IMG/VR virus record: IMGVR_UViG_3300049215_000771
Span: 1-64,000 of that record
DNA length: 64,000 bases
Direction: 5' to 3' (one strand)
In this document: in pieces, positions 1 through 64,000 of the stretch
How the letters are laid out: every line of letters begins with the position of its first letter
Position numbering within the stretch: position 1 is the first letter of the stretch
Made by a program: the position numbers and the translations under genes
The notes under the pieces: model-generated
The model's database searches: none
Told to the model about the DNA's origin: nothing
Seen by the model: the letters and a program-made list of their open reading frames with translations, nothing else

Positions 1-159
1 TCAAAAGACAAAGAAAAGCACCTGGCGAATGCCGTTAGAAGTGGCTGGTCCAGGGAGAAAATACTGGCCGAAGTTGCCAAGTGCGTATGCGTGTGTGCGA
101 ATTGCCATCGTAAACGGCACTGGAACGGCAAGCGGCTCGTGTTTAGGAGCGTGGTGTAA
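1..159 (+). CDS. HNH-type endonuclease, C-terminal part (5' end outside window)
   Basis: Frame 1 reads ...EKILAEVAKCVCVCANCHRKRH..., typical end of small phage HNH nucleases; stop lies inside tRNA-Trp. Confidence 0.6.
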   Translation, partial: SKDKEKHLANAVRSGWSREKILAEVAKCVCVCANCHRKRHWNGKRLVFRSVV

Positions 160-215
160 TGGTAACATTTCAGTCTCCAAAACTGACGTTCTCGGTTCGA
201 GTCCGAGCGCTCCTG
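145..215 (+). tRNA. tRNA-Trp(CCA)
   Basis: Cloverleaf; anticodon arm TCAGT-CTCCAAA-ACTGA; GGTTCGAGTCC T-arm. Confidence 0.92.
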
Positions 216-227
216 CTGTGATTGCTG

Positions 228-256
228 TTTACAAAACCCGATTTCCGTAGTAATAT
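228..256 (+). promoter_or_regulatory. sigma70-type promoter
   Basis: TTTACA-N17-TAATAT, same spacing as 9 other copies in the window. Confidence 0.6.
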
Positions 257-283
257 CTGAAGCCAACCCTGGAGGGCATAGAT

Positions 284-493
284 ATGACTAAAACAGAAAG
301 GGCCGCTATCGAACGAGTGAATCCAGAAGCAAGATACCGTCGATGCCTGGGACACTGGTGCGGTCACAAGGAATTTTTTAGCACAAGTGCAGCGAATCGC
401 TTCTGCCCCAAATGCGAGGCGAAGAAAAACCAGATTGCTCAATCGTCATCGGGCATTCGTATTGTGGGCGGCGGCGATAATTGGGAAGGATAA
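284..493 (+). CDS. small Cys-rich (Zn-finger-like) hypothetical protein
   Basis: CLGHWC...CPKC; GGAGG RBS upstream. Confidence 0.6.
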   Translation: MTKTERAAIERVNPEARYRRCLGHWCGHKEFFSTSAANRFCPKCEAKKNQIAQSSSGIRIVGGGDNWEG

Positions 494-495
494 AT

Positions 496-714
496 ATGCG
501 GACTGAGATGACTTCGGAAGAATTGTCCTTGGCGGAAGTGTTGAAGCCGTTGCTTTCCAAAGGAAAGTCACAAGCCAAGGTCAAGTTGACGGTGAATTTT
601 ACAAGTGGCGTCAACGGCGGCATTCTGGTCAAGGTCGAGGAAGATGGTAGCGAAGCGAAGCATCTGGCGTTTCCTTGGCGATCTGTGGCTCAATCTTTGA
701 CGCAGGGTATGTAA
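496..714 (+). CDS. hypothetical protein
   Basis: ORF packed between previous gene and tRNA-Gly. Confidence 0.55.
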   Translation: MRTEMTSEELSLAEVLKPLLSKGKSQAKVKLTVNFTSGVNGGILVKVEEDGSEAKHLAFPWRSVAQSLTQGM

Positions 715-787
715 GCGGGTGTAGCTCAGTGGCTAGAGCGCCACGTTGCCAACGTGGATGTCGTGGGTTCAAATCCCATCACCCGCT
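715..787 (+). tRNA. tRNA-Gly(GCC)
   Basis: Cloverleaf; CCACG-TTGCCAA-CGTGG. Confidence 0.93.
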
Positions 788-797
788 CTGTAGGTTT

Positions 798-868
798 GCG
801 GGCATGATGTAGCGGTAGCCTACCTGCTTGCCATGCAGGAAGTCCGGGTTCGACTCCCGGTGCCCGCT
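798..868 (+). tRNA. tRNA-Gly(GCC), second variant
   Basis: Cloverleaf; CCTGC-TTGCCAT-GCAGG. Confidence 0.88.
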
Positions 869-870
869 CT

Positions 871-995
871 GTGGGGATAGTGTAACGGCAGCACGGGAAA
901 AACAGTCTCAGCGCCAATTTGTCCTACGGGAATGCTTAGTTGGGATTACATTCCATTCGGAGGACCAAGTGTAGGTTCAACTCCTACTCCCCACA
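871..995 (+). ncRNA. tRNA-scaffolded Y-RNA-like chimera, copy 1
   Basis: Acceptor GTGGGGA/TCCCCAC, D arm, T arm GTAGG-TTCAACT-CCTAC; anticodon arm replaced by AGTCTCAGCGCCAATTTG-TCC-TACG-GGA-ATGCTTAGTTGGGATTACAT. Confidence 0.75.
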
Positions 996-1018
996 CTTAC
1001 AAGAAAGGAAAGTGAAAT

Positions 1019-1450
1019 GTGAACGGGAAGAAGGCGAGTGTCAAACACCGCATCGAAACCACTAAGATCGCTGGACTCCCCTCGCCGATCAACCCCGTCC
1101 GCCAACATCGCCATCGTGGATCGAGCAAAGGTGGTGAAGGTTTGGAAAGAGCCAGGGCCAAGAAACGCAGGGATAAGATGAAGGAACTGGCGAGGTCTGA
1201 ATTCGCCTATACGGTCAAGGTGAAACTTCCCTACATGGGAATGGAAGACCCCCAAGAAGTTGTCGGCCATATCAACGAGATGGCTTGCCGGCTTCGCTTC
1301 ATTACTCACGAAGATCGTCGAGGGCGTTCTGTGATGGTGAGGGCCGAAATGACAGATGCTCGTGAAGTGTGGGCCAGGGTCGTCCCATCGGGTATGCTGC
1401 AAGGCCCGGAGAAATACTTGTGGGGCGGTTTGAACAGGGAAAAGTCTTGA
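1019..1450 (+). CDS. basic hypothetical protein
   Basis: 143 aa ORF, AAGGA RBS upstream. Confidence 0.55.
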   Translation: MNGKKASVKHRIETTKIAGLPSPINPVRQHRHRGSSKGGEGLERARAKKRRDKMKELARSEFAYTVKVKLPYMGMEDPQEVVGHINEMACRLRFITHEDRRGRSVMVRAEMTDAREVWARVVPSGMLQGPEKYLWGGLNREKS

Positions 1451-1507
1451 TGGTAAGACGCCGGCTTTGGAAGCTGGAGACTGCGGGTTCGACTCCCGCT
1501 TCCCTGA
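1435..1507 (+). tRNA. tRNA-Pro(TGG), atypical (A8)
   Basis: CAGGGAA/TTCCCTG acceptor; CCGGC-TTTGGAA-GCTGG. Confidence 0.8.
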
Positions 1508-1516
1508 CTGGCGTAT

Positions 1517-1591
1517 CGGGGTGTAGCTTAGTTTGGCTAAAGCGCATGGTTCGGGACCATGAGAGCGCAGGTTCGAGTCCTGTCACCCCGA
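1517..1591 (+). tRNA. tRNA-Pro(CGG)
   Basis: Cloverleaf; CATGG-TTCGGGA-CCATG. Confidence 0.93.
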
Positions 1592-1682
1592 CTCGGTTGT
1601 TGGCTTCAGTCTACGTCAGTAGTGCCTCCAACAATACAACAGATGAGGGCGGCTTTTTACCGGGATCATCTGACCGATTCTT

Positions 1683-1755
1683 CAGGGAGAAGTCTTGTTG
1701 GTAAGACGCCTCGTTCGGATCGAGGAGGGTGCGGGTTCAACTCCCGCCTCCCTGA
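1683..1755 (+). tRNA. tRNA-Pro(CGG), atypical (A8)
   Basis: CAGGGAG/CTCCCTG acceptor; CCTCG-TTCGGAT-CGAGG. Confidence 0.8.
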
Positions 1756-1785
1756 CTTGAAGCACCTGGCCTTGAGGGGTTAGTT

Positions 1786-2127
1786 ATGTCAGTGCTGGGC
1801 AAGGATGATAAAGGTCGAGTCTGGTTCAAGTCGGATTGGTATCTCTCCGACATCACTGAGGCAATCGACTTCAAGGTTACGAATGAAAGTTTCTTGTGGT
1901 CGAAGTGGTTCAAACTGGTAGCCACAGTGCCTTACAACAAGGAATTTCATGGCACGATGCGAAATTCCAACGGGTACGAGTATTCTCCCAAATACTACGA
2001 CCAAACCATCGGCTGGTACAAGTCGCTGCAACAGGCGTCGATGGCGCTGGAGAACTTGATGCCTTTGTTGGGGATTCATGAGATCAGCCCCATCGACGGT
2101 ATGCCTTACATGAGGAAGAATCAATAA
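1786..2127 (+). CDS. hypothetical protein
   Basis: 113 aa ORF with GAGGGG RBS, ends at next tRNA. Confidence 0.65.
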   Translation: MSVLGKDDKGRVWFKSDWYLSDITEAIDFKVTNESFLWSKWFKLVATVPYNKEFHGTMRNSNGYEYSPKYYDQTIGWYKSLQQASMALENLMPLLGIHEISPIDGMPYMRKNQ

Positions 2128-2202
2128 CAGGGTGTGGTCCAGCTTGGAGTGGACGCCAGGTCGGGAACCTGGAGATCGGTGGTTCAAATCCACCCACCCT
2201 GA
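2128..2202 (+). tRNA. tRNA-Pro(GGG), C33 variant
   Basis: CCAGG-TCGGGAA-CCTGG; T arm GGTGG-TTCAAAT-CCACC. Confidence 0.8.
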
Positions 2203-2209
2203 CTTGTAT

Positions 2210-2278
2210 TGCCGGGGTACTGGTGTACGGTTGTGGCTCTGAACCACGACTTGCGGGGTTCGACTCCCTGACCGGCAG
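2210..2278 (+). tRNA. tRNA-Gln(CTG), reduced D arm
   Basis: GTGG-CTCTGAA-CCAC; T loop TTCGACT. Confidence 0.7.
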
Positions 2279-2313
2279 CTTGCTTCGTAGGTGCGGGCTG
2301 GGACTCAAGGCGG

Positions 2314-3126
2314 TTGTGGAGTGAGGTCCAGTTCAGGAGCGGCCCGGATAAAATGGGGAAACCGGGACGAAGCAAATTTCAGGAGAGCGTCGTGTCCGAC
2401 AAGATTGGTTTTCCTGTCGGTTTGGCTGACGGCCTTATCAAAGAAGAAAAAGTCGCCCGCCGTCCCATCGTCGATTGGGACAAAGAAATTCCCGACATGG
2501 AAGAAGGTTGGGTCTACGCCCGACGTGGCAACAAGAAGGGAAAGCGACTTCGGAAGTTCCTTCAGCCAATGGCTGGTTACTACCGGGACGACAGCCCCCT
2601 CATCTGGATGCCAAGGGTCAACGATCTCGTGACTGCTGAGGCGAAGCGATGGAAGGCTTTGGAATACAGGGTCAGGGAGATCACACCACTGTTGAAAGTG
2701 TTTGAACTTGTTCGTGACAACGCCCCATTCTGCTGTGTCCATATCACGGACCACTGGCCGGAATGTACCTGGGTGAAATTCCCCCGTACCAGCGACGGTT
2801 CCTACGGCAACAGCATTGGTGTCTCATGGGATTGGGTGAAGGGCAAGGAAAAGCCCAACTTGCCACAAAAGCAAGATATTGGAGATGCCTGGTTCGCCTA
2901 TGAAAGCCGTTCGAGCGAAGTCAGGCGACGTGTTGGTTTGTTCGAGTCGTTGTTCCAGATGGCGCTGGAGAAACGATACGCCGATGAATTCTACAGACAC
3001 AGGGACCGCACGTTTCTTCGGAACCTGGTCATCAATGGGCGAACCTATCTTGTCGGCAGGAAGGAAGGCGGCGGATTTGGTGTCATCGCCTATCCAGAAG
3101 ACATCATTACGGAAGTCGTGAAATGA
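2314..3126 (+). CDS. hypothetical protein
   Basis: 270 aa ORF; start may be ATG 2353. Confidence 0.65.
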   Translation: MWSEVQFRSGPDKMGKPGRSKFQESVVSDKIGFPVGLADGLIKEEKVARRPIVDWDKEIPDMEEGWVYARRGNKKGKRLRKFLQPMAGYYRDDSPLIWMPRVNDLVTAEAKRWKALEYRVREITPLLKVFELVRDNAPFCCVHITDHWPECTWVKFPRTSDGSYGNSIGVSWDWVKGKEKPNLPQKQDIGDAWFAYESRSSEVRRRVGLFESLFQMALEKRYADEFYRHRDRTFLRNLVINGRTYLVGRKEGGGFGVIAYPEDIITEVVK

Positions 3127-3386
3127 TTATCGCTGGCGGTCGTTACAGAAGTGGTACTCGATACGCCCGTGAAGTAACATCCAAACACGAGCCGTTGCTC
3201 GAACAGTTGGGATGGAAGTTGAAAGATGGTGTGTGGCAAACGGACGATCAGAAGGTGGTGGATGAAACCTTGTCCAAAGGCATCTATTGCAGCCGGACGC
3301 ACTTGTTTTTCTTCTCCAGGGAGTATGTACAGAAAGCACTTCCCAACAGATGGAAGGTTGGACTCAACGAAATTCTCGGTCCATAG
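3123..3386 (+). CDS. hypothetical protein
   Basis: ATGA overlap with upstream gene. Confidence 0.55.
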   Translation: MIIAGGRYRSGTRYAREVTSKHEPLLEQLGWKLKDGVWQTDDQKVVDETLSKGIYCSRTHLFFFSREYVQKALPNRWKVGLNEILGP

Positions 3387-3449
3387 CTCAGTTGGCAGAG
3401 CATCACCCTGATAAGGTGGGGGTCGGTGGTTCAAGTCCACCTGGACCGA
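3377..3449 (+). tRNA. tRNA-Ile(GAT)
   Basis: Cloverleaf; TCACC-CTGATAA-GGTGG. Confidence 0.9.
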
Positions 3450-3474
3450 CTGGTAGTTGTTAGAGGCGTCCTCC

Positions 3475-3669
3475 AGTGTCCTGCGGGATAGACGCTTCGT
3501 AGCCAGGATGAGCGGCAGCTATCCGTCCATATGCCATGCGTATATGACGTTTCCAACCGTCACACCCTCCAGGTGCGGCACACGCCCCCTGTGGCGGTTG
3601 GGATTGGTTAGTCACGGAACAATCGCAAGGTCAAGGCCGTGCCAGGGTGACAAAACCCTGCTGGACACT
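3475..3669 (+). ncRNA. candidate structured ncRNA
   Basis: Closing stem AGTGTCC/GGACACT encloses GGATAG/CTATCC, TCCAACCGTCACA/TGTGGCGGTTGGGA, CACGG/CCGTG, CAGGGT/ACCCTG. Confidence 0.45.
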
Positions 3670-3721
3670 AACCGCTGGAAATATCTGAGACTTCTACTAT
3701 GATATGGTAGGAGTCTGCAAC

Positions 3722-4111
3722 ATGAACACCAGAGAGAAAGGCGAGTACGCCTGCATCAAGATTCAAGAGGAAGCACTTCTGCGGGGCTACATCATTAGTC
3801 GCCCGACGATGGAAGGTTCCCGATACGACATGATTCTGGACGATGGCGAGAAGCTACAGAAGGTCCAGGTCAAGTACGCAAATGCGGAAGGTGATGGAGT
3901 TACCTACGCAACGCTCTCAAAAAAGAGTGGCGGTAAAGCATACACCGCAAAGGAAGTGGACTTGTTGATGGTTTTCATCCCAAAACTCAACAAGATATGC
4001 GCCTTCGGCCCGGAGGTTTTTGCAGGTCGTACCAAACTATTCATCAGGTACGGCCCGCCGAGGAATGGGCAGAAGAAGGGATGTGTGAACGCTACGGATT
4101 ACTTCTGGTAA
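3722..4111 (+). CDS. PD-(D/E)XK endonuclease (group I intron/tRNA-associated family)
   Basis: KGEYA...RYDMILD...KVQVK...Y..KEVD..M pattern. Confidence 0.8.
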   Translation: MNTREKGEYACIKIQEEALLRGYIISRPTMEGSRYDMILDDGEKLQKVQVKYANAEGDGVTYATLSKKSGGKAYTAKEVDLLMVFIPKLNKICAFGPEVFAGRTKLFIRYGPPRNGQKKGCVNATDYFW

Positions 4112-4112
4112 T

Positions 4113-4187
4113 CGGGGTGTAGTTCAGCTTGGCTAGAACGCATGGCTGGGGGCCATGAAGTCGCAGGTTCAAATCCTGTCACCCCGA
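4113..4187 (+). tRNA. tRNA-Pro(GGG)
   Basis: Cloverleaf; CATGG-CTGGGGG-CCATG. Confidence 0.92.
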
Positions 4188-4200
4188 CTGTAGGGCTGAG

Positions 4201-4866
4201 ATGATGAAGAAGTGGAAGAAAAAGAAACAAAAGCAGAAGCAACACAAACAGCCCAAACGCCCTGCGGGATTTCACGAGGCTCTTGAAGGCCCGATGTATG
4301 TCCTGTACTTCGACGGCATGTGTTCTCCGGTGAACCCGCAAGGAATTTGCATCGGTTCATTCATCTTGTACGACACCCACGGCATCCAGGTGGGAAAAGG
4401 AAGAGAACTCATTTGTAGGGAGACGAACGAAGCTACGAACAATACTGGCGAGTGGGCAGCGCTGGTCCTGGGACTGCGATTTGCAAAAGACCTGGGTGTG
4501 AAGCGATTGGAAATTAACGGCGACTCGCAGATCGTTCTCGGTTCTCTCACAACCTTCAAGCGGCCTGCGGTTCACTTGCAGAAATGGAAAGACGAGGCTC
4601 ATTCCTTCTTGAGTGAGATCGAGTGGACTGCGAATCACATTCCGAGGGAGGATAACGCCGAAGCCGACGCCTTGGGCAACGAGTTGTACGAACAGATCAT
4701 TGTCTCTGAACCATTCGATGAGTCGAAGCTGGGAGACAATCACTGGTACAACAAACCTCCTACGGATAAGCAGCTTGCTTACCTGAAAAGGCTCGGATAC
4801 GATGGGGAGCCTCCGACAACAGGCAAGGAGGCGTCCGACCTGATTGGTAGTCTGAGATCAGCCTGA
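4201..4866 (+). CDS. rnhA: ribonuclease HI-like protein with C-terminal extra domain
   Basis: LYFDG...ATNNTGEW.AL..GL...GDSQIV...HIPREDNAEADAL; C-terminal PPTDKQLAYLKRLG domain. Confidence 0.85.
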   Translation: MMKKWKKKKQKQKQHKQPKRPAGFHEALEGPMYVLYFDGMCSPVNPQGICIGSFILYDTHGIQVGKGRELICRETNEATNNTGEWAALVLGLRFAKDLGVKRLEINGDSQIVLGSLTTFKRPAVHLQKWKDEAHSFLSEIEWTANHIPREDNAEADALGNELYEQIIVSEPFDESKLGDNHWYNKPPTDKQLAYLKRLGYDGEPPTTGKEASDLIGSLRSA

Positions 4867-4871
4867 CTAAT

Positions 4872-4970
4872 GCCGGCGAAGCCCGATTGGTAGGGCATCT
4901 TCTCTTCGCTATTTGTCCTTCGGGAATGATTGAAGGGATTACATTGTAGGTTCGACTCCTATCGCCGGCT
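4872..4970 (+). ncRNA. tRNA-scaffolded Y-RNA-like chimera, copy 2 (minimal)
   Basis: GCCGGCG/CGCCGGC acceptor, D and T arms; insert TCTCTTCG-CTATTTG-TCC-TTCG-GGA-ATGAT-TGAAGGGA-TTACAT. Confidence 0.72.
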
Positions 4971-4995
4971 CTCGCCTCACAGGAGAAAGTAGAGA

Positions 4996-5241
4996 ATGGA
5001 ATTTACCAACGATGAACTCATCGTCCTGCGACAACTGTTCCAGAAATGGGAACTGACCAACGGGCGCACGGTCGAAGAAGAAATTCTCAACATCGACTCG
5101 GCTCCCTATGTCGTGGGGTTCAAACCGGAGCCTGGTCAACATAGGCTGCCACGATCTGAGTGGGCAGAATTCGTCAAGAAACTGAAAGAAATCGTCAGGC
5201 CGACTGCCGAGCATCATTACGACATCGGCGGCGAGGGATAG
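4996..5241 (+). CDS. hypothetical protein
   Basis: AGGAG RBS. Confidence 0.6.
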   Translation: MEFTNDELIVLRQLFQKWELTNGRTVEEEILNIDSAPYVVGFKPEPGQHRLPRSEWAEFVKKLKEIVRPTAEHHYDIGGEG

Positions 5242-5243
5242 AT

Positions 5244-5318
5244 TCCGGGGCTGGGGTTGCTGGTAATCCCGTCTGCCTTTGAAGCAGAACTGCGAAGGTT
5301 CGATTCCTTCCCCCGGAG
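5244..5318 (+). tRNA. tRNA-Gln(TTG)
   Basis: TCTGC-CTTTGAA-GCAGA; TCCGGGG/CCCCGGA acceptor. Confidence 0.8.
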
Positions 5319-5450
5319 CTAAGAAGTTCCGAACCGGAATTGAACACGGCGGTCTTCTGTGTAGAATGTAAATCGAGGCCAACTGGTTTCCGACGTGGAA
5401 GTGGCTGTTGTCGAATAGTTTCGCAACACTTTTCACAAAGGAGAACGCAG

Positions 5451-5825
5451 ATGGTTGAGATTTACAATGTTGGAACGGATGTGCCTTACGACCTGCCGGA
5501 TCAGGATGATCGGTTTGAGTGGCTGGTGTACTGGTACGAGGATGGAGGTTACGACGGCAACGGGGAATGTGTCGGCTACAACAAGGAAGATGGTATGCTG
5601 TACACGAAGAACCTGGGCCACTGCTCGTGTTATGGACCGTTCGACGGTTGGGGAACTGACTGCACGAAAGTCACGCCGCACGAGTTCTTCCGGGAAAAGG
5701 ACTCGATCTTCGATCCTGATAACATGGATGTCATCAAGAAGAAGGTCGCAGAACTGATCCCTTGGGCCGTCCCTTCGGGGCCGGTCTTCAAGGATAAGTT
5801 CAACTTGCTCGGAGAAGCGAAGTAA
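5451..5825 (+). CDS. hypothetical phage protein (HCSCYGP motif)
   Basis: AAGGAG RBS; acidic/aromatic phage-type ORF. Confidence 0.7.
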   Translation: MVEIYNVGTDVPYDLPDQDDRFEWLVYWYEDGGYDGNGECVGYNKEDGMLYTKNLGHCSCYGPFDGWGTDCTKVTPHEFFREKDSIFDPDNMDVIKKKVAELIPWAVPSGPVFKDKFNLLGEAK

Positions 5826-5930
5826 CGATTCGGCGGTCCTAGACTGGCGTGGAAGTGGCCCTTCGGGGCCACGCCACACGATTCGGCGGTCCTAGACTGG
5901 CGTGGAAGTGGCCCTTCGGGGCCACGCCAC
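5825..5930 (+). repeat. perfect 2 x 53-bp tandem repeat with a TTCG hairpin
   Basis: ACGATTCGGCGGTCCTAGACTGGCGTGGAAGTGGCCCTTCGGGGCCACGCCAC twice. Confidence 0.9.
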
Positions 5931-5984
5931 AAATCCTACGGGTTATTCTAGGTTACACCCGTAGCTGTTTTGCGAGACATCAAC

Positions 5985-6221
5985 ATGATGAACGGGCCGG
6001 ATTACAGCGACAACTGCCCCGATTGTGGGGAACCGCTGGCAGTACACCGGGGAGTGGTCCCCCTGACTGCTACAAGGTACTGTGCGAGTTGTAACTGGTG
6101 CGAAGTCACTGACGGCGACCGCCAGGCCAACGCCAGGGAAGATTGGTACGTTCGGAATGTGCGAAACAGGGAAGACAACAAGATCGTCATGGATGAAGAC
6201 GATGAATATGATGGTGGGTAG
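5985..6221 (+). CDS. Zn-ribbon hypothetical protein
   Basis: CPDC...CASC. Confidence 0.55.
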   Translation: MMNGPDYSDNCPDCGEPLAVHRGVVPLTATRYCASCNWCEVTDGDRQANAREDWYVRNVRNREDNKIVMDEDDEYDGG

Positions 6222-6336
6222 CTCAGTGGTAGAGCGACGTAAAAAGTCTCAGCGCCAATTTGTCCTTCGGGAATGCTTAGTTGGGATTACATGCCATTTA
6301 AGCCGTAGGTCGCAGGTTCAACTCCTGCCCCACCAG
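6212..6336 (+). ncRNA. tRNA-scaffolded Y-RNA-like chimera, copy 3
   Basis: TGGTGGG/CCCACCA acceptor, TAGCTCAGTGGTAGAGC D arm, GCAGG-TTCAACT-CCTGC T arm; same ~50-nt core as copy 1. Confidence 0.75.
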
Positions 6337-6338
6337 CT

Positions 6339-6875
6339 ATGACAAACATGCTTGATGCACACGACACACACTGCTGTCTGGAACACGGTTGCAAGTACGG
6401 CGATGAAGATTGCCCGGTTGCAACAGGTGTTAGGAAACAACAAGGGCTGTGCGAACAATGTGGCCTCGAAACTGAAGGCTACTACGGCGCAGCCGAGCGG
6501 ACCCGTGAAGAACAAGAAGCCTACTTGAATTTCTTGTGGGAAGACATGCACTTCCGTCCCGCTCGCCAGGTCGAGAAGGTTCACTGCCTGGTCTGCGACA
6601 AGGAACTGGAGTACGAGCCAGGACCAAATCACACCGGCAACGTAATGGACGCCGGCTTCATGTTGGTAAGTTTCCATTACGGCAGCCGACACGACCAGTG
6701 CCACGGCTACCACGGCAGGAAGACGATGAGGGGGAAAGACAACCCCATGCACGATCTCCTGGCGTGTGATGAGATCGAAGCCTTCATCTGTGACGATTGC
6801 TTCGAGAAGAAGTTCAACAAGATGAAGGGCTACGACATCCGACAGGAACGGACGAGAACGAAAAAGTTCAACTAA
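6339..6875 (+). CDS. Cys/His-rich hypothetical protein
   Basis: HCCLEHGCKYG.EDCPV and further CxxC pairs. Confidence 0.7.
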   Translation: MTNMLDAHDTHCCLEHGCKYGDEDCPVATGVRKQQGLCEQCGLETEGYYGAAERTREEQEAYLNFLWEDMHFRPARQVEKVHCLVCDKELEYEPGPNHTGNVMDAGFMLVSFHYGSRHDQCHGYHGRKTMRGKDNPMHDLLACDEIEAFICDDCFEKKFNKMKGYDIRQERTRTKKFN

Positions 6876-6882
6876 CAACATT

Positions 6883-6959
6883 CAGGGATTAGCTCAGTTT
6901 GGTTTCAGAGCGCCTGCCTTGGGAGCAGGAGGTCGGAGGTTCAAATCCTCTATCCCTGA
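6883..6959 (+). tRNA. tRNA-Pro(TGG)
   Basis: Cloverleaf; CCTGC-CTTGGGA-GCAGG. Confidence 0.92.
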
Positions 6960-6976
6960 CTACGGAGGGTCGCCCC

Positions 6977-7468
6977 ATGAAGAAGACAAAGAAGGACAAG
7001 TTGAAGGTCGGCTGGACCGACAAGTGGACAGGAGAGAAGAAGGTGGAACCAACCACTCTCTACCTCGACTACCACGAGTCCCGGAGCGGCGGTGAAATCT
7101 GCGAGGGCCAGGAGAACGATCCGTGGCCGAGCCACGAAGATGAGTTTACCGAATGGTCCCCGAACCGCCTGCACAAGACTGGCGATAAGGCTCAGTGGCA
7201 GCGGGAAGCAATTCAGGTTGACTTCGACCCGCTTGTTGGCCAAGATGTATGGCTGGTGGTTGTTCGGTACTACACTGGTTGTACCTTCGGGCGCACCTGT
7301 GGATGCTGGAGCATCATCGGCGTGTACGAACACCAAGGCCAGGCTGAGAAGGTCCGGGCCGGTATCAACGACGACAGCTTCATGCCGTCCTGCGGCTACA
7401 AGTGTTGGATCGGATATTTCGAGGGACTGGAAGACGTGGAGGTTCACCGCATGACGGTGGAAGCGTGA
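6977..7468 (+). CDS. hypothetical phage protein
   Basis: GGAGG RBS; V.Y.TG.TFG...W.GYFE motif common in phage ORFs. Confidence 0.7.
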   Translation: MKKTKKDKLKVGWTDKWTGEKKVEPTTLYLDYHESRSGGEICEGQENDPWPSHEDEFTEWSPNRLHKTGDKAQWQREAIQVDFDPLVGQDVWLVVVRYYTGCTFGRTCGCWSIIGVYEHQGQAEKVRAGINDDSFMPSCGYKCWIGYFEGLEDVEVHRMTVEA

Positions 7469-7872
7469 TGGGACGAGAAAACCAACTCGAAATCCTTCGA
7501 GAAACTATGCTCAGGGTAGCGGCGGCGGAAACGTCCTGCTATCCTGAAGTATATGATAAAGAAAAATCTCCACTCGACGGGCACTGCGGCGCTGTGTCAG
7601 CGATGGTACAAGGCGTATTTGGTGGTGATATTGTGACCGGCAAGGTCAACGGCGTCACCCACTACTGGAATCGGTTCGATGACGGCGTAGAAGTCGATCT
7701 CACATCATGTCAGTTTGGCGGTGATGGATATACACCACTGAAGAAAGGCCGGAAGGTCAAGCCCAGGACCGGGCCGCTTCCTTTGCGATTTATTGTGTTC
7801 GCTGATAAGGTAAATAAAGCCTTGTCGAAGCCGGTCAGGAAGATGCACAAAAAGCAAGAAGGTCGAGAGTAA
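7468..7872 (+). CDS. YunG-like (papain/transglutaminase-fold) protein
   Basis: GHCGAVSAMVQ..FGGDI....HYWNR....EVDLT..QF. Confidence 0.65.
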   Translation: MGRENQLEILRETMLRVAAAETSCYPEVYDKEKSPLDGHCGAVSAMVQGVFGGDIVTGKVNGVTHYWNRFDDGVEVDLTSCQFGGDGYTPLKKGRKVKPRTGPLPLRFIVFADKVNKALSKPVRKMHKKQEGRE

Positions 7873-7946
7873 GGGGGCGTAGCTCAACTGGTTAGAGCGC
7901 CAGCCTGTCACGCTGGAGGTTGCGGGTTCGAGTCCCGTCGCTCTCG
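7873..7946 (+). tRNA. tRNA-Asp(GTC)
   Basis: Cloverleaf; CCAGC-CTGTCAC-GCTGG. Confidence 0.93.
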
Positions 7947-7960
7947 CTCCGTTTCTTTGC

Positions 7961-7989
7961 TTTACAATCCCAAAGTAACGTGGTATCAT
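7961..7989 (+). promoter_or_regulatory. sigma70-type promoter
   Basis: TTTACA-N17-TATCAT. Confidence 0.55.
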
Positions 7990-8063
7990 GGGGTCATAGC
8001 TCAATTTGGGAGAGCGCCTGCCTTGCACGCAGGAGGTTACGAGTTCGAGTCTCGTTGGCTCCA
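7990..8063 (+). tRNA. tRNA-Ala(TGC)
   Basis: Cloverleaf with G3:U70; CCTGC-CTTGCAC-GCAGG. Confidence 0.93.
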
Positions 8064-8065
8064 CT

Positions 8066-8248
8066 ATGAAAGAAACAGCCGAACTCATTATCGAGCAGGC
8101 GAAGAAGATCGAGGCATATGAGGAAGCCTTGGCGACAATCTTGTTCAATGTCCTGCGAACCAATGATTCCTTCTTGAAGTTTTGCGTCAAGAACGAGATT
8201 GAGCGGGTGTGTCCCAGGGCTGTCGAAAAAGCGGAACAAATGCTGTGA
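8066..8248 (+). CDS. hypothetical protein
   Basis: Short helical ORF in the gene chain. Confidence 0.5.
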   Translation: MKETAELIIEQAKKIEAYEEALATILFNVLRTNDSFLKFCVKNEIERVCPRAVEKAEQML

Positions 8249-8520
8249 GACGACAACGCCGCCAACATCCTGATGGCTCGATCTGCGAGGAAGGCATTCG
8301 TAATGTCCCAAGGGGCTGGAAGCCTTGCTGCGAATCTCTCAAGTACCGTGTGAAAGCCTGCATCTACGATGTTCGCATTCAGTGGTTCAGCAAGGCGAAA
8401 TGTTGGGGCGTCCGACTGACGGACGGAACCAGCGCCTTCATCACGATTCACTACTGTCCATTCTGTGGGACGGCACTGGAGCCAGCCAGCACGGGGGACG
8501 GGAGAGGGATTGAGGTATGA
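8245..8520 (+). CDS. Cys-rich hypothetical protein
   Basis: CC...I.YCPFCG.L. Confidence 0.6.
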   Translation: MRRQRRQHPDGSICEEGIRNVPRGWKPCCESLKYRVKACIYDVRIQWFSKAKCWGVRLTDGTSAFITIHYCPFCGTALEPASTGDGRGIEV

Positions 8521-8819
8521 GCGACTTCAGCTACTTCAAAGGCTTCCCCAAACTTCCCAACCGGGACAAGGGCGATCTGCCGAACCTCCCGATTCGATGG
8601 CGGCTCTCGACGGACGCCTTCGGTGTTGATGCTGAAGATATTCCTCAGCAACAGGCCGAGAAGTTGTTGGAGCAAGCTGGTCTGAAGCATATGTTGGTTT
8701 TGGTGTTGCTCCAGGTTGGCGGTCGCCAAAGTGGAAGCATCAAAATCGACGATGACAAGACCAGGACCACGAAGTTTCTGCACTACGGCCCGAAGGAGAG
8801 AAAATGCTCGTCGGTGTAG
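8517..8819 (+). CDS. hypothetical protein
   Basis: ATGA coupling, GAGG RBS. Confidence 0.55.
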
Positions 8820-9277
8820 TGATGGGATCGCAGTCGGATTGGGAGACAATGAAGGGGGCGACCGAGATATTGGATATGCTCGTCATTCCCTACGAAGCCA
8901 AGGTGGTGTCGGCACACAGGACGCCTGACCTGATGTTTCAATATGCGGAGAGGGCTGAAGGAAGGTTGGATGCCATTATCGCCGGGGCAGGAGGAGCAGC
9001 CCATTTGCCTGGGATGCTGGCCTCAAAAACACAAGTGCCTGTCTACGGCGTGCCGGTTCAATCGAAAGCCTTCAATGGCCTGGATTCGCTGTTGTCGATT
9101 GTGCAGATGCCCGCTGGTGTTGGAGTAGCGACGTTCGCTGTGGGCCATGTTGGAGCAAGGAATGCGGCGCTGCATGTGGCACAATGGTTGGCGAAGTTCG
9201 ATGACAGGATCGCCGTGAAGTTGAGGAATTTTCGGGCCAACCAGATGGAAATGGTGTTGAGGGCGAAGTTGGAGTGA
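8804..9277 (+). CDS. purE: N5-carboxyaminoimidazole ribonucleotide mutase
   Basis: VMGSQSDW...VSAHRTP...[13 protein letters not shown]...[13 protein letters not shown]. Confidence 0.96.
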
Positions 9278-9489
9278 TGATGGTTGTTGTGTTGCGGTGG
9301 TATTACGATGGAAGGGACGGAACACCGATCCTTCCTGAATTGTCTGGAGTGTTTGGGCCGTTTCCTGACCGTGCGGCAGCGAACAAGTGGATCAGCACTG
9401 CATCGACATGGGGTGGTTGGGGCGAGTACAAATACCAGGTTGAAGACCTACATACACCCGTGGTGGAAGATGAAGCAGGCTCGACTTAA
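9274..9489 (+). CDS. hypothetical protein
   Basis: Coupled to purE stop. Confidence 0.5.
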
Positions 9490-9676
9490 CATCCTGGATT
9501 ATATGTCGCCGGTCAACGCCTTGGAGTTTGTCAGAATTCTTCACGAACACAAGGATGCGAAAGGAGTTGTCAAGATCGACCTGGGGCATGGGATGATTGT
9601 GGATTGTCAACTTGATGGTAAGTTCAATCCGCCACGGTCGATTGATTCGCCGCCAACGCCGGAAGACGAACGATAG
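9470..9676 (+). CDS. hypothetical protein
   Basis: Short ORF before tRNA-Ala. Confidence 0.5.
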   Translation: MKQARLNILDYMSPVNALEFVRILHEHKDAKGVVKIDLGHGMIVDCQLDGKFNPPRSIDSPPTPEDER

Positions 9677-9680
9677 TAAT

Positions 9681-9752
9681 GGGGTCATGGTGAAATTGGG
9701 ATCACGCTAGAATGGCATTCTGGAATTCGGGGTTCGAGTCCCCGTGGCTCCA
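9681..9752 (+). tRNA. tRNA-Ala(GGC)
   Basis: G3:U70; CTAGA-ATGGCAT-TCTGG. Confidence 0.88.
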
Positions 9753-9753
9753 C

Positions 9754-9903
9754 TGGATCAAACCGGCCCCGGAAGGGGCTAACTCGCAGGGCGTAGTCCC
9801 GTGCAAGTTCTCGTAGCCAACAGCGCAAGTTGTTGGACTGGACCCTAGCGGGGGCTGTAATGGTTGTCAGTCACCCACCCTGGAGAACCATCAAGTTGAT
9901 CCA
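9754..9903 (+). ncRNA. candidate structured ncRNA between tRNAs
   Basis: TGGATCAA/TTGATCCA closing stem; GGCCCC-GGAA-GGGGCT, CCAACAGC-GCAA-GTTGTTGG, GTTCTC/GAGAAC. Confidence 0.5.
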
Positions 9904-9911
9904 ATTTGTTC

Positions 9912-9985
<74 letters not shown>

Positions 9986-10004
9986 CTGCGGGCATTTGGT
10001 GAGC

Positions 10005-10075
10005 GGGCATTTGGTGAAAGGGTATCACGCTACTATGACACGGTAGAATACCAGGTTCGAGTCCTGGACTGCCCA
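10005..10075 (+). tRNA. tRNA-Val(GAC), second variant
   Basis: CTACT-ATGACAC-GGTAG; 15-bp duplication GCGGGCATTTGGTGA at 9988-10017. Confidence 0.8.
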
Positions 10076-10087
10076 CTGGAGAAAGCG

Positions 10088-10312
10088 ATGATGTACTACA
10101 GCTACAAGAAAACCATCCGAACGACTTCAACCAGGCCCGAAGGCGAGGTTGAAGAATTGGTGATCGAGCAATGCACCGGCCCGGAGGCGAAAGCCAAGAT
10201 GGAAGAAGCCGACAAGATAACGGAAGGTGCCGAGAAGAAGATGGAACAAACCTTCGCCAAGATGGATCGCTTCTTCAACAAAATGAGTGAAGCCTTCAAG
10301 GAACTGTGGTGA
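10088..10312 (+). CDS. hypothetical protein
   Basis: GGAG RBS. Confidence 0.55.
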   Translation: MMYYSYKKTIRTTSTRPEGEVEELVIEQCTGPEAKAKMEEADKITEGAEKKMEQTFAKMDRFFNKMSEAFKELW

Positions 10313-10472
10313 TGGTTTTCGGGCATGTTATTGCTGGCGCAGGGTTGTTTCTCCTGGTTTTGAACAGGCTGGGGTCGAAGTGGGATGACCCTGTGGCAAA
10401 TAGCCAAGCGTTCAAGATTGGATTGGGCATGTTTGGTATTGGTGAGACATTGGCCTGGGGAATTTACACGCT

Positions 10473-10543
10473 GGGGTCATGGTGAAATGGGATCACACCT
10501 GGTTCGCAATCAGGAATTCGGGGTTCAAATCCCCGTGGCTCCA
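10473..10543 (+). tRNA. tRNA-Ala(CGC)
   Basis: G3:U70; CCTGG-TTCGCAA-TCAGG. Confidence 0.9.
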
Positions 10544-10553
10544 CTGACAAACG

Positions 10554-10979
10554 ATGGCCTTGAGGGTTAGTACGATGGATGCCCCTGTGACCGAAGTTGT
10601 GTCGGCTCCCGTTGAGCCTGCGAAACGTCATCCGAGTGCGCTGGCTCCGCTGGCGGCTTTCAACGACCAGAAAACGCTGCTGAAGTTCTACCCGCAGGAA
10701 GATGGTTCCTGCCTGGTGGTCTTCTGGTGCCCCGGCTGTAAAGAAACCCACACCTACAAGGTGGGAACCTTCATGGGCGTCGGCGAGTGGGGCTTCATGA
10801 AGGACAAGCCGGTGAGGATGGACGGCTGGAAGTTCAACTGTGATCTCGAACATCCGACCTTCAGCCCGTCGCTCAAATACGACAAGTGCCATCTGTGGGT
10901 CGAGAATGGCGTCATCGACTATGGATACGACTGCGACCACAAGCTGAAGGGCAAGAAAGTGCCCCTGGAACTGTTCTGA
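10554..10979 (+). CDS. DUF6527-like Cys/His protein
   Basis: FWCPGC...W.FN.D...PTFSPSL...CH..V.NG.I.Y..DC.H.L.G. Confidence 0.7.
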   Translation: MALRVSTMDAPVTEVVSAPVEPAKRHPSALAPLAAFNDQKTLLKFYPQEDGSCLVVFWCPGCKETHTYKVGTFMGVGEWGFMKDKPVRMDGWKFNCDLEHPTFSPSLKYDKCHLWVENGVIDYGYDCDHKLKGKKVPLELF

Positions 10980-11593
10980 TGCTTCCCGATAAGCTGAACC
11001 TATATTTCGACGGATCGTGCGGGCCTAACAACCCAGGCGGCACGGCAGGATATGCGTGGCGACTGGTGGACCCCGATACCGGCAAAGTATTGGCCCAGGA
11101 CTGCGGCGAAGTATGCCGAGGCCCAACGGCGACGAACAATATCGGCGAGTGGGGCGCTGTCAAGGCGGGGCTGGAACACCTTGCCGAGAAGGGCTGGAAG
11201 GGAGAACTCAATATCCGAGGCGACAGCCAGTTGGTGATATACCAGCTAATCGGCAAGTATAAATGTCGCAAAGACACATTGATTCCCTTCTACGAGGCGT
11301 GTATGCTTATCTTGGAAGGCTGGACGTGGGACGCTCACTGGATTCCAAGGGAGCAAAACGATGAATGCGACCGAATGTCCAAGCAAGCCTACGCCCCTGG
11401 CAGACGAGGCACAGGAGATATACAACGACCTGTGGAACGATTGCAAAGAGATTCGGGAGATCATGGAGGAGTACGGTCTGAGTTGGTCGGACGTGGCAAG
11501 AAGTCTCGAAGAACACGGGCCACACAGCGGAATGGACCTGGACAAACCCAACCGCTGCCGGGTGAGGAGACGCCAGAAGTGGCGTTCGATTGA
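10979..11593 (+). CDS. rnhA: ribonuclease HI-like protein (second paralogue)
   Basis: LYFDGSC...ATNNIGEW...GDSQLVIYQL.G.YK...WIPREQNDECD. Confidence 0.88.
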   Translation: MLPDKLNLYFDGSCGPNNPGGTAGYAWRLVDPDTGKVLAQDCGEVCRGPTATNNIGEWGAVKAGLEHLAEKGWKGELNIRGDSQLVIYQLIGKYKCRKDTLIPFYEACMLILEGWTWDAHWIPREQNDECDRMSKQAYAPGRRGTGDIQRPVERLQRDSGDHGGVRSELVGRGKKSRRTRATQRNGPGQTQPLPGEETPEVAFD

Positions 11594-11600
11594 TGACTGA
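11361..11600 (+). CDS. RSIDD-tagged hypothetical protein
   Basis: Ends RRRQKWRSIDD*; overlaps the RNase H tail in another frame. Confidence 0.6.
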   Translation: MNATECPSKPTPLADEAQEIYNDLWNDCKEIREIMEEYGLSWSDVARSLEEHGPHSGMDLDKPNRCRVRRRQKWRSIDD

Positions 11601-11901
11601 ACAGGAACATGATGCCAGCCTGGGTCGTATGATACGACATTTCGCCAGGTTTCACGGCGGGGCGATCCTGACGTGTTTTATTCTGATCTGTTTCTTCGGC
11701 GATGGCCAGAAAACAGGACACTGGATCATGTGGACTAGCGTAGGCTGCGGGGCGGTAATCACCTATCTGTTGTGGAGAAGCGACAGAAGGCGTCGGAAGG
11801 AAGAAGAAATGTCCGGTGGGTGTGACGGAAGCACAAGGGTCTACGAAGCCCTTAGAACAGGTTCGACTCCTGTACCGGATACTGAAAGGAAAGATGGTTG
11901 A
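11593..11901 (+). CDS. membrane hypothetical protein
   Basis: Two hydrophobic segments; reads through tRNA-Arg. Confidence 0.5.
   Translation: MTEQEHDASLGRMIRHFARFHGGAILTCFILICFFGDGQKTGHWIMWTSVGCGAVITYLLWRSDRRRRKEEEMSGGCDGSTRVYEALRTGSTPVPDTERKDG
11811..11881 (+). tRNA. tRNA-Arg(ACG)
   Basis: AGGGT-CTACGAA-GCCCT; T loop TTCGACT. Confidence 0.85.
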
Positions 11902-12097
11902 CTACAACTACCCTTTCGTTTGCCCTCACTGCGGTAGCAAATGGTCGGCGGCTGAGTTTCTGGAGGAGCATATCTGGTATGACCACCAGGATGTAACGAA
12001 GGCTGAGATCGCCGATTGGTTCGCCAAGGAGTACAACCTCGATCCTGACGAAGTAAGCCAGGAAGATGTTGACCGGGAGTGGGAAGGTCGAGGATGA
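11894..12097 (+). CDS. C2H2 zinc-finger-like protein
   Basis: FVCPHCG......LEEHIWYDH. Confidence 0.6.
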   Translation: MVDYNYPFVCPHCGSKWSAAEFLEEHIWYDHQDVTKAEIADWFAKEYNLDPDEVSQEDVDREWEGRG

Positions 12098-12351
12098 AAC
12101 TTTTCTGCGTCAGTTGTTTGATTCGGAACACCAGACAGGCCATGTCTGGTTACATCTTCGCTGACGATGAAGAAGAAGCCCGGAAGATATTTCGACAATA
12201 CCTTCCAGTTGAACATGACATCGTGGTAGACGAGATCGAACAGGAGAAGGGTCTGCTGACGATGGTGACGAACGACCGGGCGGTACTGTTGAAGTATTAC
12301 CCGAAAACAACCGATAGGTGTACTGGAGGCACACAGCCCTGCGAAGGCTGA
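12094..12351 (+). CDS. hypothetical protein
   Basis: ATGA coupling. Confidence 0.5.
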   Translation: MKLFCVSCLIRNTRQAMSGYIFADDEEEARKIFRQYLPVEHDIVVDEIEQEKGLLTMVTNDRAVLLKYYPKTTDRCTGGTQPCEG

Positions 12352-12379
12352 GGAGCGGGTTCGACTCCCGCATCGGTTA
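12309..12379 (+). tRNA. tRNA-Arg(GCG)
   Basis: CAGCC-CTGCGAA-GGCTG; AACCGAT/ATCGGTT acceptor. Confidence 0.82.
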
Positions 12380-12380
12380 C

Positions 12381-12468
12381 TGCGACCAAATGCCAGAAGG
12401 GATTACATTCATTTGATAAGTGAAATGCTGGCCTAGCCAGCTAGTCTCTTCACCAGTTGTTGGTCGCA
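12381..12468 (+). ncRNA. free-standing Y-RNA-like element A (no tRNA body)
   Basis: TGCGACCAA/TTGGTCGCA terminal stem; ATGCCA-GAAGGGA-TTACAT...AG-TCTCTTC-ACCAGTTG; T-run follows. Confidence 0.7.
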
Positions 12469-12492
12469 ATTTTCCAACACGGGGCCGGAACA

Positions 12493-12834
12493 GTGGCGGT
12501 TAAAAGGAAAACGGTCGAATGTGAGTGTGGCGAAGTTTTCAACGACCTGCGCACTCATCTCCTGGGCAACCTAATCTTTGGTCCCTGGAAGGCCAAAACG
12601 CATCGTGTGAGGGAAACAAAGTCCAAAAGCGGTGGCGATATACTTGTCGCCGTGTGGGAACGAACAGTAGAATGTGGGAAGTGCGGCGGCGAACTGCTGA
12701 AGGAAAAACGACAGTACGAGTTGTCACCACCAGCAGATGTGACAAAACCAGAACCAATCAGCTACTACAGCAGTAGGGAGTTGATTGTCCGAGGGTCCGA
12801 GGGAGCAGATGGAATAATTCGGATGACGGCGTAG
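12493..12834 (+). CDS. Zn-ribbon hypothetical protein
   Basis: VECECGE...VECGKCG; start uncertain. Confidence 0.5.
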   Translation: MAVKRKTVECECGEVFNDLRTHLLGNLIFGPWKAKTHRVRETKSKSGGDILVAVWERTVECGKCGGELLKEKRQYELSPPADVTKPEPISYYSSRELIVRGSEGADGIIRMTA

Positions 12835-12844
12835 ATAGATTGAT

Positions 12845-12915
12845 GCCCGGTGGGTGTGACGGAAGCACGCAGCGCCTCGAACGCTGTAGAACGGGTTCGA
12901 CTCCTGTACCGGGTG
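12845..12915 (+). tRNA. tRNA-Arg(TCG), C33 variant
   Basis: CAGCG-CCTCGAA-CGCTG. Confidence 0.8.
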
Positions 12916-12988
12916 CTAAAGGTCGAGCATTTAAGTTCCTACGAGTAATCGTAGGCAGACTCTTTCTCGACCTTGAATCAGCGAGTGT

Positions 12989-13078
12989 ATTGTGGTCCAA
13001 ATGCTAAGGTGGGATTACATCTTTTCCAACAAGAAGAAGCCGAAAGGCAGTCTCATCACCAATTTGTTGGACCACAAT
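12989..13078 (+). ncRNA. free-standing Y-RNA-like element B (no tRNA body)
   Basis: ATTGTGGTCCAA/TTGGACCACAAT terminal stem; ATGCTAA-GGTGGGA-TTACAT...GCC-GAAA-GGC-AG-TCTCATC-ACCAATTTG; T-run follows. Confidence 0.72.
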
Positions 13079-13105
13079 TTTTCAACATGAAAGGTAGTGT
13101 GCTAT

Positions 13106-13183
13106 ATGGCTAAAGAAAAATCTCCGAAGAAGGAAAAAAAGAAGCCGAAGAAGAAGGACAAGGACAAGAAGCCGAGCAAGTAA
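13106..13183 (+). CDS. 25-aa Lys-rich peptide
   Basis: MAKEKSPKKEKKKPKKKDKDKKPSK*; AAGG upstream; stop abuts the next tRNA. Confidence 0.55.
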   Translation: MAKEKSPKKEKKKPKKKDKDKKPSK

Positions 13184-13277
13184 GCCCTTGTAGCTCAATT
13201 GGTAGAGCATCTGACTCTTGTGCTAGAAAGCACCCAAGTTAATCAGAGGGTTCAGGGTTCGAGTCCCTGCGAGGGCA
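13184..13277 (+). tRNA. tRNA-Lys(CTT) (or Asn GTT) with 21-nt insertion in the anticodon loop
   Basis: Normal acceptor, D and T arms; TCTGA-CTCTT[GTGCTAGAAAGCACCCAAGTT]AA-TCAGA; A73 favours Lys. Confidence 0.75.
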
Positions 13278-13279
13278 CT

Positions 13280-13707
13280 GCGAAGGAGAACTGGCGTTAC
13301 CTTAACCATCAGGGAGGCTGTTCGATTGTACTTCGCTGTCACAAAACCTCACGCTTCGGCAATGGGGGACAATGCTCGTGTAGCGAAGAAGGCGTAAGCC
13401 CACTGGAAACGGTGAGAGTCCCGTAGCTGTCCATGCTAATGGTCATGGAGAAATTCAGTAGTCCTTGGTCGGAAATCAAGGATGATGCTAGTTGGCGGGG
13501 TGACGGCCCACCAAGGCTGGACCGCATGGACCGGCACATGCAGCTTCGGCGAAGAAATTGTGTCGCCACGAGAGCTAATCGACAATCTCTGGACAAGGCC
13601 CATTCAGGGCGCAAGCCTATCTTCGGATGGCGAGTGTACTCTGACCCGTAGGGATGAAGCGGACTCCTGCCCCGGACTGATTCCGCAGAGAGGGGCCGAT
13701 TAGCAAT
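13280..13707 (+). ncRNA. candidate large structured ncRNA (~430 nt)
   Basis: No convincing ORF; many tetraloop hairpins (GGC-GTAA-GCC, CACTG-GAAA-CGGTG, TCCTTGGT/ATCAAGGA, GGC-GCAA-GCC, TATC-TTCG-GATG). Confidence 0.5.
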
Positions 13708-13709
13708 AT

Positions 13710-13783
13710 GGTGGTGTAGGTTAGCTGGCTAAACCGCCTCTCTCATAAGGAGGAGATCGTGGGTTCGAGTCCCACCACCACTA
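13710..13783 (+). tRNA. tRNA-Met/Ile2(CAT)
   Basis: CCTCT-CTCATAA-GGAGG. Confidence 0.85.
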
Positions 13784-13788
13784 CTACT

Positions 13789-14031
13789 ATGGACGACAAA
13801 ATCTTCAAGGTGCCGGACGCAGGCGAAAACGTCGTTATCCGAATCTTGCCGCCGAAGAAGGTTATGCCGTTTTATGCGACAAGGGTTCACAGGCTGCATC
13901 AGAAGAACAAAGCCTGCCCGATCTGTGAGTACGAGAAGCAATTGTCGGAAAAGCAGAAAGCCAATGGCGCAGGTGGAAGGAAGAAGAAGCGCTGGAGGAA
14001 TATCGACGAGCCTTGGGAGGCTTCGTCGTAG
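13789..14031 (+). CDS. gp32-like SSB N-terminal fragment with RSIDD-type tag
   Basis: GENVVIRILPP...H...CPICEY then KKKRWRNIDEPWEASS*. Confidence 0.6.
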   Translation: MDDKIFKVPDAGENVVIRILPPKKVMPFYATRVHRLHQKNKACPICEYEKQLSEKQKANGAGGRKKKRWRNIDEPWEASS

Positions 14032-14059
14032 GTCGCCCTTAGCACGAGGAGGAGTCCGA

Positions 14060-14599
14060 ATGAAAACGATTTGGTCTGCTTTTTCCATCGGGATCATCTT
14101 GATCTTGCTGGGTTGTCATCCGACACCCGCCCCCAATGCGACGGCTCAACCGGCCAAGGCAGCACCGGCTGCGGCTGGCGGGCAGAACGCCGTCGAGGAG
14201 CAAGGCAAGTATGTGAATTCGGCGAGCGCCAGGCTCGTCAAACTCATCAACCTGGGCAACGAGGCCGGCTTCAAGTTGCCGCATCACTCGTTCAGCGGCG
14301 GTGGGGGTTGGCTGTCTTCTGGTGAGGACAAGTGGGTGTCGCTGTACACCGTGCGGTTGGAGTCCACCAAGGACTACCGATTCCTGGCGGCGGGCGACAT
14401 GGATGCGAAGGTGTTGAACCTTCAGGTCTGCAACGTGGACGGCAAGGTGTTGGCGAACGATACTGACAATGACAGTCAGGCCGTGCTGAACTTCACGCCG
14501 AAGCAGACGGATCGGTACACCATCAAGATCAGGCTCAGGTCGTCGAAAGGCGGCGAGCAAGCGTTCTGTTTCGCCATGATGATGGAACGCAAACGGTAA
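14060..14599 (+). CDS. putative lipoprotein with PPC-like beta domain
   Basis: Signal peptide ending LLGC; AGDMDAKVLNLQV...F.P....Y.I.I. Confidence 0.65.
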   Translation: MKTIWSAFSIGIILILLGCHPTPAPNATAQPAKAAPAAAGGQNAVEEQGKYVNSASARLVKLINLGNEAGFKLPHHSFSGGGGWLSSGEDKWVSLYTVRLESTKDYRFLAAGDMDAKVLNLQVCNVDGKVLANDTDNDSQAVLNFTPKQTDRYTIKIRLRSSKGGEQAFCFAMMMERKR

Positions 14600-14630
14600 A
14601 CTCACTGCTCGCAGTGAGTTTCACTGCGAG

Positions 14631-14702
14631 GGGCGTTTAGCTCAGTGGTAGAGCGCCTGGATCACACCCAGGAGGCCGCTGGTTCAATCCCAGCAACGCC
14701 CA
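14631..14702 (+). tRNA. tRNA-Val(CAC)
   Basis: Cloverleaf; CCTGG-ATCACAC-CCAGG. Confidence 0.9.
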
Positions 14703-14779
14703 CTTCCGATGATACGCTGTAGCGTGTCGTCAGGCTGAAACAACAGCGTATTGGCCGCAATGCGACCGATGGGAAGTTA

Positions 14780-14904
14780 GGCCGGGTAGTGTAACGGTAG
14801 CACGGGTAAAAGCAGTCTCAGCGCCAATTTGTCCTACGGGAATGCTTAGTTGGGATTACATCCATTACCAGGACCAAGTACAGGTTCAATTCCTGTCCCG
14901 GCCT
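14780..14904 (+). ncRNA. tRNA-scaffolded Y-RNA-like chimera, copy 4
   Basis: GGCCGGG/CCCGGCC acceptor, D and T arms; core identical to copy 1. Confidence 0.75.
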
Positions 14905-14920
14905 CTGTAGGAACACAACG

Positions 14921-15130
14921 ATGAAGGTTTGCGATGCCTGTGGTTGTTCTGATGCCAAGCATCAGGAAGTCGGCGGTGTCGGGGTGGAAGTCAAAGGCTA
15001 CCATCACCAGCATCATACTCACCGTGGAAAGCCCTGGTATTGGACTCTGGATTTGTGCCCGAAGTGTGCAGGTCAATTGAAGGATGAACTTGATGCTGTA
15101 ATTCGGACTTTCAAGGAAGGTGGAAGCTAG
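14921..15130 (+). CDS. Zn-finger hypothetical protein
   Basis: CDAC...DLCPKC. Confidence 0.6.
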   Translation: MKVCDACGCSDAKHQEVGGVGVEVKGYHHQHHTHRGKPWYWTLDLCPKCAGQLKDELDAVIRTFKEGGS

Positions 15131-15285
15131 GTGGCGGAACCAGACGCACCACTGACAAGAACGCAGGTGGCGGTACGCTAACCCATCATGTATGTCCGGG
15201 GAGGGTGTCGGCTGTAGCCTCGTACCCCTGCATGGTGGTGTCCCCGACAGGACTGTACTTTGTAGGTTGGACTCCTACCCTAGCA
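15126..15285 (+). ncRNA. tRNA-like RNA with ~110-nt central insertion
   Basis: GCTAGG/CCTAGC acceptor, Leu-type TGGCGGAA..AGACGC D arm, GTAGG-TTGGACT-CCTAC T arm; insert hairpin CCATCATGTA/TGCATGGTGG. Confidence 0.55.
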
Positions 15286-15299
15286 CTGGAATCATTTAT

Positions 15300-15369
15300 T
15301 GCGGGGGCGCTGGGCCGCAGGCAGGTCTTTGAAGCCAGCCGTGGAGAGTTCGATCCTCTCACCCGCTGC
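15300..15369 (+). tRNA. degenerate tRNA-Gln(TTG)
   Basis: CTTTGAA loop, GAGAG-TTCGATC-CTCTC T arm, imperfect stems. Confidence 0.5.
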
Positions 15370-15380
15370 TTGGAGAAGTG

Positions 15381-15680
15381 ATGGCAACCATCAAGATTGA
15401 CGAACTCAGGCAATGGGTTCAACAATACAAGGATGACGAAATCATCAGCGTCGGCCAGGCTGGTGCTATCAAGGCGATGGATTACTTCCTTGAAGTTTTC
15501 GGTCGTCATGGTGATCTGGTTGATGGCGGCGGCGTGCTGGTGACGAAATCGGCTCAAAACGAAACTCGCCGTTGTATCGAAATCCTCAACGCCTTCATGG
15601 GCAAGATGTCGTTGTTGGCGCTGATGAGTCTCAGCGACGAGGAACGACAGAAGGCATTGTTTGGGGATGACGATGACTAG
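15381..15680 (+). CDS. hypothetical protein
   Basis: GGAG RBS. Confidence 0.6.
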   Translation: MATIKIDELRQWVQQYKDDEIISVGQAGAIKAMDYFLEVFGRHGDLVDGGGVLVTKSAQNETRRCIEILNAFMGKMSLLALMSLSDEERQKALFGDDDD

Positions 15681-15912
15681 GCATGATGAGTTCACCCATA
15701 CCATTTCAAGTGACAATGCCCCGGAACGACTGAAGGGCAAGATCGTCAAAGCTGTCCTTACCGAAGGACAGCTTTCTTTCGAGATAGACATGCCCGACGA
15801 CCCCACTCCCAATGAGTTGGGATATTTCAAATGGTTCACTGGAGAATTGGTGGACAAGTTGAAATCCCAAACCGGCATCGGCATGACCTGTAGGGGATTG
15901 GAGAAGAAATAG
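15673..15912 (+). CDS. hypothetical protein
   Basis: Overlapping start in gene chain. Confidence 0.55.
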   Translation: MTRHDEFTHTISSDNAPERLKGKIVKAVLTEGQLSFEIDMPDDPTPNELGYFKWFTGELVDKLKSQTGIGMTCRGLEKK

Positions 15913-15918
15913 ACAGAT

Positions 15919-15991
15919 TCCCAGGTAGCTCAGTTGGTAGAGCGGCTGACTGTTAATCAGCATGTCGGGGGTTCGAGTCCCTCCCTGGGAG
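15919..15991 (+). tRNA. tRNA-Asn(GTT)
   Basis: Canonical cloverleaf; GCTGA-CTGTTAA-TCAGC. Confidence 0.95.
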
Positions 15992-15993
15992 CT

Positions 15994-16665
15994 ATGATGA
16001 AAGTTAATCAACACCTTGCCTGGACGGAAAAATACGCCAAGATTTCCAATAAGGTGTATCCAACGGAGTTGCTGGTCAGAATTCTAGCTGGCGGCAATTA
16101 CCCCAGGATGAAGATCAAAACCAGTCTGACTGGTAAGGCGCTCGATGTTGGGTGCGGTGATGGGCGTAATTTCGGCCTCCTGAAAGATGTAGGCTTCAAA
16201 GTCTACGGCACAGAGATCACCGAGGGCATCGTGTCCGTTCTGCGGGCTGCATATCCAGATGTTGAATTGGCTGTCGCCTTCAATCACTCCTTGCCCTACC
16301 CTGATGGATTTTTCGATTGCATTGTTGCGGTTCATTCCTGCTACTATCTCGAAGATGGCGTAAAATTCGCTCAGGTTGTCAACGAGTTCAAAAGAGTGCT
16401 GAGGCCGGGCGGGTTGTTCGTAGGAACCATACCCGACACTAGGAACAGTGTGCAAAAAAATGCCGTAATACACCCCGACATGGAGTGTGTGATTACAAGC
16501 GATCCATTTGGTTTGCGAAATGGATGTAGGATGCAGTTGGCAAATTCCGAAGAACGGGTGCATAACTTGTTGGAGCCGGAATTCAACGATGTGTCGGTGG
16601 GGTCGTTTCACGACAACTATTTTGGCTCGGTGGTATCCGGGTATATGTTCGTCGCATACTCATGA
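15994..16665 (+). CDS. class I SAM-dependent methyltransferase
   Basis: ALDVGCGDGRN...LPYPDGFFD...RVLRPGG. Confidence 0.88.
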   Translation: MMKVNQHLAWTEKYAKISNKVYPTELLVRILAGGNYPRMKIKTSLTGKALDVGCGDGRNFGLLKDVGFKVYGTEITEGIVSVLRAAYPDVELAVAFNHSLPYPDGFFDCIVAVHSCYYLEDGVKFAQVVNEFKRVLRPGGLFVGTIPDTRNSVQKNAVIHPDMECVITSDPFGLRNGCRMQLANSEERVHNLLEPEFNDVSVGSFHDNYFGSVVSGYMFVAYS

Positions 16666-16982
16666 AATACAAAGTTCACAAATGCTGTCAGTCTGCTAGT
16701 GGCGGCAGCCATGTTACGATCTATGACGCCGACCTGGAGTTCACGGTTAATCGGGGCGATATTCAAGTCATTCTCCCTCCAGGGCAAGAAGCTGCCGTGG
16801 ACGTGCAAGAAGCTGCCGAGGCGATCAAGAAAGGCGCAGAAACAGCATTGACGCCTCGTGGGGTTGGTGCGATAATCAAACTTAGTCGGGTCGTGATACA
16901 TATGGTGGATTTCAAGCCCAGGAAGTTCGAGCAGTACACGACCGAAGAACTGGATCGCATCTGTGAGGGCGGTCTGCTTTGA
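16662..16982 (+). CDS. hypothetical protein (possible EF-G domain IV/S5-fold resemblance)
   Basis: AIKKGAETAL...V.IHMVD...F spacing recalls EF-G domain IV; weak. Confidence 0.45.
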   Translation: MKYKVHKCCQSASGGSHVTIYDADLEFTVNRGDIQVILPPGQEAAVDVQEAAEAIKKGAETALTPRGVGAIIKLSRVVIHMVDFKPRKFEQYTTEELDRICEGGLL

Positions 16983-16984
16983 TT

Positions 16985-17064
16985 GCCGCAGCACGACAAG
17001 GGTGGCCGACACCTATCATATGCTCTGGTTGTTGGTTGTAGGGTTCAAATCCCTGCCTGCGGCG
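16985..17064 (+). ncRNA. tRNA-like RNA with extended anticodon arm
   Basis: GCCGCAG/CTGCGGC acceptor, GTAGGG-TTCAAAT-CCCTGC T arm; no 7-nt anticodon loop. Confidence 0.5.
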
Positions 17065-17067
17065 TTT

Positions 17068-17139
17068 GCGAGGTTGGCATAGCGGCTGTGCGGTAGCCTT
17101 CCAAGCTACTTTAGACGGGTTCGACTCCCGTACCTCGCT
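17068..17139 (+). tRNA. tRNA-Gly(TCC)
   Basis: GTAGC-CTTCCAA-GCTAC. Confidence 0.9.
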
Positions 17140-17161
17140 CTACCTTGTAGGAGGAAATGGA

Positions 17162-17587
17162 ATGATCTTTCAGCTTGAGTGGACGACTTATGACAGCGCC
17201 ATCATCCATCACTTTGAGGCTCCTGAAGGGGCCACGCTGGAACAGTTCCAGGCGTTATGCGACAAGTTGATGGAAGAATCGCTTCAGGACGCTGTTGAAG
17301 GCAAGCCTGGGCGTTCGCCGATGCACGAAAACCCGCCGTACTGGTTGGGTTATATGTATGGTGTTGAGGAAGTCGCCGCCCGGCTTGCCGATCACGGATA
17401 CAAGGAAGTCAAGTTCGCCACGGTCAACTACACGCACGGCAGCATTATCGACGGCAAGAAGCCGGAAGAAGGTTGTGAAGATTTCGGTTACGGCAAGACC
17501 CTCACGGGTGATACACGGGAGAAGGTCGCCGCCTATAACCAGAAGATGAGCGAGGACAATAAGGAACGTCGCCAACGCAAAAGCTGA
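17162..17587 (+). CDS. hypothetical protein
   Basis: AGGAGG RBS. Confidence 0.65.
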   Translation: MIFQLEWTTYDSAIIHHFEAPEGATLEQFQALCDKLMEESLQDAVEGKPGRSPMHENPPYWLGYMYGVEEVAARLADHGYKEVKFATVNYTHGSIIDGKKPEEGCEDFGYGKTLTGDTREKVAAYNQKMSEDNKERRQRKS

Positions 17588-17645
17588 TTTGACTAGCTTC
17601 CGATTGTGAACTAGGGTTGTTACAACCCTCACAATAGGAGCAATC

Positions 17646-17855
17646 ATGAAGATCATCTGTGCGTGGTGTCAAGCTGACATGGGCGAGAAGGAGCCGCTGG
17701 AAGATACACAGATTTCCCATAGCATCTGTCCTTCGTGCATGGAAGTTGAAATCCAGTGCCTCCGTAGTTCAATGGCAGAACGCCAACTTGGTAAGTTGGA
17801 GGCTGTGGGTTCAATTCCCACCGGAGGCTCTTCAGATGTCGCAACAAAGGTCTAA
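17646..17855 (+). CDS. small Zn-finger protein
   Basis: ICAWC...SHSICPSC; AGGAG RBS. Confidence 0.6.
   Translation: MKIICAWCQADMGEKEPLEDTQISHSICPSCMEVEIQCLRSSMAERQLGKLEAVGSIPTGGSSDVATKV
17758..17829 (+). tRNA. tRNA-Thr(GGT)
   Basis: CCAAC-TTGGTAA-GTTGG. Confidence 0.92.
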
Positions 17856-18060
17856 GGATGCTAATTCGTCTATCCTCGAACGCTTCAAGGAGATGGAAGC
17901 GTCCTATGGTTACTCCTGGGACGAAGCTAACAACCAGCCTCGTCGCCTTGGTCAAACACATCGCTACATCGACGAGCCGTTCGAGGACTCCAGCACTGCC
18001 CAGCCGAAAGAGCCGAAGGAACATGGCGACCTTTGCTTCTGTAAAGACTGCCTGTCGTAA
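17836..18060 (+). CDS. hypothetical protein with RSIDD-like motif
   Basis: HRYIDEPFEDSS, C-terminal CFCKDC. Confidence 0.55.
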   Translation: MSQQRSKDANSSILERFKEMEASYGYSWDEANNQPRRLGQTHRYIDEPFEDSSTAQPKEPKEHGDLCFCKDCLS

Positions 18061-18098
18061 GGACAGCACGCATAATGGTCGCTCGGTAGTGGGTTGAT

Positions 18099-18464
18099 AT
18101 GGACAACATCGACGACTTGCTGAAGGATTTGTACAGCAAAGAACCCCGCAAGCGGCGCAAGAAGAAATATCGCAGCATTGACGACCCCTGGGAAGATTCA
18201 AGCGAATTCAAGCCCTTCAAAAAGCCGACAATCAAATCCTTCAAGCCTGTTGAGCGGTATTACTACAATGCCGTCATACGGGATCAAAGCGGGTCGATGG
18301 GTGAGGCGAAGTTGTTTTCTGTTGGGCCGACCTTGCACAAGAAGATCATGGAGGCTATGATTGGAACGGGGCAAATGCAAAGTATGTCAACGGTCGATCC
18401 TGTATCTGGAAACGAAGGCGCACATCCAGTTCGGCGGGATGGCCCCTCCAGTTCAGAAAGATGA
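18099..18464 (+). CDS. RSIDD-tagged protein with gp32-like SSB central fragment
   Basis: KKKYRSIDDPWEDSS then KPVERYYYNAVIR...KLFSVGPTLHKKIMEAM. Confidence 0.6.
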   Translation: MDNIDDLLKDLYSKEPRKRRKKKYRSIDDPWEDSSEFKPFKKPTIKSFKPVERYYYNAVIRDQSGSMGEAKLFSVGPTLHKKIMEAMIGTGQMQSMSTVDPVSGNEGAHPVRRDGPSSSER

Positions 18465-18629
18465 TTTGTGCCCTGTGTGTTGGGTCGATATTCACCCGGA
18501 TGAAGAAGTTCCCAAACTACCTGGTTGGCAATATATGCTGCGAGAGGTAGCAACTGTTGGGAAGAAAGGCAAACGAAGGAAGTACCTTGCCGAATCTCAC
18601 AAAGCAGAAGAAGTGGTCCGGGAAGAACT

Positions 18630-18708
18630 GTCGGCGGAAGCGAAACTGGTAGGGCACCAGGACGGTCTGCAAAACCGCTGCTAAGAGGTTCAACTCCTCC
18701 TGCCGACT
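18630..18708 (+). tRNA. tRNA-Cys(GCA), atypical D arm
   Basis: CGGT-CTGCAAA-ACCG; U73; GAGG-TTCAACT-CCTC. Confidence 0.7.
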
Positions 18709-18710
18709 CT

Positions 18711-19058
18711 ATGATAATCACACCAATGCAACTGTGTCCTGGCATGGCCGAGGCTACCAGGCCCGAAAAGATCGAACTTCTTCGGGAGATCGACGCTGAG
18801 ATTGGTCGTCTCCAGAATAAGCGTATGAACAACACGCTGATGCAGCTTGTGGGTGTTGTTGTGATATTCGCCGCACAACTCATCAACATCTACTTCTGGC
18901 CGACGCCTACGGGCAACGAAGATGTTGATTTTTGCATCAAGTGGTCTTGGCCTGTCTGGATGTTGGTTTGGGGTGCGATCATTATCTGGCGTGGAAGTCG
19001 GATCAGCAAACAGATCAGGGACAAGATCGACGAATTCTTCATGGAACTGCAAACGTGA
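18711..19058 (+). CDS. membrane hypothetical protein
   Basis: Two hydrophobic segments. Confidence 0.6.
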   Translation: MIITPMQLCPGMAEATRPEKIELLREIDAEIGRLQNKRMNNTLMQLVGVVVIFAAQLINIYFWPTPTGNEDVDFCIKWSWPVWMLVWGAIIIWRGSRISKQIRDKIDEFFMELQT

Positions 19059-19483
19059 CGGATGATTGCAAAGTTTCCGAGAAAGCTGAATGCTATGGGC
19101 ATCTCGATCAGGCGCTTGGCCAGTATGAAAACCTCAGATTCCTTAAAGATATGAGGGTGCAGAATCGCCAATATATGGGCGACGGGATCGACGAGAAGTT
19201 TGTCTGGACGGTCAATTATGATCGTGGCATGAAAGTTTTGCGGAAATTGATTGCTTGCTACGTTCCCGAAGACCTGGTTGATTGTACTTTCAAGTACGTT
19301 GCTGCCATGTACGATATGGAGTGGCGGCGGTACGAGCAGGACAAGCAGGCTGGCAAGGTGAAGGCTGGTTCTGAAGATTACAGGAATTACTCCTGGCGTG
19401 GCAATGGGCCGAGGCCATACTTCGAGGAGTTGATTTCCACTTTCATGAAGAAAAAGAAGCATCGCAGCATTGATGACGAGTAG
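19055..19483 (+). CDS. RSIDD-tagged hypothetical protein
   Basis: Ends KKKKHRSIDDE*. Confidence 0.6.
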   Translation: MTDDCKVSEKAECYGHLDQALGQYENLRFLKDMRVQNRQYMGDGIDEKFVWTVNYDRGMKVLRKLIACYVPEDLVDCTFKYVAAMYDMEWRRYEQDKQAGKVKAGSEDYRNYSWRGNGPRPYFEELISTFMKKKKHRSIDDE

Positions 19484-19495
19484 CATATCTAAAAT

Positions 19496-20425
19496 ATGCT
19501 CAAGATAGAACCAACCTACAATCACGTCCGGCATCTCATTCGGACCCGACCCGGCATTATCATCACGAATGCTTGCAACCTTGCCTGTGGCGGGTGCTAC
19601 GCCCAATGCGGTAAGTTCTCCAAGGACAAGCTGTGGTTTATTTCCTTGGATCAGTTCAGGGAGAACCTGGAATATATCGCCAAATATATGTACCAGGGTA
19701 AAGTCGAGTTGTTGAACGGGGAGGTAGTCGATATAAACCCGGAACGGCACGGTATCGACATGATCGGGGGCGAGCCTTCCATACACCCGGAATGGGAGAA
19801 GATTTGGGAGCTAATGACTGACGAATACAAGTCGTTGAAGTTTTTGGTTTCCACCAACGGGCGGGTGACATTCCCGAAAGCCGACAACGTGGGTTTGCAT
19901 CTTGACTACAAAACGAAAGATACACCTTCCCAGCATGAGTTTGTCTCAACACTTGTGGCCCCGATTGATGTTGTTGGTATTCAGGACCGTGGTTACTACT
20001 GGAAAACTGCACAAACAGATTGCGGTATCTGGAAGTCGTTGGGTTGTGTAAATCCAATCTACAAGAACCAGATTTCGCTTTGTTCGGTTGCTTCAAGTTG
20101 GAACGATCTTCTTGATCTGGACCTGGGATGGCCGTTGACGCCGGGCGGGAACCCGTTCTCGAAGTTGACCGACAAGGACGTGCGAGAGAAAGCCAGCAAG
20201 GTTTGTTATCGTTGTGGTTGGTCGAAGAAGATGAACCTGCCAGAAGACCAGCGTTCGGAAGGTTACGACCTGGTGAGCGCAACGAACCTGGAAACCTTGA
20301 CTCAAAATGGAAGAAACAAACCCTACAAACTCATCTACAGGGAGGGGGATGAGATCAAGGTTGGCGAATTGAAGGGTTCCAGGGAACTGGTGCAATTGGA
20401 AGTCAGGAAGAAGATGGCCGGCTAG
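19496..20425 (+). CDS. radical SAM protein
   Basis: CNLACGGC (CxxxCxxC), GGEP, STNG. Confidence 0.85.
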   Translation: MLKIEPTYNHVRHLIRTRPGIIITNACNLACGGCYAQCGKFSKDKLWFISLDQFRENLEYIAKYMYQGKVELLNGEVVDINPERHGIDMIGGEPSIHPEWEKIWELMTDEYKSLKFLVSTNGRVTFPKADNVGLHLDYKTKDTPSQHEFVSTLVAPIDVVGIQDRGYYWKTAQTDCGIWKSLGCVNPIYKNQISLCSVASSWNDLLDLDLGWPLTPGGNPFSKLTDKDVREKASKVCYRCGWSKKMNLPEDQRSEGYDLVSATNLETLTQNGRNKPYKLIYREGDEIKVGELKGSRELVQLEVRKKMAG

Positions 20426-20428
20426 TAT

Positions 20429-20499
20429 TGCCTCGTGGTGTAATGGTAGCACTGCTGACTCTGGATCAGCCAGTCTTCGTTCGAGTCGAAGCGAGGCAG
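20429..20499 (+). tRNA. tRNA-Gln(CTG)
   Basis: GCTGA-CTCTGGA-TCAGC. Confidence 0.9.
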
Positions 20500-20500
20500 C

Positions 20501-20529
20501 TTTACAATGGCTTGAAAGCGTGGTAGAAT
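20501..20529 (+). promoter_or_regulatory. sigma70-type promoter
   Basis: TTTACA-N17-TAGAAT with TG extension. Confidence 0.65.
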
Positions 20530-20549
20530 CCCACCCAGGAGGGTTCATC

Positions 20550-21056
20550 ATGCCGCAACAGTTGTTCATTCCATCGCTGGGTACGATCATCACGCTGGCC
20601 GAGAACTGGCAGTTCAAGCTGTTCTTCGAGCATCGGAATGAAACGCTGCTCAAGGCGCTTTGTGAGAACCCCTACCCGGAAGCCGCCGACCCCAAGAAGA
20701 TCACGGACGGGCGGTATTCCTGGCGCTGTGGCCAGAAGTATTGGGGCTGCAACCCGGAGCATCACGAGGGCAGCGAACTGCTCCGCTACCTGGAGCCGAT
20801 GGACGAGAAGGAACTGGAGGACGCCCACCACACCTACCGTTCCACCAACGCCAGGCGGGAGCCTTACTTGTTGGTTACGATGCCGGCTGGACAACAACTG
20901 AAGTTCGACCGCATCTACATCCGGGCTGGCGTCACGGCGTACAATTCCGTGACGTTCAGGACGACGAAAATCGGCCCGGACAAGAAGTTTCACTCGAAGC
21001 GGTTTTGGGTGAAGTTGCAGGATGCAAACAATGTCATCTGTAACGTGATTGGATAG
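20550..21056 (+). CDS. conserved jumbo-phage-type hypothetical protein
   Basis: W.F.LF.E.RN...DRIYIR.G...YNSVTF...RFWVKL.D.N; AGGAGG RBS. Confidence 0.7.
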   Translation: MPQQLFIPSLGTIITLAENWQFKLFFEHRNETLLKALCENPYPEAADPKKITDGRYSWRCGQKYWGCNPEHHEGSELLRYLEPMDEKELEDAHHTYRSTNARREPYLLVTMPAGQQLKFDRIYIRAGVTAYNSVTFRTTKIGPDKKFHSKRFWVKLQDANNVICNVIG

Positions 21057-21082
21057 GAACATGAAGAACTTGTGCTGACAAC

Positions 21083-21580
21083 ATGAAAAACCTGATGCAG
21101 AAGGCTGTGGATGTTTTCCACGATCAAGTCATCAGTATCATGCCAGGCGTTGTGAGCGCCGGCCTGATCGAGTCCATCAAGGTCATTGCTTGGGGTTCTC
21201 CGACACCCATCAGGCAGCTTGCTTCGGTGCATCAGGGTGATAAGGCAATCTCGATTCGGCCCTTCGATCCGCAAATCGCCGGGGCCATCCACAAAACCCT
21301 GGAAGCCGCAGAACATAACTGCTACATCAGCAAGGGTGTAGTGACCGTCAATATCCCCAAGTGGACAACCAGCGCCGATAAAGACCGGGCCACGGCCCAG
21401 GTTCGGCGGCTCGAAGAAGACACAAAGGTAATCATTCGGAATATCCGAAAGAAAGCCAGGCAGCACCTAACCGGCAGCGAGGACGAGATTCGCAAGGCCG
21501 AGAAGGAACTTCAGACGATGACGGATACATATGTCTCCCAGGTCGTCACCATCGCCAACAACAAAATCAAAACTTTGTGA
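21083..21580 (+). CDS. frr: ribosome recycling factor
   Basis: PI.QLASV...I.PFD...KV.IRNIRK...EKELQTMTD. Confidence 0.85.
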   Translation: MKNLMQKAVDVFHDQVISIMPGVVSAGLIESIKVIAWGSPTPIRQLASVHQGDKAISIRPFDPQIAGAIHKTLEAAEHNCYISKGVVTVNIPKWTTSADKDRATAQVRRLEEDTKVIIRNIRKKARQHLTGSEDEIRKAEKELQTMTDTYVSQVVTIANNKIKTL

Positions 21581-21631
21581 ACCTTGGCGGCGGCTGCGTG
21601 TCTTACTTGTGTTCGCCGAAAGGAGCCAAAG

Positions 21632-21985
21632 ATGGCCGAGTTTGCCGAGATTCCTGGTCAGCATCGAGTTCCTGTTCAGCCGATCAAGCCGAGCCAGGTG
21701 GTTCGGAAGAAGACCGAGATCATCCCTGATGGGGTGCTGGAAGCCTTCAACGAACTGATCGCCGAAACATGGGACGGGCGGCGGTCTTCCTTCAAGCTGA
21801 AGGATGTCCGGGCGCTTGCCAAGAAGAAGCTGGACGGCAAGGAAGTGAAGTCGGAATGGCTCGATGTGGAGCCGATCTACGAGAAGGCGGGCTGGCGAGT
21901 GAAGTTCGACAAGCCTGGTTGGGACGAGAACTACGATGCCTTCTTCGAGTTCACCAAGAAGCGGAGCAGCAGCGCCGATGATTGA
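21632..21985 (+). CDS. conserved phage hypothetical protein
   Basis: IPD.V.EAFNELI...WLDVE..Y..AGW.V.FDKP. Confidence 0.7.
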   Translation: MAEFAEIPGQHRVPVQPIKPSQVVRKKTEIIPDGVLEAFNELIAETWDGRRSSFKLKDVRALAKKKLDGKEVKSEWLDVEPIYEKAGWRVKFDKPGWDENYDAFFEFTKKRSSSADD

Positions 21986-22343
21986 CGTAACCGCAGAACG
22001 GAAGCATATTCAAGACCTGATCGCCGTAGAGAAGGCGAAGCGTCGTCCGAAGAAGGAACGCATCGAGTTCTTGCAGGAACGCATCGAGATGCTGGACATC
22101 ATCGAAGGCACCAGGGACGACGACGACGGGTTCTGCTGGATGCTGGAAGTGAAGGAGTACAGCGACGTACTCAAGGACGACTCGATCTGCATAATCCCGT
22201 TGAAGGCTAAAACAAAAGATCAGGCCATCAAGGAAGTGACCCGCTTGCTCAAGCGTGAATTCAAGAAAAAAGATGAGATCAAGCGGGTTCGTTTGTATCA
22301 GGCGCACTTGACAAAACAGTTCCGACTTGATGAAATCAAGTAA
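21978..22343 (+). CDS. hypothetical protein
   Basis: Coupled ORF. Confidence 0.6.
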   Translation: MIDVTAERKHIQDLIAVEKAKRRPKKERIEFLQERIEMLDIIEGTRDDDDGFCWMLEVKEYSDVLKDDSICIIPLKAKTKDQAIKEVTRLLKREFKKKDEIKRVRLYQAHLTKQFRLDEIK

Positions 22344-22346
22344 GAC

Positions 22347-22421
22347 GCCTCGTTCGTCTAGTCCGGTCTAGGACACGGCCCTCTCAAGGCTGAAACAGGG
22401 GTTCAAATCCCCTACGAGGTA
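22347..22421 (+). tRNA. tRNA-Glu(CTC)
   Basis: CGGCC-CTCTCAA-GGCTG. Confidence 0.92.
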
Positions 22422-22424
22422 CTT

Positions 22425-23285
22425 GTGAACGATAGGATGCGAGTCTGGTTCACGCCTCAGATGATAGCCCCCGACAAGGTTATCATGGAGGAATTGCAAG
22501 GGATTGCTGCTCAATACGATGCGGCGGGTGGCGACTTGAAGATGTCGGCTTTCGATCAGTTGATGGCTGAGTCCGACAAACTTCAGGCTGAGTTATGGCG
22601 ACGTGCAGTGGAGCGAGAAGAAGTGTTGCAATACAGACCGCCCGAATTGGCCGATGCGATCTTCCCTCAACTTGAAGGGGAGAAGTGGGGCTACATCAAC
22701 ATCAACGAGTTGGCTACTCAGGCAGCCGAGTTGATCGGGCCTATGCTCGACGAGAAGGTTGGCAACATTTTTCTGGACCCCGACCAGTGCGAGAAGTGGA
22801 AGAATTGGGTCCACAAGTTGAAGGGAATCGACTACTCGTGGGGTGGATACATGGAGGATCGGTCGATTGTGTGGGCCGGGCACTATCACGAGCCTGGCGC
22901 AACGATCCACCTGGGCGTTGACTTCTATGTGCCTGTTCGCACGAATGTCCACCTGCCGGTCCCTGGGACGTTGTTGTACAAGTTCCAAGACCCTGACAAG
23001 AACGGCGGCTGGGGTGGGAAGTTGGTGTTCGACACGGCGCTGGGCTACATGGTTTTTGGCCACCTGAACAACATGGTTTTGATGGAAGCGAAGAAGCATT
23101 ATCCGAAAGGAACCATCATCGGGTCGATTGCTGAGTCGAACGAGAACGGCGGTTGGAGTCCTCATCTGCATGTTCAACTCATGAGGAAGTACGATCCTCA
23201 TGTGGACGGCTACGGCAAAAAGTACGATGGCATGGAGAGGGATTTTCCCAATCCTTGCAAGGTGTTTGATGAGACACCGATGTAA
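22425..23285 (+). CDS. M23 family metallopeptidase
   Basis: HLGVD...FGHL...ENGGWSPHLH. Confidence 0.85.
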   Translation: MNDRMRVWFTPQMIAPDKVIMEELQGIAAQYDAAGGDLKMSAFDQLMAESDKLQAELWRRAVEREEVLQYRPPELADAIFPQLEGEKWGYININELATQAAELIGPMLDEKVGNIFLDPDQCEKWKNWVHKLKGIDYSWGGYMEDRSIVWAGHYHEPGATIHLGVDFYVPVRTNVHLPVPGTLLYKFQDPDKNGGWGGKLVFDTALGYMVFGHLNNMVLMEAKKHYPKGTIIGSIAESNENGGWSPHLHVQLMRKYDPHVDGYGKKYDGMERDFPNPCKVFDETPM

Positions 23286-23459
23286 TTCTTCGATCACCGA
23301 GGCGACAAGAAGGGCTGTGTCAGCGCTATGCTGCTGAAGAGTCGTAACTTGTTGCTTGCAGAAATGGAGAAGTGTGATGTTCGATGCGTTCGCTGTCACC
23401 GCCTGAAGACAGCGAAAGAGTTTGGTTACTACAAGGCAATACTTGCCTCCTTGGTCTAG
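23286..23459 (+). pseudogene. HNH endonuclease remnant
   Basis: FDHRGDK...AEMEKCDVRCVRCHRLKT, lacks its N-terminus, in frame just after the M23 stop. Confidence 0.55.
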
Positions 23460-23515
23460 TGGTATGACGCCACTCTCGTAAAGTGGAAGGGGGAGTTCGA
23501 TTCTCCCAGGAGGCT
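23445..23515 (+). tRNA. tRNA-Thr(CGT)
   Basis: CCACT-CTCGTAA-AGTGG. Confidence 0.9.
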
Positions 23516-23541
23516 CTGTCGGAAGTAAGTGTGACGTTGCT

Positions 23542-23592
23542 GCTACCTTAGTGTAAACAATCAGCACGCCGCCCTGCGAAGGCGGAAGAACG
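23542..23592 (+). pseudogene. 5' two-thirds of a tRNA-Arg(GCG), T arm missing
   Basis: TAGTGTAAACAATCAGCAC D arm, CCGCC-CTGCGAA-GGCGG; no T loop or 3' acceptor strand follows. Confidence 0.5.
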
Positions 23593-23793
23593 GTGGGCGA
23601 CCCTGGCGACCGGATGGGTGAACCGGGTTCAGGGAGCAGTAGACCGATGCGGCATCAAGCATGACGCTTTCCGACAACTTATCTCCAACTCGTGGCTTGA
23701 CGGGCAAATCAACCAACGAGAAGGAGATTCCAATGAGCAAGTACATCGAGCCAATGTCGAAGCGACGTAGGGGGTTTCCCCAGCGAACGACAA

Positions 23794-24231
23794 GTGAAAC
23801 GAGGCGTCCGAGTAGTCCACGGCGACAAGCTACTCGAAGAAAAGCTGGGCCGCAACGATCCGTGTCCGTGTGGGAGCGGGAAGCGGTTCAAGAAGTGCTG
23901 TATGCACACCGGCTTTTTTTCGATGGAACGAACCGGGGGCACTATGAACGCTAACGAGTGGCTGCAAAGCAACAACAAGGAACCGTACCAGACCGACATT
24001 TACGACAACTGGTACTGGATGACGTATCTGTACTATCACGGCGAGGTTTTCACGCAAGAAGAAATCGACGCCAACGGAGATGGGCACTGGACGCTGCCCA
24101 TCCCGATCTGGAACCATCTCCAGGCCAAAACCACCTACCCGTACTGCAAGATGTACAAAACTAGGGAGGAAGCCCTGGAGGATTTCCGACAAGCCTACGA
24201 TAAGGCTGTGGCGGAAGGATGGAGTGGATGA
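23794..24231 (+). CDS. SEC-C motif protein (possibly two genes, second from ATG 23944)
   Basis: [20 protein letters not shown]. Confidence 0.7.
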
Positions 24232-24245
24232 CAGAAGCCAACAAA

Positions 24246-24552
24246 AGCACCAGCAACCGCATCAGGGACGGACCTGCCCAAACTTGTGTGAGTTTGGGCG
24301 GCATTCAACTTGATGATATGACGTTCCTAGAGTCTTGGACTTATGGGCGTTTTCTTCACCGGCCACCGGCTTCGAGCCGAGTTCGGGAAGTAGTCAGGGT
24401 TGCCCTGGTGCTGGCAGGCCACCATGAGCGGGGATTCCTTCATAGAATAGCCGAACTAAGGCGAACCGGGTTGATAGGTTCGCACGAATAAGGCAAATAA
24501 AGATGGAGCGTGACCGTAGATAATCGTGCCAGGCTGCCTATAATATGGCAGC
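24246..24552 (+). ncRNA. candidate structured ncRNA
   Basis: AGCACCAG/CTGGTGCT, GCCCAAACT/AGTTTGGGC, GCGAACC/GGTTCGC, GCTGCC/GGCAGC stems. Confidence 0.4.
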
Positions 24553-24556
24553 ACTT

Positions 24557-24628
24557 GCCCCGTGGGTGTGACGGAAGCACGGCAGTCTTCTAAGCTGCTA
24601 GGACCGGGTTCGACTCCTGGACGGGGTG
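24557..24628 (+). tRNA. tRNA-Arg(TCT)
   Basis: GCAGT-CTTCTAA-GCTGC. Confidence 0.85.
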
Positions 24629-24631
24629 CTA

Positions 24632-24933
24632 GAGGGTTTGGGCTTCGTTGGGTTCTGGCACAACCAAACACTAAAAGATGCCTTGATTCACCGGAAGTGG
24701 TCGGGTGGAATTCAGACGAGCTACCAAACCTTCGATACACGCCGAGTTCTAATTGGGGACTTGTTCGCCTGGTAGATTACAATGTTATTTCCGGGAGGGG
24801 ACGAAAAACCGAAAGGTGATGTTTTCAGGTTAGGCCACCGGCTAATATGGGTTGGGTTCTGATGGTTCTTGGCTCCCCAGCCATAATGTTGTCGCTCCCA
24901 AGCACAACGAGGACTTATCAGGCTACCGACCCA
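24632..24933 (+). ncRNA. candidate structured ncRNA
   Basis: GAGGGTTTGG/CCAAACCTTC, ACC-GAAA-GGT, TGGGTTGG/CCGACCCA stems; fills the gap between two tRNAs. Confidence 0.4.
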
Positions 24934-24936
24934 CCT

Positions 24937-25007
24937 GCCCCCAGGGTGTGGCGGACGCATACCAGTTTCCTAAACTGATGGGCCAGGTTCGACTCCTGGT
25001 GGGGGTA
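24937..25007 (+). tRNA. tRNA-Arg(CCT)
   Basis: CAGT-TTCCTAA-ACTG. Confidence 0.82.
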
Positions 25008-25009
25008 CT

Positions 25010-25429
25010 GTGAAGTTTCAAGTTGGCGACATTGTGAGGATCAAAGATGGAGTGATTGGAGCGGGTCAGACAGGGATCATTGAAGAAATTAAGCCCTGGA
25101 ACATCAACAGCCCGCTTGCCGAACTTCGTGAGGATTTCCATTTCTGTGTCCTGGAAGATGGAGTTCGAGCCAAGTTCACGGCGGATTTGCTGGAGAAAGT
25201 TGGTGCCTTGAAGTACCGCCTGGGCGACAGGGTACTCATCAAGACGCCTGGGTTGACTGGTTACGGCGAAGTGGGAGTTGTTGTTGACCCTATTGACGAC
25301 TTGACCATTACTGTGGAACTTCCCAAAGTCCCTGGTCAATCCAACGAGCAGTGGCATCGGGTCAAATATACGGATGATGACATTCAGAAAGTCGGTCCTA
25401 GTTCCTGGAGGTCAATCGACGATGACTGA
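25010..25429 (+). CDS. tandem SH3/KOW-like protein with RSIDD tag
   Basis: FQVGDIVRI and YRLGDRVLI repeats; ends WRSIDDD*. Confidence 0.65.
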   Translation: MKFQVGDIVRIKDGVIGAGQTGIIEEIKPWNINSPLAELREDFHFCVLEDGVRAKFTADLLEKVGALKYRLGDRVLIKTPGLTGYGEVGVVVDPIDDLTITVELPKVPGQSNEQWHRVKYTDDDIQKVGPSSWRSIDDD

Positions 25430-25614
25430 AGAGCGCAGGCAGCAGTTGTTGGATGTCGTTCAGAAATACAACGACATGATGCGGGCCGACACGAAGGACA
25501 TGACCAACGAGGAGCGTGTGTTCTTCATGGAGTGTCATATCGAGGCCATCAGCAAGCCGTTGGAAATGTTCAAAGGGGCCGTGGCAAAAGGCCAAGGGGA
25601 CAAGAAATAAAATT

Positions 25615-25716
25615 GGGCGGGTAGCTCAGTGGCAGAGCGGCGATGACGCTGGACGGTTTTATAGTTGCCGGTTGCAGCTAATCGCAAGGTCGCTGGTTCA
25701 AATCCAGCCCCGCCCA
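25615..25716 (+). ncRNA. tRNA-like RNA with extended anticodon arm
   Basis: GGGCGGG/CCCGCCC, canonical D and T arms; GCGAT..ATCGC encloses ~36 nt instead of 7. Confidence 0.65.
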
Positions 25717-25784
25717 TTCGGTCAATTACTTTAACCCCTCCTGGAGCCAGGCCGTCCCAGGAGAAATCAAAACCGGCCAGGTGA

Positions 25785-26027
25785 ATGTACAAATGCCATC
25801 TTTGTGGAAGACAAGTTTTGGCTGGACAGCCGAGACAGTTGATCGTGTATAAGGAACCCTACACCCATCCTTACCGACACGATGCGTTTCAGAAGTGGGT
25901 GCAGAATCCAAGAACGAAGAAATGGAAGTGGGATTGGGTTGATGATGGCGGTGGACATGGCGAGCGGATCGTGAGCGAAATTCCGGTCTGTTTGGCCTGC
26001 AAGCAGGCTTCGGAGCGGCCTAAGTAA
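25785..26027 (+). CDS. Zn-finger hypothetical protein
   Basis: YKCHLC...G.G.RIV.E..VC.AC. Confidence 0.6.
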   Translation: MYKCHLCGRQVLAGQPRQLIVYKEPYTHPYRHDAFQKWVQNPRTKKWKWDWVDDGGGHGERIVSEIPVCLACKQASERPK

Positions 26028-26049
26028 TAGCTCCGATAATTTAGCCCCA

Positions 26050-26159
26050 GGGTGCGACAGGATCAACCGGGGCCAGCCTACCACGAACCTGGGTATCCCT
26101 CAGAAGTATGGTGGGGCACAAGCCAAGGCTGCGTTGATGTCAATAAACACGTTGCACCC
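26050..26159 (+). ncRNA. candidate small structured RNA
   Basis: GGGTGCGAC/GTTGCACCC closing stem, ATCAAC/GTTGAT inner stem. Confidence 0.35.
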
Positions 26160-26162
26160 AAT

Positions 26163-26233
26163 GCCGGTATCGTATAGTGGTATTACCCCTGTCTTGTAAG
26201 CAGGTGACGAGGGTTCGATTCCTTCTACCGGCT
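26163..26233 (+). tRNA. tRNA-Thr(TGT)
   Basis: CCTGT-CTTGTAA-GCAGG. Confidence 0.9.
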
Positions 26234-26235
26234 CT

Positions 26236-26508
26236 ATGGATTGCTACTGTGAACACATGAGAGCGACCGAAGAAGGTCGCAAAATCCTTCAGGAAGAAAA
26301 CATACCTGATGGATTCTGTGGTTGGTGTGGCGGCGTTGAAGACGTTCGTACTTGCAACAACCCCGGCCATGTTCGTCCGTATCCCGGCCCCGTTCCTTGC
26401 ACTGGTTGCTGGTGTGATGAATGTTACGAGATCGAGGCGCAAGCCTACCTCAAGTGGGAACAGGAGAATCCCGATGACGAATCTGCCGGAACAGAAGAAG
26501 CTGGATAA
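26236..26508 (+). CDS. Cys-rich hypothetical protein
   Basis: G.CG.C...PGH.R.YPGPVP.TG.WCD.CY. Confidence 0.6.
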   Translation: MDCYCEHMRATEEGRKILQEENIPDGFCGWCGGVEDVRTCNNPGHVRPYPGPVPCTGCWCDECYEIEAQAYLKWEQENPDDESAGTEEAG

Positions 26509-27216
26509 AGGCGAGATGTCGGTCGAAGAACTGATTGCCATCCTTCAGAAGTTGCCGCCCGGCACAAGGATGGAAGTCAGGGCCGGCTCTCACCAGGATG
26601 ACGCTTATGTTCCGAAAGTGCGGGTCTGGCTCTATCAGAAACGCCAGATCAGCGCCACTATCGAGGCCAGCTACAACGGCCATCACTACAACTACCCGGA
26701 ACACTACAACGGCGTCGAGGAAATTACCAACCAGGTTCTCGGCCAATGAATATCACTGGTGGGCTGCAACGCTTCAAAGGCAAATTCTTTGAATGTTGCT
26801 TGAGCAGTAAAGACTACCCCTATTGGGCCAGATATGGAATGAAGGGGAGTGAAAGCTATAAACGCTGTCAGCACTGCGACTGTGAAGTGTGCAGGAAAAA
26901 ACGCCAGGAAGGGAACTTGATGCGATGCGAGAAGAAACACAGATGCCTGGCGTGCCTGAACCACGAGATGAGGGAGTGGGCGGCAAAAGCAATCTGACTT
27001 TCTGGCAGGATGTCAAGCGGCTGGCTTTCTGGCGTTGCTGGGCGAATCCATACTGGTACTTGTTGTTGGTTTTGTTCGTGTACTGGCCCATCTACAACAG
27101 ATTCAGCATTGATGGTTTGGAGTTGCATTGGTTCTGGTGGATATACGCAATACTTGGCCCTCCATTCTGGCTGGTGATGGCGGTGGCCTGCAATAGAACA
27201 AGGCCAGTTGTGTGAC

Positions 27217-27314
27217 GGGAGCGTGGTGTAAAGGTAGCACACGAGACTTATAATCTCGGCCAAACGGTAGCGCCTGATTAGCGCTAGGTGAGGGTTCAAG
27301 TCCTTCCGCTCCTA
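27217..27314 (+). tRNA. tRNA-Ile(TAT) with oversized variable region
   Basis: CGAGA-CTTATAA-TCTCG; ~31-nt variable region with TAGCGC/GCGCTA hairpin. Confidence 0.75.
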
Positions 27315-27498
27315 CTGAGGATCATCATGACGGACAAGCAGCAACACACGATCCGGGTGGCTCTCAACTTCCTTTCTGAGCAATTGGATGTTGGTGGAAA
27401 AACACCGGAACAAGTGCAGCACTTGCGACAACTCGGCCTCATGTGGCTGGGGAATTGTCCGTTGTCGAAAGAAGATGTTGAAAATGCTATGAAAGTAT

Positions 27499-27569
27499 GC
27501 CCCTTGAGTGTGGCGGACGCACGGCACCCTCCGAAGGTGTAGGTACAGGTTCGACTCCTGTAAGGGGTA
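27499..27569 (+). tRNA. tRNA-Arg(CCG)
   Basis: GCACC-CTCCGAA-GGTGT. Confidence 0.85.
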
Positions 27570-27572
27570 CTA

Positions 27573-27878
27573 ATGGCCTCCTGGACGGATTTCTTCAAGT
27601 TATGGTCGTATGCGAGAAAGAACCCAATGCCAGCAACAAGTGTAACGGGAATCGGGTCTAGTCTGAATACTGAAGGCAAAGGGTATTCGGTCATCATTCT
27701 GGTGGACGAGAAGGCTCACCACAAGATGACGGATGAAGTTTTCCGCAAGGCTGATTACGTCATCACAAAAAGCGGCAAGTACATCAAGACCCGTGATGGC
27801 CAACATCCGGTGATTTTGAACACGCCTGCCGAGCCGAAGGAAAAAGACAAAAAATATCGGAGCATCGACGACGCATAA
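27573..27878 (+). CDS. RSIDD-tagged hypothetical protein
   Basis: Ends KDKKYRSIDDA*. Confidence 0.65.
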   Translation: MASWTDFFKLWSYARKNPMPATSVTGIGSSLNTEGKGYSVIILVDEKAHHKMTDEVFRKADYVITKSGKYIKTRDGQHPVILNTPAEPKEKDKKYRSIDDA

Positions 27879-27908
27879 ATGATTTTGAAGGAGCGGTGTA
27901 GATAAGGC

Positions 27909-28763
27909 ATGAAATGCCTTCAATCAAGAAATCCGCTTTGCTATCAAAATGTTCGCTGGCTCTATATCAATAGTGCGTGGCTCCCGGCTGTCACAGTTTG
28001 CGACCAGAAGTTGTACAAGCCAACGCTGTGTGTGTCTGGTGGTGGCGGTGGTGGCGGTGGTGGCGGTGGTGATGATGGCTGCGATGTTACAAACCCGATA
28101 GCATTTGTTCAATCAGCAGTCCTTGGTGACACAAGTATCGAATTCAACTCGCCCGTGACCAAGTGCAATTTGTTGGTGGTTTTTGTCGTGGTGGACAACA
28201 ACGCCGTTTCTCCAGACCCGTCAGCCACGGTCACAGATACATTGGGGAACACCTATACGCAGGTGGATTATGCGTATGAAAGGGTGGTAGGTTCAACACC
28301 GCCACTGGATGTGTACCAAGTGAGCATTTGGTACACCATATCCAATGGAACTGGTTCCAATGCGATTACGGTGGTGGACAACAATGAAAATGGGCAATAC
28401 TTGTTTGCGACAGCCATTGAATACACTGGCATTGTTGACATAGACGGACACCAGGCCCAATCCTACACCAATAGCGATGATTCGCAGCCGGTTAATTGGA
28501 CGATTACTTGCCCGGCGACTCACGACAACGACCTGGCAATCGGTTTCATTTACGGGGCGAATTCGCCAAGTCCATCAACCGAGTGTAACAGTCGATTTAC
28601 GGCTGAAGACATTGGTAATAATGCTGGTATTTTCGACATCATTGGCGTGAGTGGAACAACGACGATCAGCGGAACCGCCACCGGCACGGATCAGTTGTCT
28701 TCTGACTCGCCACCCTACTCTGGCGGCTACGAAGTGATTGGCGTGTGCTTCAAAGGAAGCTGA
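27909..28763 (+). CDS. Thr/Gly-rich beta-domain protein (virion/surface-like)
   Basis: Poly-Gly linker; TVTDTLGNTYT motif; acidic Thr-rich composition. Confidence 0.6.
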   Translation: MKCLQSRNPLCYQNVRWLYINSAWLPAVTVCDQKLYKPTLCVSGGGGGGGGGGGDDGCDVTNPIAFVQSAVLGDTSIEFNSPVTKCNLLVVFVVVDNNAVSPDPSATVTDTLGNTYTQVDYAYERVVGSTPPLDVYQVSIWYTISNGTGSNAITVVDNNENGQYLFATAIEYTGIVDIDGHQAQSYTNSDDSQPVNWTITCPATHDNDLAIGFIYGANSPSPSTECNSRFTAEDIGNNAGIFDIIGVSGTTTISGTATGTDQLSSDSPPYSGGYEVIGVCFKGS

Positions 28764-28797
28764 TGAAAGAAACCTTCCAGATCGGCTAGATAGCTTC

Positions 28798-29505
28798 ATG
28801 ATGAAGTTTAGTCAATTCCTGGAACAGCGTGAACGCCTGGACGAGATGGCGGCTCGTCGAAGTAAGAAGCGAAGTCAAAGCAAATGGGGACCGGGCGGCA
28901 AGAAGCCCGTCGCCATTTTAACTGCTTTTCAGGGCGGCAGCCGTCCTTTGGCACGCCTTGTGCAGAATAGAGCAGCGAACCGCAAGCTGGTGCAAGCCTT
29001 CAAGGACAAGGGGTTGAGTTTTTACCCTGTTCACGGCATGGGCCAGGAAGAAGTTCGCTACCTGTGGGGGCTGATTCGCTTCCGTAACCCCACTGAGGAA
29101 GAATCTTTCGTCGTTCAGCCCATTGGAGACATGCCTGAACAGGAGTTCATGTCAATTATTCAGGGATTCTTGCAGGAGTTCAACCAGTACGCTGCCGCCA
29201 CGAAATTACCATCCGAGCAGGACGCTTTTTTGCTGCATCCTAACGGAAATCGTAGTATCATAGGGTCGGAGGTAGGGGATCGGACTCCGCAGGACGACTA
29301 CTTCTCCCAGCTTCACGGAGGGCCGAGGGCACCAGATGCCCAGCTAAGTCCTTACGAGTTGACTGGCGAGACGAACCCTTTGCGGCGGGTCGTCAACCGG
29401 ATTAGAGGGCGTGCCGACATGAACCAGCCTGCCGACCGTAGCAAAATCGGCCAGCGTTTCTCCGTCCGACAGCCTCAACCGCCGCAAGAAGGCGATGAAA
29501 CATGA
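28798..29505 (+). CDS. hypothetical protein, possible head-packaged (MKFSQFLE N-terminus)
   Basis: ILTAF...N..AN.KL......GL.F..V.G...E...EESF.V. Confidence 0.65.
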   Translation: MMKFSQFLEQRERLDEMAARRSKKRSQSKWGPGGKKPVAILTAFQGGSRPLARLVQNRAANRKLVQAFKDKGLSFYPVHGMGQEEVRYLWGLIRFRNPTEEESFVVQPIGDMPEQEFMSIIQGFLQEFNQYAAATKLPSEQDAFLLHPNGNRSIIGSEVGDRTPQDDYFSQLHGGPRAPDAQLSPYELTGETNPLRRVVNRIRGRADMNQPADRSKIGQRFSVRQPQPPQEGDET

Positions 29506-29700
29506 GTTATTTTACCCTCAAGTATCTGGAACTCAAACTTGCGTTTGGCGAATTCGGCAAGCAGAAGAAGTATCAACGGCTTTGCCTTGAGCGAAATGCG
29601 ACAACGACTGCTGCGAGATTGGAAATTGCCAAGGAAGTTCTTGATGGTCCCGGCGTCAACAGCCTGGAGTCCTGGGCGCACGACACTTACTTGAAAGAAC

Positions 29701-30159
29701 ATGCGAAGAAAGAAACAACCTGAGAAACCCAAGCGGCCCAAGCAGGAAAAGCGCTGGCTCTCGCTATCGAAGCTGGAGGGTGTGCGTTGGATATGGGCTG
29801 ACAATTGGTGGGATTGGGTGTTGTCGGGGGTTGTCGAATATCAAGGCAAGCGGTACTATGCTGTTTGTGTTGATGAAAACTACGACAAGCGGTACAAGTG
29901 GTTCCGGCGCTATCTGATGGTAGATTTGCCGGAAGATGTGTGGAAAGACGAACTGGAGAGGCACGCTTTCTTTGTTGAGAAGGTTGGCAGTCACTTCGAG
30001 TTTGACGTAGAGCGTCAATGTCGGAAAGGCCCGGAGAAGTACCTGAAAGATTCTCGGACCTGGCATGAGTTCTACGAAAGGTATCCCAGCCCGACGCAGG
30101 GCGGGGAAGTGCGGGACTACAAGCAATACCCGCACATTGGCTGGTTTGAGAACGACTAA
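29701..30159 (+). CDS. hypothetical protein
   Basis: 152 aa aromatic-rich ORF. Confidence 0.6.
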   Translation: MRRKKQPEKPKRPKQEKRWLSLSKLEGVRWIWADNWWDWVLSGVVEYQGKRYYAVCVDENYDKRYKWFRRYLMVDLPEDVWKDELERHAFFVEKVGSHFEFDVERQCRKGPEKYLKDSRTWHEFYERYPSPTQGGEVRDYKQYPHIGWFEND

Positions 30160-31063
30160 CCTGGAGGATAGGTATGCGCCGCCTAGCTACGAGTTCGTGT
30201 CGTCTCGTTTCGAGAAGTTCGGGTTCCCGCTCGTAATTGACGAAACGATCATTCCCGACGACGACACGACGTTGTTTGTTTGCAGTGGGATGCAAAGGCT
30301 CAGGAACAAGTTTCTGACGCCGGATGGAAGCAAGCACGGCTCTCTACAGTCGTGCATTAGGACCAACGATCTGGAGTTGGTCGGCGATGGATCGCACCTT
30401 ACATATTTTCAAATGCTTGGTAATTTCTCATTTGGTGGGGATTACGAGCAGTCAGTTGAGCTATGGCACAATCTGCTCACTGATCTTCAGATCAAAATCG
30501 AACCAGTTCACTGTCATCCTGACAATCCTGGGCACCACCAGTTGTGGCGCAAGCGGGGATATGATACAGTTGACGATGTGTCGTGCGTCTGGAGTGACGG
30601 CCAGATTGGGGGCTACTGCTGCGAGGTTTATAGCCGGGGGTTGGAGATTGGCAATCTTGTCAATACCCTTGGGCATTCGACGGACGTGGGGTTTGGCTGG
30701 GAAAGGTTGTTCCTCATTGTCGAGGGCAAGGAGAGGGTCGATCAAACCTCCTTGTTCCTCAATCATCACCCAATTGTGGCGGATCACGCCCGGACGCTGG
30801 AAATCCTGTGGAAAAACAACGTAGTTCCTGGTACAAAGCATAGGAACTATGTTTGCCGCAGGCTCCTGCGGAGGATGCTGCGATACCTGAACGGCACAGA
30901 GAAATTCGTCTTTGACGAATGGCTCTCCCAGGAAAGAACGCAGCTAGAGCGTCGTGTCCGAGAGGCGAGAAAAATATGGCACAGGTACAAGCACCAGCCA
31001 TCCGAGTGGTGGTGGACGACCTGTGGTATATTGCCTGAAGAAGTTCCACTACTAGGGAGATGA
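30146..31063 (+). CDS. alaS: alanyl-tRNA synthetase, catalytic core only
   Basis: DTTLFVCSGMQ...QSCIRTNDLELVG...FQMLGNFSFG...DVGFGWERL...ADHAR...YVCRRLLRR; no editing or C-Ala domain. Confidence 0.85.
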   Translation: MRTTNLEDRYAPPSYEFVSSRFEKFGFPLVIDETIIPDDDTTLFVCSGMQRLRNKFLTPDGSKHGSLQSCIRTNDLELVGDGSHLTYFQMLGNFSFGGDYEQSVELWHNLLTDLQIKIEPVHCHPDNPGHHQLWRKRGYDTVDDVSCVWSDGQIGGYCCEVYSRGLEIGNLVNTLGHSTDVGFGWERLFLIVEGKERVDQTSLFLNHHPIVADHARTLEILWKNNVVPGTKHRNYVCRRLLRRMLRYLNGTEKFVFDEWLSQERTQLERRVREARKIWHRYKHQPSEWWWTTCGILPEEVPLLGR

Positions 31064-31350
31064 TGATGGATGAACGCACCCCAAAAAAGGAGATGACCAC
31101 TACGGAGGCGGCGAAGGCGAAAGCCCTCGATCAGTTCATTCGGCGTAAGCGTTACGCCGCACAGATTGAGAAGATCGACAACGCCGGCCTTCACGCCGGT
31201 CAGCCGATGTACTTCTACTGTGATACTTGTGGCATTCCCACGGAGGTCTTGCCGGAAGACTACCTGTTCTGCCCCTACAAGATGTGTTCTCAGTGCAAGG
31301 GGATGGAAGAAGAAGGCTGGCTGGAGGAAGCCATCAAGTTGAAGGAATAG
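31060..31350 (+). CDS. Zn-ribbon hypothetical protein
   Basis: IDN..L.AG.PMYFYC..C...C..C. Confidence 0.65.
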   Translation: MMMDERTPKKEMTTTEAAKAKALDQFIRRKRYAAQIEKIDNAGLHAGQPMYFYCDTCGIPTEVLPEDYLFCPYKMCSQCKGMEEEGWLEEAIKLKE

Positions 31351-31373
31351 GGAGCAGTTACCCCGGATGCTGT

Positions 31374-31402
31374 TTTACAAACAAGGGCATCCGGGGTACT
31401 AT
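31374..31402 (+). promoter_or_regulatory. sigma70-type promoter
   Basis: TTTACA-N17-TACTAT. Confidence 0.6.
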
Positions 31403-31433
31403 CCCCTAGCTGGAGGATTCAAGTGAGGTTGAG

Positions 31434-31862
31434 ATGAACAAGATTGAAAGAAAAGACGCCCATGCTTTTTTTGACAGCCTGATTGCTGGGGAGTCGCCTG
31501 AAGAAAAAATCGCCATCCTTCGAGACATCTTGGTGGATGAGTTTTGTTTCAATGGGATGCCAGAAGAAGTTTCTGAATTGGAAGCTGCTGTCTATGCCGT
31601 CATGAGCAGTCCGCAGGGGGCTTCGCAGAAGATTCAACAGATCAAGTTGGTTCGGGAAAAAACCGGCCTGGGCTTGAAGGAAGCGAAGGAATTCGTCGAA
31701 TCTTTGACGCCAGGGCATCCTTACTACGGCCAGAAGCAGTACCGTCAAATTGATCGGTTGTTGCCGACCCCGCAGGATTACACGGATACGGCGCTGGTGA
31801 ACCGGCTCAACAAGATCGCCAGGGCGTACAACAGGCCGGGAATCTGCTTTACAAACGCCTGA
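31434..31862 (+). CDS. ribosomal L7/L12 C-terminal-domain protein
   Basis: KIQQIKLVREKTGLGLKEAKEFVE. Confidence 0.75.
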   Translation: MNKIERKDAHAFFDSLIAGESPEEKIAILRDILVDEFCFNGMPEEVSELEAAVYAVMSSPQGASQKIQQIKLVREKTGLGLKEAKEFVESLTPGHPYYGQKQYRQIDRLLPTPQDYTDTALVNRLNKIARAYNRPGICFTNA

Positions 31863-31876
31863 TGTCGTAGTAGAAT
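31848..31876 (+). promoter_or_regulatory. sigma70-type promoter (tRNA-Gly/Ro60 unit)
   Basis: TTTACA-N17-TAGAAT. Confidence 0.65.
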
Positions 31877-31903
31877 GCTTGTTGCCCTTTCTTCCGAAGG
31901 CAA

Positions 31904-31974
31904 GCGGGTATGATGTAGCGGCAGCCTGTCACGTTCCCAACGTGAATGTGGGGGTTCGACTCCCCCTACCCGCT
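31904..31974 (+). tRNA. tRNA-Gly(CCC)
   Basis: TCACG-TTCCCAA-CGTGA. Confidence 0.88.
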
Positions 31975-32077
31975 CTCAAGTAAGTTGTTGGGATGTTCCC
32001 ACGTTCGCCCAAACCGTCGTTGTAGGCGGCAAGGTCGTGGTGGTTGCAGGACTCCCAAATGAAAGGTAGGTGATACG

Positions 32078-33943
32078 ATGGCAAACAAGAATCTGTTCAG
32101 CAAGCCGGGCGCACAGGGCCAGCATGTCGGTAGCGTTCCGAACGCCGACACCAAGAACGAGGCTGGCGGCAAGGCTTATTCCATGTCGAACGAGGCTGCC
32201 CTGGCGCAGTTCGTGGCGACTTCGTGCCTCAACGGTACGTTCCACACGTCGGCCAAGGATCAGCTTGATACCGTCAAGAAGCTGCTCGCCGGCTGCACCC
32301 CGGAGTTCATCGGCAAGGTTGCCATCTACGGTCGCCAGAGCGCCTTCATGAAGGATTTGCCGGCATTGTGCATCAGCCATCTGGCTGCCGACAACGGTGG
32401 CGGCAAGAACGCTGGTGATCCGTCCCGTCGTTCCGCCCCGTCGTGGACGGGTGGTCCGACCACGCCTGAGCAGGAGGCGAAGCAGGAAGTTCTCAACAAG
32501 GTTTTCCCGCACGTCATTGATTCTGGCACGATGGTCCGTAACTTCGTGCAGATGATCCGTTCCGGCGTGCTGGGCCGCAAGTCGCTGGGCTACAGCCTCC
32601 GTCACCTGGTTCGCCAGTGGTTCGAGAACCGCAGCCCGGCTACGATCTTCCACAACAGCATCGGCAACAACCCGACGCTGGGCGAAGTGATCCGTATCGC
32701 CCGTCCGAAGCCGAACACCCCGGAGAAGGCGGCTTTGTTCGCCTACCTGACGGGGGCGAAGGTCGTTGATGACGCCGAGGGGAAGGTACTCCGTACCTAC
32801 TTCAAGGACGACAGCGACGGCCAGGTGAAGGTTGCCTACGAACACCCGTTCGCCAACCTGCCGCAGATCGTGCAGCAGTTCGAGGCGTGGAAGGCGGACC
32901 AGACGCTTCCTCAGCCGAAGCTGAACTTCCGTTTCCTGGACGGCATCAAGAAGCTGTCTACTGCCGAGTGGACGGAAATCGCTCGGAACGCCAACTGGTT
33001 GACCACGTTGAAGTCCATGAACACCTACAAGGAGCATGGCGTATTCGATCAGCCTGGTATGGTGGAACTGATCTCGGCTCGGCTGGCTGACGCCAACGAA
33101 GTCGCCAAGGTCCGGGTTTTCCCGTACCAGATTCTCATCGCCTACCTTGCCTCCGAGGGCAAGGCTCCGCAGAAGGTCCGTGATGCTTTGCACGACGCAC
33201 TGGAAGCTGCTACTCGCAACGTGCCGGTGTTGACGGGCAAGGTCTACATCTGTGTGGACGTGTCGGGTTCGATGACGACGGGTCGGGTTACGGGCGACCG
33301 TGGCTCGGCGACGACGGCGGCTCGTTGTATCGACGTGGCGGCGCTGTACGCAGCCTCGCTGCTTCGTGTCAACAAGAGCGCCGAAGTCATTCCGTTCGAG
33401 GTAGGTGTCGTCCTGCCGAGCAAGCTGACGTTGGAACCACGGGACACCGTGATGACCAACGCCCGCAAGCTGGCGTCCATCGGCGGCGGTGGTACGAACT
33501 GTTCGGCTCCGCTGAACATGCTCAACCAGCGCAACGCCAAGGGCGATGTCGTTGTCTTCGTCAGCGACTACGAGTCGTGGGCCGATGGTCCGAACGCTCA
33601 CAACGGCAAGGCTACGGCCATGCTGGAGCAGTGGGCCATCTTCAAGAAGCGCAACCCGGACGCCAAGCTGGTTTGCATCGACTTGACGCCTCGTGCCAAC
33701 CACCAGGTTGTCGAGCGCCCGGACATCCTCCAGGTTGGCGGTTTCTCCGACAACGTGTTCAACGTCGTGGCTCGGTTCGCCGAGAGCGGCTGGGACAAGA
33801 ACTTCTGGCTCCAGGAGATCAACAAGATCGACCTGGACGCCTTGGGCGACCTGTGTGGCTCGAAGGCGAAGAAGCAAGATGCAGTGCAGGTTGAAGTCAC
33901 CGAGGCTGTCGGCGGTGATGAAGAGTCCGAAGAACAGCAGTAA
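32078..33943 (+). CDS. Ro60/Rsr TROVE + vWA domain RNA-binding protein
   Basis: NEAGG.AY...LAQ...FPYQ.L.AY...VDVSGSM...GGGGTNCSAPL...VSD.ESW...GGFSD.VF. Confidence 0.93.
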   Translation: MANKNLFSKPGAQGQHVGSVPNADTKNEAGGKAYSMSNEAALAQFVATSCLNGTFHTSAKDQLDTVKKLLAGCTPEFIGKVAIYGRQSAFMKDLPALCISHLAADNGGGKNAGDPSRRSAPSWTGGPTTPEQEAKQEVLNKVFPHVIDSGTMVRNFVQMIRSGVLGRKSLGYSLRHLVRQWFENRSPATIFHNSIGNNPTLGEVIRIARPKPNTPEKAALFAYLTGAKVVDDAEGKVLRTYFKDDSDGQVKVAYEHPFANLPQIVQQFEAWKADQTLPQPKLNFRFLDGIKKLSTAEWTEIARNANWLTTLKSMNTYKEHGVFDQPGMVELISARLADANEVAKVRVFPYQILIAYLASEGKAPQKVRDALHDALEAATRNVPVLTGKVYICVDVSGSMTTGRVTGDRGSATTAARCIDVAALYAASLLRVNKSAEVIPFEVGVVLPSKLTLEPRDTVMTNARKLASIGGGGTNCSAPLNMLNQRNAKGDVVVFVSDYESWADGPNAHNGKATAMLEQWAIFKKRNPDAKLVCIDLTPRANHQVVERPDILQVGGFSDNVFNVVARFAESGWDKNFWLQEINKIDLDALGDLCGSKAKKQDAVQVEVTEAVGGDEESEEQQ

Positions 33944-33950
33944 CCCTTCG

Positions 33951-33995
33951 GGGGTTGGGCGTCTGTTAGCAAGGGCGTCCCAACCCCCTTTTTTG
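33951..33995 (+). terminator. rho-independent terminator
   Basis: GGGGTTGGGCGTC..GGCGTCCCAACCCC followed by T-run. Confidence 0.75.
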
Positions 33996-34404
33996 CGAGG
34001 GCGGCATGGATTTCACGCTTACCATTGGCGACAAATTGTCCACTTTCACGCCCAACACTGACGCTGCACGGGCCTACTTGCAGAAGCACGGCCTCCCGAA
34101 TCCCTGGGAAGTTTCGACACACGAATTCAGCTTGCCCATGCACATGACCCACATCGAGGTCGAGGCCAAGCTGACCCTGGAGACGAAAGATGAGCGGGGA
34201 AAATCCTCAACTTGACATCGTTGCCGAGTCCCTTGCGCAACATCCGAACGTCAAGCAGATTCTTGGCTGCATGAACAAAGAAACAGATGGCCTGCACGTC
34301 GTCATTGACGGCGAGCAGTACATCGTCACCATCCGGCCTCGCCATGATGGTGAAAGTTTCACCTTGTACGAGATGCAGGAACTTGGTCCGAAGGGACATG
34401 CCCA

Positions 34405-34773
34405 ATGAGGCATATGATGCACGCTAAGTTGGTGTACGAACACGCCGGTCGTCCCACTTGGACGATCTGTGATGTTATCTTGTACGAGCCGAACGACGAG
34501 ACGGCGAAGGTTATTGCCGTGTTCACGCAGCTTGATGCCCACCGGGGCGTGAGCATCACCAACTCCGTCGAGAGCGCCTGTGCCGCTTTCTGTGAAGATC
34601 GCAACGTATACCCTGACCAGTGTGTTTTCATCGAGCGGTATGAACATTCGCCCGAAGACCTGGACATGATTTTTCTCGATGAGTATGGCCAGAATCCTCG
34701 CTGGAAACGTCTTGCAAAGGAGCAATCGGCGGGTATACTAGCTGTTTTGCCCAAACCTAGCCTCGTGGTGTAA
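34405..34773 (+). CDS. hypothetical protein
   Basis: G.SITN..E.......F.E.Y......P.W motif. Confidence 0.6.
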   Translation: MRHMMHAKLVYEHAGRPTWTICDVILYEPNDETAKVIAVFTQLDAHRGVSITNSVESACAAFCEDRNVYPDQCVFIERYEHSPEDLDMIFLDEYGQNPRWKRLAKEQSAGILAVLPKPSLVV

Positions 34774-34888
34774 CGGTAGCACAACGGTCCTCTGAAAAGG
34801 GATAGTCTCGACACTATTTGTCCTTCGGGAATGCCGTTGGGATTACATTCATAATCCGTGTGTCCTGGTTCGAGTCCAGGCGAGGCGA
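34759..34888 (+). ncRNA. tRNA-scaffolded Y-RNA-like chimera, copy 5
   Basis: GCCTCG/CGAGGC acceptor, D and T arms; AGTCTCGAC-ACTATTTG-TCC-TTCG-GGA-ATGCC-GTTGGGA-TTACAT; residual TTCATAA-TCCGT. Confidence 0.75.
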
Positions 34889-34890
34889 CT

Positions 34891-35244
34891 ATGGAAGATA
34901 TAAGGAGTCATCCTGCTTTGCAGGCGGCATTTGCAAGGGGTAGGGCAATGAAAGAACAACAGCCCGACGAGCCAATTGGAAATCTCCAACCCCTGGGTCT
35001 TGAGAACCCCCACCTGCCGATCTGGTCCTCGATGTTGGACAATCGCTTCCTGTGCGAAGTCCAACGCATCGACGCCGATTATGGCACTTTCGTCATTTTC
35101 GACGTTCACGATGGCAACAAGCCTGTTTTCAACCGGAAGGTTCCGCTCATGTACGGAGCGCCTTTCGGCCCGGACGTTGACGATGTTGCCCGGTGGGAAG
35201 AAATGGGCATCCAGTTTGTGGATACAGGAAAGGTTGAACCATGA
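34891..35244 (+). CDS. hypothetical protein
   Basis: W...LD.RF..EV.R...V.L.YGA.FGPDVDDV..W. Confidence 0.65.
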   Translation: MEDIRSHPALQAAFARGRAMKEQQPDEPIGNLQPLGLENPHLPIWSSMLDNRFLCEVQRIDADYGTFVIFDVHDGNKPVFNRKVPLMYGAPFGPDVDDVARWEEMGIQFVDTGKVEP

Positions 35245-35831
35245 CCAGACCAGCCGACGACCGTTACTCTGTTGAGGAAACCAAACTCACCCCTGAAGAA
35301 GTTGCGCAACTCGAAGCCGAGGCCAAGCAGCCCCACCCTGGCCCTTCTGAAGAAGAGCGCATGGCCTGTTTCAAGGACGAGAACCCCTATCTCCACATCT
35401 ATGCCCAAGAACAGTGGCATGGCGAAGCATTCATGGTCGCCAACATGCAGGCGTTGCTTTTGCTTCGCAAAGCCATCGACGATGCTCTCCTGAATGGACA
35501 TGGCTACGTTCCGGCTTTCGTTGGTGATGGCGAAGGTTACAACACGCTTATCGCCAAGATGGACGATCCCAGGGAATTCGACAACCTGGCTGTTCCCTAC
35601 AACGACGAGATCGCCCAGGAAACAAGGGAACTGGCTGTCTGGCCGTGGAAACTTCCCAGGATCAGGCAAGCCGGCGACGACGCAATGGCCTGGATTGAGA
35701 AGAAATACACCAAGGAAGAAGCTGAAGAAATCATCGCCAGCCTCAAGGAAGATCGTGAAAGGGAACAAACAGCACGACAGGGAGGCGACAGCATTCTCGC
35801 CCAGCAGAAGAAAGATCGAGGCGAAGCATGA
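35241..35831 (+). CDS. hypothetical protein
   Basis: LHIY.Q..WH.EAF...F..DGEGY. Confidence 0.65.
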   Translation: MTRPADDRYSVEETKLTPEEVAQLEAEAKQPHPGPSEEERMACFKDENPYLHIYAQEQWHGEAFMVANMQALLLLRKAIDDALLNGHGYVPAFVGDGEGYNTLIAKMDDPREFDNLAVPYNDEIAQETRELAVWPWKLPRIRQAGDDAMAWIEKKYTKEEAEEIIASLKEDREREQTARQGGDSILAQQKKDRGEA

Positions 35832-36190
35832 TCGAGCCTGAACGAATCTTGTACTACTTCGAGCATGTCGCTTTGCTTTTTTGCGAAGCGGAAGTTATGG
35901 GCGAAGCGCAGGAAGATGGTTCCCGTCCGATTCACTACGAGTGGTCGGATGAGTTCAAGAAGAGTATGGAGAAATTCCTCTCTTGCTTCTACATATTCTG
36001 TCATGTCGGGACTGCGAGTATGCACAAGTGCCAGCACCCCGATTGGGAGGAAATGTTCCTGAAGTGGGAGAAGGAAATGATTGACAGTGGGCATATGAAG
36101 CCCTATGATGTCAGGAAGCAGGAAGGCCCGCTGTCCAGTGATGCACTGGACAAAGCGATGGGCAAATTCCTTATCCAAAATCAGAAATGA
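35828..36190 (+). CDS. hypothetical protein
   Basis: ATGA coupling. Confidence 0.6.
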   Translation: MIEPERILYYFEHVALLFCEAEVMGEAQEDGSRPIHYEWSDEFKKSMEKFLSCFYIFCHVGTASMHKCQHPDWEEMFLKWEKEMIDSGHMKPYDVRKQEGPLSSDALDKAMGKFLIQNQK

Positions 36191-36194
36191 AGAT

Positions 36195-36268
36195 GGCGGC
36201 GTAGCTGAGTTGGCTCAAGCGCCTTGCTCATAACGAGGAGTACGTCAGTTCGATCCTGACCGCCGCTA
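36195..36268 (+). tRNA. tRNA-Met(CAT)
   Basis: CCTTG-CTCATAA-CGAGG. Confidence 0.88.
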
Positions 36269-36270
36269 CT

Positions 36271-36300
36271 AAACGCCACTCGATTTCGAGTGGCGTTTTT
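36271..36300 (+). terminator. rho-independent terminator
   Basis: AAACGCCACTCGA-TT-TCGAGTGGCGTTTTT. Confidence 0.8.
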
Positions 36301-36314
36301 GCTAGGATAGGGCC

Positions 36315-36992
36315 ATGAAAAACCGACCCTGGCTCGCATACCCAAAGAAGGAAGGCGAAAACATAAAGTTTCGCATTCTTCCCCCATTCCGGCCACTGAG
36401 CCTACAGTGGCATACGTTCGCTCGTGCTATTGATACAGCCTATCACACCTTCCAATGTCCCAGGCGGCTCGTTGCTGCTCGTTGGGAGGGGTATTGTCCG
36501 GCCTGTGAATACGTCAAAGAACTCTATGGTGCCGGCCTCGCAACTGGAGATATTGAAGAGGCCAAGCGACTGAGGGCGTGGGAGCGACATTACTACAACG
36601 TCTTCGACCGAGCGGATAATTTTCCCAAGGGGTTCGCAGCCTTCAAAGCTACACACCAACATCTTCTGACTTATATTCTTGGCGATCCTGACCAGGGCAT
36701 TGCAGCCTGTGGCGATATTACCGACATGACTACAGGTCGAGATGTCATTGTTCACTGTGATAAGATCATGGCGGGGAAGTACCCCAACTACCAGGTGATC
36801 TTACTTCAACCCGGCCCGTTCAATGAAGAAGCAGAAATTTGCAACTTTTTCAGTGAGTGGCCGGATGATTTTGAAGATGTGCCTCAAGACCACACCACTC
36901 AAATTGAATACGTTATCGAGCATTTCTATCGTCATTCGCCCAGGAAGCGACGTATGTGGCGTTCGATAGATGAACCCTGGTCTTCGCAATAA
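36315..36992 (+). CDS. divergent gp32-like ssDNA-binding protein with RSIDD tag
   Basis: KEGENIKFRILPP...CPACE...RHYYNV...GDITD...GRD...YPNY; ends RRMWRSIDEPWSSQ*. Confidence 0.7.
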   Translation: MKNRPWLAYPKKEGENIKFRILPPFRPLSLQWHTFARAIDTAYHTFQCPRRLVAARWEGYCPACEYVKELYGAGLATGDIEEAKRLRAWERHYYNVFDRADNFPKGFAAFKATHQHLLTYILGDPDQGIAACGDITDMTTGRDVIVHCDKIMAGKYPNYQVILLQPGPFNEEAEICNFFSEWPDDFEDVPQDHTTQIEYVIEHFYRHSPRKRRMWRSIDEPWSSQ

Positions 36993-36993
36993 C

Positions 36994-37022
36994 TTTACAA
37001 TTCCACTGATTCGGGGTACTAT
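36994..37022 (+). promoter_or_regulatory. sigma70-type promoter (near-leaderless ileS)
   Basis: TTTACA-N17-TACTAT, 6 nt before the ATG. Confidence 0.65.
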
Positions 37023-37028
37023 CCACTC

Positions 37029-39797
37029 ATGGGCACTCACAAAGACACACTGCTTCTCCCTCAGACCACACTCCCGATCAAGGCCGACTTGCCGGCCAAC
37101 GAGCCAGCAGTCTACAAAGCGTGGAATGAAAGCGACCTGATCCGGCGTATGCGCCGGGACGGGGACAATCCTTTCATCCTCCACGACGGCCCACCTTACG
37201 CCAATGGCGACATCCATATCGGTCATGCTCTCAACAAAATCTTGAAGGATTTTGCCGTCAAGGTCCAATACTTCAACGGGCGAGGCGTTGAGTTCGTGCC
37301 GGGTTGGGACTGCCACGGTTTGCCAATCGAACAGAAGGCTCGTCAACTCCACCCGGAGAGTCGAGACGAGTACGGCCTGCGGCAGATGTGCCGGCAGTAC
37401 GCCTCTCAACAGATCGACATCCAGCGTGAACAATTCAAAGCCCTGGGCGTCATCGCCGATTGGGAGCATCCATACACGACAATGGATCGTTCCTTCGAGT
37501 CGATGGTCTACAATCGACTTTGTGAACTTCTCGGCAAGGAGATGTTGATTCAGGGCAAGAAGCCCGTTTTCTGGTCCTGGGCCGAGCAAACGGCGCTGGC
37601 TGAGGCGGAAGTCGAGTACAAGGATCGCACCGATCCTTCGATCTATGTTGTGTTCCCGACTCAGGAAGCAACTTTTCCTGGTGGTTTTTTGGTGTGGACA
37701 ACTACGCCCTGGACTTTGCCTGCTAACGTCGCTGTTGCCCTGCACCCGGACCTGGATTATGTTCCTGTCAAGTTCAAGGACTATCCCTGGCCGCTCGTGG
37801 TCGCCGAAAATCTGGTGGAAGAACTGGCTGCCAAGGGCATCGTTGAAGGGAAACATTGGGTCAGCAAGTACAAAGGCAAAGACTTCTTGGGTTGGAAGCT
37901 GAAGCATCCGATCAATGGAACTGTGTCTGTCGTCATCAACGCCGACTTCGTGAAGGCTGACACTGGCACAGGTTGCGTCCATATCGCCCCTGGGCACGGC
38001 GAAGATGATTATTTCGTCGCCAGAAGCTACGGTCTGCCACTCGTTATGCCTGTTGGTCCAGATGGTAAGTACACCGAGGGCAAGTACGCCGGCCATTTCG
38101 TTTTCGACGCCAACAAGCAAATCCCCGAAGATTTGAAGACCAAGGGTTTGTTGCTTCATGAAGAAAAAATCACGCACAGCTACCCGCATTGCTGGCGTTC
38201 GGATACTCCGGTCATCTACCGGGCCACGCCACAATTGTTCCTGGATTTGAGCAAGATTCGGGAGTCCGTGTTGAAGGAATTCGCAGCCGTCGAGTTCCTG
38301 CCCGAAGCGTCGAAGAATCGCATGAAGCCGATGCTTGAATCCAGGCCCGACTGGTGCCTCAGTCGCCAGCGTATGTGGGGAGTTCCTATCGCTTTCGTTC
38401 GCAACAAGGAACAGGGCGTTTTTTCCTCTCATCCCGATGTGGTGAGATATACGCAGCGCATGTTGCAAGAAGAAGGCATTGACGTGTGGTGTCGGAAAAT
38501 GGTTGAAGAATGCCAACCGCCTTCTTGGTATGGGGCTATGTTCGTTGGTCTGACCAGCCAATACTTCGAGAAATGCACCGACATCTTAGATGTCTGGTTC
38601 GATAGCGGCCTCACCTGGAACACCCTCAACGGTCGCCAGGCGGACGTTTACCTGGAAGGGAACGATCAACACCGTGGTTGGTTCCAAAGCAGCTTGTGGC
38701 TGTCGGTGGCGCTGACGGGGAAGGCTCCGTACAAGAAGGTCATCACACATGGATTCGTCGTTGACCAAAACGGCGAGAAAATGTCGAAGCGGAAGGGGAA
38801 CGTCGTTGATCCGAACGACGTGGTGAGGAAGTACGGCGCTGAAGTTCTCCGCTATTGGGCGGCGTCCATCGACTACACGAAGGACATGACCTGTGGCGAA
38901 GACATCATGAAGCGTTGTGCCGAGGGACACAAGAAGCTGAGGAATACTTTCAGATTCCTCATCGCCAACATGATCGAGCCTGCCGGCGATATGGAGGGAC
39001 AGTACCTTCCGGTGGATCGGTGGATTCTCGACAAGGCGTGCCAGGTGTTCACGGAGGTTCACGATGCCTTCGAGAAATACGAATACTACAAGGGTCTGCA
39101 CAAGTTGACGGAGTTTGTCAACACGGACCTGAACGCCATCTATTTCAACGCCGTGAAGGATCGTTTGTACTGTGACGGCAAGAACAGTTTCGTGAGAAAC
39201 AGTGCCAACGTGACGATGATTTTACTGGCTGAGGGTTTGTTGAGTCTCGTGGCCCCGTTGTTTACCTACACGGCTCATGAAGTGTTCCAACATGCCCCTG
39301 ATTTCTTCAAGCTGGGACGCAAGGACATCTTCGATGTGACGTATGTTCAACCCGTACCGCTGCCCAAGTACGACTTCGTTGAATATCTGGACGAGGAATA
39401 CTGGAAGGCAGCTTTGAACGCTTTCCATGTCGAGTTCGACAAACTCAAGGCAGCGGGCCAGGTGAGAGACACGCTGGAAGTCAATATCGAACTCAAGGCA
39501 GGGGCGAGTCACCATTTCTTTGCCAAGGCCGAGGATTGGTTTGTGGTTTCTGACGTAACCGGAATGCCTACGGATGGCGAGCCGTTGGCTGAGTTTATGG
39601 CAATGGGTGATACTTACCGCATCGTCCGGGCTAGACAGGGAAAGTGTGACCGTTGCTGGAAGCGCAAGGCAGAAGGCAACTTGTGTCTACGGTGTCGCAA
39701 AGTATTGGAGGAAACCTGGACTTCGGCCTGCAAGGTCAAGTCTGATTTACAACCAGACCAGAACGTGGTAGAATCCTCCCCGGAGAAACAAACATGA
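37029..39797 (+). CDS. ileS: isoleucyl-tRNA synthetase
   Basis: HDGPPYANG.IHIGH, GWDCHGLPIE, WTTTPWTLP, DQHRGWFQS, KMSK, C-terminal CDRCW Zn finger. Confidence 0.97.
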   Translation: MGTHKDTLLLPQTTLPIKADLPANEPAVYKAWNESDLIRRMRRDGDNPFILHDGPPYANGDIHIGHALNKILKDFAVKVQYFNGRGVEFVPGWDCHGLPIEQKARQLHPESRDEYGLRQMCRQYASQQIDIQREQFKALGVIADWEHPYTTMDRSFESMVYNRLCELLGKEMLIQGKKPVFWSWAEQTALAEAEVEYKDRTDPSIYVVFPTQEATFPGGFLVWTTTPWTLPANVAVALHPDLDYVPVKFKDYPWPLVVAENLVEELAAKGIVEGKHWVSKYKGKDFLGWKLKHPINGTVSVVINADFVKADTGTGCVHIAPGHGEDDYFVARSYGLPLVMPVGPDGKYTEGKYAGHFVFDANKQIPEDLKTKGLLLHEEKITHSYPHCWRSDTPVIYRATPQLFLDLSKIRESVLKEFAAVEFLPEASKNRMKPMLESRPDWCLSRQRMWGVPIAFVRNKEQGVFSSHPDVVRYTQRMLQEEGIDVWCRKMVEECQPPSWYGAMFVGLTSQYFEKCTDILDVWFDSGLTWNTLNGRQADVYLEGNDQHRGWFQSSLWLSVALTGKAPYKKVITHGFVVDQNGEKMSKRKGNVVDPNDVVRKYGAEVLRYWAASIDYTKDMTCGEDIMKRCAEGHKKLRNTFRFLIANMIEPAGDMEGQYLPVDRWILDKACQVFTEVHDAFEKYEYYKGLHKLTEFVNTDLNAIYFNAVKDRLYCDGKNSFVRNSANVTMILLAEGLLSLVAPLFTYTAHEVFQHAPDFFKLGRKDIFDVTYVQPVPLPKYDFVEYLDEEYWKAALNAFHVEFDKLKAAGQVRDTLEVNIELKAGASHHFFAKAEDWFVVSDVTGMPTDGEPLAEFMAMGDTYRIVRARQGKCDRCWKRKAEGNLCLRCRKVLEETWTSACKVKSDLQPDQNVVESSPEKQT
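39746..39774 (+). promoter_or_regulatory. sigma70-type promoter
   Basis: TTTACA-N17-TAGAAT. Confidence 0.6.
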
Positions 39798-40204
39798 GCG
39801 AAGAAACCAGTATCACAAAGGAGTCCTTCCATGAAGCGCTAACCGCTGTGGTGACTTCCATCGCAGATCGGGCCGACGCCGAGATGCAAAAGGAAAAACC
39901 GTGGGCCGAATTGTGGGAGGCTTCCGAGGGTGGGCTGCGGTCCCTGCTCTCGGAAGCCGACCACCAGATGAAGGGTCCAGTATTCGCCCTTTGTGACATC
40001 ATCAAGAAGCGATTCGGCATCAAGAAAATCTCCGGTAAATTGTACGATTTGTTCAAGGCTCTGCCTTTCGCTATGTGGGAAGTCAGAGAACATATCAGCA
40101 ATACACAGGGAATGTCCTGTTGTGCTGACAAGGCACGGGAAGCCTACTACCAGGAGGTTCTTGAAGAAATCAACCGCATTAAAGGGGAAGAAAATGGCGG
40201 GTAA
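39794..40204 (+). CDS. hypothetical protein
   Basis: GGAG RBS, helical. Confidence 0.6.
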   Translation: MSEETSITKESFHEALTAVVTSIADRADAEMQKEKPWAELWEASEGGLRSLLSEADHQMKGPVFALCDIIKKRFGIKKISGKLYDLFKALPFAMWEVREHISNTQGMSCCADKAREAYYQEVLEEINRIKGEENGG

Positions 40205-41549
40205 AACGATTCACATCCTGGGCGGCGGGACCGTCAGCCATGTACGCAATCATCTAGCGTTGGCCGCACCCGCCTACGGTGGCACGGCCCGCCGCCTTTT
40301 CGACATCTGTGGCGACCAGTCGTTCATGGAACGTCGCCTTCATCTGACCATGATGGCCGGGGGTTATGGTTATCCCGGTGACAATCGCCAGATCAAGCTG
40401 GAAACAAACGAAGATGTGGCGGCGCTGTTGAAAGTTATCGCCGCCGACCCGGATACCAAGATCATCTTCATGACCTGTGCCCTGGTGGATTTCTACGGCG
40501 CTGTCGGCATGGTGAAAAGTGGCAAGCACGCCGAGCGGCTGCACAGCCGGACTCACAACAGGGGCCAATTCGTCGGCGAAGGCAACGATATGATGTTGTT
40601 TCCGAAGCCCAAGTTGCTGCCGGAAATTCGCAAGGACCGCAAGGACATTTACCTTGTCGCCTTCAAGACGACGACCGAGGCCACGGAAGACGAGCAATAC
40701 GCTGCCGCCCTGCATCTCCTGAAGGAAAGTTCCTGCAATCTCGTTCTCGCCAACGACGTGGTGACGAGAACCAACATGATCGTGACGCCCGAAGAGGCCC
40801 GCTATCACGTCACCAAGAATCGTGAGGAAGCCCTTTGGAACCTGGCGCAAATCGCCATCCTTCGGTCGCAACTGACCTTCACCCGTTCTACCGTCATCGA
40901 CGGCGAGCCGATCTCCTGGTACTCCGATCTGGTCCCCAACAGCTTGAGGGCCGTGGTCAACCACTGCATCTCCAGGGGAGCCTACAAGCCTTTTAACGGA
41001 GCCACGGTTGGGCATTTTGCTTGTAAGATAAACGACACAACTTTTCTTACAAGTATCAGAAAGTCCGACTTCAACCATCTGCCTGACACTGGCCTGGTGA
41101 TGGTCAAAACGGACGGCCCGGACTCCGTGATCGCCTATGGCGCAAAGCCAAGCGTGGGCGGGCAAAGTCAGCGCATCGTGTTCCACGATCACCCGGAGTA
41201 CGACTGCATCGTACACTTTCACTGCCCGAAGAAGGCAGGGTCGGAAGTTCCCACTGTCTCCCAGCGGGAGTTCGAGTGTGGATCGCATCAGTGTGGTCAG
41301 AACACGAGCAGTGGCCTGACGAAGTTCGGCAATCTGAGCGCTGTTTACCTGGATGAACACGGGCCGAACATCGTGTTCAATCATGAAATCAACCCGCAAG
41401 AAGTCATCGCCTTCATCGACAACAATTTCGATCTTTCCGGCAAGACGGGTGGGCTGATCCTCAGCTTGAATGACTACTTGCCGCATACGGAGGAACAATG
41501 TTCCAATATCACGGCAACAACGAGTGTCAATGTGTCATCTGCCGGCTGA
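40194..41549 (+). CDS. CoaB/DFP-like ligase domain fused to class II aldolase/adducin-like domain
   Basis: GGGT...ALVDF...LVAFK...LVLAND; then GHFA...KPSV...IVHFH...CGS. Confidence 0.7.
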   Translation: MAGKTIHILGGGTVSHVRNHLALAAPAYGGTARRLFDICGDQSFMERRLHLTMMAGGYGYPGDNRQIKLETNEDVAALLKVIAADPDTKIIFMTCALVDFYGAVGMVKSGKHAERLHSRTHNRGQFVGEGNDMMLFPKPKLLPEIRKDRKDIYLVAFKTTTEATEDEQYAAALHLLKESSCNLVLANDVVTRTNMIVTPEEARYHVTKNREEALWNLAQIAILRSQLTFTRSTVIDGEPISWYSDLVPNSLRAVVNHCISRGAYKPFNGATVGHFACKINDTTFLTSIRKSDFNHLPDTGLVMVKTDGPDSVIAYGAKPSVGGQSQRIVFHDHPEYDCIVHFHCPKKAGSEVPTVSQREFECGSHQCGQNTSSGLTKFGNLSAVYLDEHGPNIVFNHEINPQEVIAFIDNNFDLSGKTGGLILSLNDYLPHTEEQCSNITATTSVNVSSAG

Positions 41550-41986
41550 AACGTGAAGGTCTGACGGATGAGCAGATCGAACAGCACCAACGGCAGTGGG
41601 AACAGGAGGCGCTGGAGAAACAAGGTTGGTTCGGGCACTACTGCAATGACGAACGCTACCCAACTGGTGCCAACTACCACACGCATGGCCTGCCGGCGAC
41701 GATGAACCACATGGACCTTCAGTTGGTTGTCCCGCTGGACATGAAAACGGCCCACGGCATCTTCACTGGAGTTGTCGATCTCATCAAGGAGGGGAAGGTT
41801 TTCCATGACGGAGACACCGCTGACAAAGTGGTGAGAGGCTACAGGGTCAAGTTTATCGAGATGACGGAAGGCGAACGGCAGGTGTTGAGGATCATCCTGC
41901 CAGATCAACGGGGCAACCTGGAGCAATGGGAGATCGAAGGTAATCTGGCTCTCCAGTACGAGCCGTTTCTTGACACCGAGGCGTAA
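41498..41986 (+). CDS. DUF4262-like protein
   Basis: GW..H...NYHTHGL.....H.DLQ...LRIILPD..G. Confidence 0.6.
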   Translation: MFQYHGNNECQCVICRLKREGLTDEQIEQHQRQWEQEALEKQGWFGHYCNDERYPTGANYHTHGLPATMNHMDLQLVVPLDMKTAHGIFTGVVDLIKEGKVFHDGDTADKVVRGYRVKFIEMTEGERQVLRIILPDQRGNLEQWEIEGNLALQYEPFLDTEA

Positions 41987-42274
41987 CCCCGCCTATCCGG
42001 GCGGGGTTACTTGTTCAGGAGTTTGACGTGCAAACCTATGTTGTGACGTTGAAGGTGAACTTCGAGGATGGTCGGATTGACTCCCAGGAAACGGCGGCTG
42101 ATTTCCTGGGCAATATCGTCCGCCAGATCGGGGAACACACTGTCGCCAAAAGCGTTGTCGGCGAGATTTTCGATTTTCAGTCCAACAAGGCGATGGGCGG
42201 GGCCACCTATAAGGACGACAAGTTGACGGCGATTACCGCCGACGAACTTGCCAGGTTCAACGAGGGCCAATGAT

Positions 42275-42823
42275 ATGGGCGTTGATTTCAATGTCGGCGG
42301 CAAAAGCGTCGGGGCACATTGGTCCTACAGTGGATTCAACGAGTTCCGACATAAACTTGCCGCCGCCATCGGTATTGACCTGGACCAGATGGAGGGTTTC
42401 GGCGGCAAATACGAGCCAATTCCGATGCCATCTTTGGCTGATGTGCTGGAGGGCAAGGCCGAAATGCCCTCCGAGGAAGACATCAGACAAATGGCTTTGG
42501 AGCGTGCCGAGAAGTATGTCGCCAGCCAGGGCAAGACTTCCTGGGATACCATCAACGACCCGCTGAAGCCCCTGCTTCATCACTCTGATTGTGACGGCGA
42601 TCTTACACCTGAAGAATGCGCCCAGGTCGCTCCCAGGCTGAAGGAGATTGTGACGGGCTGGGACGACAAGTGGAAGTTGACCATCAATCCTGAGTTCCGG
42701 GAGAAGATGCCCCACTACCCGGAGACGATGGAGATGGACAACTACGACAAAACCAACGCCCTGAAACTGGTTGAGGGAATGCAGGAGGCCGTGAGGCTCG
42801 GCGTTCCACTGGAGTTTTGTTGA
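42275..42823 (+). CDS. conserved phage hypothetical protein
   Basis: WSYSGF..FR..LA...L..HSDCDG.L..EEC. Confidence 0.7.
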   Translation: MGVDFNVGGKSVGAHWSYSGFNEFRHKLAAAIGIDLDQMEGFGGKYEPIPMPSLADVLEGKAEMPSEEDIRQMALERAEKYVASQGKTSWDTINDPLKPLLHHSDCDGDLTPEECAQVAPRLKEIVTGWDDKWKLTINPEFREKMPHYPETMEMDNYDKTNALKLVEGMQEAVRLGVPLEFC

Positions 42824-43365
42824 TGTCGAAACTTGTTGACTTCTACCTGGGAGAAACTACAGCCGGGGTCGGTTGGCATTCCGACATCGTTGGTATTTGG
42901 ACTGACGAGCATTGGGAAATGAATCACGACTTCATCCAGTGGATTTTCCCTCTCAAAACGCCGTCGTCTTTCAACCCGGATGCTCCGTTGTTGTCCGAGG
43001 AGGACATCGAAACCTTCAAGAAAAGCAATCACCTTCACAATCTGGTGCTTCAATCGTTCGAGCGATTCCTTCGTTTCGTTGGGTTGGAGATGGAATTGAA
43101 AGGCGGAACTCCGGTCCAGAATGGGTGGGCTTCTGATCTGGAGGTCAAGAAGGGTCGCAATTGGGAGGACCGGGAGTGGATTTGGAAGCACCCCAACCAC
43201 AACTGGCTTCGCATCACCCGTGTCATTGCCAGCTTGAAGTTGTTGGGCCTGGATGTTTGCTCGAAAAGATTGTTTGAGTACATCCAGCAACTCTACAACG
43301 ATGGCTACGGCTCCCCCGACAGTTTTGGTTACTGGCAGAAAGCCGCAGAAGGACTCATTGAATGA
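42823..43365 (+). CDS. opioid growth factor receptor (OGFr) conserved-region protein
   Basis: E..HDFIQWIFPL..PS.FNP.AP.L...NHNWLRITRVI.SL. Confidence 0.85.
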   Translation: MSKLVDFYLGETTAGVGWHSDIVGIWTDEHWEMNHDFIQWIFPLKTPSSFNPDAPLLSEEDIETFKKSNHLHNLVLQSFERFLRFVGLEMELKGGTPVQNGWASDLEVKKGRNWEDREWIWKHPNHNWLRITRVIASLKLLGLDVCSKRLFEYIQQLYNDGYGSPDSFGYWQKAAEGLIE

Positions 43366-43956
43366 TCCGGCGCAAACACCCGATGCCTCATGGCTGGAAG
43401 CCTGTTCCTGAATTCGTCAGCTATAAGGGCAAAAAGACCCGTGTGCAGACGCATGGGGATGGTGTATATTACAAAGATATTGGTGGGGAAGTGGTCCTCG
43501 TCAATATCGGGCCGGAAGAAGTGACGGTGAGTTGCACTGCGGGCATCAGCAAAAACGAAGCACTGCGTTACGCTGTGGAAATTTGTTCGATGGAAGTAGG
43601 AGACGCCGTTACTCTTCTATAGCATCTCTAACCCATAAGGGAGGTACGATGCTTTGGAATGAGGGGAAGTTGCGGCAGCCGGATGTGGACTGGCGATGGG
43701 AAAGAACCAAGACCGGAGAGAAGCTGACGTTGACGCATATTCCTACAGGAAAGAAAGTTACTTCTGAAGAAGTTAGGTTGGGAAGAAGCGTTGACAAGCT
43801 GTACGCCCAAAAAAGAAAACGACAGGTCTACGAAGACCTTTTCGACAAGCTGGAGGAAGTCGTGTATGGTCCTCAACCGAAAGGCCGTGTAGGAATCAAC
43901 GGCTGATACTTACATACCAGTGACCGGCGCATTTTTGCCGGTCACTGGAGGGCTAA

Positions 43957-44475
43957 TTGGAAATTACGATTTGTGGTCACAGGAGGGCAGTACAGATACT
44001 CAAAGAAAAGCCGAAGGAACTTGACATCTTGATGATTTCGAGTCCTGAACCATATGGCAGTTTCTTTGGGGTTGAGGGATCGGAGCAAATTCCCGAACTC
44101 GCACGGGAATGCAAAATGATCGCATTCCACGATATTGACTTCCCCCGCCCCGGCTACCATCCTCCGTCGAAGGAGGACATTCAGGAAGCGTTGAAATGGG
44201 CGAAGGGCAAGAAGAAGATCATCGTGGCGTGCCAGGCGGGTATCTCCCGCAGCAGTGCAACAGCGTATGTCATCAAATGCACCACGACGGACCCAAGAAG
44301 TGCTTTGTTGATATTGGACGAGGACAAACACAGTCCCAACATGATGATTATCCGGCACGGAGCAGACATCTTGCAGAAGCCGGAAATGGTCGATATAGTG
44401 TTGGACTGGAAATATCGCTCGGAGGAAAGCAGAAATGCCTGGAACCTCGACGACACCGATCAGATTGTGTCCTAA
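43957..44475 (+). CDS. tyrosine/dual-specificity phosphatase-like protein
   Basis: CQAGISRSSA (CX5R), FHD, PN. Confidence 0.8.
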   Translation: MEITICGHRRAVQILKEKPKELDILMISSPEPYGSFFGVEGSEQIPELARECKMIAFHDIDFPRPGYHPPSKEDIQEALKWAKGKKKIIVACQAGISRSSATAYVIKCTTTDPRSALLILDEDKHSPNMMIIRHGADILQKPEMVDIVLDWKYRSEESRNAWNLDDTDQIVS

Positions 44476-44709
44476 GCCCGATGGCGGGCGAGTCGAATCT
44501 GGCCCGGTCCAGTTCGGAGATGACTGGCCGGGCTTGTTCATCCGTGGCGATGACTGCATGAGGCTGTTTCTGGACCTGCGCCACGTCATGGCGGCTCTTG
44601 ATGGCGATACTGATGTTTTCATGCTCGCCCAGGCGAAGGCGAATCTGAAACACATAATGGAAACCATCAACGGGCAAGTAAACCTTGCGAACAGGAAGGA
44701 AGATGGGCA

Positions 44710-45105
44710 ATGACCGTCCTGGAACAACTGGCCGAATTCGTCAAGGACGCCGAGGGCAAGATGGCGCAAAGCAAGTGGCTCGCCGATGATACAATGAATG
44801 TATACGTCAGGCGTGGCTTCCATTACATCGACGGGCTGCCCCGCATCTGTCTCGACATCGCCAGCGTCACGGTTGCCGTGGAGCAGCAGGGAACGTGGAC
44901 AGGTTTCATTTGGAAGGCTCACGACTTGAATCCGTGGGACTGCACTTTCGTTGAATGCGTTCACAACCCTCATCTGGCTTCGTGGTTGTTGAGGAATGGA
45001 TTTGCGCCGACGGAGGGCATGGAGTCCTACTACTTGCCGAAAGACCCGGAAAAATGGAAAACCTCATCCCAATCTTCAAGGACATCAATCCCTACTACGT
45101 TCTGA
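44710..45105 (+). CDS. GNAT-like hypothetical protein
   Basis: LDIASV.V....QG...FVECV.NP.L...L.R.GF. Confidence 0.55.
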   Translation: MTVLEQLAEFVKDAEGKMAQSKWLADDTMNVYVRRGFHYIDGLPRICLDIASVTVAVEQQGTWTGFIWKAHDLNPWDCTFVECVHNPHLASWLLRNGFAPTEGMESYYLPKDPEKWKTSSQSSRTSIPTTF

Positions 45106-45461
45106 TCTGGTTGTTTTTCCTTCACTGGTTTGGCGATTTCCGTTGTCAGACCAGATGGATGGCGGACAACAAAAGCAAGAACGTGTTCGCCCTGATGTTT
45201 CACATACTTGTGTATGGGTCGGTGTTGGCAGTGGGGACTGTATTGTTGTTCCCGAAATCCAACATGGTCCATAAAGACCCCTGGATGGCCTGGTTGGTTG
45301 TGAACATGGTGTTGCATATGGTGACGGATGCTATCACCAGTCGGATTACCAGCAGGCTTTGGGAGGAGAAAAACGTCAAGGGTTTCTTCGATACAATCGG
45401 ATTTGACCAGTTCATTCACGCAGCGTGCCTTATTGGAACAACCCAGGTATTCCTCACATGA
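45053..45461 (+). CDS. DUF3307 membrane protein
   Basis: H..GDF..Q..WMA..K...H...H..TD...GFDQ.IH. Confidence 0.75.
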
Positions 45462-45810
45462 CATCTGAAGAACTCGCTAACTGGAAGATTGAGTCGTTGG
45501 CGAGAGCCATCAACTGGTTGACGGCACGGGCCACTCAGGGGGACGAGCGCCGGGCGGTCTTAATTTCTCAGGAGGATTGGGACGAGTTTCAACAGGCGGT
45601 CGAGGGGACTTTCCGTGCTAAAGAAAGTGACCTATCAGGGGCTTGACGGACCAATCGAAGTGGAATATGACAGTGAAGCCCCCTGCCGGGTTTGCGGGCT
45701 GCCTGTGAAAGAAGCGTCTGTTGGCGGAACAGATGTCTGTCCGTGGTGTGATGCCGGTTTTCATCGTGATGGCCGGCGCTGGAGTTATTCCGATCTGATG
45801 AGGTACACTC

Positions 45811-46194
45811 ATGGCAAAGGTGAAACTGTGCCCCAAGAAGTTGGGCAAGGAGATCGAATCGCTGAGGGGTGAAATGCCCCTGGAACAACTGTCCGAGGCC
45901 AGCGGCCTTTCTGTCGAGTACCTTCGCAATCTGGAGGCGGGGGACGTGCAGAAGGTCAAGAAGAAGGAACTCAAGCGGCTGGGCAAGGCGTTGCAAATGC
46001 CGACACCCTGCATCAAGATGATGGGTCTGGACCCTGCCGACGTTCCCGACAAGATTCTGTCGCAATTGGCCGGCACTGTTCAGCAGGCGATCAAGGCGTG
46101 CATCGCCGCTCGTCACGAGACGAACGGCAAGCATATCGACCTGACCAAAGAAGATGATCCCGCCAACAAGAAGAAGAAGAGCAAGAAGAAATGA
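45811..46194 (+). CDS. XRE-family HTH protein
   Basis: LEQLSEASGLSVEYLRNLEAG. Confidence 0.75.
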   Translation: MAKVKLCPKKLGKEIESLRGEMPLEQLSEASGLSVEYLRNLEAGDVQKVKKKELKRLGKALQMPTPCIKMMGLDPADVPDKILSQLAGTVQQAIKACIAARHETNGKHIDLTKEDDPANKKKKSKKK

Positions 46195-46697
46195 TCGAGA
46201 AGATCATCTCTGGCGGTCAGACCGGAGCCGATCAAGCTGGCCTACGGGCAGCTAAAGCGGTTGGCCTCGCTACGGGTGGATGGCTCCCCCAAGGGTGTAT
46301 TACTTTGGACGGGCCACGCCCGGACCTGTTGGAAATTTATTCCATGCAGGAACACCCCAAGAAGGGTTATCCAGCCCGTACCGAGGCCAACGTCAGAGAC
46401 TCAGACGGCACAATCCGCTTCGCCGAGAAGTTTGGCTCGCCCGGCGAAAAATGCACCCTCAAGGCCATCCATTGGTTCAGGAAGCCCTATTTGGATATTC
46501 CCATTCTCGCTATGTACAACGGCAAGGAGTGGGTTGCCAAAGCCATTGGTTATTCTCCCGCCGATGTTCTGGCCTGGGTGAAAGAAAACAACATCCGTGT
46601 ACTCAACGTCGCCGGCAACAGCGAACAAACCTGCAAAGGTATCGGCGACGTTGTACACGACTTCCTCGTGAAAGTATTCGGGGTGACGCATGATTGA
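46191..46697 (+). CDS. SLOG-family (putative molybdenum-carrier/YpsA-like) protein
   Basis: KIISGGQTGADQAGL...RTEANVRDSDGT...LNVAG. Confidence 0.85.
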   Translation: MIEKIISGGQTGADQAGLRAAKAVGLATGGWLPQGCITLDGPRPDLLEIYSMQEHPKKGYPARTEANVRDSDGTIRFAEKFGSPGEKCTLKAIHWFRKPYLDIPILAMYNGKEWVAKAIGYSPADVLAWVKENNIRVLNVAGNSEQTCKGIGDVVHDFLVKVFGVTHD

Positions 46698-47694
46698 TTT
46701 CGAGCGTGGGTCCAAGGTGACGGGATCGAAGTTCTACTTCCTCACGGGCGATGAAGCACTCATGGAGTGGAACCTCATCAACTTCATGCTGGCCTATCAT
46801 CAGCGCAACGGCTGGAATTTTGTCATTCCTCCGTACCTCATCAACAAAAACACCGGCACCCAGGCTGGCATCTTGCCTCGCTTCGAGGGCGACTACTACC
46901 AGACCCAGGAAGGGCTGATGCTGATTCCTACCGCTGAAACGCCGCTGGTGGGGATGCACAGCGATGAAATCTTCAAGGAAGAAGACTTGCCCATCAAGTA
47001 CGTCGCCTTCTCGCCGTGTTTTCGCAAAGAAGCCGGCAGCTACGGAGCGAAGGACAAGGGCTACAAGCGGGTTCATCAGTTTCACAAGATTGAACTTTTC
47101 GCTATCACGACGCCTGACCAGTCGGGCATCATGCAGGAGCGTATGGTTTTCGAGATCGGCGAGATGCTGACCGGAATGGGCGTCAACTGGCGCTCGGTGG
47201 AACTGCCGCCCGAAGAACGCAGCCCGGTGTCGAATAAAACCATTGACTTGGAAGTGAAAGTCGGCGATGATTGGTTGGAGGTTTCGTCGATTTCCAACAC
47301 AGGCGACAACCAAAGCAAACCGGCACAGATTCGCTACAAGCCGAAGAACGGCGGCAAGAACATCAAATGTCACTTGCTCAATGGGTCTGGCGTGGCTTTG
47401 CCCCGGCTGATGTTGGCGTTGGCGGATCGTGCCGACGTGTGGGCTAATCCGTTTCCGCCTTTGAAGGCTTTCGCCAAGCGCCCGCTGACGGTTGCCAACC
47501 TTGCAGTGGCTCTACGCTGTAAGCCTGACGACATCATTGCCCGCCTGAAGCATTATTGTGCCCATCCCGACGCCAAGTTGTGGGACGCCATCATTACTCC
47601 TAGCACGGTGGTCGATCCTGAGATGGCCCGGCTGCTCGCAAGGGAGAATGGTTATGGACTTGAAATTGAGGACAAGGAGCGACCCACGGAATAA
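46690..47694 (+). CDS. serS: seryl-tRNA synthetase catalytic core lacking the N-terminal arm, with IF2_N-like C-terminal domain
   Basis: LIPTAE.P, FRKEAGSYG, RVHQF.KIE, EVSSISN, H.LNGSG.A.PR. Confidence 0.88.
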   Translation: MIDFERGSKVTGSKFYFLTGDEALMEWNLINFMLAYHQRNGWNFVIPPYLINKNTGTQAGILPRFEGDYYQTQEGLMLIPTAETPLVGMHSDEIFKEEDLPIKYVAFSPCFRKEAGSYGAKDKGYKRVHQFHKIELFAITTPDQSGIMQERMVFEIGEMLTGMGVNWRSVELPPEERSPVSNKTIDLEVKVGDDWLEVSSISNTGDNQSKPAQIRYKPKNGGKNIKCHLLNGSGVALPRLMLALADRADVWANPFPPLKAFAKRPLTVANLAVALRCKPDDIIARLKHYCAHPDAKLWDAIITPSTVVDPEMARLLARENGYGLEIEDKERPTE

Positions 47695-48107
47695 ATACGT
47701 CCGCTATACAGTGGGTGGCGGATACGTTATGCCTGGCGGGGTTTGGCTTGAGAGGGACGCCTGGCGATATGACGACCCACTATCATTCGATGGTATTTTC
47801 ACAATCGCTCGCACCGAGAAGAACAAGGGGCGATTCACCAAAGAAAATGCCAAAATAATCGCCGACACATTCGCCTGGTACAACAACAATATACCTTGTC
47901 CGACTTGGACTGACTGGAAAGAAGCTGGTGTGTGGAGGCCAGATTGGATATGCTGGTGGAGACTTAGCGCCAAGGAAGCGATTCGCCGGATGCAGCCTAT
48001 GATCCGGGCCATGAGGAAGCATGGTATCGTGATCTGCACTTTGTATACAGATCGGTTGTCGGGTATAAAATACCGAGACAAATACCAGGTCGTTGCGGAA
48101 TGTCCTC

Positions 48108-48548
48108 ATGGCTAGGAAAAAAGCCAAGAAGCCCCTTGACGATGACACAGGCGAGCCTGTAGAACAGGAACAGCCCCGACGCCAGGTGGGTAACGAGGGG
48201 CTTATAACTCCTCCAACCAAGGAACAAGTAGAGGCGATAGGGGTTGACATCACGGTTGAGTTGGCTACACTAGGCGAGTCGCAAGCGGCAGTCGCAGCGG
48301 CGCTGGCGAAAGCTGAGATATATGGCGAGCGTATCGACGACAACAAATGTCCTGTCGCCAATTACTTGAAGAAAATGGTGAACTTCCCGCAACACACCTA
48401 TGTTTCGGTACAACACAAAGAAGTTCACTTGCTGGAACATTTCGGGGGTGATACGCTATTGAGCGTCCCCCTGCCGAAAGGCGTGATGAAATTCATCGAA
48501 GCGTGGGACAACGGCTCGTACAAAAAACTTGCCGATGTCATGGAGTGA
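48108..48548 (+). CDS. hypothetical protein
   Basis: I.G.R.....CPVANYL...LP..V..FI..WD.G.Y..L. Confidence 0.6.
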   Translation: MARKKAKKPLDDDTGEPVEQEQPRRQVGNEGLITPPTKEQVEAIGVDITVELATLGESQAAVAAALAKAEIYGERIDDNKCPVANYLKKMVNFPQHTYVSVQHKEVHLLEHFGGDTLLSVPLPKGVMKFIEAWDNGSYKKLADVME

Positions 48549-48577
48549 GTTCCCTTTTACTCAGGAGGTCTTAGACC

Positions 48578-48988
48578 ATGAAGAAGTTCCTTTCTCTCGC
48601 CCTTGTGATGGGAGCGATGTTGCTCCTGACCAACACTGCCAACGCTCAGTGCCGTATCTTCGGCGGACGCTGCGGCGGGTATTCCTGCGGGCCTGTCTAC
48701 TACAGCCAGCCGGTTTACTACAGCCAGCCGGTTTACTACAGCGTTCCGTCCTGTGGCCAGGTCTACTACAGCCAGCCGGTGTACTACTCGGCTCCTGTGA
48801 CGACCTATTACTACAACGGGTGCGGCCCGTATTCGTGTGGAAGGGTGTATTACAGCACTCCGGTCTACACACAGCCCTATACCTACCCGGCCCCCTCCGT
48901 CGATGCGACTGGCGGCATTCCCACACCAGCCGATCAGCCGAAGAAGATTACGCTTCCGGCTCCAAGTTCCATCGACCCCGGCAAGTAA
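48578..48988 (+). CDS. secreted Tyr/Pro-rich repeat protein
   Basis: Signal peptide ending ANA; repeated VYYSQP; AGGAGG RBS. Confidence 0.7.
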   Translation: MKKFLSLALVMGAMLLLTNTANAQCRIFGGRCGGYSCGPVYYSQPVYYSQPVYYSVPSCGQVYYSQPVYYSAPVTTYYYNGCGPYSCGRVYYSTPVYTQPYTYPAPSVDATGGIPTPADQPKKITLPAPSSIDPGK

Positions 48989-49015
48989 GCTGCATGTCAC
49001 CTAGCCCTTCCCCAA

Positions 49016-49047
49016 ACCCCGGCTGTTGCGAGCAGCCGGGGTTCTTT
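49016..49047 (+). terminator. rho-independent terminator
   Basis: AACCCCGGCTG..CAGCCGGGGTT-CTTT. Confidence 0.6.
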
Positions 49048-49049
49048 GC

Positions 49050-49078
49050 TTTACAGACCCACGATTTCGTAGTATCAT
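49050..49078 (+). promoter_or_regulatory. sigma70-type promoter (gltX)
   Basis: TTTACA-N17-TATCAT. Confidence 0.65.
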
Positions 49079-49110
49079 GTGGCTACACCCTAACTGCAAG
49101 GTGCCGCCGC

Positions 49111-50442
49111 ATGTCTGACCCTATCCGAACCAGGTTTGCTCCGAGTCCGACTGGCTTCCTGCATATCGGCGGGGTCCGCACGGCCTTGTACAACTGGCTT
49201 TTGGCCCGCAAGATGGGCGGCAAGTTCGTTCTGAGGATCGACGATACCGACACGGGGCGCAATGTTCAAGAAGCCCTCCAGCCCATTCTTGATGGCTTCA
49301 AGTGGCTCGGCCTGAATTGGGACGAAGGACCGGAAGTGGACGGACCCTATGGCCCGTACTACCAGTCCCAGCGAACCAAGATTTATCAGGGCTACTTTGC
49401 CATTCTCCAGTCACGCAACGAAGTGTACCAGGACAAGGGCGCTTGGCGTTTGAAGATGCAGACTGGCGATCAACAACTCATGATCGACGACCTGGTTCGG
49501 GGACGTGTGACCTGGGATGTGAAGAATTTGACGCACCGAGGCGATCCGGTGATCGTCCGCAGCGATGGTACGTTTCTCTACAACTTCGCTACGGTTTGTG
49601 ACGATCACGACATGAAGATCACTCATGTCCTTCGTGCCGAGGAACATCTTTCCAACACACCAGTTCAATTGAAGATTTACGAGGCGTTGGGCATGAAGCC
49701 GCCGTTGTTCGGACATCTTCCTTTCGTGTGTTCCCCTGGCTCCAAGAAGAAACTGAGCAAGCGTGATGCAGTGCCGGTGACGGTCGAATACTACAAAAAT
49801 GTCGGTTATACACAGTCCGGCATTCTCAACTACTTGGCGTTGCTGGGTTGGTCGCTGGACGACCGCACTGAGTTGTTCACCCTTCAGGAGTTGATTGACG
49901 GTTTTTCCATCAAGGGCATCCACAACGCCCCGGCCAGCTTCGACCCGAAGAAGATGCTGCATATCAATGCCGAGCATATGAAGCTGTTGCCCAATGTCAA
50001 AGTGGATCGCTGTGCCGATCACCTTCGGTCGCTGGGTATCGAGCCGGATATGGAGATGGTTAAGAAGGTCGTGGAGGCGTGTGGCGACCGTATCAAGACG
50101 TTCAACGATATTTCGGGTTATGGTATTTTCTTCTTTCGTGACCCGGAGTATAACGAGGAAGCATTCCAGAAGCGACTTGGCGGGGAGCATTTTGATCCCG
50201 CCTACAAGTTCGTGTTGGGCATCAAGGAAGTCACGCCGTTCGATTCCAAGACCTTGGAAGCAAAACTCCATGAGTATTGTGAACAGAACGGCCTGAAGGT
50301 GGGCGATATGGTTCACGCCATTCGCATCGCCATCACCGGCCAACCTATTGGGCCGGGTGTGTTTGACTGCCTCTCTATCCTTGGGCCAGACGAATCGGTA
50401 CGCCGGTTCAATATGGCCTGGAGGAAGAAACGAGGCTTGTAA
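49111..50442 (+). CDS. gltX: glutamyl-tRNA synthetase
   Basis: RFAPSPTGFLHIGG, LRIDDTD, KLSKR, anticodon-binding domain; short acceptor-binding insertion. Confidence 0.95.
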   Translation: MSDPIRTRFAPSPTGFLHIGGVRTALYNWLLARKMGGKFVLRIDDTDTGRNVQEALQPILDGFKWLGLNWDEGPEVDGPYGPYYQSQRTKIYQGYFAILQSRNEVYQDKGAWRLKMQTGDQQLMIDDLVRGRVTWDVKNLTHRGDPVIVRSDGTFLYNFATVCDDHDMKITHVLRAEEHLSNTPVQLKIYEALGMKPPLFGHLPFVCSPGSKKKLSKRDAVPVTVEYYKNVGYTQSGILNYLALLGWSLDDRTELFTLQELIDGFSIKGIHNAPASFDPKKMLHINAEHMKLLPNVKVDRCADHLRSLGIEPDMEMVKKVVEACGDRIKTFNDISGYGIFFFRDPEYNEEAFQKRLGGEHFDPAYKFVLGIKEVTPFDSKTLEAKLHEYCEQNGLKVGDMVHAIRIAITGQPIGPGVFDCLSILGPDESVRRFNMAWRKKRGL

Positions 50443-50528
50443 ATCTTGGCGTATTTGTGGTTGTCAAGCCCACAAAATCTGCTAAGATTGTTTGGGGTTT
50501 CAACTTTTTCTTCAAGGAGTGACGGACG

Positions 50529-50762
50529 ATGAGTGCAACGAAGACAGCAGCAGCAACCGGAGCCACGACTTCCACCAAGCAGCCGGCGAAAGCCGGGGCC
50601 AAAGCGAGCATCAGTGCTTGCAGTCAGGGCAGCAAACTCTGCGAGGACGCCATCCGGGAGAAGGCGTACCTGAAGTGGGAGAAAGCTGGCTACCCGCCGA
50701 GCGACGGCGTGCAGTTCTGGCTTGAGGCCGAGTCGGAACTGGCGGCGGAAGCTGCTGAGTAA
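50529..50762 (+). CDS. DUF2934 protein
   Basis: IREKAYLKWEKAG.P......FWLEAE.EL. Confidence 0.8.
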   Translation: MSATKTAAATGATTSTKQPAKAGAKASISACSQGSKLCEDAIREKAYLKWEKAGYPPSDGVQFWLEAESELAAEAAE

Positions 50763-50844
50763 CCCTGTTCTGCCGGCCCACAGGAAGGCAGAGTCTTGGC
50801 CTCCGTGGTCGGGACTCTGCCTTCTTCAGTTTAGGGACACGATC

Positions 50845-51348
50845 ATGTGTGAACAGTGTATGGCGGAAACCAAAACCTACGGGGAAGTTCTTCCCTGTTG
50901 GTGGTTGGTGCAGGCGACGAAAGATGGTCATGAGATGAAGGCAGGCGACTACGGGCTTGTCGTCTGTAATGATCCCGACTATATCTGGTCCGGGACGCCA
51001 CGCAAAGACCCATCGTTCGGGATGACGGACGAAGAATTCGACAATATGTCGGATGATGTTGGCAGGGAATGGGATGATTTCATGGATTATGTTGATGAGT
51101 TGCGGAAACACTTCAACAGTGATCCTATGACCGGCTACAGCCTGGTTACGGCAGCCAAGGAAGCAGGCTGGGATCGGGAGACGCATGGTTTCTTGCTCGT
51201 TTGGCTGTCGCATCGGATGGCTGAAGTGATCGAGCGGAACCCAACAGCCGACGAAGCCATCTGCGAGCGATTCGCCCTCGAAGACGAGAAAACCTGGGGC
51301 TACAAAAGGGACGAGCATAATGTCCCAAGGAAACATCAGGATGGGTAG
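50845..51348 (+). CDS. hypothetical protein
   Basis: MCEQC.A start, acidic. Confidence 0.6.
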   Translation: MCEQCMAETKTYGEVLPCWWLVQATKDGHEMKAGDYGLVVCNDPDYIWSGTPRKDPSFGMTDEEFDNMSDDVGREWDDFMDYVDELRKHFNSDPMTGYSLVTAAKEAGWDRETHGFLLVWLSHRMAEVIERNPTADEAICERFALEDEKTWGYKRDEHNVPRKHQDG

Positions 51349-51660
51349 CGGATTTTTTCCCGGCATGGTTGTCGGTTTGATCTTGGGCGTGCTGGCCACG
51401 ATGATTGGCCTCGCTATCTTCGCTAAGGCCAGCACACCCAATACCAAAGAACGGGAGCGTGACCCCGCTGACTGGTGGAAGGATGGAGGCGAGCCGCCAT
51501 GTTGACGTATTGGTTTGGGTTGAGTCTGAACGTGTTGGCAATTTTCATGGCTTGTTCGTTCAGAAACAAGTGGGCGTCATACTTCTGTATATGGATCAAC
51601 GTGCCAGGAGTTTTTGGGAGCCTGTTCAACATCTTGTATGTCTTGTTGCTTAAATAGGAC

Positions 51661-51909
51661 ATGAAGAAGTTTGTACAGGGTCGAGACTACTATATCGAGA
51701 AAGGCCGTTGGGTTTTTACAGAAGACTACTTGAGAAGAAGGGGCTTCTGTTGCAACAACAATTGTCGGCATTGTCCGTATCGGGCGGTTAGCTCAGATGG
51801 AAGAGCGTCAGACTTACATTCTGAAGGTCACAGGTTCGATCCCTGTACCGCCTACTCAGATGAAAAGGAGCAAGATGGCACTATTGAAAGGGTTCCCGAA
51901 AAGCAATGA
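51661..51909 (+). CDS. DUF5522-like Cys-rich protein
   Basis: DYY......VFTE.YL..RG.CC...CRHCPY. Confidence 0.65.
   Translation: MKKFVQGRDYYIEKGRWVFTEDYLRRRGFCCNNNCRHCPYRAVSSDGRASDLHSEGHRFDPCTAYSDEKEQDGTIERVPEKQ
51782..51854 (+). tRNA. tRNA-Val(TAC)
   Basis: TCAGA-CTTACAT-TCTGA. Confidence 0.92.
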
Positions 51910-52496
51910 GTTGTTTCCCCAACCCAGGGAAGTGAAAGTCAGATGCAGGGTCAGGAAAGGTAAAAGTCAACATTTCAACACCTATTGCATCCTTCTCAGG
52001 GATTACCATCGGGAACTGCGTGATGGGGCGTATGTTGAAGCCGAGAAGATTCGGACACTGATGGAGGAGTCGGCGCAGGCGATGACTTGGGATGAGTGTT
52101 GTGTGGCGAACCATCTTTCTGCGGAGCTATGGGAAGCCTCCGAGGAAGAAATGAGTCGTTTACTGGTAAAATACCTTGAAGATTGAACCAGGCAACTACA
52201 TATGGCGAGCGAGGAGCGGCGACCAACAAGTGGTCGTTCTGTCCGCCCTGGGTATGGGACCGGATGGAAGGCTCTACGTTCGCATTGAAGGTTCTAACAC
52301 CGGCATTCCATTCGACGAATGCGAGCGCCCCAAGGAGATCAGTGTATCACGGAAACCAAGACCCAAACGACTCTTTTGACATCATTATGTGCTTGTTGCT
52401 GATCTTGGTGATGATTCTGATGGGAGTGAGCAGTTTTCTTATATTCACAGGAATGGCTCACATGCACAGAATGGTCATCAGGTAAGTATATAAGGC

Positions 52497-52913
52497 ATGG
52501 AGAGGATTTGTAGCTTCGCTGAGTATGTTCTAATTCAGGAAGGCAGCCGCCTTACTTCGTCCAAGACCGGCTTGTACCCGCTTGGCTATGGCGGCATCGG
52601 CCTCTACCCCGATGCGGATTACCTGACTCACGCTGCGGACGCTATTTTGTACCTCACTCAAGACAAAAGGCTTTACAACAACCAAGACGAAGCACCGTTC
52701 GACATCACCCACCTGCCCGGACACGAGTTGTTCGGTGATAAAGTCAACAGTGGTGATGGCGATCCGTTCAATATCGAAGACCTTCCAGGTAAGCCTGTGC
52801 CGCCAAAAGACAGCCCGATGCCTGGCAAGATCGTACCGTTCAAGAATTGGATCAAACTGGTCCAGAAACCTAAAACAATTTCGCCCCCAACACCGCCCGG
52901 ACTCCCCAAATAG
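52497..52913 (+). CDS. hypothetical protein, possible virion protein
   Basis: SFAEYV..QE N-terminus; LYPLGYGGIGLYP; TATATA just upstream. Confidence 0.6.
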   Translation: MERICSFAEYVLIQEGSRLTSSKTGLYPLGYGGIGLYPDADYLTHAADAILYLTQDKRLYNNQDEAPFDITHLPGHELFGDKVNSGDGDPFNIEDLPGKPVPPKDSPMPGKIVPFKNWIKLVQKPKTISPPTPPGLPK

Positions 52914-53252
52914 AAAGGGGTCAGATGTGAAAGACATTGCCGAATACGTCAACCACAAAGTTGACGGGTGGGCTGAAACTATGCTTCTGCCCGGCCAGCT
53001 TGTCTTCATCAACGCCCAAGAAGGCATCCAGCTAACCACTGATGTCAAAGACTACGGGAAGCTACAAGTCATTCACGCTTCTATCGCTCCACTGCATACG
53101 ATTGACACGCCTCCTACAGTCGAGGAGTTGTTTTTTCGCACAGCGGAGATACTACAATTGTTCTTCGGAAATCGTGGCTTCGCACAACAACCACTTGATG
53201 AGCGCCGCCCGGAGATGAGGCACTACTTCTCCATTTTGGAAAAGGAGGATCA

Positions 53253-55010
53253 ATGAACAAGGAAATCTACAAGCCAGACCTGTTTGACTGGCATGAAGGC
53301 AAGCAGACCTTCTATATCACCACTGCCATTGACTACCCGAATGCCAAACCACACATCGGTACGGCCTTCGAGAAGATCGGTGCAGACATCCAGGCTCGCT
53401 TCTGGCGATTCCTGGGCCATGAAGTCTTCTTCCTCATGGGGAACGATGAGAACACCGTCAAAGTGTTGAAGGCTGCACAAACCGATGGTTACTCCAGTTA
53501 CAAGGAGATGACCATCAAAGCCTACGCCGACCGCATGGCCGAGGAGTTCAAGGAAGTCTGGCGGGCGCTGGATATTTCCAACGACGATTTTATCCAGACC
53601 AGCGAGCAACGCCACAAGATTGGCGTGCAGCACTTCATTCAGACCGTGTATGACGCCGGTTTCATCTACAAGAAGCCTTACGCCGGCTGGTACTGTGAGG
53701 GGTGTGAGGAATTCAAGCTGGAGAAGAACCTTCAGGACGTGGCCGGTCACAAAATCTGCCCGAACCACCCACTGTCGCTGGTGTGGCGTGAGGAGGAGAA
53801 CTACTTCTTCAAATTGTCGGCGTTCAAACAGTGGATTCTGGATTTGTACGTTCCGGCTTTCGACTCGCCCTACACCGAGGTTCTTCCCGCAGCCCGGCTC
53901 AACGAAATGGAGAATTTCGTCAAGGGTGAACTGGATGATATTTCCATCAGTCGCAAGAACGAAGGCTGGGGCATTCCGGTTCCCTGGGACGAATCCCAGG
54001 TCATCTACGTTTGGTTCGACGCCTTGTTGAACTACCTGACTGGCATTGGTTTCCCCGACCCCAAGTTCCAGAAGTGGTGGCCGGCACGGTGTCACGTCAT
54101 CGGCAAGGACATCACCCGCTTCCACTGTGCCTTGTGGCCGGCAATGATCCATGCCTACAACCAGAAGGCCACGGTGAAGCTGTGTGCCCCGGAGAAGGTG
54201 TTCGCACACGGTTTCATCTACCAGAAGAAGGGGGATGAGGCTATCAAGGTGTCGAAAAGCGGCACCAGCATCAACCCGATGGACCTGGTTGAGAAGTACG
54301 GCAGCGATGCCTACAGGTACTACTTCATGTCGAAGTGTTCCTTCGCCCACGACGGCGAGTACAGCTTGCAGCACTTCAATGAAGTCTACAATGCTGAACT
54401 GGCGAACAACCTGGGCAATCTTGCCAGTCGGGTCGGGAATATGGTCCTCAAGAATCTGGAGGGCATCATTCCGAGCAAGGAGGCGATTGAGAAAACGGGC
54501 AACTTGACGGACGTTGGCTACAACTTCTTCACCATCGAAAGCCTCAACGAGTGGGTGAAGGCGACGGAAGCCTTTGACTATCGCCGTGGCCTGGGTATCG
54601 TGTGGGAAATTCTCATCCGTGCCAACAGGTACTTCGACGATAGGAAGCCCTGGACCTTGGCCCGGAAGAAGGGTGAGCCGCTGGACCAGGATAAGGTGAT
54701 CCAGCTTGCTTCTACCCTTCGCAACACTGTTGCCATGATTCGGTGTGTGGCGATTTTGCTGAAACCTTATCTCCCCAGGGCATCGGAAAAGTTGTATAAT
54801 ACCTACGACTGGCCGGTGAAATGGGAAGACCTGAGCTACAATCATCTCCTGGAGATCGTCAAGGAGAACGATTGTGGGTCGAGGGACGAGTTCCGGCTGA
54901 ATCCGACTGCACTGGTGAAGGATGAAAACAACAAAACAGGCGACATCCATTTCCTCAAGTACCCAGCCTTGTTCCCCAGGGTTGAACTTAAAAAAGATGA
55001 GGCAGTCTAA
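53253..55010 (+). CDS. metG: methionyl-tRNA synthetase
   Basis: FYITTAIDYPN..PHIG, YVWFDALLNY, IGKDI.RFH, KVSKS, LAN.LGNL. Confidence 0.95.
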   Translation: MNKEIYKPDLFDWHEGKQTFYITTAIDYPNAKPHIGTAFEKIGADIQARFWRFLGHEVFFLMGNDENTVKVLKAAQTDGYSSYKEMTIKAYADRMAEEFKEVWRALDISNDDFIQTSEQRHKIGVQHFIQTVYDAGFIYKKPYAGWYCEGCEEFKLEKNLQDVAGHKICPNHPLSLVWREEENYFFKLSAFKQWILDLYVPAFDSPYTEVLPAARLNEMENFVKGELDDISISRKNEGWGIPVPWDESQVIYVWFDALLNYLTGIGFPDPKFQKWWPARCHVIGKDITRFHCALWPAMIHAYNQKATVKLCAPEKVFAHGFIYQKKGDEAIKVSKSGTSINPMDLVEKYGSDAYRYYFMSKCSFAHDGEYSLQHFNEVYNAELANNLGNLASRVGNMVLKNLEGIIPSKEAIEKTGNLTDVGYNFFTIESLNEWVKATEAFDYRRGLGIVWEILIRANRYFDDRKPWTLARKKGEPLDQDKVIQLASTLRNTVAMIRCVAILLKPYLPRASEKLYNTYDWPVKWEDLSYNHLLEIVKENDCGSRDEFRLNPTALVKDENNKTGDIHFLKYPALFPRVELKKDEAV

Positions 55011-55181
55011 TCCCTACTCCTGGATGTTTGCCGGCGCATTCGCCCTGGGATTGTTCTTGGGTAATTGGCTTACAGGTCCGTTCATCGTTGATGGGCGGAC
55101 CTTTAGTCAATCTGCTTGCGTCGGACTCATTGCTGCTGCATTGTTCCTGTTGATTTGGCCGGTCGTGCGATACATAAATAG

Positions 55182-55418
55182 ATGAAATTCTTCGTGGGCG
55201 ATACGGTTCACGTTTGCACGACCGATCCAGTGACAGGAATGTGGAAGCACCTATATGACGCTACTGTGGTGGAAGCGGACGAGTGGAAGGCTCGTGTCCT
55301 GGTGCGAGAGGGAACATATGGTTTCTGGTATTACCAGGAAGACGGCAAAAAGATTGGAATATCCACACGGTATATATCAAAGAAAATCGACGGGTGGAGA
55401 AGTATTGACGACGAGTAG
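55182..55418 (+). CDS. SH3-like small protein with RSIDD tag
   Basis: MKFFVGDTV...; ends GWRSIDDE*. Confidence 0.65.
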   Translation: MKFFVGDTVHVCTTDPVTGMWKHLYDATVVEADEWKARVLVREGTYGFWYYQEDGKKIGISTRYISKKIDGWRSIDDE

Positions 55419-55503
55419 TTAGTAGGATATGCTGAGACTTTGGGAGTGTGGGCAAATTCTTTCTTGTGGCAATCACAGGCAATACAGTTCTCACGCTCCC
55501 GAT

Positions 55504-55585
55504 GGGGTTATAGCTTAATGGAAGAGTGGCGAGGTAAGGCCCAAGTGGTCCCTCGCAGGTAGGGGTTCGACTCCCCTTAGCTCCA
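55504..55585 (+). ncRNA. tRNA-like RNA with enlarged anticodon loop
   Basis: GGGGTTA/TAGCTCC (Ala-like G3:U70), AGGGG-TTCGACT-CCCCT; GCGAGG..CCTCGC encloses 16 nt. Confidence 0.6.
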
Positions 55586-55660
55586 CTGAATGAAAGGCAT
55601 CCTGATACTTCTGATTCTCTCCCTAATCATCGCCATCACCGCAATCCTGACGAGGAAAAA

Positions 55661-56179
55661 ATGAGCGAACAGTTCACTTTGTTTTGGGGCGAGCGCCCTT
55701 TCTCCCAATGGTCGCCGTCTACCTTTACGGTCGATGGCGTAACCTACAACTGCGCCGAACAGTACATGATGGCGATGAAGGCTAAGTTCTTCAAGGACGA
55801 CGAGAAGCTGCAAGAAATTATGCAGGCCGAGCATCCCGCCGATCAGAAGCGCCTGGGTCGGCAAGTGCGCAATTTTGAGGCAACCCGTTGGGATGAAGTC
55901 GCCAGGGACATCGTGTACAAGGGCAACTACGAGAAATTCAGGCAGAACGCAGACATGCGAGAAAAACTGTTCGCCACGGCAGGAACGACCTTGGTGGAAG
56001 CCAGCCCGAAGGATAGGATATGGGGCATCGGTATGGGTGCCAAAAACCCCGATGCACTGGATCGCTCCAAATGGCGGGGTCGCAACTGGCTGGGCGAAGT
56101 TTTGACCAAAGTGCGAGACGATCTTCTCAAGGAGAAGGAGGACGGCCTTGTTCATGCTCACAAGAAAGTTCAGGGTTAA
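55661..56179 (+). CDS. NADAR family protein
   Basis: FSQW...AEQYMM..KA..F...K.LGR.V..F...KF.QN...LVEASP.DRIWGIG...G.N.LG. Confidence 0.92.
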   Translation: MSEQFTLFWGERPFSQWSPSTFTVDGVTYNCAEQYMMAMKAKFFKDDEKLQEIMQAEHPADQKRLGRQVRNFEATRWDEVARDIVYKGNYEKFRQNADMREKLFATAGTTLVEASPKDRIWGIGMGAKNPDALDRSKWRGRNWLGEVLTKVRDDLLKEKEDGLVHAHKKVQG

Positions 56180-56320
56180 ATCCGGCCAGCACAAGGGGCG
56201 TGAAGGAAACCTGGTCAGTATTCCCTGGCTGGGCAACCTTTGGAACTTGCGCATGACACTCAACGTGCCTTCAACTCGTCGCCTGGCCTCCGATACATGG
56301 TGGCCTCAAGATAGGCGTGA

Positions 56321-57337
56321 ATGGATCAAGGTATGGTCATGGGAAACGGAAGAATGTACGACACCACCAAACCCTACAAATCTCGTATCCTGAAAGCCAT
56401 CGAGTCTACTTGGGAGTCGCCCTACTCCCACATCACCCGCTGGCCGAATCAGCCCTACCCCATCATTCGCCCACGGCACGACTGCGCCTTGGAAGTCGAT
56501 CACACGGATGGTATTGGCACGAAGGGAATGCTCCACTACCAGTACGGAACCTGGAAGTATGCAGCCCAGGACGCCCTGGCGATGAATCTCAATGATTTGT
56601 TGGCTGTTCGGGCCACTCCGTACAAGTTGCAGAACCACATCAGTCTCGAACATGACAATCACGACGCTATCGTGGCAATCGTCGAGGCTCTGGCCGGGTT
56701 TTGTAAAGAATACAAAATTGCCATGACTGGCGGCGAAACGTCCATCATGAATAACATGCGGGGCATGGACCTGAGCGTAACTGTTACAGGTTTCGTGCGC
56801 AGCTTGAAGGGCAGCTTACTACAAACAGGCGACTTGTTGGTGGGTTTGCCTAGCAGCGGCGTCCATTCCAACGGGTTCACCGCAATCAGGAATTTTTTTG
56901 ATGGTGCTGGCCTCGTCCAATTCAACGAGCCGACTGCCATTTATTGGGGGCAGGTGTTCCCGCATCTGGATTCCATCAACGCTTGCATTCATGTTGCGGG
57001 TGGTGGTTTTACCAGGTTGCGGGACTTCATGCAGCATAACCAGGCTGTGAGGGTCAACCGCTACAAGACACGCCATCCCATCTTCGATGAAATCTACAAG
57101 GTGGGCACGGATGGTGTTTATGAGAAGTACATGCCGACGAGGGTGTTGACGGACGAGGCAATGTACAAAACCTTCAACTGCGGGATTGGTATGATCCTGT
57201 CGGTGCCTCCTAGTGAGGTTGTGAAGGTTCTTACTCCTTTAGGGGGTGAGATTATCGGGGAGGTCGTGCCCGGTGATGGAAGCCGGATCACCATCGACTC
57301 GATTTTTAGTGATAAAGTGGTGGAATTCAATGGATAA
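56321..57337 (+). CDS. purM: phosphoribosylformylglycinamidine cyclo-ligase (AIR synthase)
   Basis: TDGIGTK, DALAMNLND, GGET, SSGVHSNGF, TFNCGIGM. Confidence 0.9.
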   Translation: MDQGMVMGNGRMYDTTKPYKSRILKAIESTWESPYSHITRWPNQPYPIIRPRHDCALEVDHTDGIGTKGMLHYQYGTWKYAAQDALAMNLNDLLAVRATPYKLQNHISLEHDNHDAIVAIVEALAGFCKEYKIAMTGGETSIMNNMRGMDLSVTVTGFVRSLKGSLLQTGDLLVGLPSSGVHSNGFTAIRNFFDGAGLVQFNEPTAIYWGQVFPHLDSINACIHVAGGGFTRLRDFMQHNQAVRVNRYKTRHPIFDEIYKVGTDGVYEKYMPTRVLTDEAMYKTFNCGIGMILSVPPSEVVKVLTPLGGEIIGEVVPGDGSRITIDSIFSDKVVEFNG

Positions 57338-57537
57338 GGAACAAGCAAAGTTGATCGCTTCCTTCGAGCAGGGAGCGGCTGGTCTTGGTGAATTTGCGGT
57401 CATGTTGGGGTCGTATCATGCGGCCCTGTGTGAGCAAGGGTTCCAGCGACATGAGGCGTTGGAGTTGGTGAAAGGATTGCAGAAGATTCTGTTCAGCCGG
57501 ACTTTCAACCAGATCGCCCCGGAGCAGAAGCCTGATT

Positions 57538-58113
57538 ATGACGACGAAGGCATGTCCTAAGCGAGTCATTATCACGAAACCCGACTACTTGTTGGGCAAA
57601 ATGGGTGTTCTCAAAGGAGATCGCTTCAAGTACCCCAGCCAGAGTTTTTGGGTTCAACCTGTTCTCCTGGACGATGGGAGCGAAGTCCTAGCGCTGGCAT
57701 ACGAGGAGTGTATGGACGAAGCACCTATCAAAATTGATGTGGACCCAACTGTGGTCTACGACTACCAGGAATGTCTACAGCGAGCCATCTGTCATCATTG
57801 CGGCAAAGCGCTGCATTGGAAACTCGCCAACATCCTGAACAACAAAGAACATTTCCACGATGACCGTTTCTGCTATGCGGTTTGTTGTCTGACCAGGTAT
57901 TCGATGGTCCCGGAGAAGGTGCGGATTGTCGCATCACTCGATGTTCCTGAATGCACCGAGGACGACAAAGACGATGAACTGAAGATTGAGGATGAAGAGT
58001 TCCTTCGTGAATTGCAGAAGATGAATCTGCAAACCAAGGATCAGATCGACGACTTGCTCATTCTTTCTGGAGTGAAACCACGTCCCTATGAGGATGATGA
58101 CGATTTGAAGTGA
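57538..58113 (+). CDS. hypothetical protein
   Basis: CHHC and CC pairs; acidic tail. Confidence 0.55.
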   Translation: MTTKACPKRVIITKPDYLLGKMGVLKGDRFKYPSQSFWVQPVLLDDGSEVLALAYEECMDEAPIKIDVDPTVVYDYQECLQRAICHHCGKALHWKLANILNNKEHFHDDRFCYAVCCLTRYSMVPEKVRIVASLDVPECTEDDKDDELKIEDEEFLRELQKMNLQTKDQIDDLLILSGVKPRPYEDDDDLK

Positions 58114-58149
58114 TGGGTCTGAAGCCTATGATACACCAAGGAGTGTATC

Positions 58150-58437
58150 ATGGGTCCAGAACAAGAAGACACCGGCCAGTTCAAACGCATCGCCATCCCC
58201 CTGGTCAGGAGGATATATCCTCAACTTATTGCGAACAAGATCGTAAGCGTTCAGCCGTTGTTGGGGCCGACAGGATTGACGTATTATCTGCGCCATCGGT
58301 ATTCGCAGAATTCACAAAGTCAGCCGCAACCGACAACTATTGACGGCGCTTTTGAGAATCCGCCGACCAGGAAGAAGCAGATCAAGAAGAAGAAATACCG
58401 TAGCATCGACGATCCGTGGAGCGCTGATGGTTCCTGA
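58150..58437 (+). CDS. major capsid protein (gp23-like) N-terminal fragment with RSIDD tag
   Basis: IPLVRRIYPQLIANKIVSVQPLLGPTGL.YYLR.RY then KKKKYRSIDDPW. Confidence 0.75.
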   Translation: MGPEQEDTGQFKRIAIPLVRRIYPQLIANKIVSVQPLLGPTGLTYYLRHRYSQNSQSQPQPTTIDGAFENPPTRKKQIKKKKYRSIDDPWSADGS

Positions 58438-58696
58438 TGACAGTCAAATTCGGGACGCCGTAGAAACCTGTTTCGATGAAGGTACGCAGGACGCCATGAA
58501 GTACCTGAAGGAATACGGCGAGGAAGAATTCAAGAAGGTTCTCCAGGAGGAACCGCCGCCCGGCGTCGGTTTCCATCCTGGGAGTCTTCTTGACAAGTTG
58601 CGCCAGTGGAACGGCGTATTCAAAGCCAAGATGGAAGATGCCAAACGTGGCAAGAAACGCCGCCGTACCATCTGGCGCAGCATCGACGCAAGGTAG
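58427..58696 (+). CDS. RSIDD-tagged hypothetical protein
   Basis: Ends KKRRRTIWRSIDAR*. Confidence 0.6.
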   Translation: MVPDDSQIRDAVETCFDEGTQDAMKYLKEYGEEEFKKVLQEEPPPGVGFHPGSLLDKLRQWNGVFKAKMEDAKRGKKRRRTIWRSIDAR

Positions 58697-58725
58697 TTTA
58701 CAAATCTGTGTTTTCGTGGTATCAT
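58697..58725 (+). promoter_or_regulatory. sigma70-type promoter
   Basis: TTTACA-N17-TATCAT. Confidence 0.65.
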
Positions 58726-58750
58726 TCCGTTGAATACACACGGAGATACC

Positions 58751-59185
58751 ATGCCTACCAAACAAGTAATCGTGTGGCGGCAAGACCTGCAAAACGTCCC
58801 GAAGGGCAAATTCGGGGCGCAGATGGGTCATGCTGCCCATTTGTTCCTCACGGAGCAAGTCCGGGCCGAGTACGGCGGTAAGGGGCCGAAACTCCGTGCT
58901 GGCGAATCTGGCCGGGTTGAAATCCGTCTGACTCAGGCCGAGATGGATTGGATTCTTGGCAACTACCGCAAGGTGGTGGCCTGGGTCCGTTCCGAAGAAG
59001 ATTTGATGACGGTTTACAACAAGGCCAAGGAACTCGGTCTGCCCGTGCATCTCGTCACCGACGATGGGTTGACGGTTTTCGACAAACCCACGAAGACTTG
59101 TATTTCCATCGGTCCTGCCGAGGAATCGGAAGTGGACAAGGTGACGGGAGAGGCCGGGCCTCTTGGAAAGTTGAAGTTGCTATGA
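58751..59185 (+). CDS. pth2: peptidyl-tRNA hydrolase, Pth2 family
   Basis: KQVIV.R.DL...KGK..AQ.GHA...KVV...V.D.G.T....T.T...IGP....VDKVTG...L.LL. Confidence 0.9.
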   Translation: MPTKQVIVWRQDLQNVPKGKFGAQMGHAAHLFLTEQVRAEYGGKGPKLRAGESGRVEIRLTQAEMDWILGNYRKVVAWVRSEEDLMTVYNKAKELGLPVHLVTDDGLTVFDKPTKTCISIGPAEESEVDKVTGEAGPLGKLKLL

Positions 59186-59526
59186 GCCAGGATTTTCTCT
59201 GGACATTCTTCAACCAACTCCCCATTGGGGCGAAGTTCAAGATGTCCGATGATCCCCAGCCGGTGTACGAGAAGCGCAGCGAGTACCAGGCGTGGCGGCG
59301 GACGGACCCTTGGGGATTGGGACAGCCCGGCAAGACCATGATGGTTCTTGACGGGCATGTTGAAGTGATGCCCGTCGATGTCGCCGAATGTTACTGGTGT
59401 GGTGGCGAATTCGCCATGATCGACCTGGTGTATATTCCAAGGAAGGGTGACAATCCCGACGCCGAGCCTCGCCGATTCATGTGTGCCGATTGTGATTTAG
59501 GCGATGCAGATGAAAGCAAACCATGA
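59182..59526 (+). CDS. hypothetical protein with C-terminal Zn finger
   Basis: CYWC...CADC. Confidence 0.55.
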   Translation: MSQDFLWTFFNQLPIGAKFKMSDDPQPVYEKRSEYQAWRRTDPWGLGQPGKTMMVLDGHVEVMPVDVAECYWCGGEFAMIDLVYIPRKGDNPDAEPRRFMCADCDLGDADESKP

Positions 59527-60050
59527 TTCCGGTCTTTGTTACCGACAAACACGCCCCACAAACCAGCCCTTGTTATTTCTGCTACACTGGCTCATCTGGC
59601 GTGGCAGAAGCCTTCAAGTCCTGGGATGATGGTCTGGCGAGATTTGTTGCCGATATTCTTCGGGAAGGCCCGGAGGCCAAACCGACGCATCAGATATGCA
59701 GAAGTTGCTATGAAGCCGGCAAACATCGCCAGCGTAGTCGATGCCAGAACTGTGGGAAATTAGCAAGCCTGCTGCGAACGGCCAACGATTCGATGACGAA
59801 TACTTGGGCGGATATTGGCCCGGACCATGTTATCTTGTGTGAAGTATGCCAGAAGGTGTACTACGACACGGACAAGCGACAATGGACGTTCAAATATGAC
59901 GGCGGCGGCAAGCTGATAATACCGTATACGAGCAAGGTTCCGCTGACGGACGAAGACATTCTCCTGCTTAGACGGCTATGGCGGGAGTACCCGGACTGGA
60001 AAACCAGGAACAAGATGCCGACATTGCACCGGAGGATCGACGATGATTAG
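59523..60050 (+). CDS. Cys-rich protein with RSIDD-type tag
   Basis: Several CxxC; ends LHRRIDDD*. Confidence 0.6.
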   Translation: MIPVFVTDKHAPQTSPCYFCYTGSSGVAEAFKSWDDGLARFVADILREGPEAKPTHQICRSCYEAGKHRQRSRCQNCGKLASLLRTANDSMTNTWADIGPDHVILCEVCQKVYYDTDKRQWTFKYDGGGKLIIPYTSKVPLTDEDILLLRRLWREYPDWKTRNKMPTLHRRIDDD

Positions 60051-60660
60051 GGGCACCAGACACTTATTCGGTGCAGAGGCTCGATTATTTCACGAAATAA
60101 CGAGCGAGTTGCGTAGAATAACTATACAGGAAGGCTACCAGGAGTTCATCCCCTCCGCACTGTGCGAGGTGGAAGTCTTCACAGGGAAGGCGGGGCCGGA
60201 AATCCTGGGTCAGATGTACACGTTCAAGGACAAGAAGGAACGTGAAATATGCCTTGTGCCAGAGATAACTGCTGTGGTACAAAGTATATATACTGCCGAC
60301 TGGTCCAAGTATCTCCCCAGGCCGGTGAAAGTGTTCTACCTGGCCCGATGTTACAGGTACGAGCGGCCACAGGAAGGTCGCTATAGGGAGTTCTGGCAGT
60401 TCGGTGTTGAGAACTTGGGCGGCAAGACATCCAAGGAAGAGATGATTGATCTGCTCAGGAAGTCTTTGGAGGCGTGTGGCATCGAGTTTGTCATCAACGA
60501 TGGCGTCAAACGAGGGCTGAATTACTACGTTGAAGATGGCTTCGAGGCTGAAGTGGCAGCACTTGGCGCTCAGAAGCAAGTGGCCGGTGGAGGCCGGTAT
60601 AGTGAAGGCATCGGATGGGCCATTGGAGTTGATAGGCTGATGCTGGCGAAACAAAAATGA
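60043..60660 (+). CDS. hisS: histidyl-tRNA synthetase-like catalytic core (no anticodon-binding domain)
   Basis: RGT, MYTFKD, L.PE.TA, YRYERPQ.GRYREF.QFGVE, RGLNYY, GGGRY, GWAIGVDRL. Confidence 0.85.
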   Translation: MIRGTRHLFGAEARLFHEITSELRRITIQEGYQEFIPSALCEVEVFTGKAGPEILGQMYTFKDKKEREICLVPEITAVVQSIYTADWSKYLPRPVKVFYLARCYRYERPQEGRYREFWQFGVENLGGKTSKEEMIDLLRKSLEACGIEFVINDGVKRGLNYYVEDGFEAEVAALGAQKQVAGGGRYSEGIGWAIGVDRLMLAKQK

Positions 60661-61202
60661 CGTATGCTATTCTGGTCGTGATGCTGATGGGATTCGGCTA
60701 CATTGGCTGGAAGCTGCACAGGTTGGAGAAACGATTGGCTGCAAATGAAGCAGGCCAGAAAACCAACAATGAGCAGATAGTTCAGGTCAATCAGCGAGTT
60801 GTTGCAACAAATCAGTTGTTTGGCAACCTCGACACGAAGATTGACAAGACGAACAAGAAGGTCGGTGAAATCGACAAACGCACAACTCCTGGTGCGATGA
60901 CGAAAGAACAACTCGACTTCAAGGAGGACTTGGAGAAGAGATGGAAAACTACGATGGAGAAGGCTAGGACGGACCTGGCCGAGCAGCTTGTTCTGGATAA
61001 GGACAAGTTGAAGGCCGATGTAGAAAAGTACAAAGCCGGGTTTGAGGCAACGGTCAAGAAGGCATATGATGAAGCGTGTGCCAAGATCGACTTCGAGCGG
61101 GTAGAGTACAAGAAAACCATCACCAAGAAGCGGCGAGAGTTTAGCCGCAGCCACAAGGCGGTAACACCGCAAAGAAGTTTCAGGTCGATAGATGATGAAT
61201 AA
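60657..61202 (+). CDS. membrane-anchored coiled-coil protein with RSIDD tag
   Basis: N-terminal TM helix; ends RSFRSIDDE*. Confidence 0.65.
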   Translation: MTYAILVVMLMGFGYIGWKLHRLEKRLAANEAGQKTNNEQIVQVNQRVVATNQLFGNLDTKIDKTNKKVGEIDKRTTPGAMTKEQLDFKEDLEKRWKTTMEKARTDLAEQLVLDKDKLKADVEKYKAGFEATVKKAYDEACAKIDFERVEYKKTITKKRREFSRSHKAVTPQRSFRSIDDE

Positions 61203-61572
61203 CCCACAGGTCTTCGGATTCGCTTCAGCCCCGCATACGGGGCATGGTCCGATGGCCGCACAACTGGCGAAGGACTTGAAGGCTCGCATTGAGGCGTGGA
61301 TCGACTCGATGATCGAGCCTGATGGTCCATGTGGCGGGCCGAAGGAAGATTTCCTGCGGAACCTGAAAGACTCCTCCCACGAGGGGTCCGATCCGGCGTA
61401 CCTGTTGTGGATGTGCGATCAGATCGTGGAAAAATCCCAGGAATGGCCGGCGACACGCCTGCATCGGTGGGTCGGTTATATCCAGGGTTGTCTGGTTCAT
61501 GGCGGCATTTCCACGCTCGAAGACGAGAAAACCGCCGTCCGTGAAGTAAAAAAATCGTTCTCTGAGGGGTAG
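61192..61572 (+). CDS. hypothetical protein
   Basis: LLWM...HRWVGYIQG.L...G. Confidence 0.6.
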   Translation: MMNNPQVFGFASAPHTGHGPMAAQLAKDLKARIEAWIDSMIEPDGPCGGPKEDFLRNLKDSSHEGSDPAYLLWMCDQIVEKSQEWPATRLHRWVGYIQGCLVHGGISTLEDEKTAVREVKKSFSEG

Positions 61573-61699
61573 ATTTGCGAACCTTCCCCCGTCGAGAGCG
61601 TCTTTAAGGTGTATCTCGACGGGAAAGCCTGGCGGCGGGAACACCAAACCACCAAGGACCAGGCTAAATAGGAACGTACACCCGTTCGGAGGATGATTT

Positions 61700-62425
61700 A
61701 TGTCAGCATTGTCTCAGCAAAAAGTTCTGGTAGTCAACCGATTCCAGGTTCCGATCAACGTCGTGACCCTGGAAGACGCACTGAAGAAGCTGACCGGCAC
61801 ATACAAGAACGGGCAGCCGAAAGCAGTGATCGTTGACTGCTTGAACGCCCACGCCGAGTGGGAGTGGGATGACTGGCGTGAACTCATCCCACACGCAAAC
61901 GCTTGCCCGGAATGCCGTCGCCTGCTGGACCAGGATCAGATCGAGGAGATCAAGCCAGAATACGGCGAGCCGGTGAAGGTTTGCAAGGACTGTCAGGTTC
62001 CGATTGGCGAGCCGGGTATCAAGTGCCCGAATGCCATCCTTCGTATCCCGACTGTTATTCGTCTGACCCGGTATGACAAGCTGCCGCAGGCGAAGATCAA
62101 GTACAACCGTCGCACCATCTACCGCAGGGACAACAACACCTGCCAGTATTGTGGCGCACGACCGGGGACGAAGGAACTGTCGCTTGACCACGTTATTCCT
62201 CGTGCCCAGGGCGGTAAGACCGTGTGGGAAAATATCGTGGTCGCTTGCACGGACTGCAACGCTCGGAAGGCAGACCGCACCCCGGCCCAGGCCGGTATGA
62301 AGCTGCTCCGTCAGCCGAAGAAGCCGAAGTTCAACCTTTATTCTGGAGACATCCGGGTGAAGGATTGGGAAACTTGGCTGGGTGTGGCCTACTGGCTGAC
62401 CGAACTCAAGAACGACGAGGAGTAA
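61700..62425 (+). CDS. HNH endonuclease (McrA-like)
   Basis: RD...CQYCG...SLDHVIPRAQGG...WENIVVAC..CN.RK. Confidence 0.9.
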   Translation: MSALSQQKVLVVNRFQVPINVVTLEDALKKLTGTYKNGQPKAVIVDCLNAHAEWEWDDWRELIPHANACPECRRLLDQDQIEEIKPEYGEPVKVCKDCQVPIGEPGIKCPNAILRIPTVIRLTRYDKLPQAKIKYNRRTIYRRDNNTCQYCGARPGTKELSLDHVIPRAQGGKTVWENIVVACTDCNARKADRTPAQAGMKLLRQPKKPKFNLYSGDIRVKDWETWLGVAYWLTELKNDEE

Positions 62426-62473
62426 CCCTTGGCCGGGCGTATAGAATACGCCCGGCTATTTCTATATACAGGC

Positions 62474-62644
62474 ATGAAACGTGTCACTTTCAAGGAATGG
62501 CTGGAAAAACGGGAAGGCAAGGTCAAGATTGCCGGCAAACCCGTGCGCCGACTCCCGCCTCCAAAACCTGGCGAAGATTCCGTGAAGACCGTCGATGGCC
62601 TTCACCAGTACAAGCCCATGTCCGAACTTCCTCCTGGGCTTTAG
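62474..62644 (+). CDS. small protein with FKEWLE N-terminus
   Basis: MKRVTFKEWLEKRE; TATATA just upstream. Confidence 0.5.
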   Translation: MKRVTFKEWLEKREGKVKIAGKPVRRLPPPKPGEDSVKTVDGLHQYKPMSELPPGL

Positions 62645-62652
62645 TTTTGATC

Positions 62653-62681
62653 TTTACAACCAGTGTATTTCGAGATAGAAT
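62653..62681 (+). promoter_or_regulatory. sigma70-type promoter
   Basis: TTTACA-N17-TAGAAT. Confidence 0.6.
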
Positions 62682-62714
62682 CTGGTCATGACTGTTTTCT
62701 AACCGAGAAGAACC

Positions 62715-62987
62715 ATGACCACCAAAGTCACCCAAGCGGAATGCGAAGAGGCCAGGCCCGTTTGTGATCTGGTCTACACTGTCATCAAGGATCACCCGGA
62801 AGGGATCAATTATCCCGACCTGATCCGTGAAATCAGGCTGCGGGGATGCACGATTTCTGATCTTTCGGAGCGTGTGCATTTTTCGCTGCACTGTATGGTT
62901 TGTCACGGGGTTTGCGATAGGCTGGAAGCGCCGACCCTGGAGCGTATCTACCAACTTCCGGCACTGGAGAAGAAGTCCAATGAGTAA
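62715..62987 (+). CDS. winged-helix-like hypothetical protein
   Basis: Helical pattern ending in R.Y.L. Confidence 0.5.
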   Translation: MTTKVTQAECEEARPVCDLVYTVIKDHPEGINYPDLIREIRLRGCTISDLSERVHFSLHCMVCHGVCDRLEAPTLERIYQLPALEKKSNE

Positions 62988-63778
62988 GCGCAAGAATCAG
63001 TGGTTCGAGGAACGCAAGGTCCAGCAGCCGGCGACTGTTTGTCTTTGAGGCAGCCAACACCCTTCTCGTCGAACTTCAGTTCGGCGAAGGCGGCACGGAC
63101 TCAAAGCTGTTCGTTGCTGACCTTCTACTCACCTACCAACGCTACGCCGCCATCAAAGGCTTCAAGACAGAACTCCTCTCCGAAGAAAATGGCAAAGCCA
63201 TGCTCAAGGTGATGGGGAAGAATGTCTGGACGGCCTTCAAGAATGAACCCGGCAAGCACGTTGTTCAGCGTGTGCCTCCGACCGAGCGTTCGGGGCGGTG
63301 GCAAACATCTGTGATTTCCGTCGCCGTCCTGCCGCTGCCCCCGGAAAACAAGCTGGTTCCACTCCAAGAAAAAGACTTGGAAATTACCACGCAAACCGGC
63401 AAGCAGAAGGCGGGCGGACAAAACGTCAACAAAGTCGCCAGCGCCGTCAGGATGAAGCATAAGCCTACGGGTCTGTCTGTATTCATCAACGGGCGGGACC
63501 AAGGCCAGAACAAGAAGGAAGCCCTGCATGTTCTGACGGCCAGGGTCAACCAGCTTCGTCTCGACAAGACCGCCTCCGATTACGACAATCTGAGGACGGG
63601 ACAGATGAAGGGAATCGGCGACAAACTCGGTGGTAGGGGCGACAAGATTCGTACCTACAACTTCATCAAGTCGAGGGTGGTGGATCACAGACTCGGCGTG
63701 AAGACCGGAAACATCAAGGAAGTGATGAAGGGAAACCTCACACTCCTGTTCGACAGTCAAGAAAAAGATGAAGAATAA
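62980..63778 (+). CDS. class I peptide chain release factor (PxT type), probable +1 frameshift at CTT-TGA 63043-63048
   Basis: +1 frame: LVELQFGEGG.DSKLF...G.HVVQRVPPTE.SGR.QTS...AGGQNVNK...KIRTYNF...RV.DHR. Confidence 0.85.
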
Positions 63779-63783
63779 CAAAG

Positions 63784-63821
63784 AAAAGGCCAGGCCGATT
63801 TGATTCGGCCTGGCCTTTTTT
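63784..63821. terminator. bidirectional terminator between convergent genes
   Basis: AAAAGGCCAGGCCGA..TCGGCCTGGCCTTTTTT. Confidence 0.85.
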
Positions 63822-63833
63822 CCCTTTTTTGTT

Positions 63834-63998
63834 TCAATTAGCCTTGAATCGGACATATTTGTGGGCTGTCCAGAAGTCGGAAGCGAGTTCCGGGTTCTCG
63901 ATGTAAGCGTAAGGCATTTCAAAGTAACCACTCATGCCCCAGCTTGCGCCCCAGGAATTGCGGACCTTGACCATCTTCGTGGCGTCGTTATAGCCAAC
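63834..63998 (-). CDS. papain-like C1 cysteine peptidase, C-terminal part
   Basis: Reverse strand VGY...VRNSWGASWGMSGYFEMPYAY...DFW. Confidence 0.85.
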   Translation of the reverse strand, partial: VGYNDATKMVKVRNSWGASWGMSGYFEMPYAYIENPELASDFWTAHKYVRFKAN

Positions 63999-64000
63999 TG

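What the first reader, a model, noticed from the sequence alone, without database searches (positions are those of the whole stretch)
46690..47694. SerRS core without its tRNA-binding arm but with an IF2_N-like tail
Seen: the protein starts near motif 1, lacking the N-terminal coiled coil. It ends with PLTVANLAVALRCKPDDIIARL..VVDPEMARLLARENGY, matching the IF2 N-terminal repeat pattern. Established: the coiled coil reads the long variable arm of tRNA-Ser, and IF2_N resembles stem-contact folds of synthetases. Inference: a swapped RNA- or ribosome-binding module giving new substrate specificity.
Basis: partly seen in the sequence, partly recalled or inferred. Interest (0 to 1): 0.62.

Follow-up and report, generated by a model that had tools for sequence, protein, structure and literature searches.

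The report
Armless phage SerRS with IF2-type tail
A huge phage from moss encodes a stripped-down seryl-tRNA synthetase that lacks its tRNA-grasping arm and has instead picked up, at its end, a copy of the small domain that initiation factor IF2 uses to hold on to the small ribosomal subunit, a combination seen in only two proteins so far.

Summary
ORF 46690..47694 (+, 334 aa) is a bacterial-type SerRS catalytic core (residues 1-246, model positions 150-397 of 418). It has no coiled-coil arm, and no arm gene is found elsewhere in the 533-kb phage genome. Residues 265-327 are an IF2_N domain of the N2 type, the copy next to IF2's G domain. Evidence: profile-profile probability 97% (score 43 against at most 17 in 200 shuffles), and every top PDB and ESM-Atlas structural match is IF2. 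In IF2 this domain binds 16S rRNA helix h16 on the 30S shoulder.

Arm loss is not tied to the tail. At least 120 sequence clusters from large phage contigs are armless cores of about 250 aa, and 118 have no tail. The tail occurs only in P0001 and P0002, inside a four-member subclade, and their closest relative P0003 lacks it. It is a late add-on, not a swap.

Best reading: a dimeric, catalytically intact minimal SerRS that this lineage tethers to the ribosome or another structured RNA through an IF2-N2 mimic. The domain identities are shown. The tethering, and what the armless core charges, are inferred.

The parts
46690..47694 (+). Whole gene: armless SerRS core plus IF2-N2-like tail, 334 aa (P0001), stop codon included
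   Evidence: The identical protein occurs on independent contigs and samples.
46690..47427 (+). SerRS class II catalytic core, residues 1-246 (equivalent to positions ~150-397 of bacterial SerRS)
   Evidence: TIGR00414 E 7e-75; 2dq3_A E 6.9e-53; AF2 model pLDDT mostly above 85
46747..46845 (+). Motif 1 helix-strand (residues 20-52), the predicted dimer interface
   Evidence: Alignment to solved SerRS. The homodimer model puts its contacts at residues 6-55, 70-92 and 107-132.
46924..46947 (+). TxE serine-binding motif (IPTAETPL, residues 79-86); T81 and E83 are invariant in the family
46999..47100 (+). Motif 2 with fRxE and the acceptor-stem loop (residues 104-137); R112, E114, R127, H129 and F131 are invariant
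   Evidence: The loop has low pLDDT, as expected of a flexible tRNA-contact loop.
47272..47316 (+). W-L-E-V-S-S-I-S-N segment (residues 195-209), aligned to the E-I-S-S-C-S-N segment of solved SerRSs; E197 and S200 are invariant
47371..47427 (+). Motif 3 (HLLNGSGVALPRLMLALAD, residues 228-246); R239 is invariant. Most family members end here.
47428..47481 (+). Linker or extension (residues 247-264, RADVWANPFPPLKAFAKR). It is conserved in P0002 and partly in P0004, and aligns with the extension of IF2 N2 that wraps the h16 minor groove.
47482..47670 (+). IF2_N (N2-type) globular domain, residues 265-327
   Evidence: hhalign 95-97%; Foldseek and VIA top hits are IF2 N2; Atlas TM 0.58-0.70, rmsd 1.8-2.9 A; best hit of a bacterial IF2_N HMM among 5553 frames of the genome
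47557..47583 (+). Nine-residue insertion (CAHPDAKLW, residues 290-298) forming an extra short helix. It is absent from P0002 and from IF2.
47515..47523 (+). R276-C277-K278 loop between helices 1 and 2. It aligns with S277-V278-K279 of P. aeruginosa IF2, the main h16 contact.
46191..46697 (+). Upstream gene, cpYpsA/SLOG-type (168 aa), overlapping the start by 8 nt. It is not a SerRS arm.

Best explanation
The gene encodes a phage member of a large, conserved family of minimal SerRS proteins. These consist of a class II catalytic core only, with no coiled-coil arm, no first ~45 core residues and no C-terminal segment. The core keeps every residue needed to make seryl-adenylate, and it keeps the motif 2 loop that reads the tRNA acceptor stem. 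It is predicted to form the usual motif-1 homodimer. In this one small lineage the core has captured, at its C-terminus, the N2 sub-domain of bacterial IF2 together with its preceding extension. In IF2 that module anchors the factor to helix h16 of 16S rRNA on the 30S shoulder. The most likely working model is that the tail docks the SerRS core on the small ribosomal subunit, or on another A-form RNA helix, so that serylation of tRNA-Ser happens at or near translating ribosomes. The phage's four tRNA-Ser all carry the acceptor stem GGAAGGU plus G73. The core itself would recognise tRNA mainly through the acceptor end, or would borrow the arm of a host SerRS subunit. Shown: the domain identities, the conserved active-site residues, the absence of an arm gene, and the distribution and phylogeny of the tail. 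Inferred: catalysis, dimerisation, 30S binding and the tRNA substrate.
For: Core: serS model E 7e-75, positions 151-397, and solved SerRS E 6.9e-53. The invariant family columns include T81/E83 (TxE), R112/E114 (motif 2), E197/S200 and G232-S233-G234/R239 (motif 3). Homodimer model: score 0.91 against a best control of 0.00; that mark was reached by 21 of 30 proteins solved as pairs of one chain and by 0 of 23 solved as single chains; the three runs agree in 100% of their contacts and the partner's pLDDT is at least 88. No arm elsewhere in the genome: the serS model hits only this core, and an HMM of 57 cellular SerRS N-termini gives a best E of 0.63 over 5553 frames. Tail: hhalign 95-97%, score 43.1 against at most 17.3 in 200 shuffles. 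Foldseek ranks 1-4 are all IF2, led by 7uiu, 'N2 sub-domain of IF2 bound to the 30S subunit'. VIA Z values are 8.1, 7.6, 6.9 and 5.0 for IF2 against 4.5 for the next fold. Atlas matches are all IF2 clusters, most listing PF04760, TM 0.58-0.70. The tail fits the N2 profile better than the N1 profile from the same genomes (score 55 against 32). P0002's tail is 35-40% identical to IF2 N2 segments. N2 binds h16 through S277-V278-K279 and R259 plus an extension in the minor groove (PMC9192638). P0001 has K278 at the K279 position and K259 next to the R259 position. Context: the gene sits in a translation island with 38 tRNA genes, IleRS, MetRS and GluRS. The tail region is present, identical, in metatranscriptome contigs.
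Against: No binding or activity was measured. 118 of 120 family members work without the tail, and the nearest relative has lost it, so whatever the tail does is dispensable. P0002 has proline where P0001 has K278, so the h16 contact is not strictly conserved. The Foldseek E-value is marginal (2.7e-3), rmsd to the experimental N2 is 6-7 A, and Pfam's own model has no hit on record. The homodimer pass may reflect the predictor's memory of solved SerRS dimers. Deleting the arm from E. coli SerRS is reported to cripple tRNA charging (my recollection of Borel et al. 1994, not checked here), so an autonomous armless SerRS needs some compensation that has not been identified.
Confidence: 0.4

Rival explanations
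1. One reading: the IF2_N tail binds tRNA itself (for example the long variable arm, the acceptor/T-arm helix, or one of the phage's insert-bearing tRNA-like RNAs). It thereby replaces the lost coiled coil and sets a new substrate specificity.
For: The tail is an RNA-helix-binding module with a basic extension. The phage encodes four long-arm tRNA-Ser, a Ser-like UCA-anticodon tRNA and several tRNAs with anticodon-loop inserts.
Against: The tail is absent from 118 of 120 armless relatives and has been lost in the nearest one, so it cannot be the family's substitute for the arm. The only documented RNA partner of this domain type is 16S h16. No synthetase stem-contact domain appeared among the structural matches.
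Confidence: 0.2
2. The armless core works only as a heterodimer with the host's full-length SerRS. The host subunit's arm holds the tRNA and delivers its 3' end across the dimer into the phage subunit's active site. Alternatively the phage subunit poisons host SerRS. The tail is an accessory.
For: The motif 1 interface is retained and confidently modelled. Cross-subunit tRNA binding is the established SerRS mechanism, and the paralog SLIMP is reported to form a heterodimer with mitochondrial SerRS (PMC9437257). No arm gene is present in the phage.
Against: The family is at most 45% identical to any cellular SerRS found and occurs in many different large phage contigs, which makes a conserved fit to varied hosts uncertain. 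The homodimer model passes its controls. The host is unknown, so no heterodimer could be tested.
Confidence: 0.15
3. The core is not a tRNA synthetase in practice. It makes seryl-adenylate and passes serine to a non-tRNA acceptor (a carrier protein, a metabolite or a nucleic-acid modification), as the SerRS-like amino acid:carrier-protein ligases do.
For: Truncated SerRS homologues without a tRNA-binding domain are known to have such roles (aa:CP ligases, listed in PMC9437257).
Against: This core is bacterial-type, not the methanogen-type from which aa:CP ligases derive (E 7e-75 against about 2e-4). No carrier-protein gene and no conserved neighbour lies beside any family member examined. The motif 2 acceptor-stem loop is conserved. 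The gene sits among tRNAs and other synthetases.
Confidence: 0.1
4. The tail binds a protein or DNA rather than rRNA (as the N1 copy of IF2 binds NusA, or as structurally similar MerR/excisionase-type domains bind DNA). Alternatively it is a functionless recent capture on its way to being lost.
For: IF2's N1 copy of the same fold binds NusA (PMC12297416). The next structural neighbours are the DNA-binding Par, RacA and BldC domains. The tail is rare, evolves faster than the core (47-48% against 82% identity) and has been lost at least once.
Against: It matches the N2 profile clearly better than the N1 profile. IF2 stands well above the DNA-binding folds (Z 8.1-5.0 against 4.5 or less). The fold, the hydrophobic core and the extension are kept in two lineages whose tails are only 47-48% identical.
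Confidence: 0.15

Closest known systems
Bacterial-type seryl-tRNA synthetase (serS, TIGR00414; e.g. Aquifex aeolicus 2DQ3, Thermus thermophilus 1SER)
   Same: Class II core with motifs 1, 2 and 3, the TxE and E-x-S-S serine-pocket residues, a motif 2 loop of bacterial length, and a predicted motif-1 homodimer.
   Different: It lacks residues ~1-150 (the whole coiled-coil arm and the first part of the core) and the ~20 residues after motif 3. It scores below the family cut-off (252.6 against 301.65 bits). It is at most 45% identical to any cellular SerRS found. It carries a foreign C-terminal domain.
N2 (N/G1) sub-domain of bacterial IF2, Pfam IF2_N PF04760 (PDB 7UIU, 7UNV, 9H9H)
   Same: Same fold and order of elements, including the preceding extension. 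The profile match is 97%. A basic residue sits at the h16-contact position.
   Different: It sits at the C-terminus of a synthetase instead of in front of a GTPase domain. It carries a nine-residue extra helix (290-298). The conserved N-Q-x-L-D of IF2 reads S-T-V-V-D. It is 19-28% identical to IF2 segments. Binding to h16 is untested.
SerRS-like amino acid:carrier-protein ligases (Bradyrhizobium, Agrobacterium) and the SerRS paralog SLIMP
   Same: These are natural SerRS relatives that have left the standard architecture. The aa:CP ligases also lack a tRNA-binding domain, and SLIMP pairs with a canonical SerRS (PMC9437257).
   Different: aa:CP ligases derive from the methanogen-type SerRS and sit next to carrier-protein genes, and neither is true here. 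SLIMP retains tRNA binding and has lost aminoacylation activity, whereas here the arm is gone and the catalytic residues are invariant.
Archaeal SerRS that associates with the ribosome (PMC4005694 and PMC10817482; titles and abstracts only, seen)
   Same: A precedent for a seryl-tRNA synthetase physically associated with the ribosome to recycle or channel tRNA.
   Different: [quoted passage not shown] Here a borrowed IF2 domain would target 16S h16 on the small subunit.

Membership tests
Bacterial-type SerRS (TIGR00414 serS equivalog) | Class II motifs 1, 2 and 3 and the serine-pocket residues | tested here: met
   Alignments to the model and to 2dq3_A. Invariant family columns: T81, E83, R112, E114, E197, S200, G232-G234, R239.
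Bacterial-type SerRS (TIGR00414 serS equivalog) | N-terminal antiparallel coiled-coil tRNA-binding arm | tested here: not met
   The match starts at model position 151 of 418, with an in-frame stop directly upstream. No arm-like ORF exists in the genome.
Bacterial-type SerRS (TIGR00414 serS equivalog) | Whole-protein score above the curated cut-off | tested here: not met
   252.6 bits against a cut-off of 301.65.
Bacterial-type SerRS (TIGR00414 serS equivalog) | Serylation of tRNA-Ser | not testable with these tools
   Needs an aminoacylation assay.
IF2_N / IF2 N2 sub-domain (PF04760) | Sequence-profile match to the IF2_N repeat | tested here: met
   hhalign 95.0% and 96.9%, with shuffle control. 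Top hit of an IF2-only HMM in the genome, E 0.014. No hit of Pfam's own model is on record.
IF2_N / IF2 N2 sub-domain (PF04760) | Small fold of three helices packed against short strands, with an N-terminal extension | tested here: met
   AF2 tail model, pLDDT 74. IF2 is the top match in PDB and in the Atlas, rmsd 1.8-2.9 A over 68-77 residues.
IF2_N / IF2 N2 sub-domain (PF04760) | Position directly upstream of the IF2 G domain | tested here: not met
   The domain is C-terminal to a synthetase core. The phage's only IF2-model hit is a 396-aa GTPase at 490 kb with no such domain.
IF2_N / IF2 N2 sub-domain (PF04760) | Binding to 16S rRNA h16 at the 30S shoulder | not testable with these tools
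   Only the position equivalence K278 to K279 could be shown.
Amino acid:carrier-protein ligases (SerRS-like) | Descent from the methanogen-type SerRS core | tested here: not met
   Methanogen-type models reach only E 2.3e-4 and 3.2e-4, against 7e-75 for the bacterial type.
Amino acid:carrier-protein ligases (SerRS-like) | Adjacent carrier-protein gene | tested here: not met
   No PP-binding family appears among the neighbours in the loci examined.

The most novel reading that the evidence does not exclude
Huge phages carry a conserved class of minimal, armless SerRS enzymes that charge tRNA without the canonical long-variable-arm readout. One lineage has gone further and bolted on IF2's 30S anchor. 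That would create a ribosome-docked synthetase, which recharges tRNA-Ser at the shoulder of the small subunit and may compete with host IF2 for h16.
Probability: 0.25. Interest if true: 0.8.

Novelty: new variant of a known kind. Interest (0 to 1): 0.62.

Why it matters
SerRS is the textbook case of a synthetase that recognises its tRNA by shape, through the coiled-coil arm and the long variable arm. A large, strongly conserved phage family that has discarded the arm yet keeps every catalytic residue raises a direct question: how little protein is needed to serylate a tRNA, or what else does such a core do? The fusion to IF2's ribosome anchor is a natural experiment in placing a synthetase on the ribosome. 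It also gives a simple handle (with or without the tail) for testing tRNA channelling and phage takeover of translation. Finally, it shows that the IF2 N2 module can be moved between proteins.

Tried and rejected
1. Single-sequence and library searches with the tail found nothing useful. This covers NCBIfam and PHROGs, phmmer against PDB and phmmer against 1.84 billion representatives. The last gave one hit, P0121, a tandem-repeat artefact. Word-indexed searches restricted to the tail or run with the two-tail alignment also found nothing, as did IMG/VR. These blanks reflect the short, divergent domain, not absence of homology.

2. Split-gene idea: the ORF downstream of tail-less P0003 (L005 2401-2733) is not tail-like, and no tail remnant lies there. 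P0004's downstream ORFs appear to match the window's own downstream ORFs by size and order, but no DNA could be fetched.

3. A separate arm gene: none was found.

4. A second IF2_N-like domain on another phage protein: none was found.

5. A conserved partner gene beside family members: none was found.

6. Literature: no paper found in four searches describes armless phage SerRS or a SerRS-IF2_N fusion. The huge-phage paper does not mention seryl.

7. Host inference: several of the nearest Atlas rows and the best BLAST matches are Verrucomicrobiota IF2s, but my IF2 sample was 30 of 39 from that phylum, so this is only a hint.

Full report
WHAT IS THERE

The ORF at 46690..47694 (+) encodes 334 aa (P0001). 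The open frame is 335 codons, so a stop lies directly upstream and no longer N-terminus can be read. The window is the first 64 kb of a 532,729-bp virus record. The window carries 38 tRNA genes and the genome 58. In the window the gene lies in a translation island with a full IleRS (37029..39797), a MetRS (53253..55010) and a GluRS (about 49126..50442). The same DNA is held by moss metagenomes.

THE CORE

Residues 1-246 match the bacterial serS model over positions 151-397 of 418 (E 7e-75). The score is 252.6 bits, below the curated 301.65, because the N-terminal third and the last ~20 positions are missing. The best solved relatives are bacterial and archaeal SerRSs, aligned from their residue ~150 (2dq3_A, E 6.9e-53). 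Methanogen-type SerRS models score only about 2e-4.

The AlphaFold model is confident (mean pLDDT 82.7). It is weak only at residues 1-13 and in the motif 2 loop, residues 115-128.

A homodimer of residues 1-250 scores 0.91 against 0.00 for the best of three controls. That mark was reached by 21 of 30 proteins solved as pairs of one chain and by 0 of 23 proteins solved as single chains. The three runs agree in 100% of their contacts, and the partner's pLDDT is at least 88. The interface runs through the motif 1 region. The tool warns that such a pass can come from memory of solved SerRS dimers.

A FAMILY, NOT A ONE-OFF

The word-indexed search of 5.8 billion proteins returned, as its best 120 hits, proteins that are 60-86% identical to P0001. 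Almost all are 245-265 aa long. Several lie on contigs of 232-673 kb.

In the 30-member alignment, 28 begin directly at M-x-D-F-E-R-G-A-K; P0028 and P0120 carry extra N-terminal residues ahead of the motif. Nearly all end a few residues after motif 3. The invariant columns include the TxE motif, the motif 2 R-x-E, E-V-S-S and the motif 3 G-S-G...R.

The closest cellular SerRSs found among 185,579 species genomes are only 38-45% identical, and they come from many phyla. In the tree, the 120 phage proteins form one group apart from the seven cellular sequences (support 0.69).

No SerRS arm is encoded elsewhere in this genome. The serS model hits only this core and a weak second class II enzyme. 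An HMM built from 57 cellular SerRS N-termini gives a best E of 0.63 over all 5553 frames of at least 50 aa. The neighbours of family members differ from contig to contig, so there is no linked partner gene.

THE TAIL

Residues 247-334 are shared only with P0002 (324 aa). The two tails are 47-48% identical, with a conserved W-A-x-P-F-P-P-L-K linker.

Library and single-sequence searches see nothing in the tail, and the precomputed Pfam record lists only PF00587.

Directed tests are clear.

(a) I took the segments just upstream of the G domain from 9 and then 39 bacterial IF2 genes. hhalign of the two tails against them gives 95.0% (E 3.8e-8, 55 columns) and 96.9% (E 1.3e-10, 62 columns). The real score is 43.1, against a maximum of 17.3 in 200 column shuffles (mean 9.2, sd 2.0) and 11.4 for the reversed sequence.

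(b) An HMM made only from the 9 bacterial segments picks this tail as its best hit among all 5553 frames of the phage genome (E 0.014).

(c) The tail alone folds with pLDDT 74 as strand-helix-helix-(extra helix)-bridge-helix-strand. Foldseek ranks four IF2 entries first among 350,542 chains, led by 7UIU, 'N2 sub-domain of IF2 bound to the 30S subunit' (E 2.7e-3, TM 0.57/0.59). VIA-align gives Z 8.1, 7.6, 6.9 and 5.0 for the IF2 entries, against 4.5 for the next, unrelated fold. However, rmsd is 6-7 A over 75-78 residues.

(d) Two ESM-Atlas searches were run, one with the Atlas's own model and one with mine. All 10 listed rows of each are IF2 clusters, most listing PF04760, with TM 0.58-0.70 and rmsd 1.8-2.9 A over 68-77 residues.

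(e) The tail fits the N2 copy (score 55-58) better than the N1 copy (score 32) taken from the same genomes.

(f) P0002's tail is 35-40% identical to some IF2 N2 segments.

WHAT THAT DOMAIN DOES IN IF2

[quoted passage not shown] Ser277, Val278, Lys279 and Arg259 form the main interface, and an extension wraps the minor groove (PMC9192638).

Aligning the tail with IF2 segments and with the PDB chain puts P0001 R276-C277-K278 on S277-V278-K279. It puts K259 next to the R259 position. P0002 has proline at the K278 column but a lysine two residues earlier.

The N1 copy of the same fold binds NusA in E. coli (PMC12297416). A protein partner therefore cannot be excluded, although the tail is N2-like.

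HOW THE TAIL RELATES TO ARM LOSS

On a maximum-likelihood tree of the core, P0001, P0002 and P0003 form a clade (support 0.91), with P0004 as its sister (0.97). P0003 (252 aa) is nested beside P0002 and has no tail. P0004 ends after a linker-like ...R-K-E-W-T-V-N-T-P-P-Q-L-K. The other 116 proteins have no such tail. No tail remnant lies downstream of P0003.

The simplest history is that the family lost the arm long ago, this small lineage gained the IF2 module, and the module was then lost again at least once. The tail is therefore an add-on that modulates an already armless enzyme, not the replacement for the arm.

MECHANISM

Shown: an intact SerRS active site, an N2-type IF2_N domain at the C-terminus, no arm anywhere in the genome, and a rare, lineage-restricted tail.

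Inferred: the protein is a homodimer that activates serine. It charges tRNA-Ser either by acceptor-end recognition or with the help of a host subunit's arm. The four phage tRNA-Ser share the acceptor stem GGAAGGU and G73 and have normal long variable arms. The tail would dock the enzyme on the 30S shoulder.

I put this composite at about 0.4. Direct tRNA binding by the tail, an obligate heterodimer with host SerRS, a non-tRNA acceptor, and a protein/DNA-binding or functionless tail remain open.

EXPRESSION HINT

Contigs from plant and moss metatranscriptome libraries cover 46542-46877 and 47405-47705 without a mismatch. A DNA contig from a different sample covers 46469-47705 identically. RNA libraries can contain DNA, so this is weak support for transcription. 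It is good support that the fusion is not an assembly error.

NOVELTY

I found no description of armless phage SerRS or of a synthetase-IF2_N fusion in four literature searches or in the huge-phage survey. Both parts belong to known families, and the architecture is new.

Noticed in passing
window 30065-31063 (+): A 332-aa ORF matches only the N-terminal catalytic part of AlaRS (model positions 17-165 of 847, E 3.8e-27). It is a second 'core-only' class II synthetase in the same phage.
   Followed up: no
window 32078-33943 (+) and 34759-34888 (+): A 621-aa ORF has an Rsr/Ro60-like C-terminal half (E 1.1e-22) in an unusually G+C-rich stretch (0.607). About 800 nt downstream lies a 130-nt tRNA-model match with a 37-nt insert, which may be a Y-RNA-like partner with a tRNA-like module.
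   Followed up: partly
window 13184-13278, 25615-25716, 27217-27314, 55504-55586 (+): These tRNA genes are 82-102 nt long. ARAGORN reads them only with 11-25-nt inserts in the anticodon loop: Lys-CTT, Ile-TAT, Leu-AAG, and one long-variable-arm species read as TTA. They could be introns or tRNA-like RNAs.
   Followed up: partly
G000:C1:80837-80930 (+), 121393-121540 (+), 491736-491826 (-), outside the window: The genome carries a 94-nt tRNA with anticodon TCA, whose acceptor stem resembles that of the phage tRNA-Ser, and three tRNAs with anticodon CTA, one with a long variable arm. They may be stop-codon suppressors. The window's ORFs read normally under code 11.
   Followed up: partly
window 46191-46697 (+): A cpYpsA/SLOG-type gene (PF12694) overlaps the SerRS start by 8 nt. 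It is present at the same place in P0004's contig but absent in those of P0002 and P0003, where an HTH gene abuts the SerRS gene.
   Followed up: no
window 48578-48988 (+): A 136-aa ORF has a hydrophobic, signal-like N-terminus and repeated P-V-Y-Y-S-Q/T units. It lies inside the long upstream frame of the GluRS ORF.
   Followed up: no
window 39993-41549 (+): A 518-aa ORF has a weak match to phosphopantothenate-cysteine ligase (E 1.5e-7).
   Followed up: no
L130 3757-4926: In a 622-kb relative, a TnpB/Cas12f-like gene (OrfB_IS605) sits directly upstream of the armless SerRS gene.
   Followed up: no

Follow-up and report, generated by a model that had tools for sequence, protein, structure and literature searches.

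A conserved capsid-fragment gene with a shared C-terminal tag in a huge phage, possibly one of a set of self-fragment adaptors or mimics

Results

A capsid-fragment gene in a translation block

The window, meaning the whole stretch of DNA analysed here, is the first 64 kb of IMG/VR virus record IMGVR_UViG_3300049215_000771 (532,729 bp, GC 53%, classed by IMG/VR as a provirus). Near its end lies a 95-aa open reading frame, ORF 58150, in which a piece of the phage's own major capsid protein (the bait) is followed by a linker and a C-terminal tag. DNA runs containing this region originate from moss metagenomes. A search of small proteins found the identical 95-aa protein on a 673-kb contig, which makes it likely that the record was trimmed from a larger huge-phage genome, and bacterial-looking phage genes may have been cut away from it as 'host'. 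The features at and around the ORF are:

53253-55010: MetRS
55182..55418, plus strand: tagged 78-aa ORF, ends WRSIDDE
58105..58132, plus strand: sigma-70-like promoter match, TTGAAG-16 nt-TATGAT (consensus scan, 9/12, not enriched over shuffles)
58124..58155, plus strand: 13-bp RNA hairpin (-23.1 kcal/mol, z=-5.1 vs shuffles)
58150..58437, plus strand: bait-linker-tag ORF, 95 aa (from the ORF list; public gene callers agree, with PF07068)
58168..58311, plus strand: bait, residues 7-54, copy of the phage's own capsid residues 55-102
58312..58359, plus strand: linker, residues 55-70, rich in Q/S/P; length and sequence vary among orthologues
58360..58419, plus strand: tag, residues 71-90, PPTRKKQIKKKKYRSIDDPW; 35 ORFs of the record share this ending
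58427..58696, plus strand: overlapping 89-aa ORF with degenerate tag RRRTIWRSIDAR, a conserved neighbour of the bait gene
58751..59185, plus strand: PTH2 peptidyl-tRNA hydrolase (Pfam PF01981, E=3.3e-24)
59523..60050, plus strand: tagged 175-aa Zn-ribbon protein, ends HRRIDDD
60657..61202, plus strand: tagged 181-aa protein with N-terminal membrane helix and coiled coil, ends FRSIDDE

The ORF runs from an ATG at 58150 to a TGA at 58435-58437, and a Shine-Dalgarno sequence, AAGGAG, is located at 58138-58143, six bases before the start. Residues 10-73 match Pfam PF07068 (Gp23) at E=1.4e-14, above the gathering score, over profile positions 3-62 of 376, and PHROG 138 (major head protein) matches at E=8.5e-14. 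The full capsid gene occupies record coordinates 338843-340279 and encodes 478 aa, and the bait is identical to residues 55-102 of this protein at 42 of 48 positions (88%, E=5e-26). Residues 15-54 of the ORF align to residues 95-134 of T4 gp23. The C-terminal tag reads KKKKYRSIDDPW, with its core YRSIDD at 58396-58413 and five residues following residue 90. An earlier note, made from the letters of the window, had described the start, ribosome-binding site, stop, capsid segment, linker and tag and had named capsid homology beforehand as a check on its reading; the description is borne out in each part, and the homology is clear both from the Gp23 match and from the identity to the phage's own capsid.

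The bait corresponds to the best-conserved stretch of the capsid, immediately ahead of the variable insertion domain, and in terms of the HK97-fold capsid we take it to be the N-arm plus the first E-loop strand. AlphaFold2 gave no independent fold for the 95-aa protein (pLDDT 66, pTM 0.26), as would be expected on such a model for a peptide that needs a partner; its model of the capsid, built from a three-sequence alignment, had a pLDDT of 37. With 60 profile positions of 376 and this pTM, the ORF does not encode the complete HK97 fold of a shell subunit. Judged by its sequence, the product is a Gp23 fragment homologue and not a capsid protein.

The bait gene is found one to three genes upstream of PTH2 in seven genomes. 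On its upstream side, this syntenic block contains MetRS together with an AIR-synthase-like gene; on the downstream side are an HNH gene, an ArgRS-like gene and RF-1, and tagged neighbours are interleaved. Two homologues with the ending …EGF are located elsewhere, outside the PTH2 block, and the conserved synteny may be inherited gene order alone. Orthologues of the overlapping ORF at 58427..58696 end in WRSIDD, WRKITDDWE and HRSILDDWE, and those of the 60657..61202 protein in WRSITDE, HRSIDDE and WRYIDEE. Upstream of the syntenic block by a few genes, a related huge-phage contig in ENA, the one that carries P0066, codes for an 886-aa protein containing a major-vault-protein shoulder domain.

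The position among translation genes given in the earlier note agrees with the presence of MetRS, PTH2, a HisRS-like gene and 38 tRNA genes in the window. The HisRS-like gene (60043-60660) encodes a 205-aa class-II aaRS catalytic core without the anticodon-binding domain and is situated between two tagged genes. Two of the 38 tRNA genes (13184-13278 and 55504-55586) were predicted by ARAGORN to have four-base anticodons (cttg and aagg) and unusual length, and could be frameshift-suppressor-like or intron-bearing. Four tagged ORFs elsewhere in the window (within 13710-14031, 24937-25429, 27499-27878 and 36195-36992) start 1-5 nt, or in one case 46 nt, past the 3' end of a tRNA, and tRNA processing would leave them leaderless or nearly so.

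The RNA hairpin at the ORF places the Shine-Dalgarno sequence in its loop and the start codon in its 3' arm, and the TATGAT -10 hexamer of the promoter match is part of its 5' arm. Transcripts started locally would lack the 5' arm and would therefore be translatable, and read-through transcripts would not. The same hairpin design is present at the PTH2 start (58715-58753, z=-3.3), together with a strong promoter match, TTTACA-17 nt-TATCAT with TG. The two hairpins suggest that ORF 58150 and PTH2 are translated only from locally started transcripts, in a layout that presumably resembles that of T4 genes e and soc. This hairpin/promoter design is not conserved at the orthologous loci. Moss metatranscriptomes contained a few 150-350-nt contigs of the region and none over ORF 58150.

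Selection on the bait and its homologues

Comparison of the bait with its parent capsid gene gave a nucleotide identity of 71%, a pS of 0.75, which is saturated, and a dN/dS of about 0.04. Across five capsid pieces, the same codon was used at identical residues 57 times, compared to 59.4 expected (z=-0.4). Since synonymous sites are randomised and codon identity is at the level of chance, the likeness between bait and capsid has been held in the protein sequence since a very ancient split. Deliberate recoding against recombination with the parent was also considered and is unsupported, as codon identity equals the random expectation. Between five orthologues with available DNA, the bait has a pN/pS of 0.07-0.19, with pS again saturated.

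A search limited to small proteins returned 102 homologues with a Gp23 match, among which truncated N-termini of genuine capsid genes at contig ends were readily told apart. About 40 are true orthologues of 57-125 aa from other huge-phage contigs, with the same architecture and a recognisable tag, and the core FKRISIPLVRRIYPQLIANKIVSVQP is nearly invariant across 43 homologues. Orthologues have in common the C-side breakpoint (…YYLRxRYS), or have a bait that is shorter still, and the tag then comes; in P0107 and P0078 the bait is cut down to 17-27 residues. Relaxed selection, a broken frame and variable decay between relatives, the marks of a pseudogene, were not found. The comparison of breakpoints and dN/dS proposed in the earlier note thus turned out as it had anticipated, with the same C-side breakpoint, a retained tag and low ratios, and the bait-plus-tag architecture is supported by a family that has clear capsid homology and does not consist of tag-less, degraded pseudogenes.

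A tag conserved as peptide

In a six-frame translation of the 533-kb record, RSIDD occurs 33 times against 0.41 expected, with 0-1 occurrences for each scrambled version, and 29 of the 33 motifs are at most nine residues from a stop codon. The 35 tagged ORFs, 65-231 aa in length, end in a [KR]-rich run and [YWFH]R-S-I-D-D, often then P-W-E-x-S. More generally, the tag is about 20 residues long and has the form of a basic run, then [YW]R-x-I-[DT]-[DE], often then P-W-E. All six Arg, all six Ser and all three Ile codons are in use within it, and because every synonymous codon is represented, the tag appears to be a peptide signal conserved at the protein level; a DNA-level repeat as its origin was rejected on the same grounds.

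When a profile of the tag was searched against 1.84 billion proteins, only 18 matches were significant, all of them small proteins with the motif at the very C-terminus and none of them a large annotated protein. The GenBank phage collection contained no phage with orthologues of two tagged neighbours and no second capsid-fragment match, and a literature search for the tag strings found nothing relevant. In other phage lineages, the same bait is joined to the tag variants IWRDITEPWEPS or VWRSITEPWE, or to a different C-terminus, …W-K-x-E-G-F.

Tag types were compared in five genomes using a conserved gene block that holds four tagged genes. One genome has I-T/S-D/E in 4/4 tags of the block, another has I-D-D in 5/5, the genome of the window has I-D-D/A in 5/5, and two further genomes have mixed tags (ITE, ILD, IDE). 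Because tag types change in parallel at unrelated genes, this comparison of sequences suggests one common, genome-specific reader that co-evolves with the tag, although the signal is partial.

Capsids of these related phages are mutually 84-96% identical. The 595-kb relative LR756511, whose capsid is 84% identical, lacks the tag altogether, and subtracting its genes in the search for a tag reader left 124 candidates, too many to be useful. A sliding clamp as reader was rejected, since neither a T4-type clamp nor a family-B polymerase turned up in the 533-kb record. Reading I-D-D or I-T-E as a prohead-protease site was likewise rejected, as the last residue varies between D, E and A. LR756511 also encodes a second prohead-protease paralogue with a signal-peptide-like N-terminus (242240-243133) and an untagged 64-aa piece of the capsid C-terminus (588119-588313). 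Given this untagged fragment in a tag-less phage, genes for fragments may have existed before the tag arose.

A genome-wide set of tagged self-fragments

The tagged ORFs were compared with all ORFs of the record and of four related records by profile and short-match searches. The following ORFs, identified by record coordinates, gave the assignments listed:

58150: capsid residues 54-104
453477: capsid residues 256-311
517817: capsid residues 317-370
351369: capsid residues 403-448
518216-518509: chimera of capsid residues 436-464 with SpoVR residues about 49-81
238157: prohead protease (Peptidase_S77) core, residues 44-167, with candidate catalytic His and Ser replaced
351097: C-terminal region of a 663-aa head-module protein adjoining the protease
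27573..27878, plus strand: tagged 101-aa ORF that begins with a 20-residue copy of the portal N-terminus
200293: first 19 residues of the 786-aa tail sheath
13789..14031, plus strand: tagged 80-aa ORF, residues 32-68 a gp32-type SSB fragment (profile search E=1e-24 to 1e-25 vs related phages' SSBs)
36315..36992, plus strand: tagged 225-aa gp32-like SSB core, with the tag in place of the usual acidic C-terminal tail
247046: PrkA residues 574-631
11361..11600, plus strand: tagged 79-aa ORF, no parent assigned
19151..19483, plus strand: tagged 110-aa ORF, no parent assigned
25010..25429, plus strand: tagged 139-aa ORF, no parent assigned

The portal-like N-terminus that the earlier note had suspected at 27573 holds up, with 11/20 residues identical to the first 20 residues of the phage's own 855-aa portal, a stretch that is conserved in the portals of four genomes. 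Initial identification of the 532-aa and 698-aa parents as portal and sheath was wrong, and these are SpoVR and PrkA. Full-length PrkA, SpoVR and canonical SSB were not found in the 533-kb record. Since the record is trimmed from a longer contig and the three genes adjoin one another in related genomes, we place no weight on these missing parents.

In the SSB-like and protease-like paralogues, the tag stands instead of the parent's own C-terminal part. The C-terminal tail of T4 gp32 is an interaction tail. For several tagged proteins with a membrane helix at the N-terminus, no parent could be recognised. Homologous tagged pieces are also present in other metagenomic phages and in three IMG/VR relatives.

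Several arrangements in this set are unusual in themselves. The chimeric ORF at 518216-518509 is one of five tagged genes arrayed in tandem at 517.8-519.7 kb. In the ORF at 18099-18464, a complete tag (KKKYRSIDDPWEDSS) near the N-terminus is followed in frame by an SSB-derived piece, and the ORF may be a fusion of two mini-genes or may have lost a stop codon; in another phage, the same SSB piece (P0120) has its tag at the C-terminus. A shortened paralogue resembling the capsid is encoded by an untagged 160-aa ORF at 524328-524810 of the record; it shares 33% identity with capsid residues 307-432 and has a capsid-like ending (…ARLSLCNYVI).

We found no description in the literature of such a pattern of tagged fragments spread over a genome.

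Discussion

A bait-plus-tag adaptor or mimic as a tentative reading

The reading that we prefer, and hold tentatively, is that ORF 58150 encodes a competitive mimic or bait-plus-tag adaptor and belongs to a set of about 35 such genes in this phage. The bait, a free-standing copy of a conserved capsid segment, would have kept its fit to the surface that normally receives that segment, since it has been conserved almost residue for residue despite having no fold of its own. The tag would act as a C-terminal docking peptide recognised by the common, genome-specific reader, so that the mini-protein could occupy the acceptor site of the capsid segment and couple that partner to the reader.

For the bait of ORF 58150, the acceptor that we favour would be EF-Tu, with an unassembled capsid subunit as second candidate. 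In T4, the isolated 29-residue Gol peptide is active, binding EF-Tu domains II-III and enabling cleavage by Lit (PMC3014915). Our leaning towards EF-Tu comes from this binding together with the bait gene travelling with PTH2, MetRS and RF-1 in seven genomes. An EF-Tu acceptor, proposed by analogy, is the weakest link of the reading, and the 17-27-residue baits of P0107 and P0078, being shorter than the Gol peptide, count against it. Structural inference points to neighbouring parts of capsid subunits as the other possible acceptor surface. Since four other capsid pieces carry the same tag, EF-Tu cannot explain the tagged set in general. With 88% identity to the phage's own capsid, the bait would disturb assembly of that capsid unless its timing or dosage were controlled.

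For the set as a whole, we advance a broader proposal with somewhat greater reserve. It may be a regulatory layer of huge T4-related phages, a library of self-fragments that mimic interaction segments from core virion, replication or PrkA-module proteins and share one co-evolving tag and a single reader, which escorts, caps or times the phage's own assembly and may involve EF-Tu.

Other explanations

The fragments might instead be anti-defence decoys that show epitopes of core phage proteins to host sensors, with the tag passing a captured sensor to an inhibitor or protease. This follows the idea of the earlier note, which had proposed a bait for a host sensor or for the capsid subunits of a competing phage. 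It is documented that Avs, Dsr1, CapRel and Lit respond to capsid, portal, tail and replication proteins (bioRxiv 10.64898/2026.01.04.697583; PMC3014915), a 'core phage proteome' with which the tagged baits overlap, and Lit and CapRel read short motifs of capsid proteins. However, most Avs-type sensors wrap the folded core of the trigger protein (bioRxiv 10.64898/2026.01.04.697583), and pieces of 20-55 residues without an independent fold would escape them. Lit is the only peptide-level sensor known for this segment, and the Gol peptide activates Lit rather than blocking it (PMC3014915). Moreover, the PrkA and SpoVR pieces copy bacterial-type proteins that are unlikely to be immune triggers, and no match to any defence or counter-defence family was found. 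The tagged programme is not capsid-specific, as baits also come from sheath, portal, prohead protease, SSB, PrkA and SpoVR. Overall we regard the decoy explanation as unlikely.

It is likewise improbable that the tag is a capsid- or scaffold-targeting peptide by which the tagged proteins are packed into the prohead as internal cargo, some of them being ejected into the next host. Such a role would account for one short terminal peptide common to many unrelated small proteins, and the head module (capsid, protease, portal and the 663-aa protein) is the source of many baits. About 11 kb separate the capsid gene from two fragment genes, whose orthologues are found within the head modules of the related genomes G002 and G003, and the tag is basic, like packaged DNA-binding proteins. 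The cleavage-site rule of T4-type prohead proteases is L-x-E, and some family members include a capsid propeptide stretch, AVLLE-NQR, that resembles such a site. Yet LR756511, with its 84%-identical capsid, has no tags, ORF 58150 is in a translation block and not in the head module, and no cleavage-site pattern is consistent across the tag variants.

We consider it very unlikely that the fragments are a weapon against co-infecting relatives or satellites, poisoning the capsid, sheath, portal, SSB and PrkA assemblies of rivals in a dominant-negative manner. Every identified parent is a self-assembling protein, which would suit this role. Inter-subunit elements include the N-termini of portal and sheath and the arm segments of the capsid, and protein fragments can inhibit their parent assemblies. 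PrkA and SpoVR pieces without parent genes in the 533-kb record would also fit, but the missing parents are probably an artefact of the trimmed record. The argument that a parent is absent from the genome was therefore dropped, the record being trimmed from the 673-kb contig. A capsid-piece weapon could not tell self from rival, since the capsids are 84-96% identical to one another and the bait is 88% identical to its own.

Debris, that is, a remnant of a broken capsid gene copy that is by chance in frame with a common repeat, is extremely improbable and, among these four alternatives, the only one that the data contradict: the ORF is short, lacks an independent fold and has no transcript contig over it, but the bait is under strong purifying selection, its breakpoint and tag are conserved in dozens of genomes, the tag is conserved as protein and not as DNA, and the start, ribosome-binding site, stop and synteny are intact.

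Implications

If the bait-plus-tag reading is true, viruses can evolve whole sets of peptide mimics of their own assembly interfaces, routed through one docking signal. This would be a new principle for the control of very large capsid and tail assembly, or for the takeover of host factors, EF-Tu among them. Further gains would be natural peptides, already tested by evolution, that inhibit or escort capsid, sheath, portal and SSB assemblies of the T4 type, and a portable tag-and-reader pair. Whatever the mechanism, a class of small "ORFan" genes in huge phages is explained, and small Gp23 matches should not be annotated as broken capsid genes.

Comparison with known systems

Targeting peptides of HK97-fold shells, including the T4 capsid-targeting sequence, the C-terminal tail of the HK97 protease and encapsulin cargo-loading peptides, are likewise short terminal peptides shared by many proteins. 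The T4 capsid-targeting sequence is N-terminal and is removed by the prohead protease at L/I-x-E, whereas the tag is C-terminal and the residue at its would-be cleavage position varies between D, E and A. The encapsulin cargo-loading consensus differs from the tag, and a close relative has almost the same capsid but no tag. The ssrA tag is added co-translationally by tmRNA, in contrast to the tag described here, which is encoded in frame in every gene.

Hub-binding C-terminal tails include the SSB tip DDDIPF and the clamp-binding S-L-D-F-L-F type of T4/RB69. Like these sequences, the tag is at the extreme C-terminus and has acidic and aromatic residues after basic residues, and in the gp32-like paralogue it is found where the acidic interaction tail normally stands; the resemblance is no more than a lead. 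The tag recalls both capsid-targeting and hub-binding tails, and has the tested defining features of none of these systems.

For the bait, the closest parallel is with T4 Gol. The gp23 stretch 95-134 to which the bait aligns is the region taken to hold Gol. A review describes the Gol region as the most conserved part of gp23 (PMC3014915), and we equate the bait with it because the bait is the most conserved stretch of the capsid family. Gol differs in being an internal, untagged part of the full capsid protein, whereas here the segment has become a conserved gene of its own that ends in a docking tail.

MicroProteins, which descend from larger proteins and interfere by way of the parent's interaction surface, have been described mostly for eukaryotic transcription factors; the preferred reading adds an address label to this mode of action. 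We know of no case in which dozens of them in one genome have a common C-terminal address peptide, or in which they derive from virion proteins. Like microProteins, the product of ORF 58150 is a small protein with a gene of its own, maintained under selection and drawn from one interaction segment of a larger parent that self-assembles.
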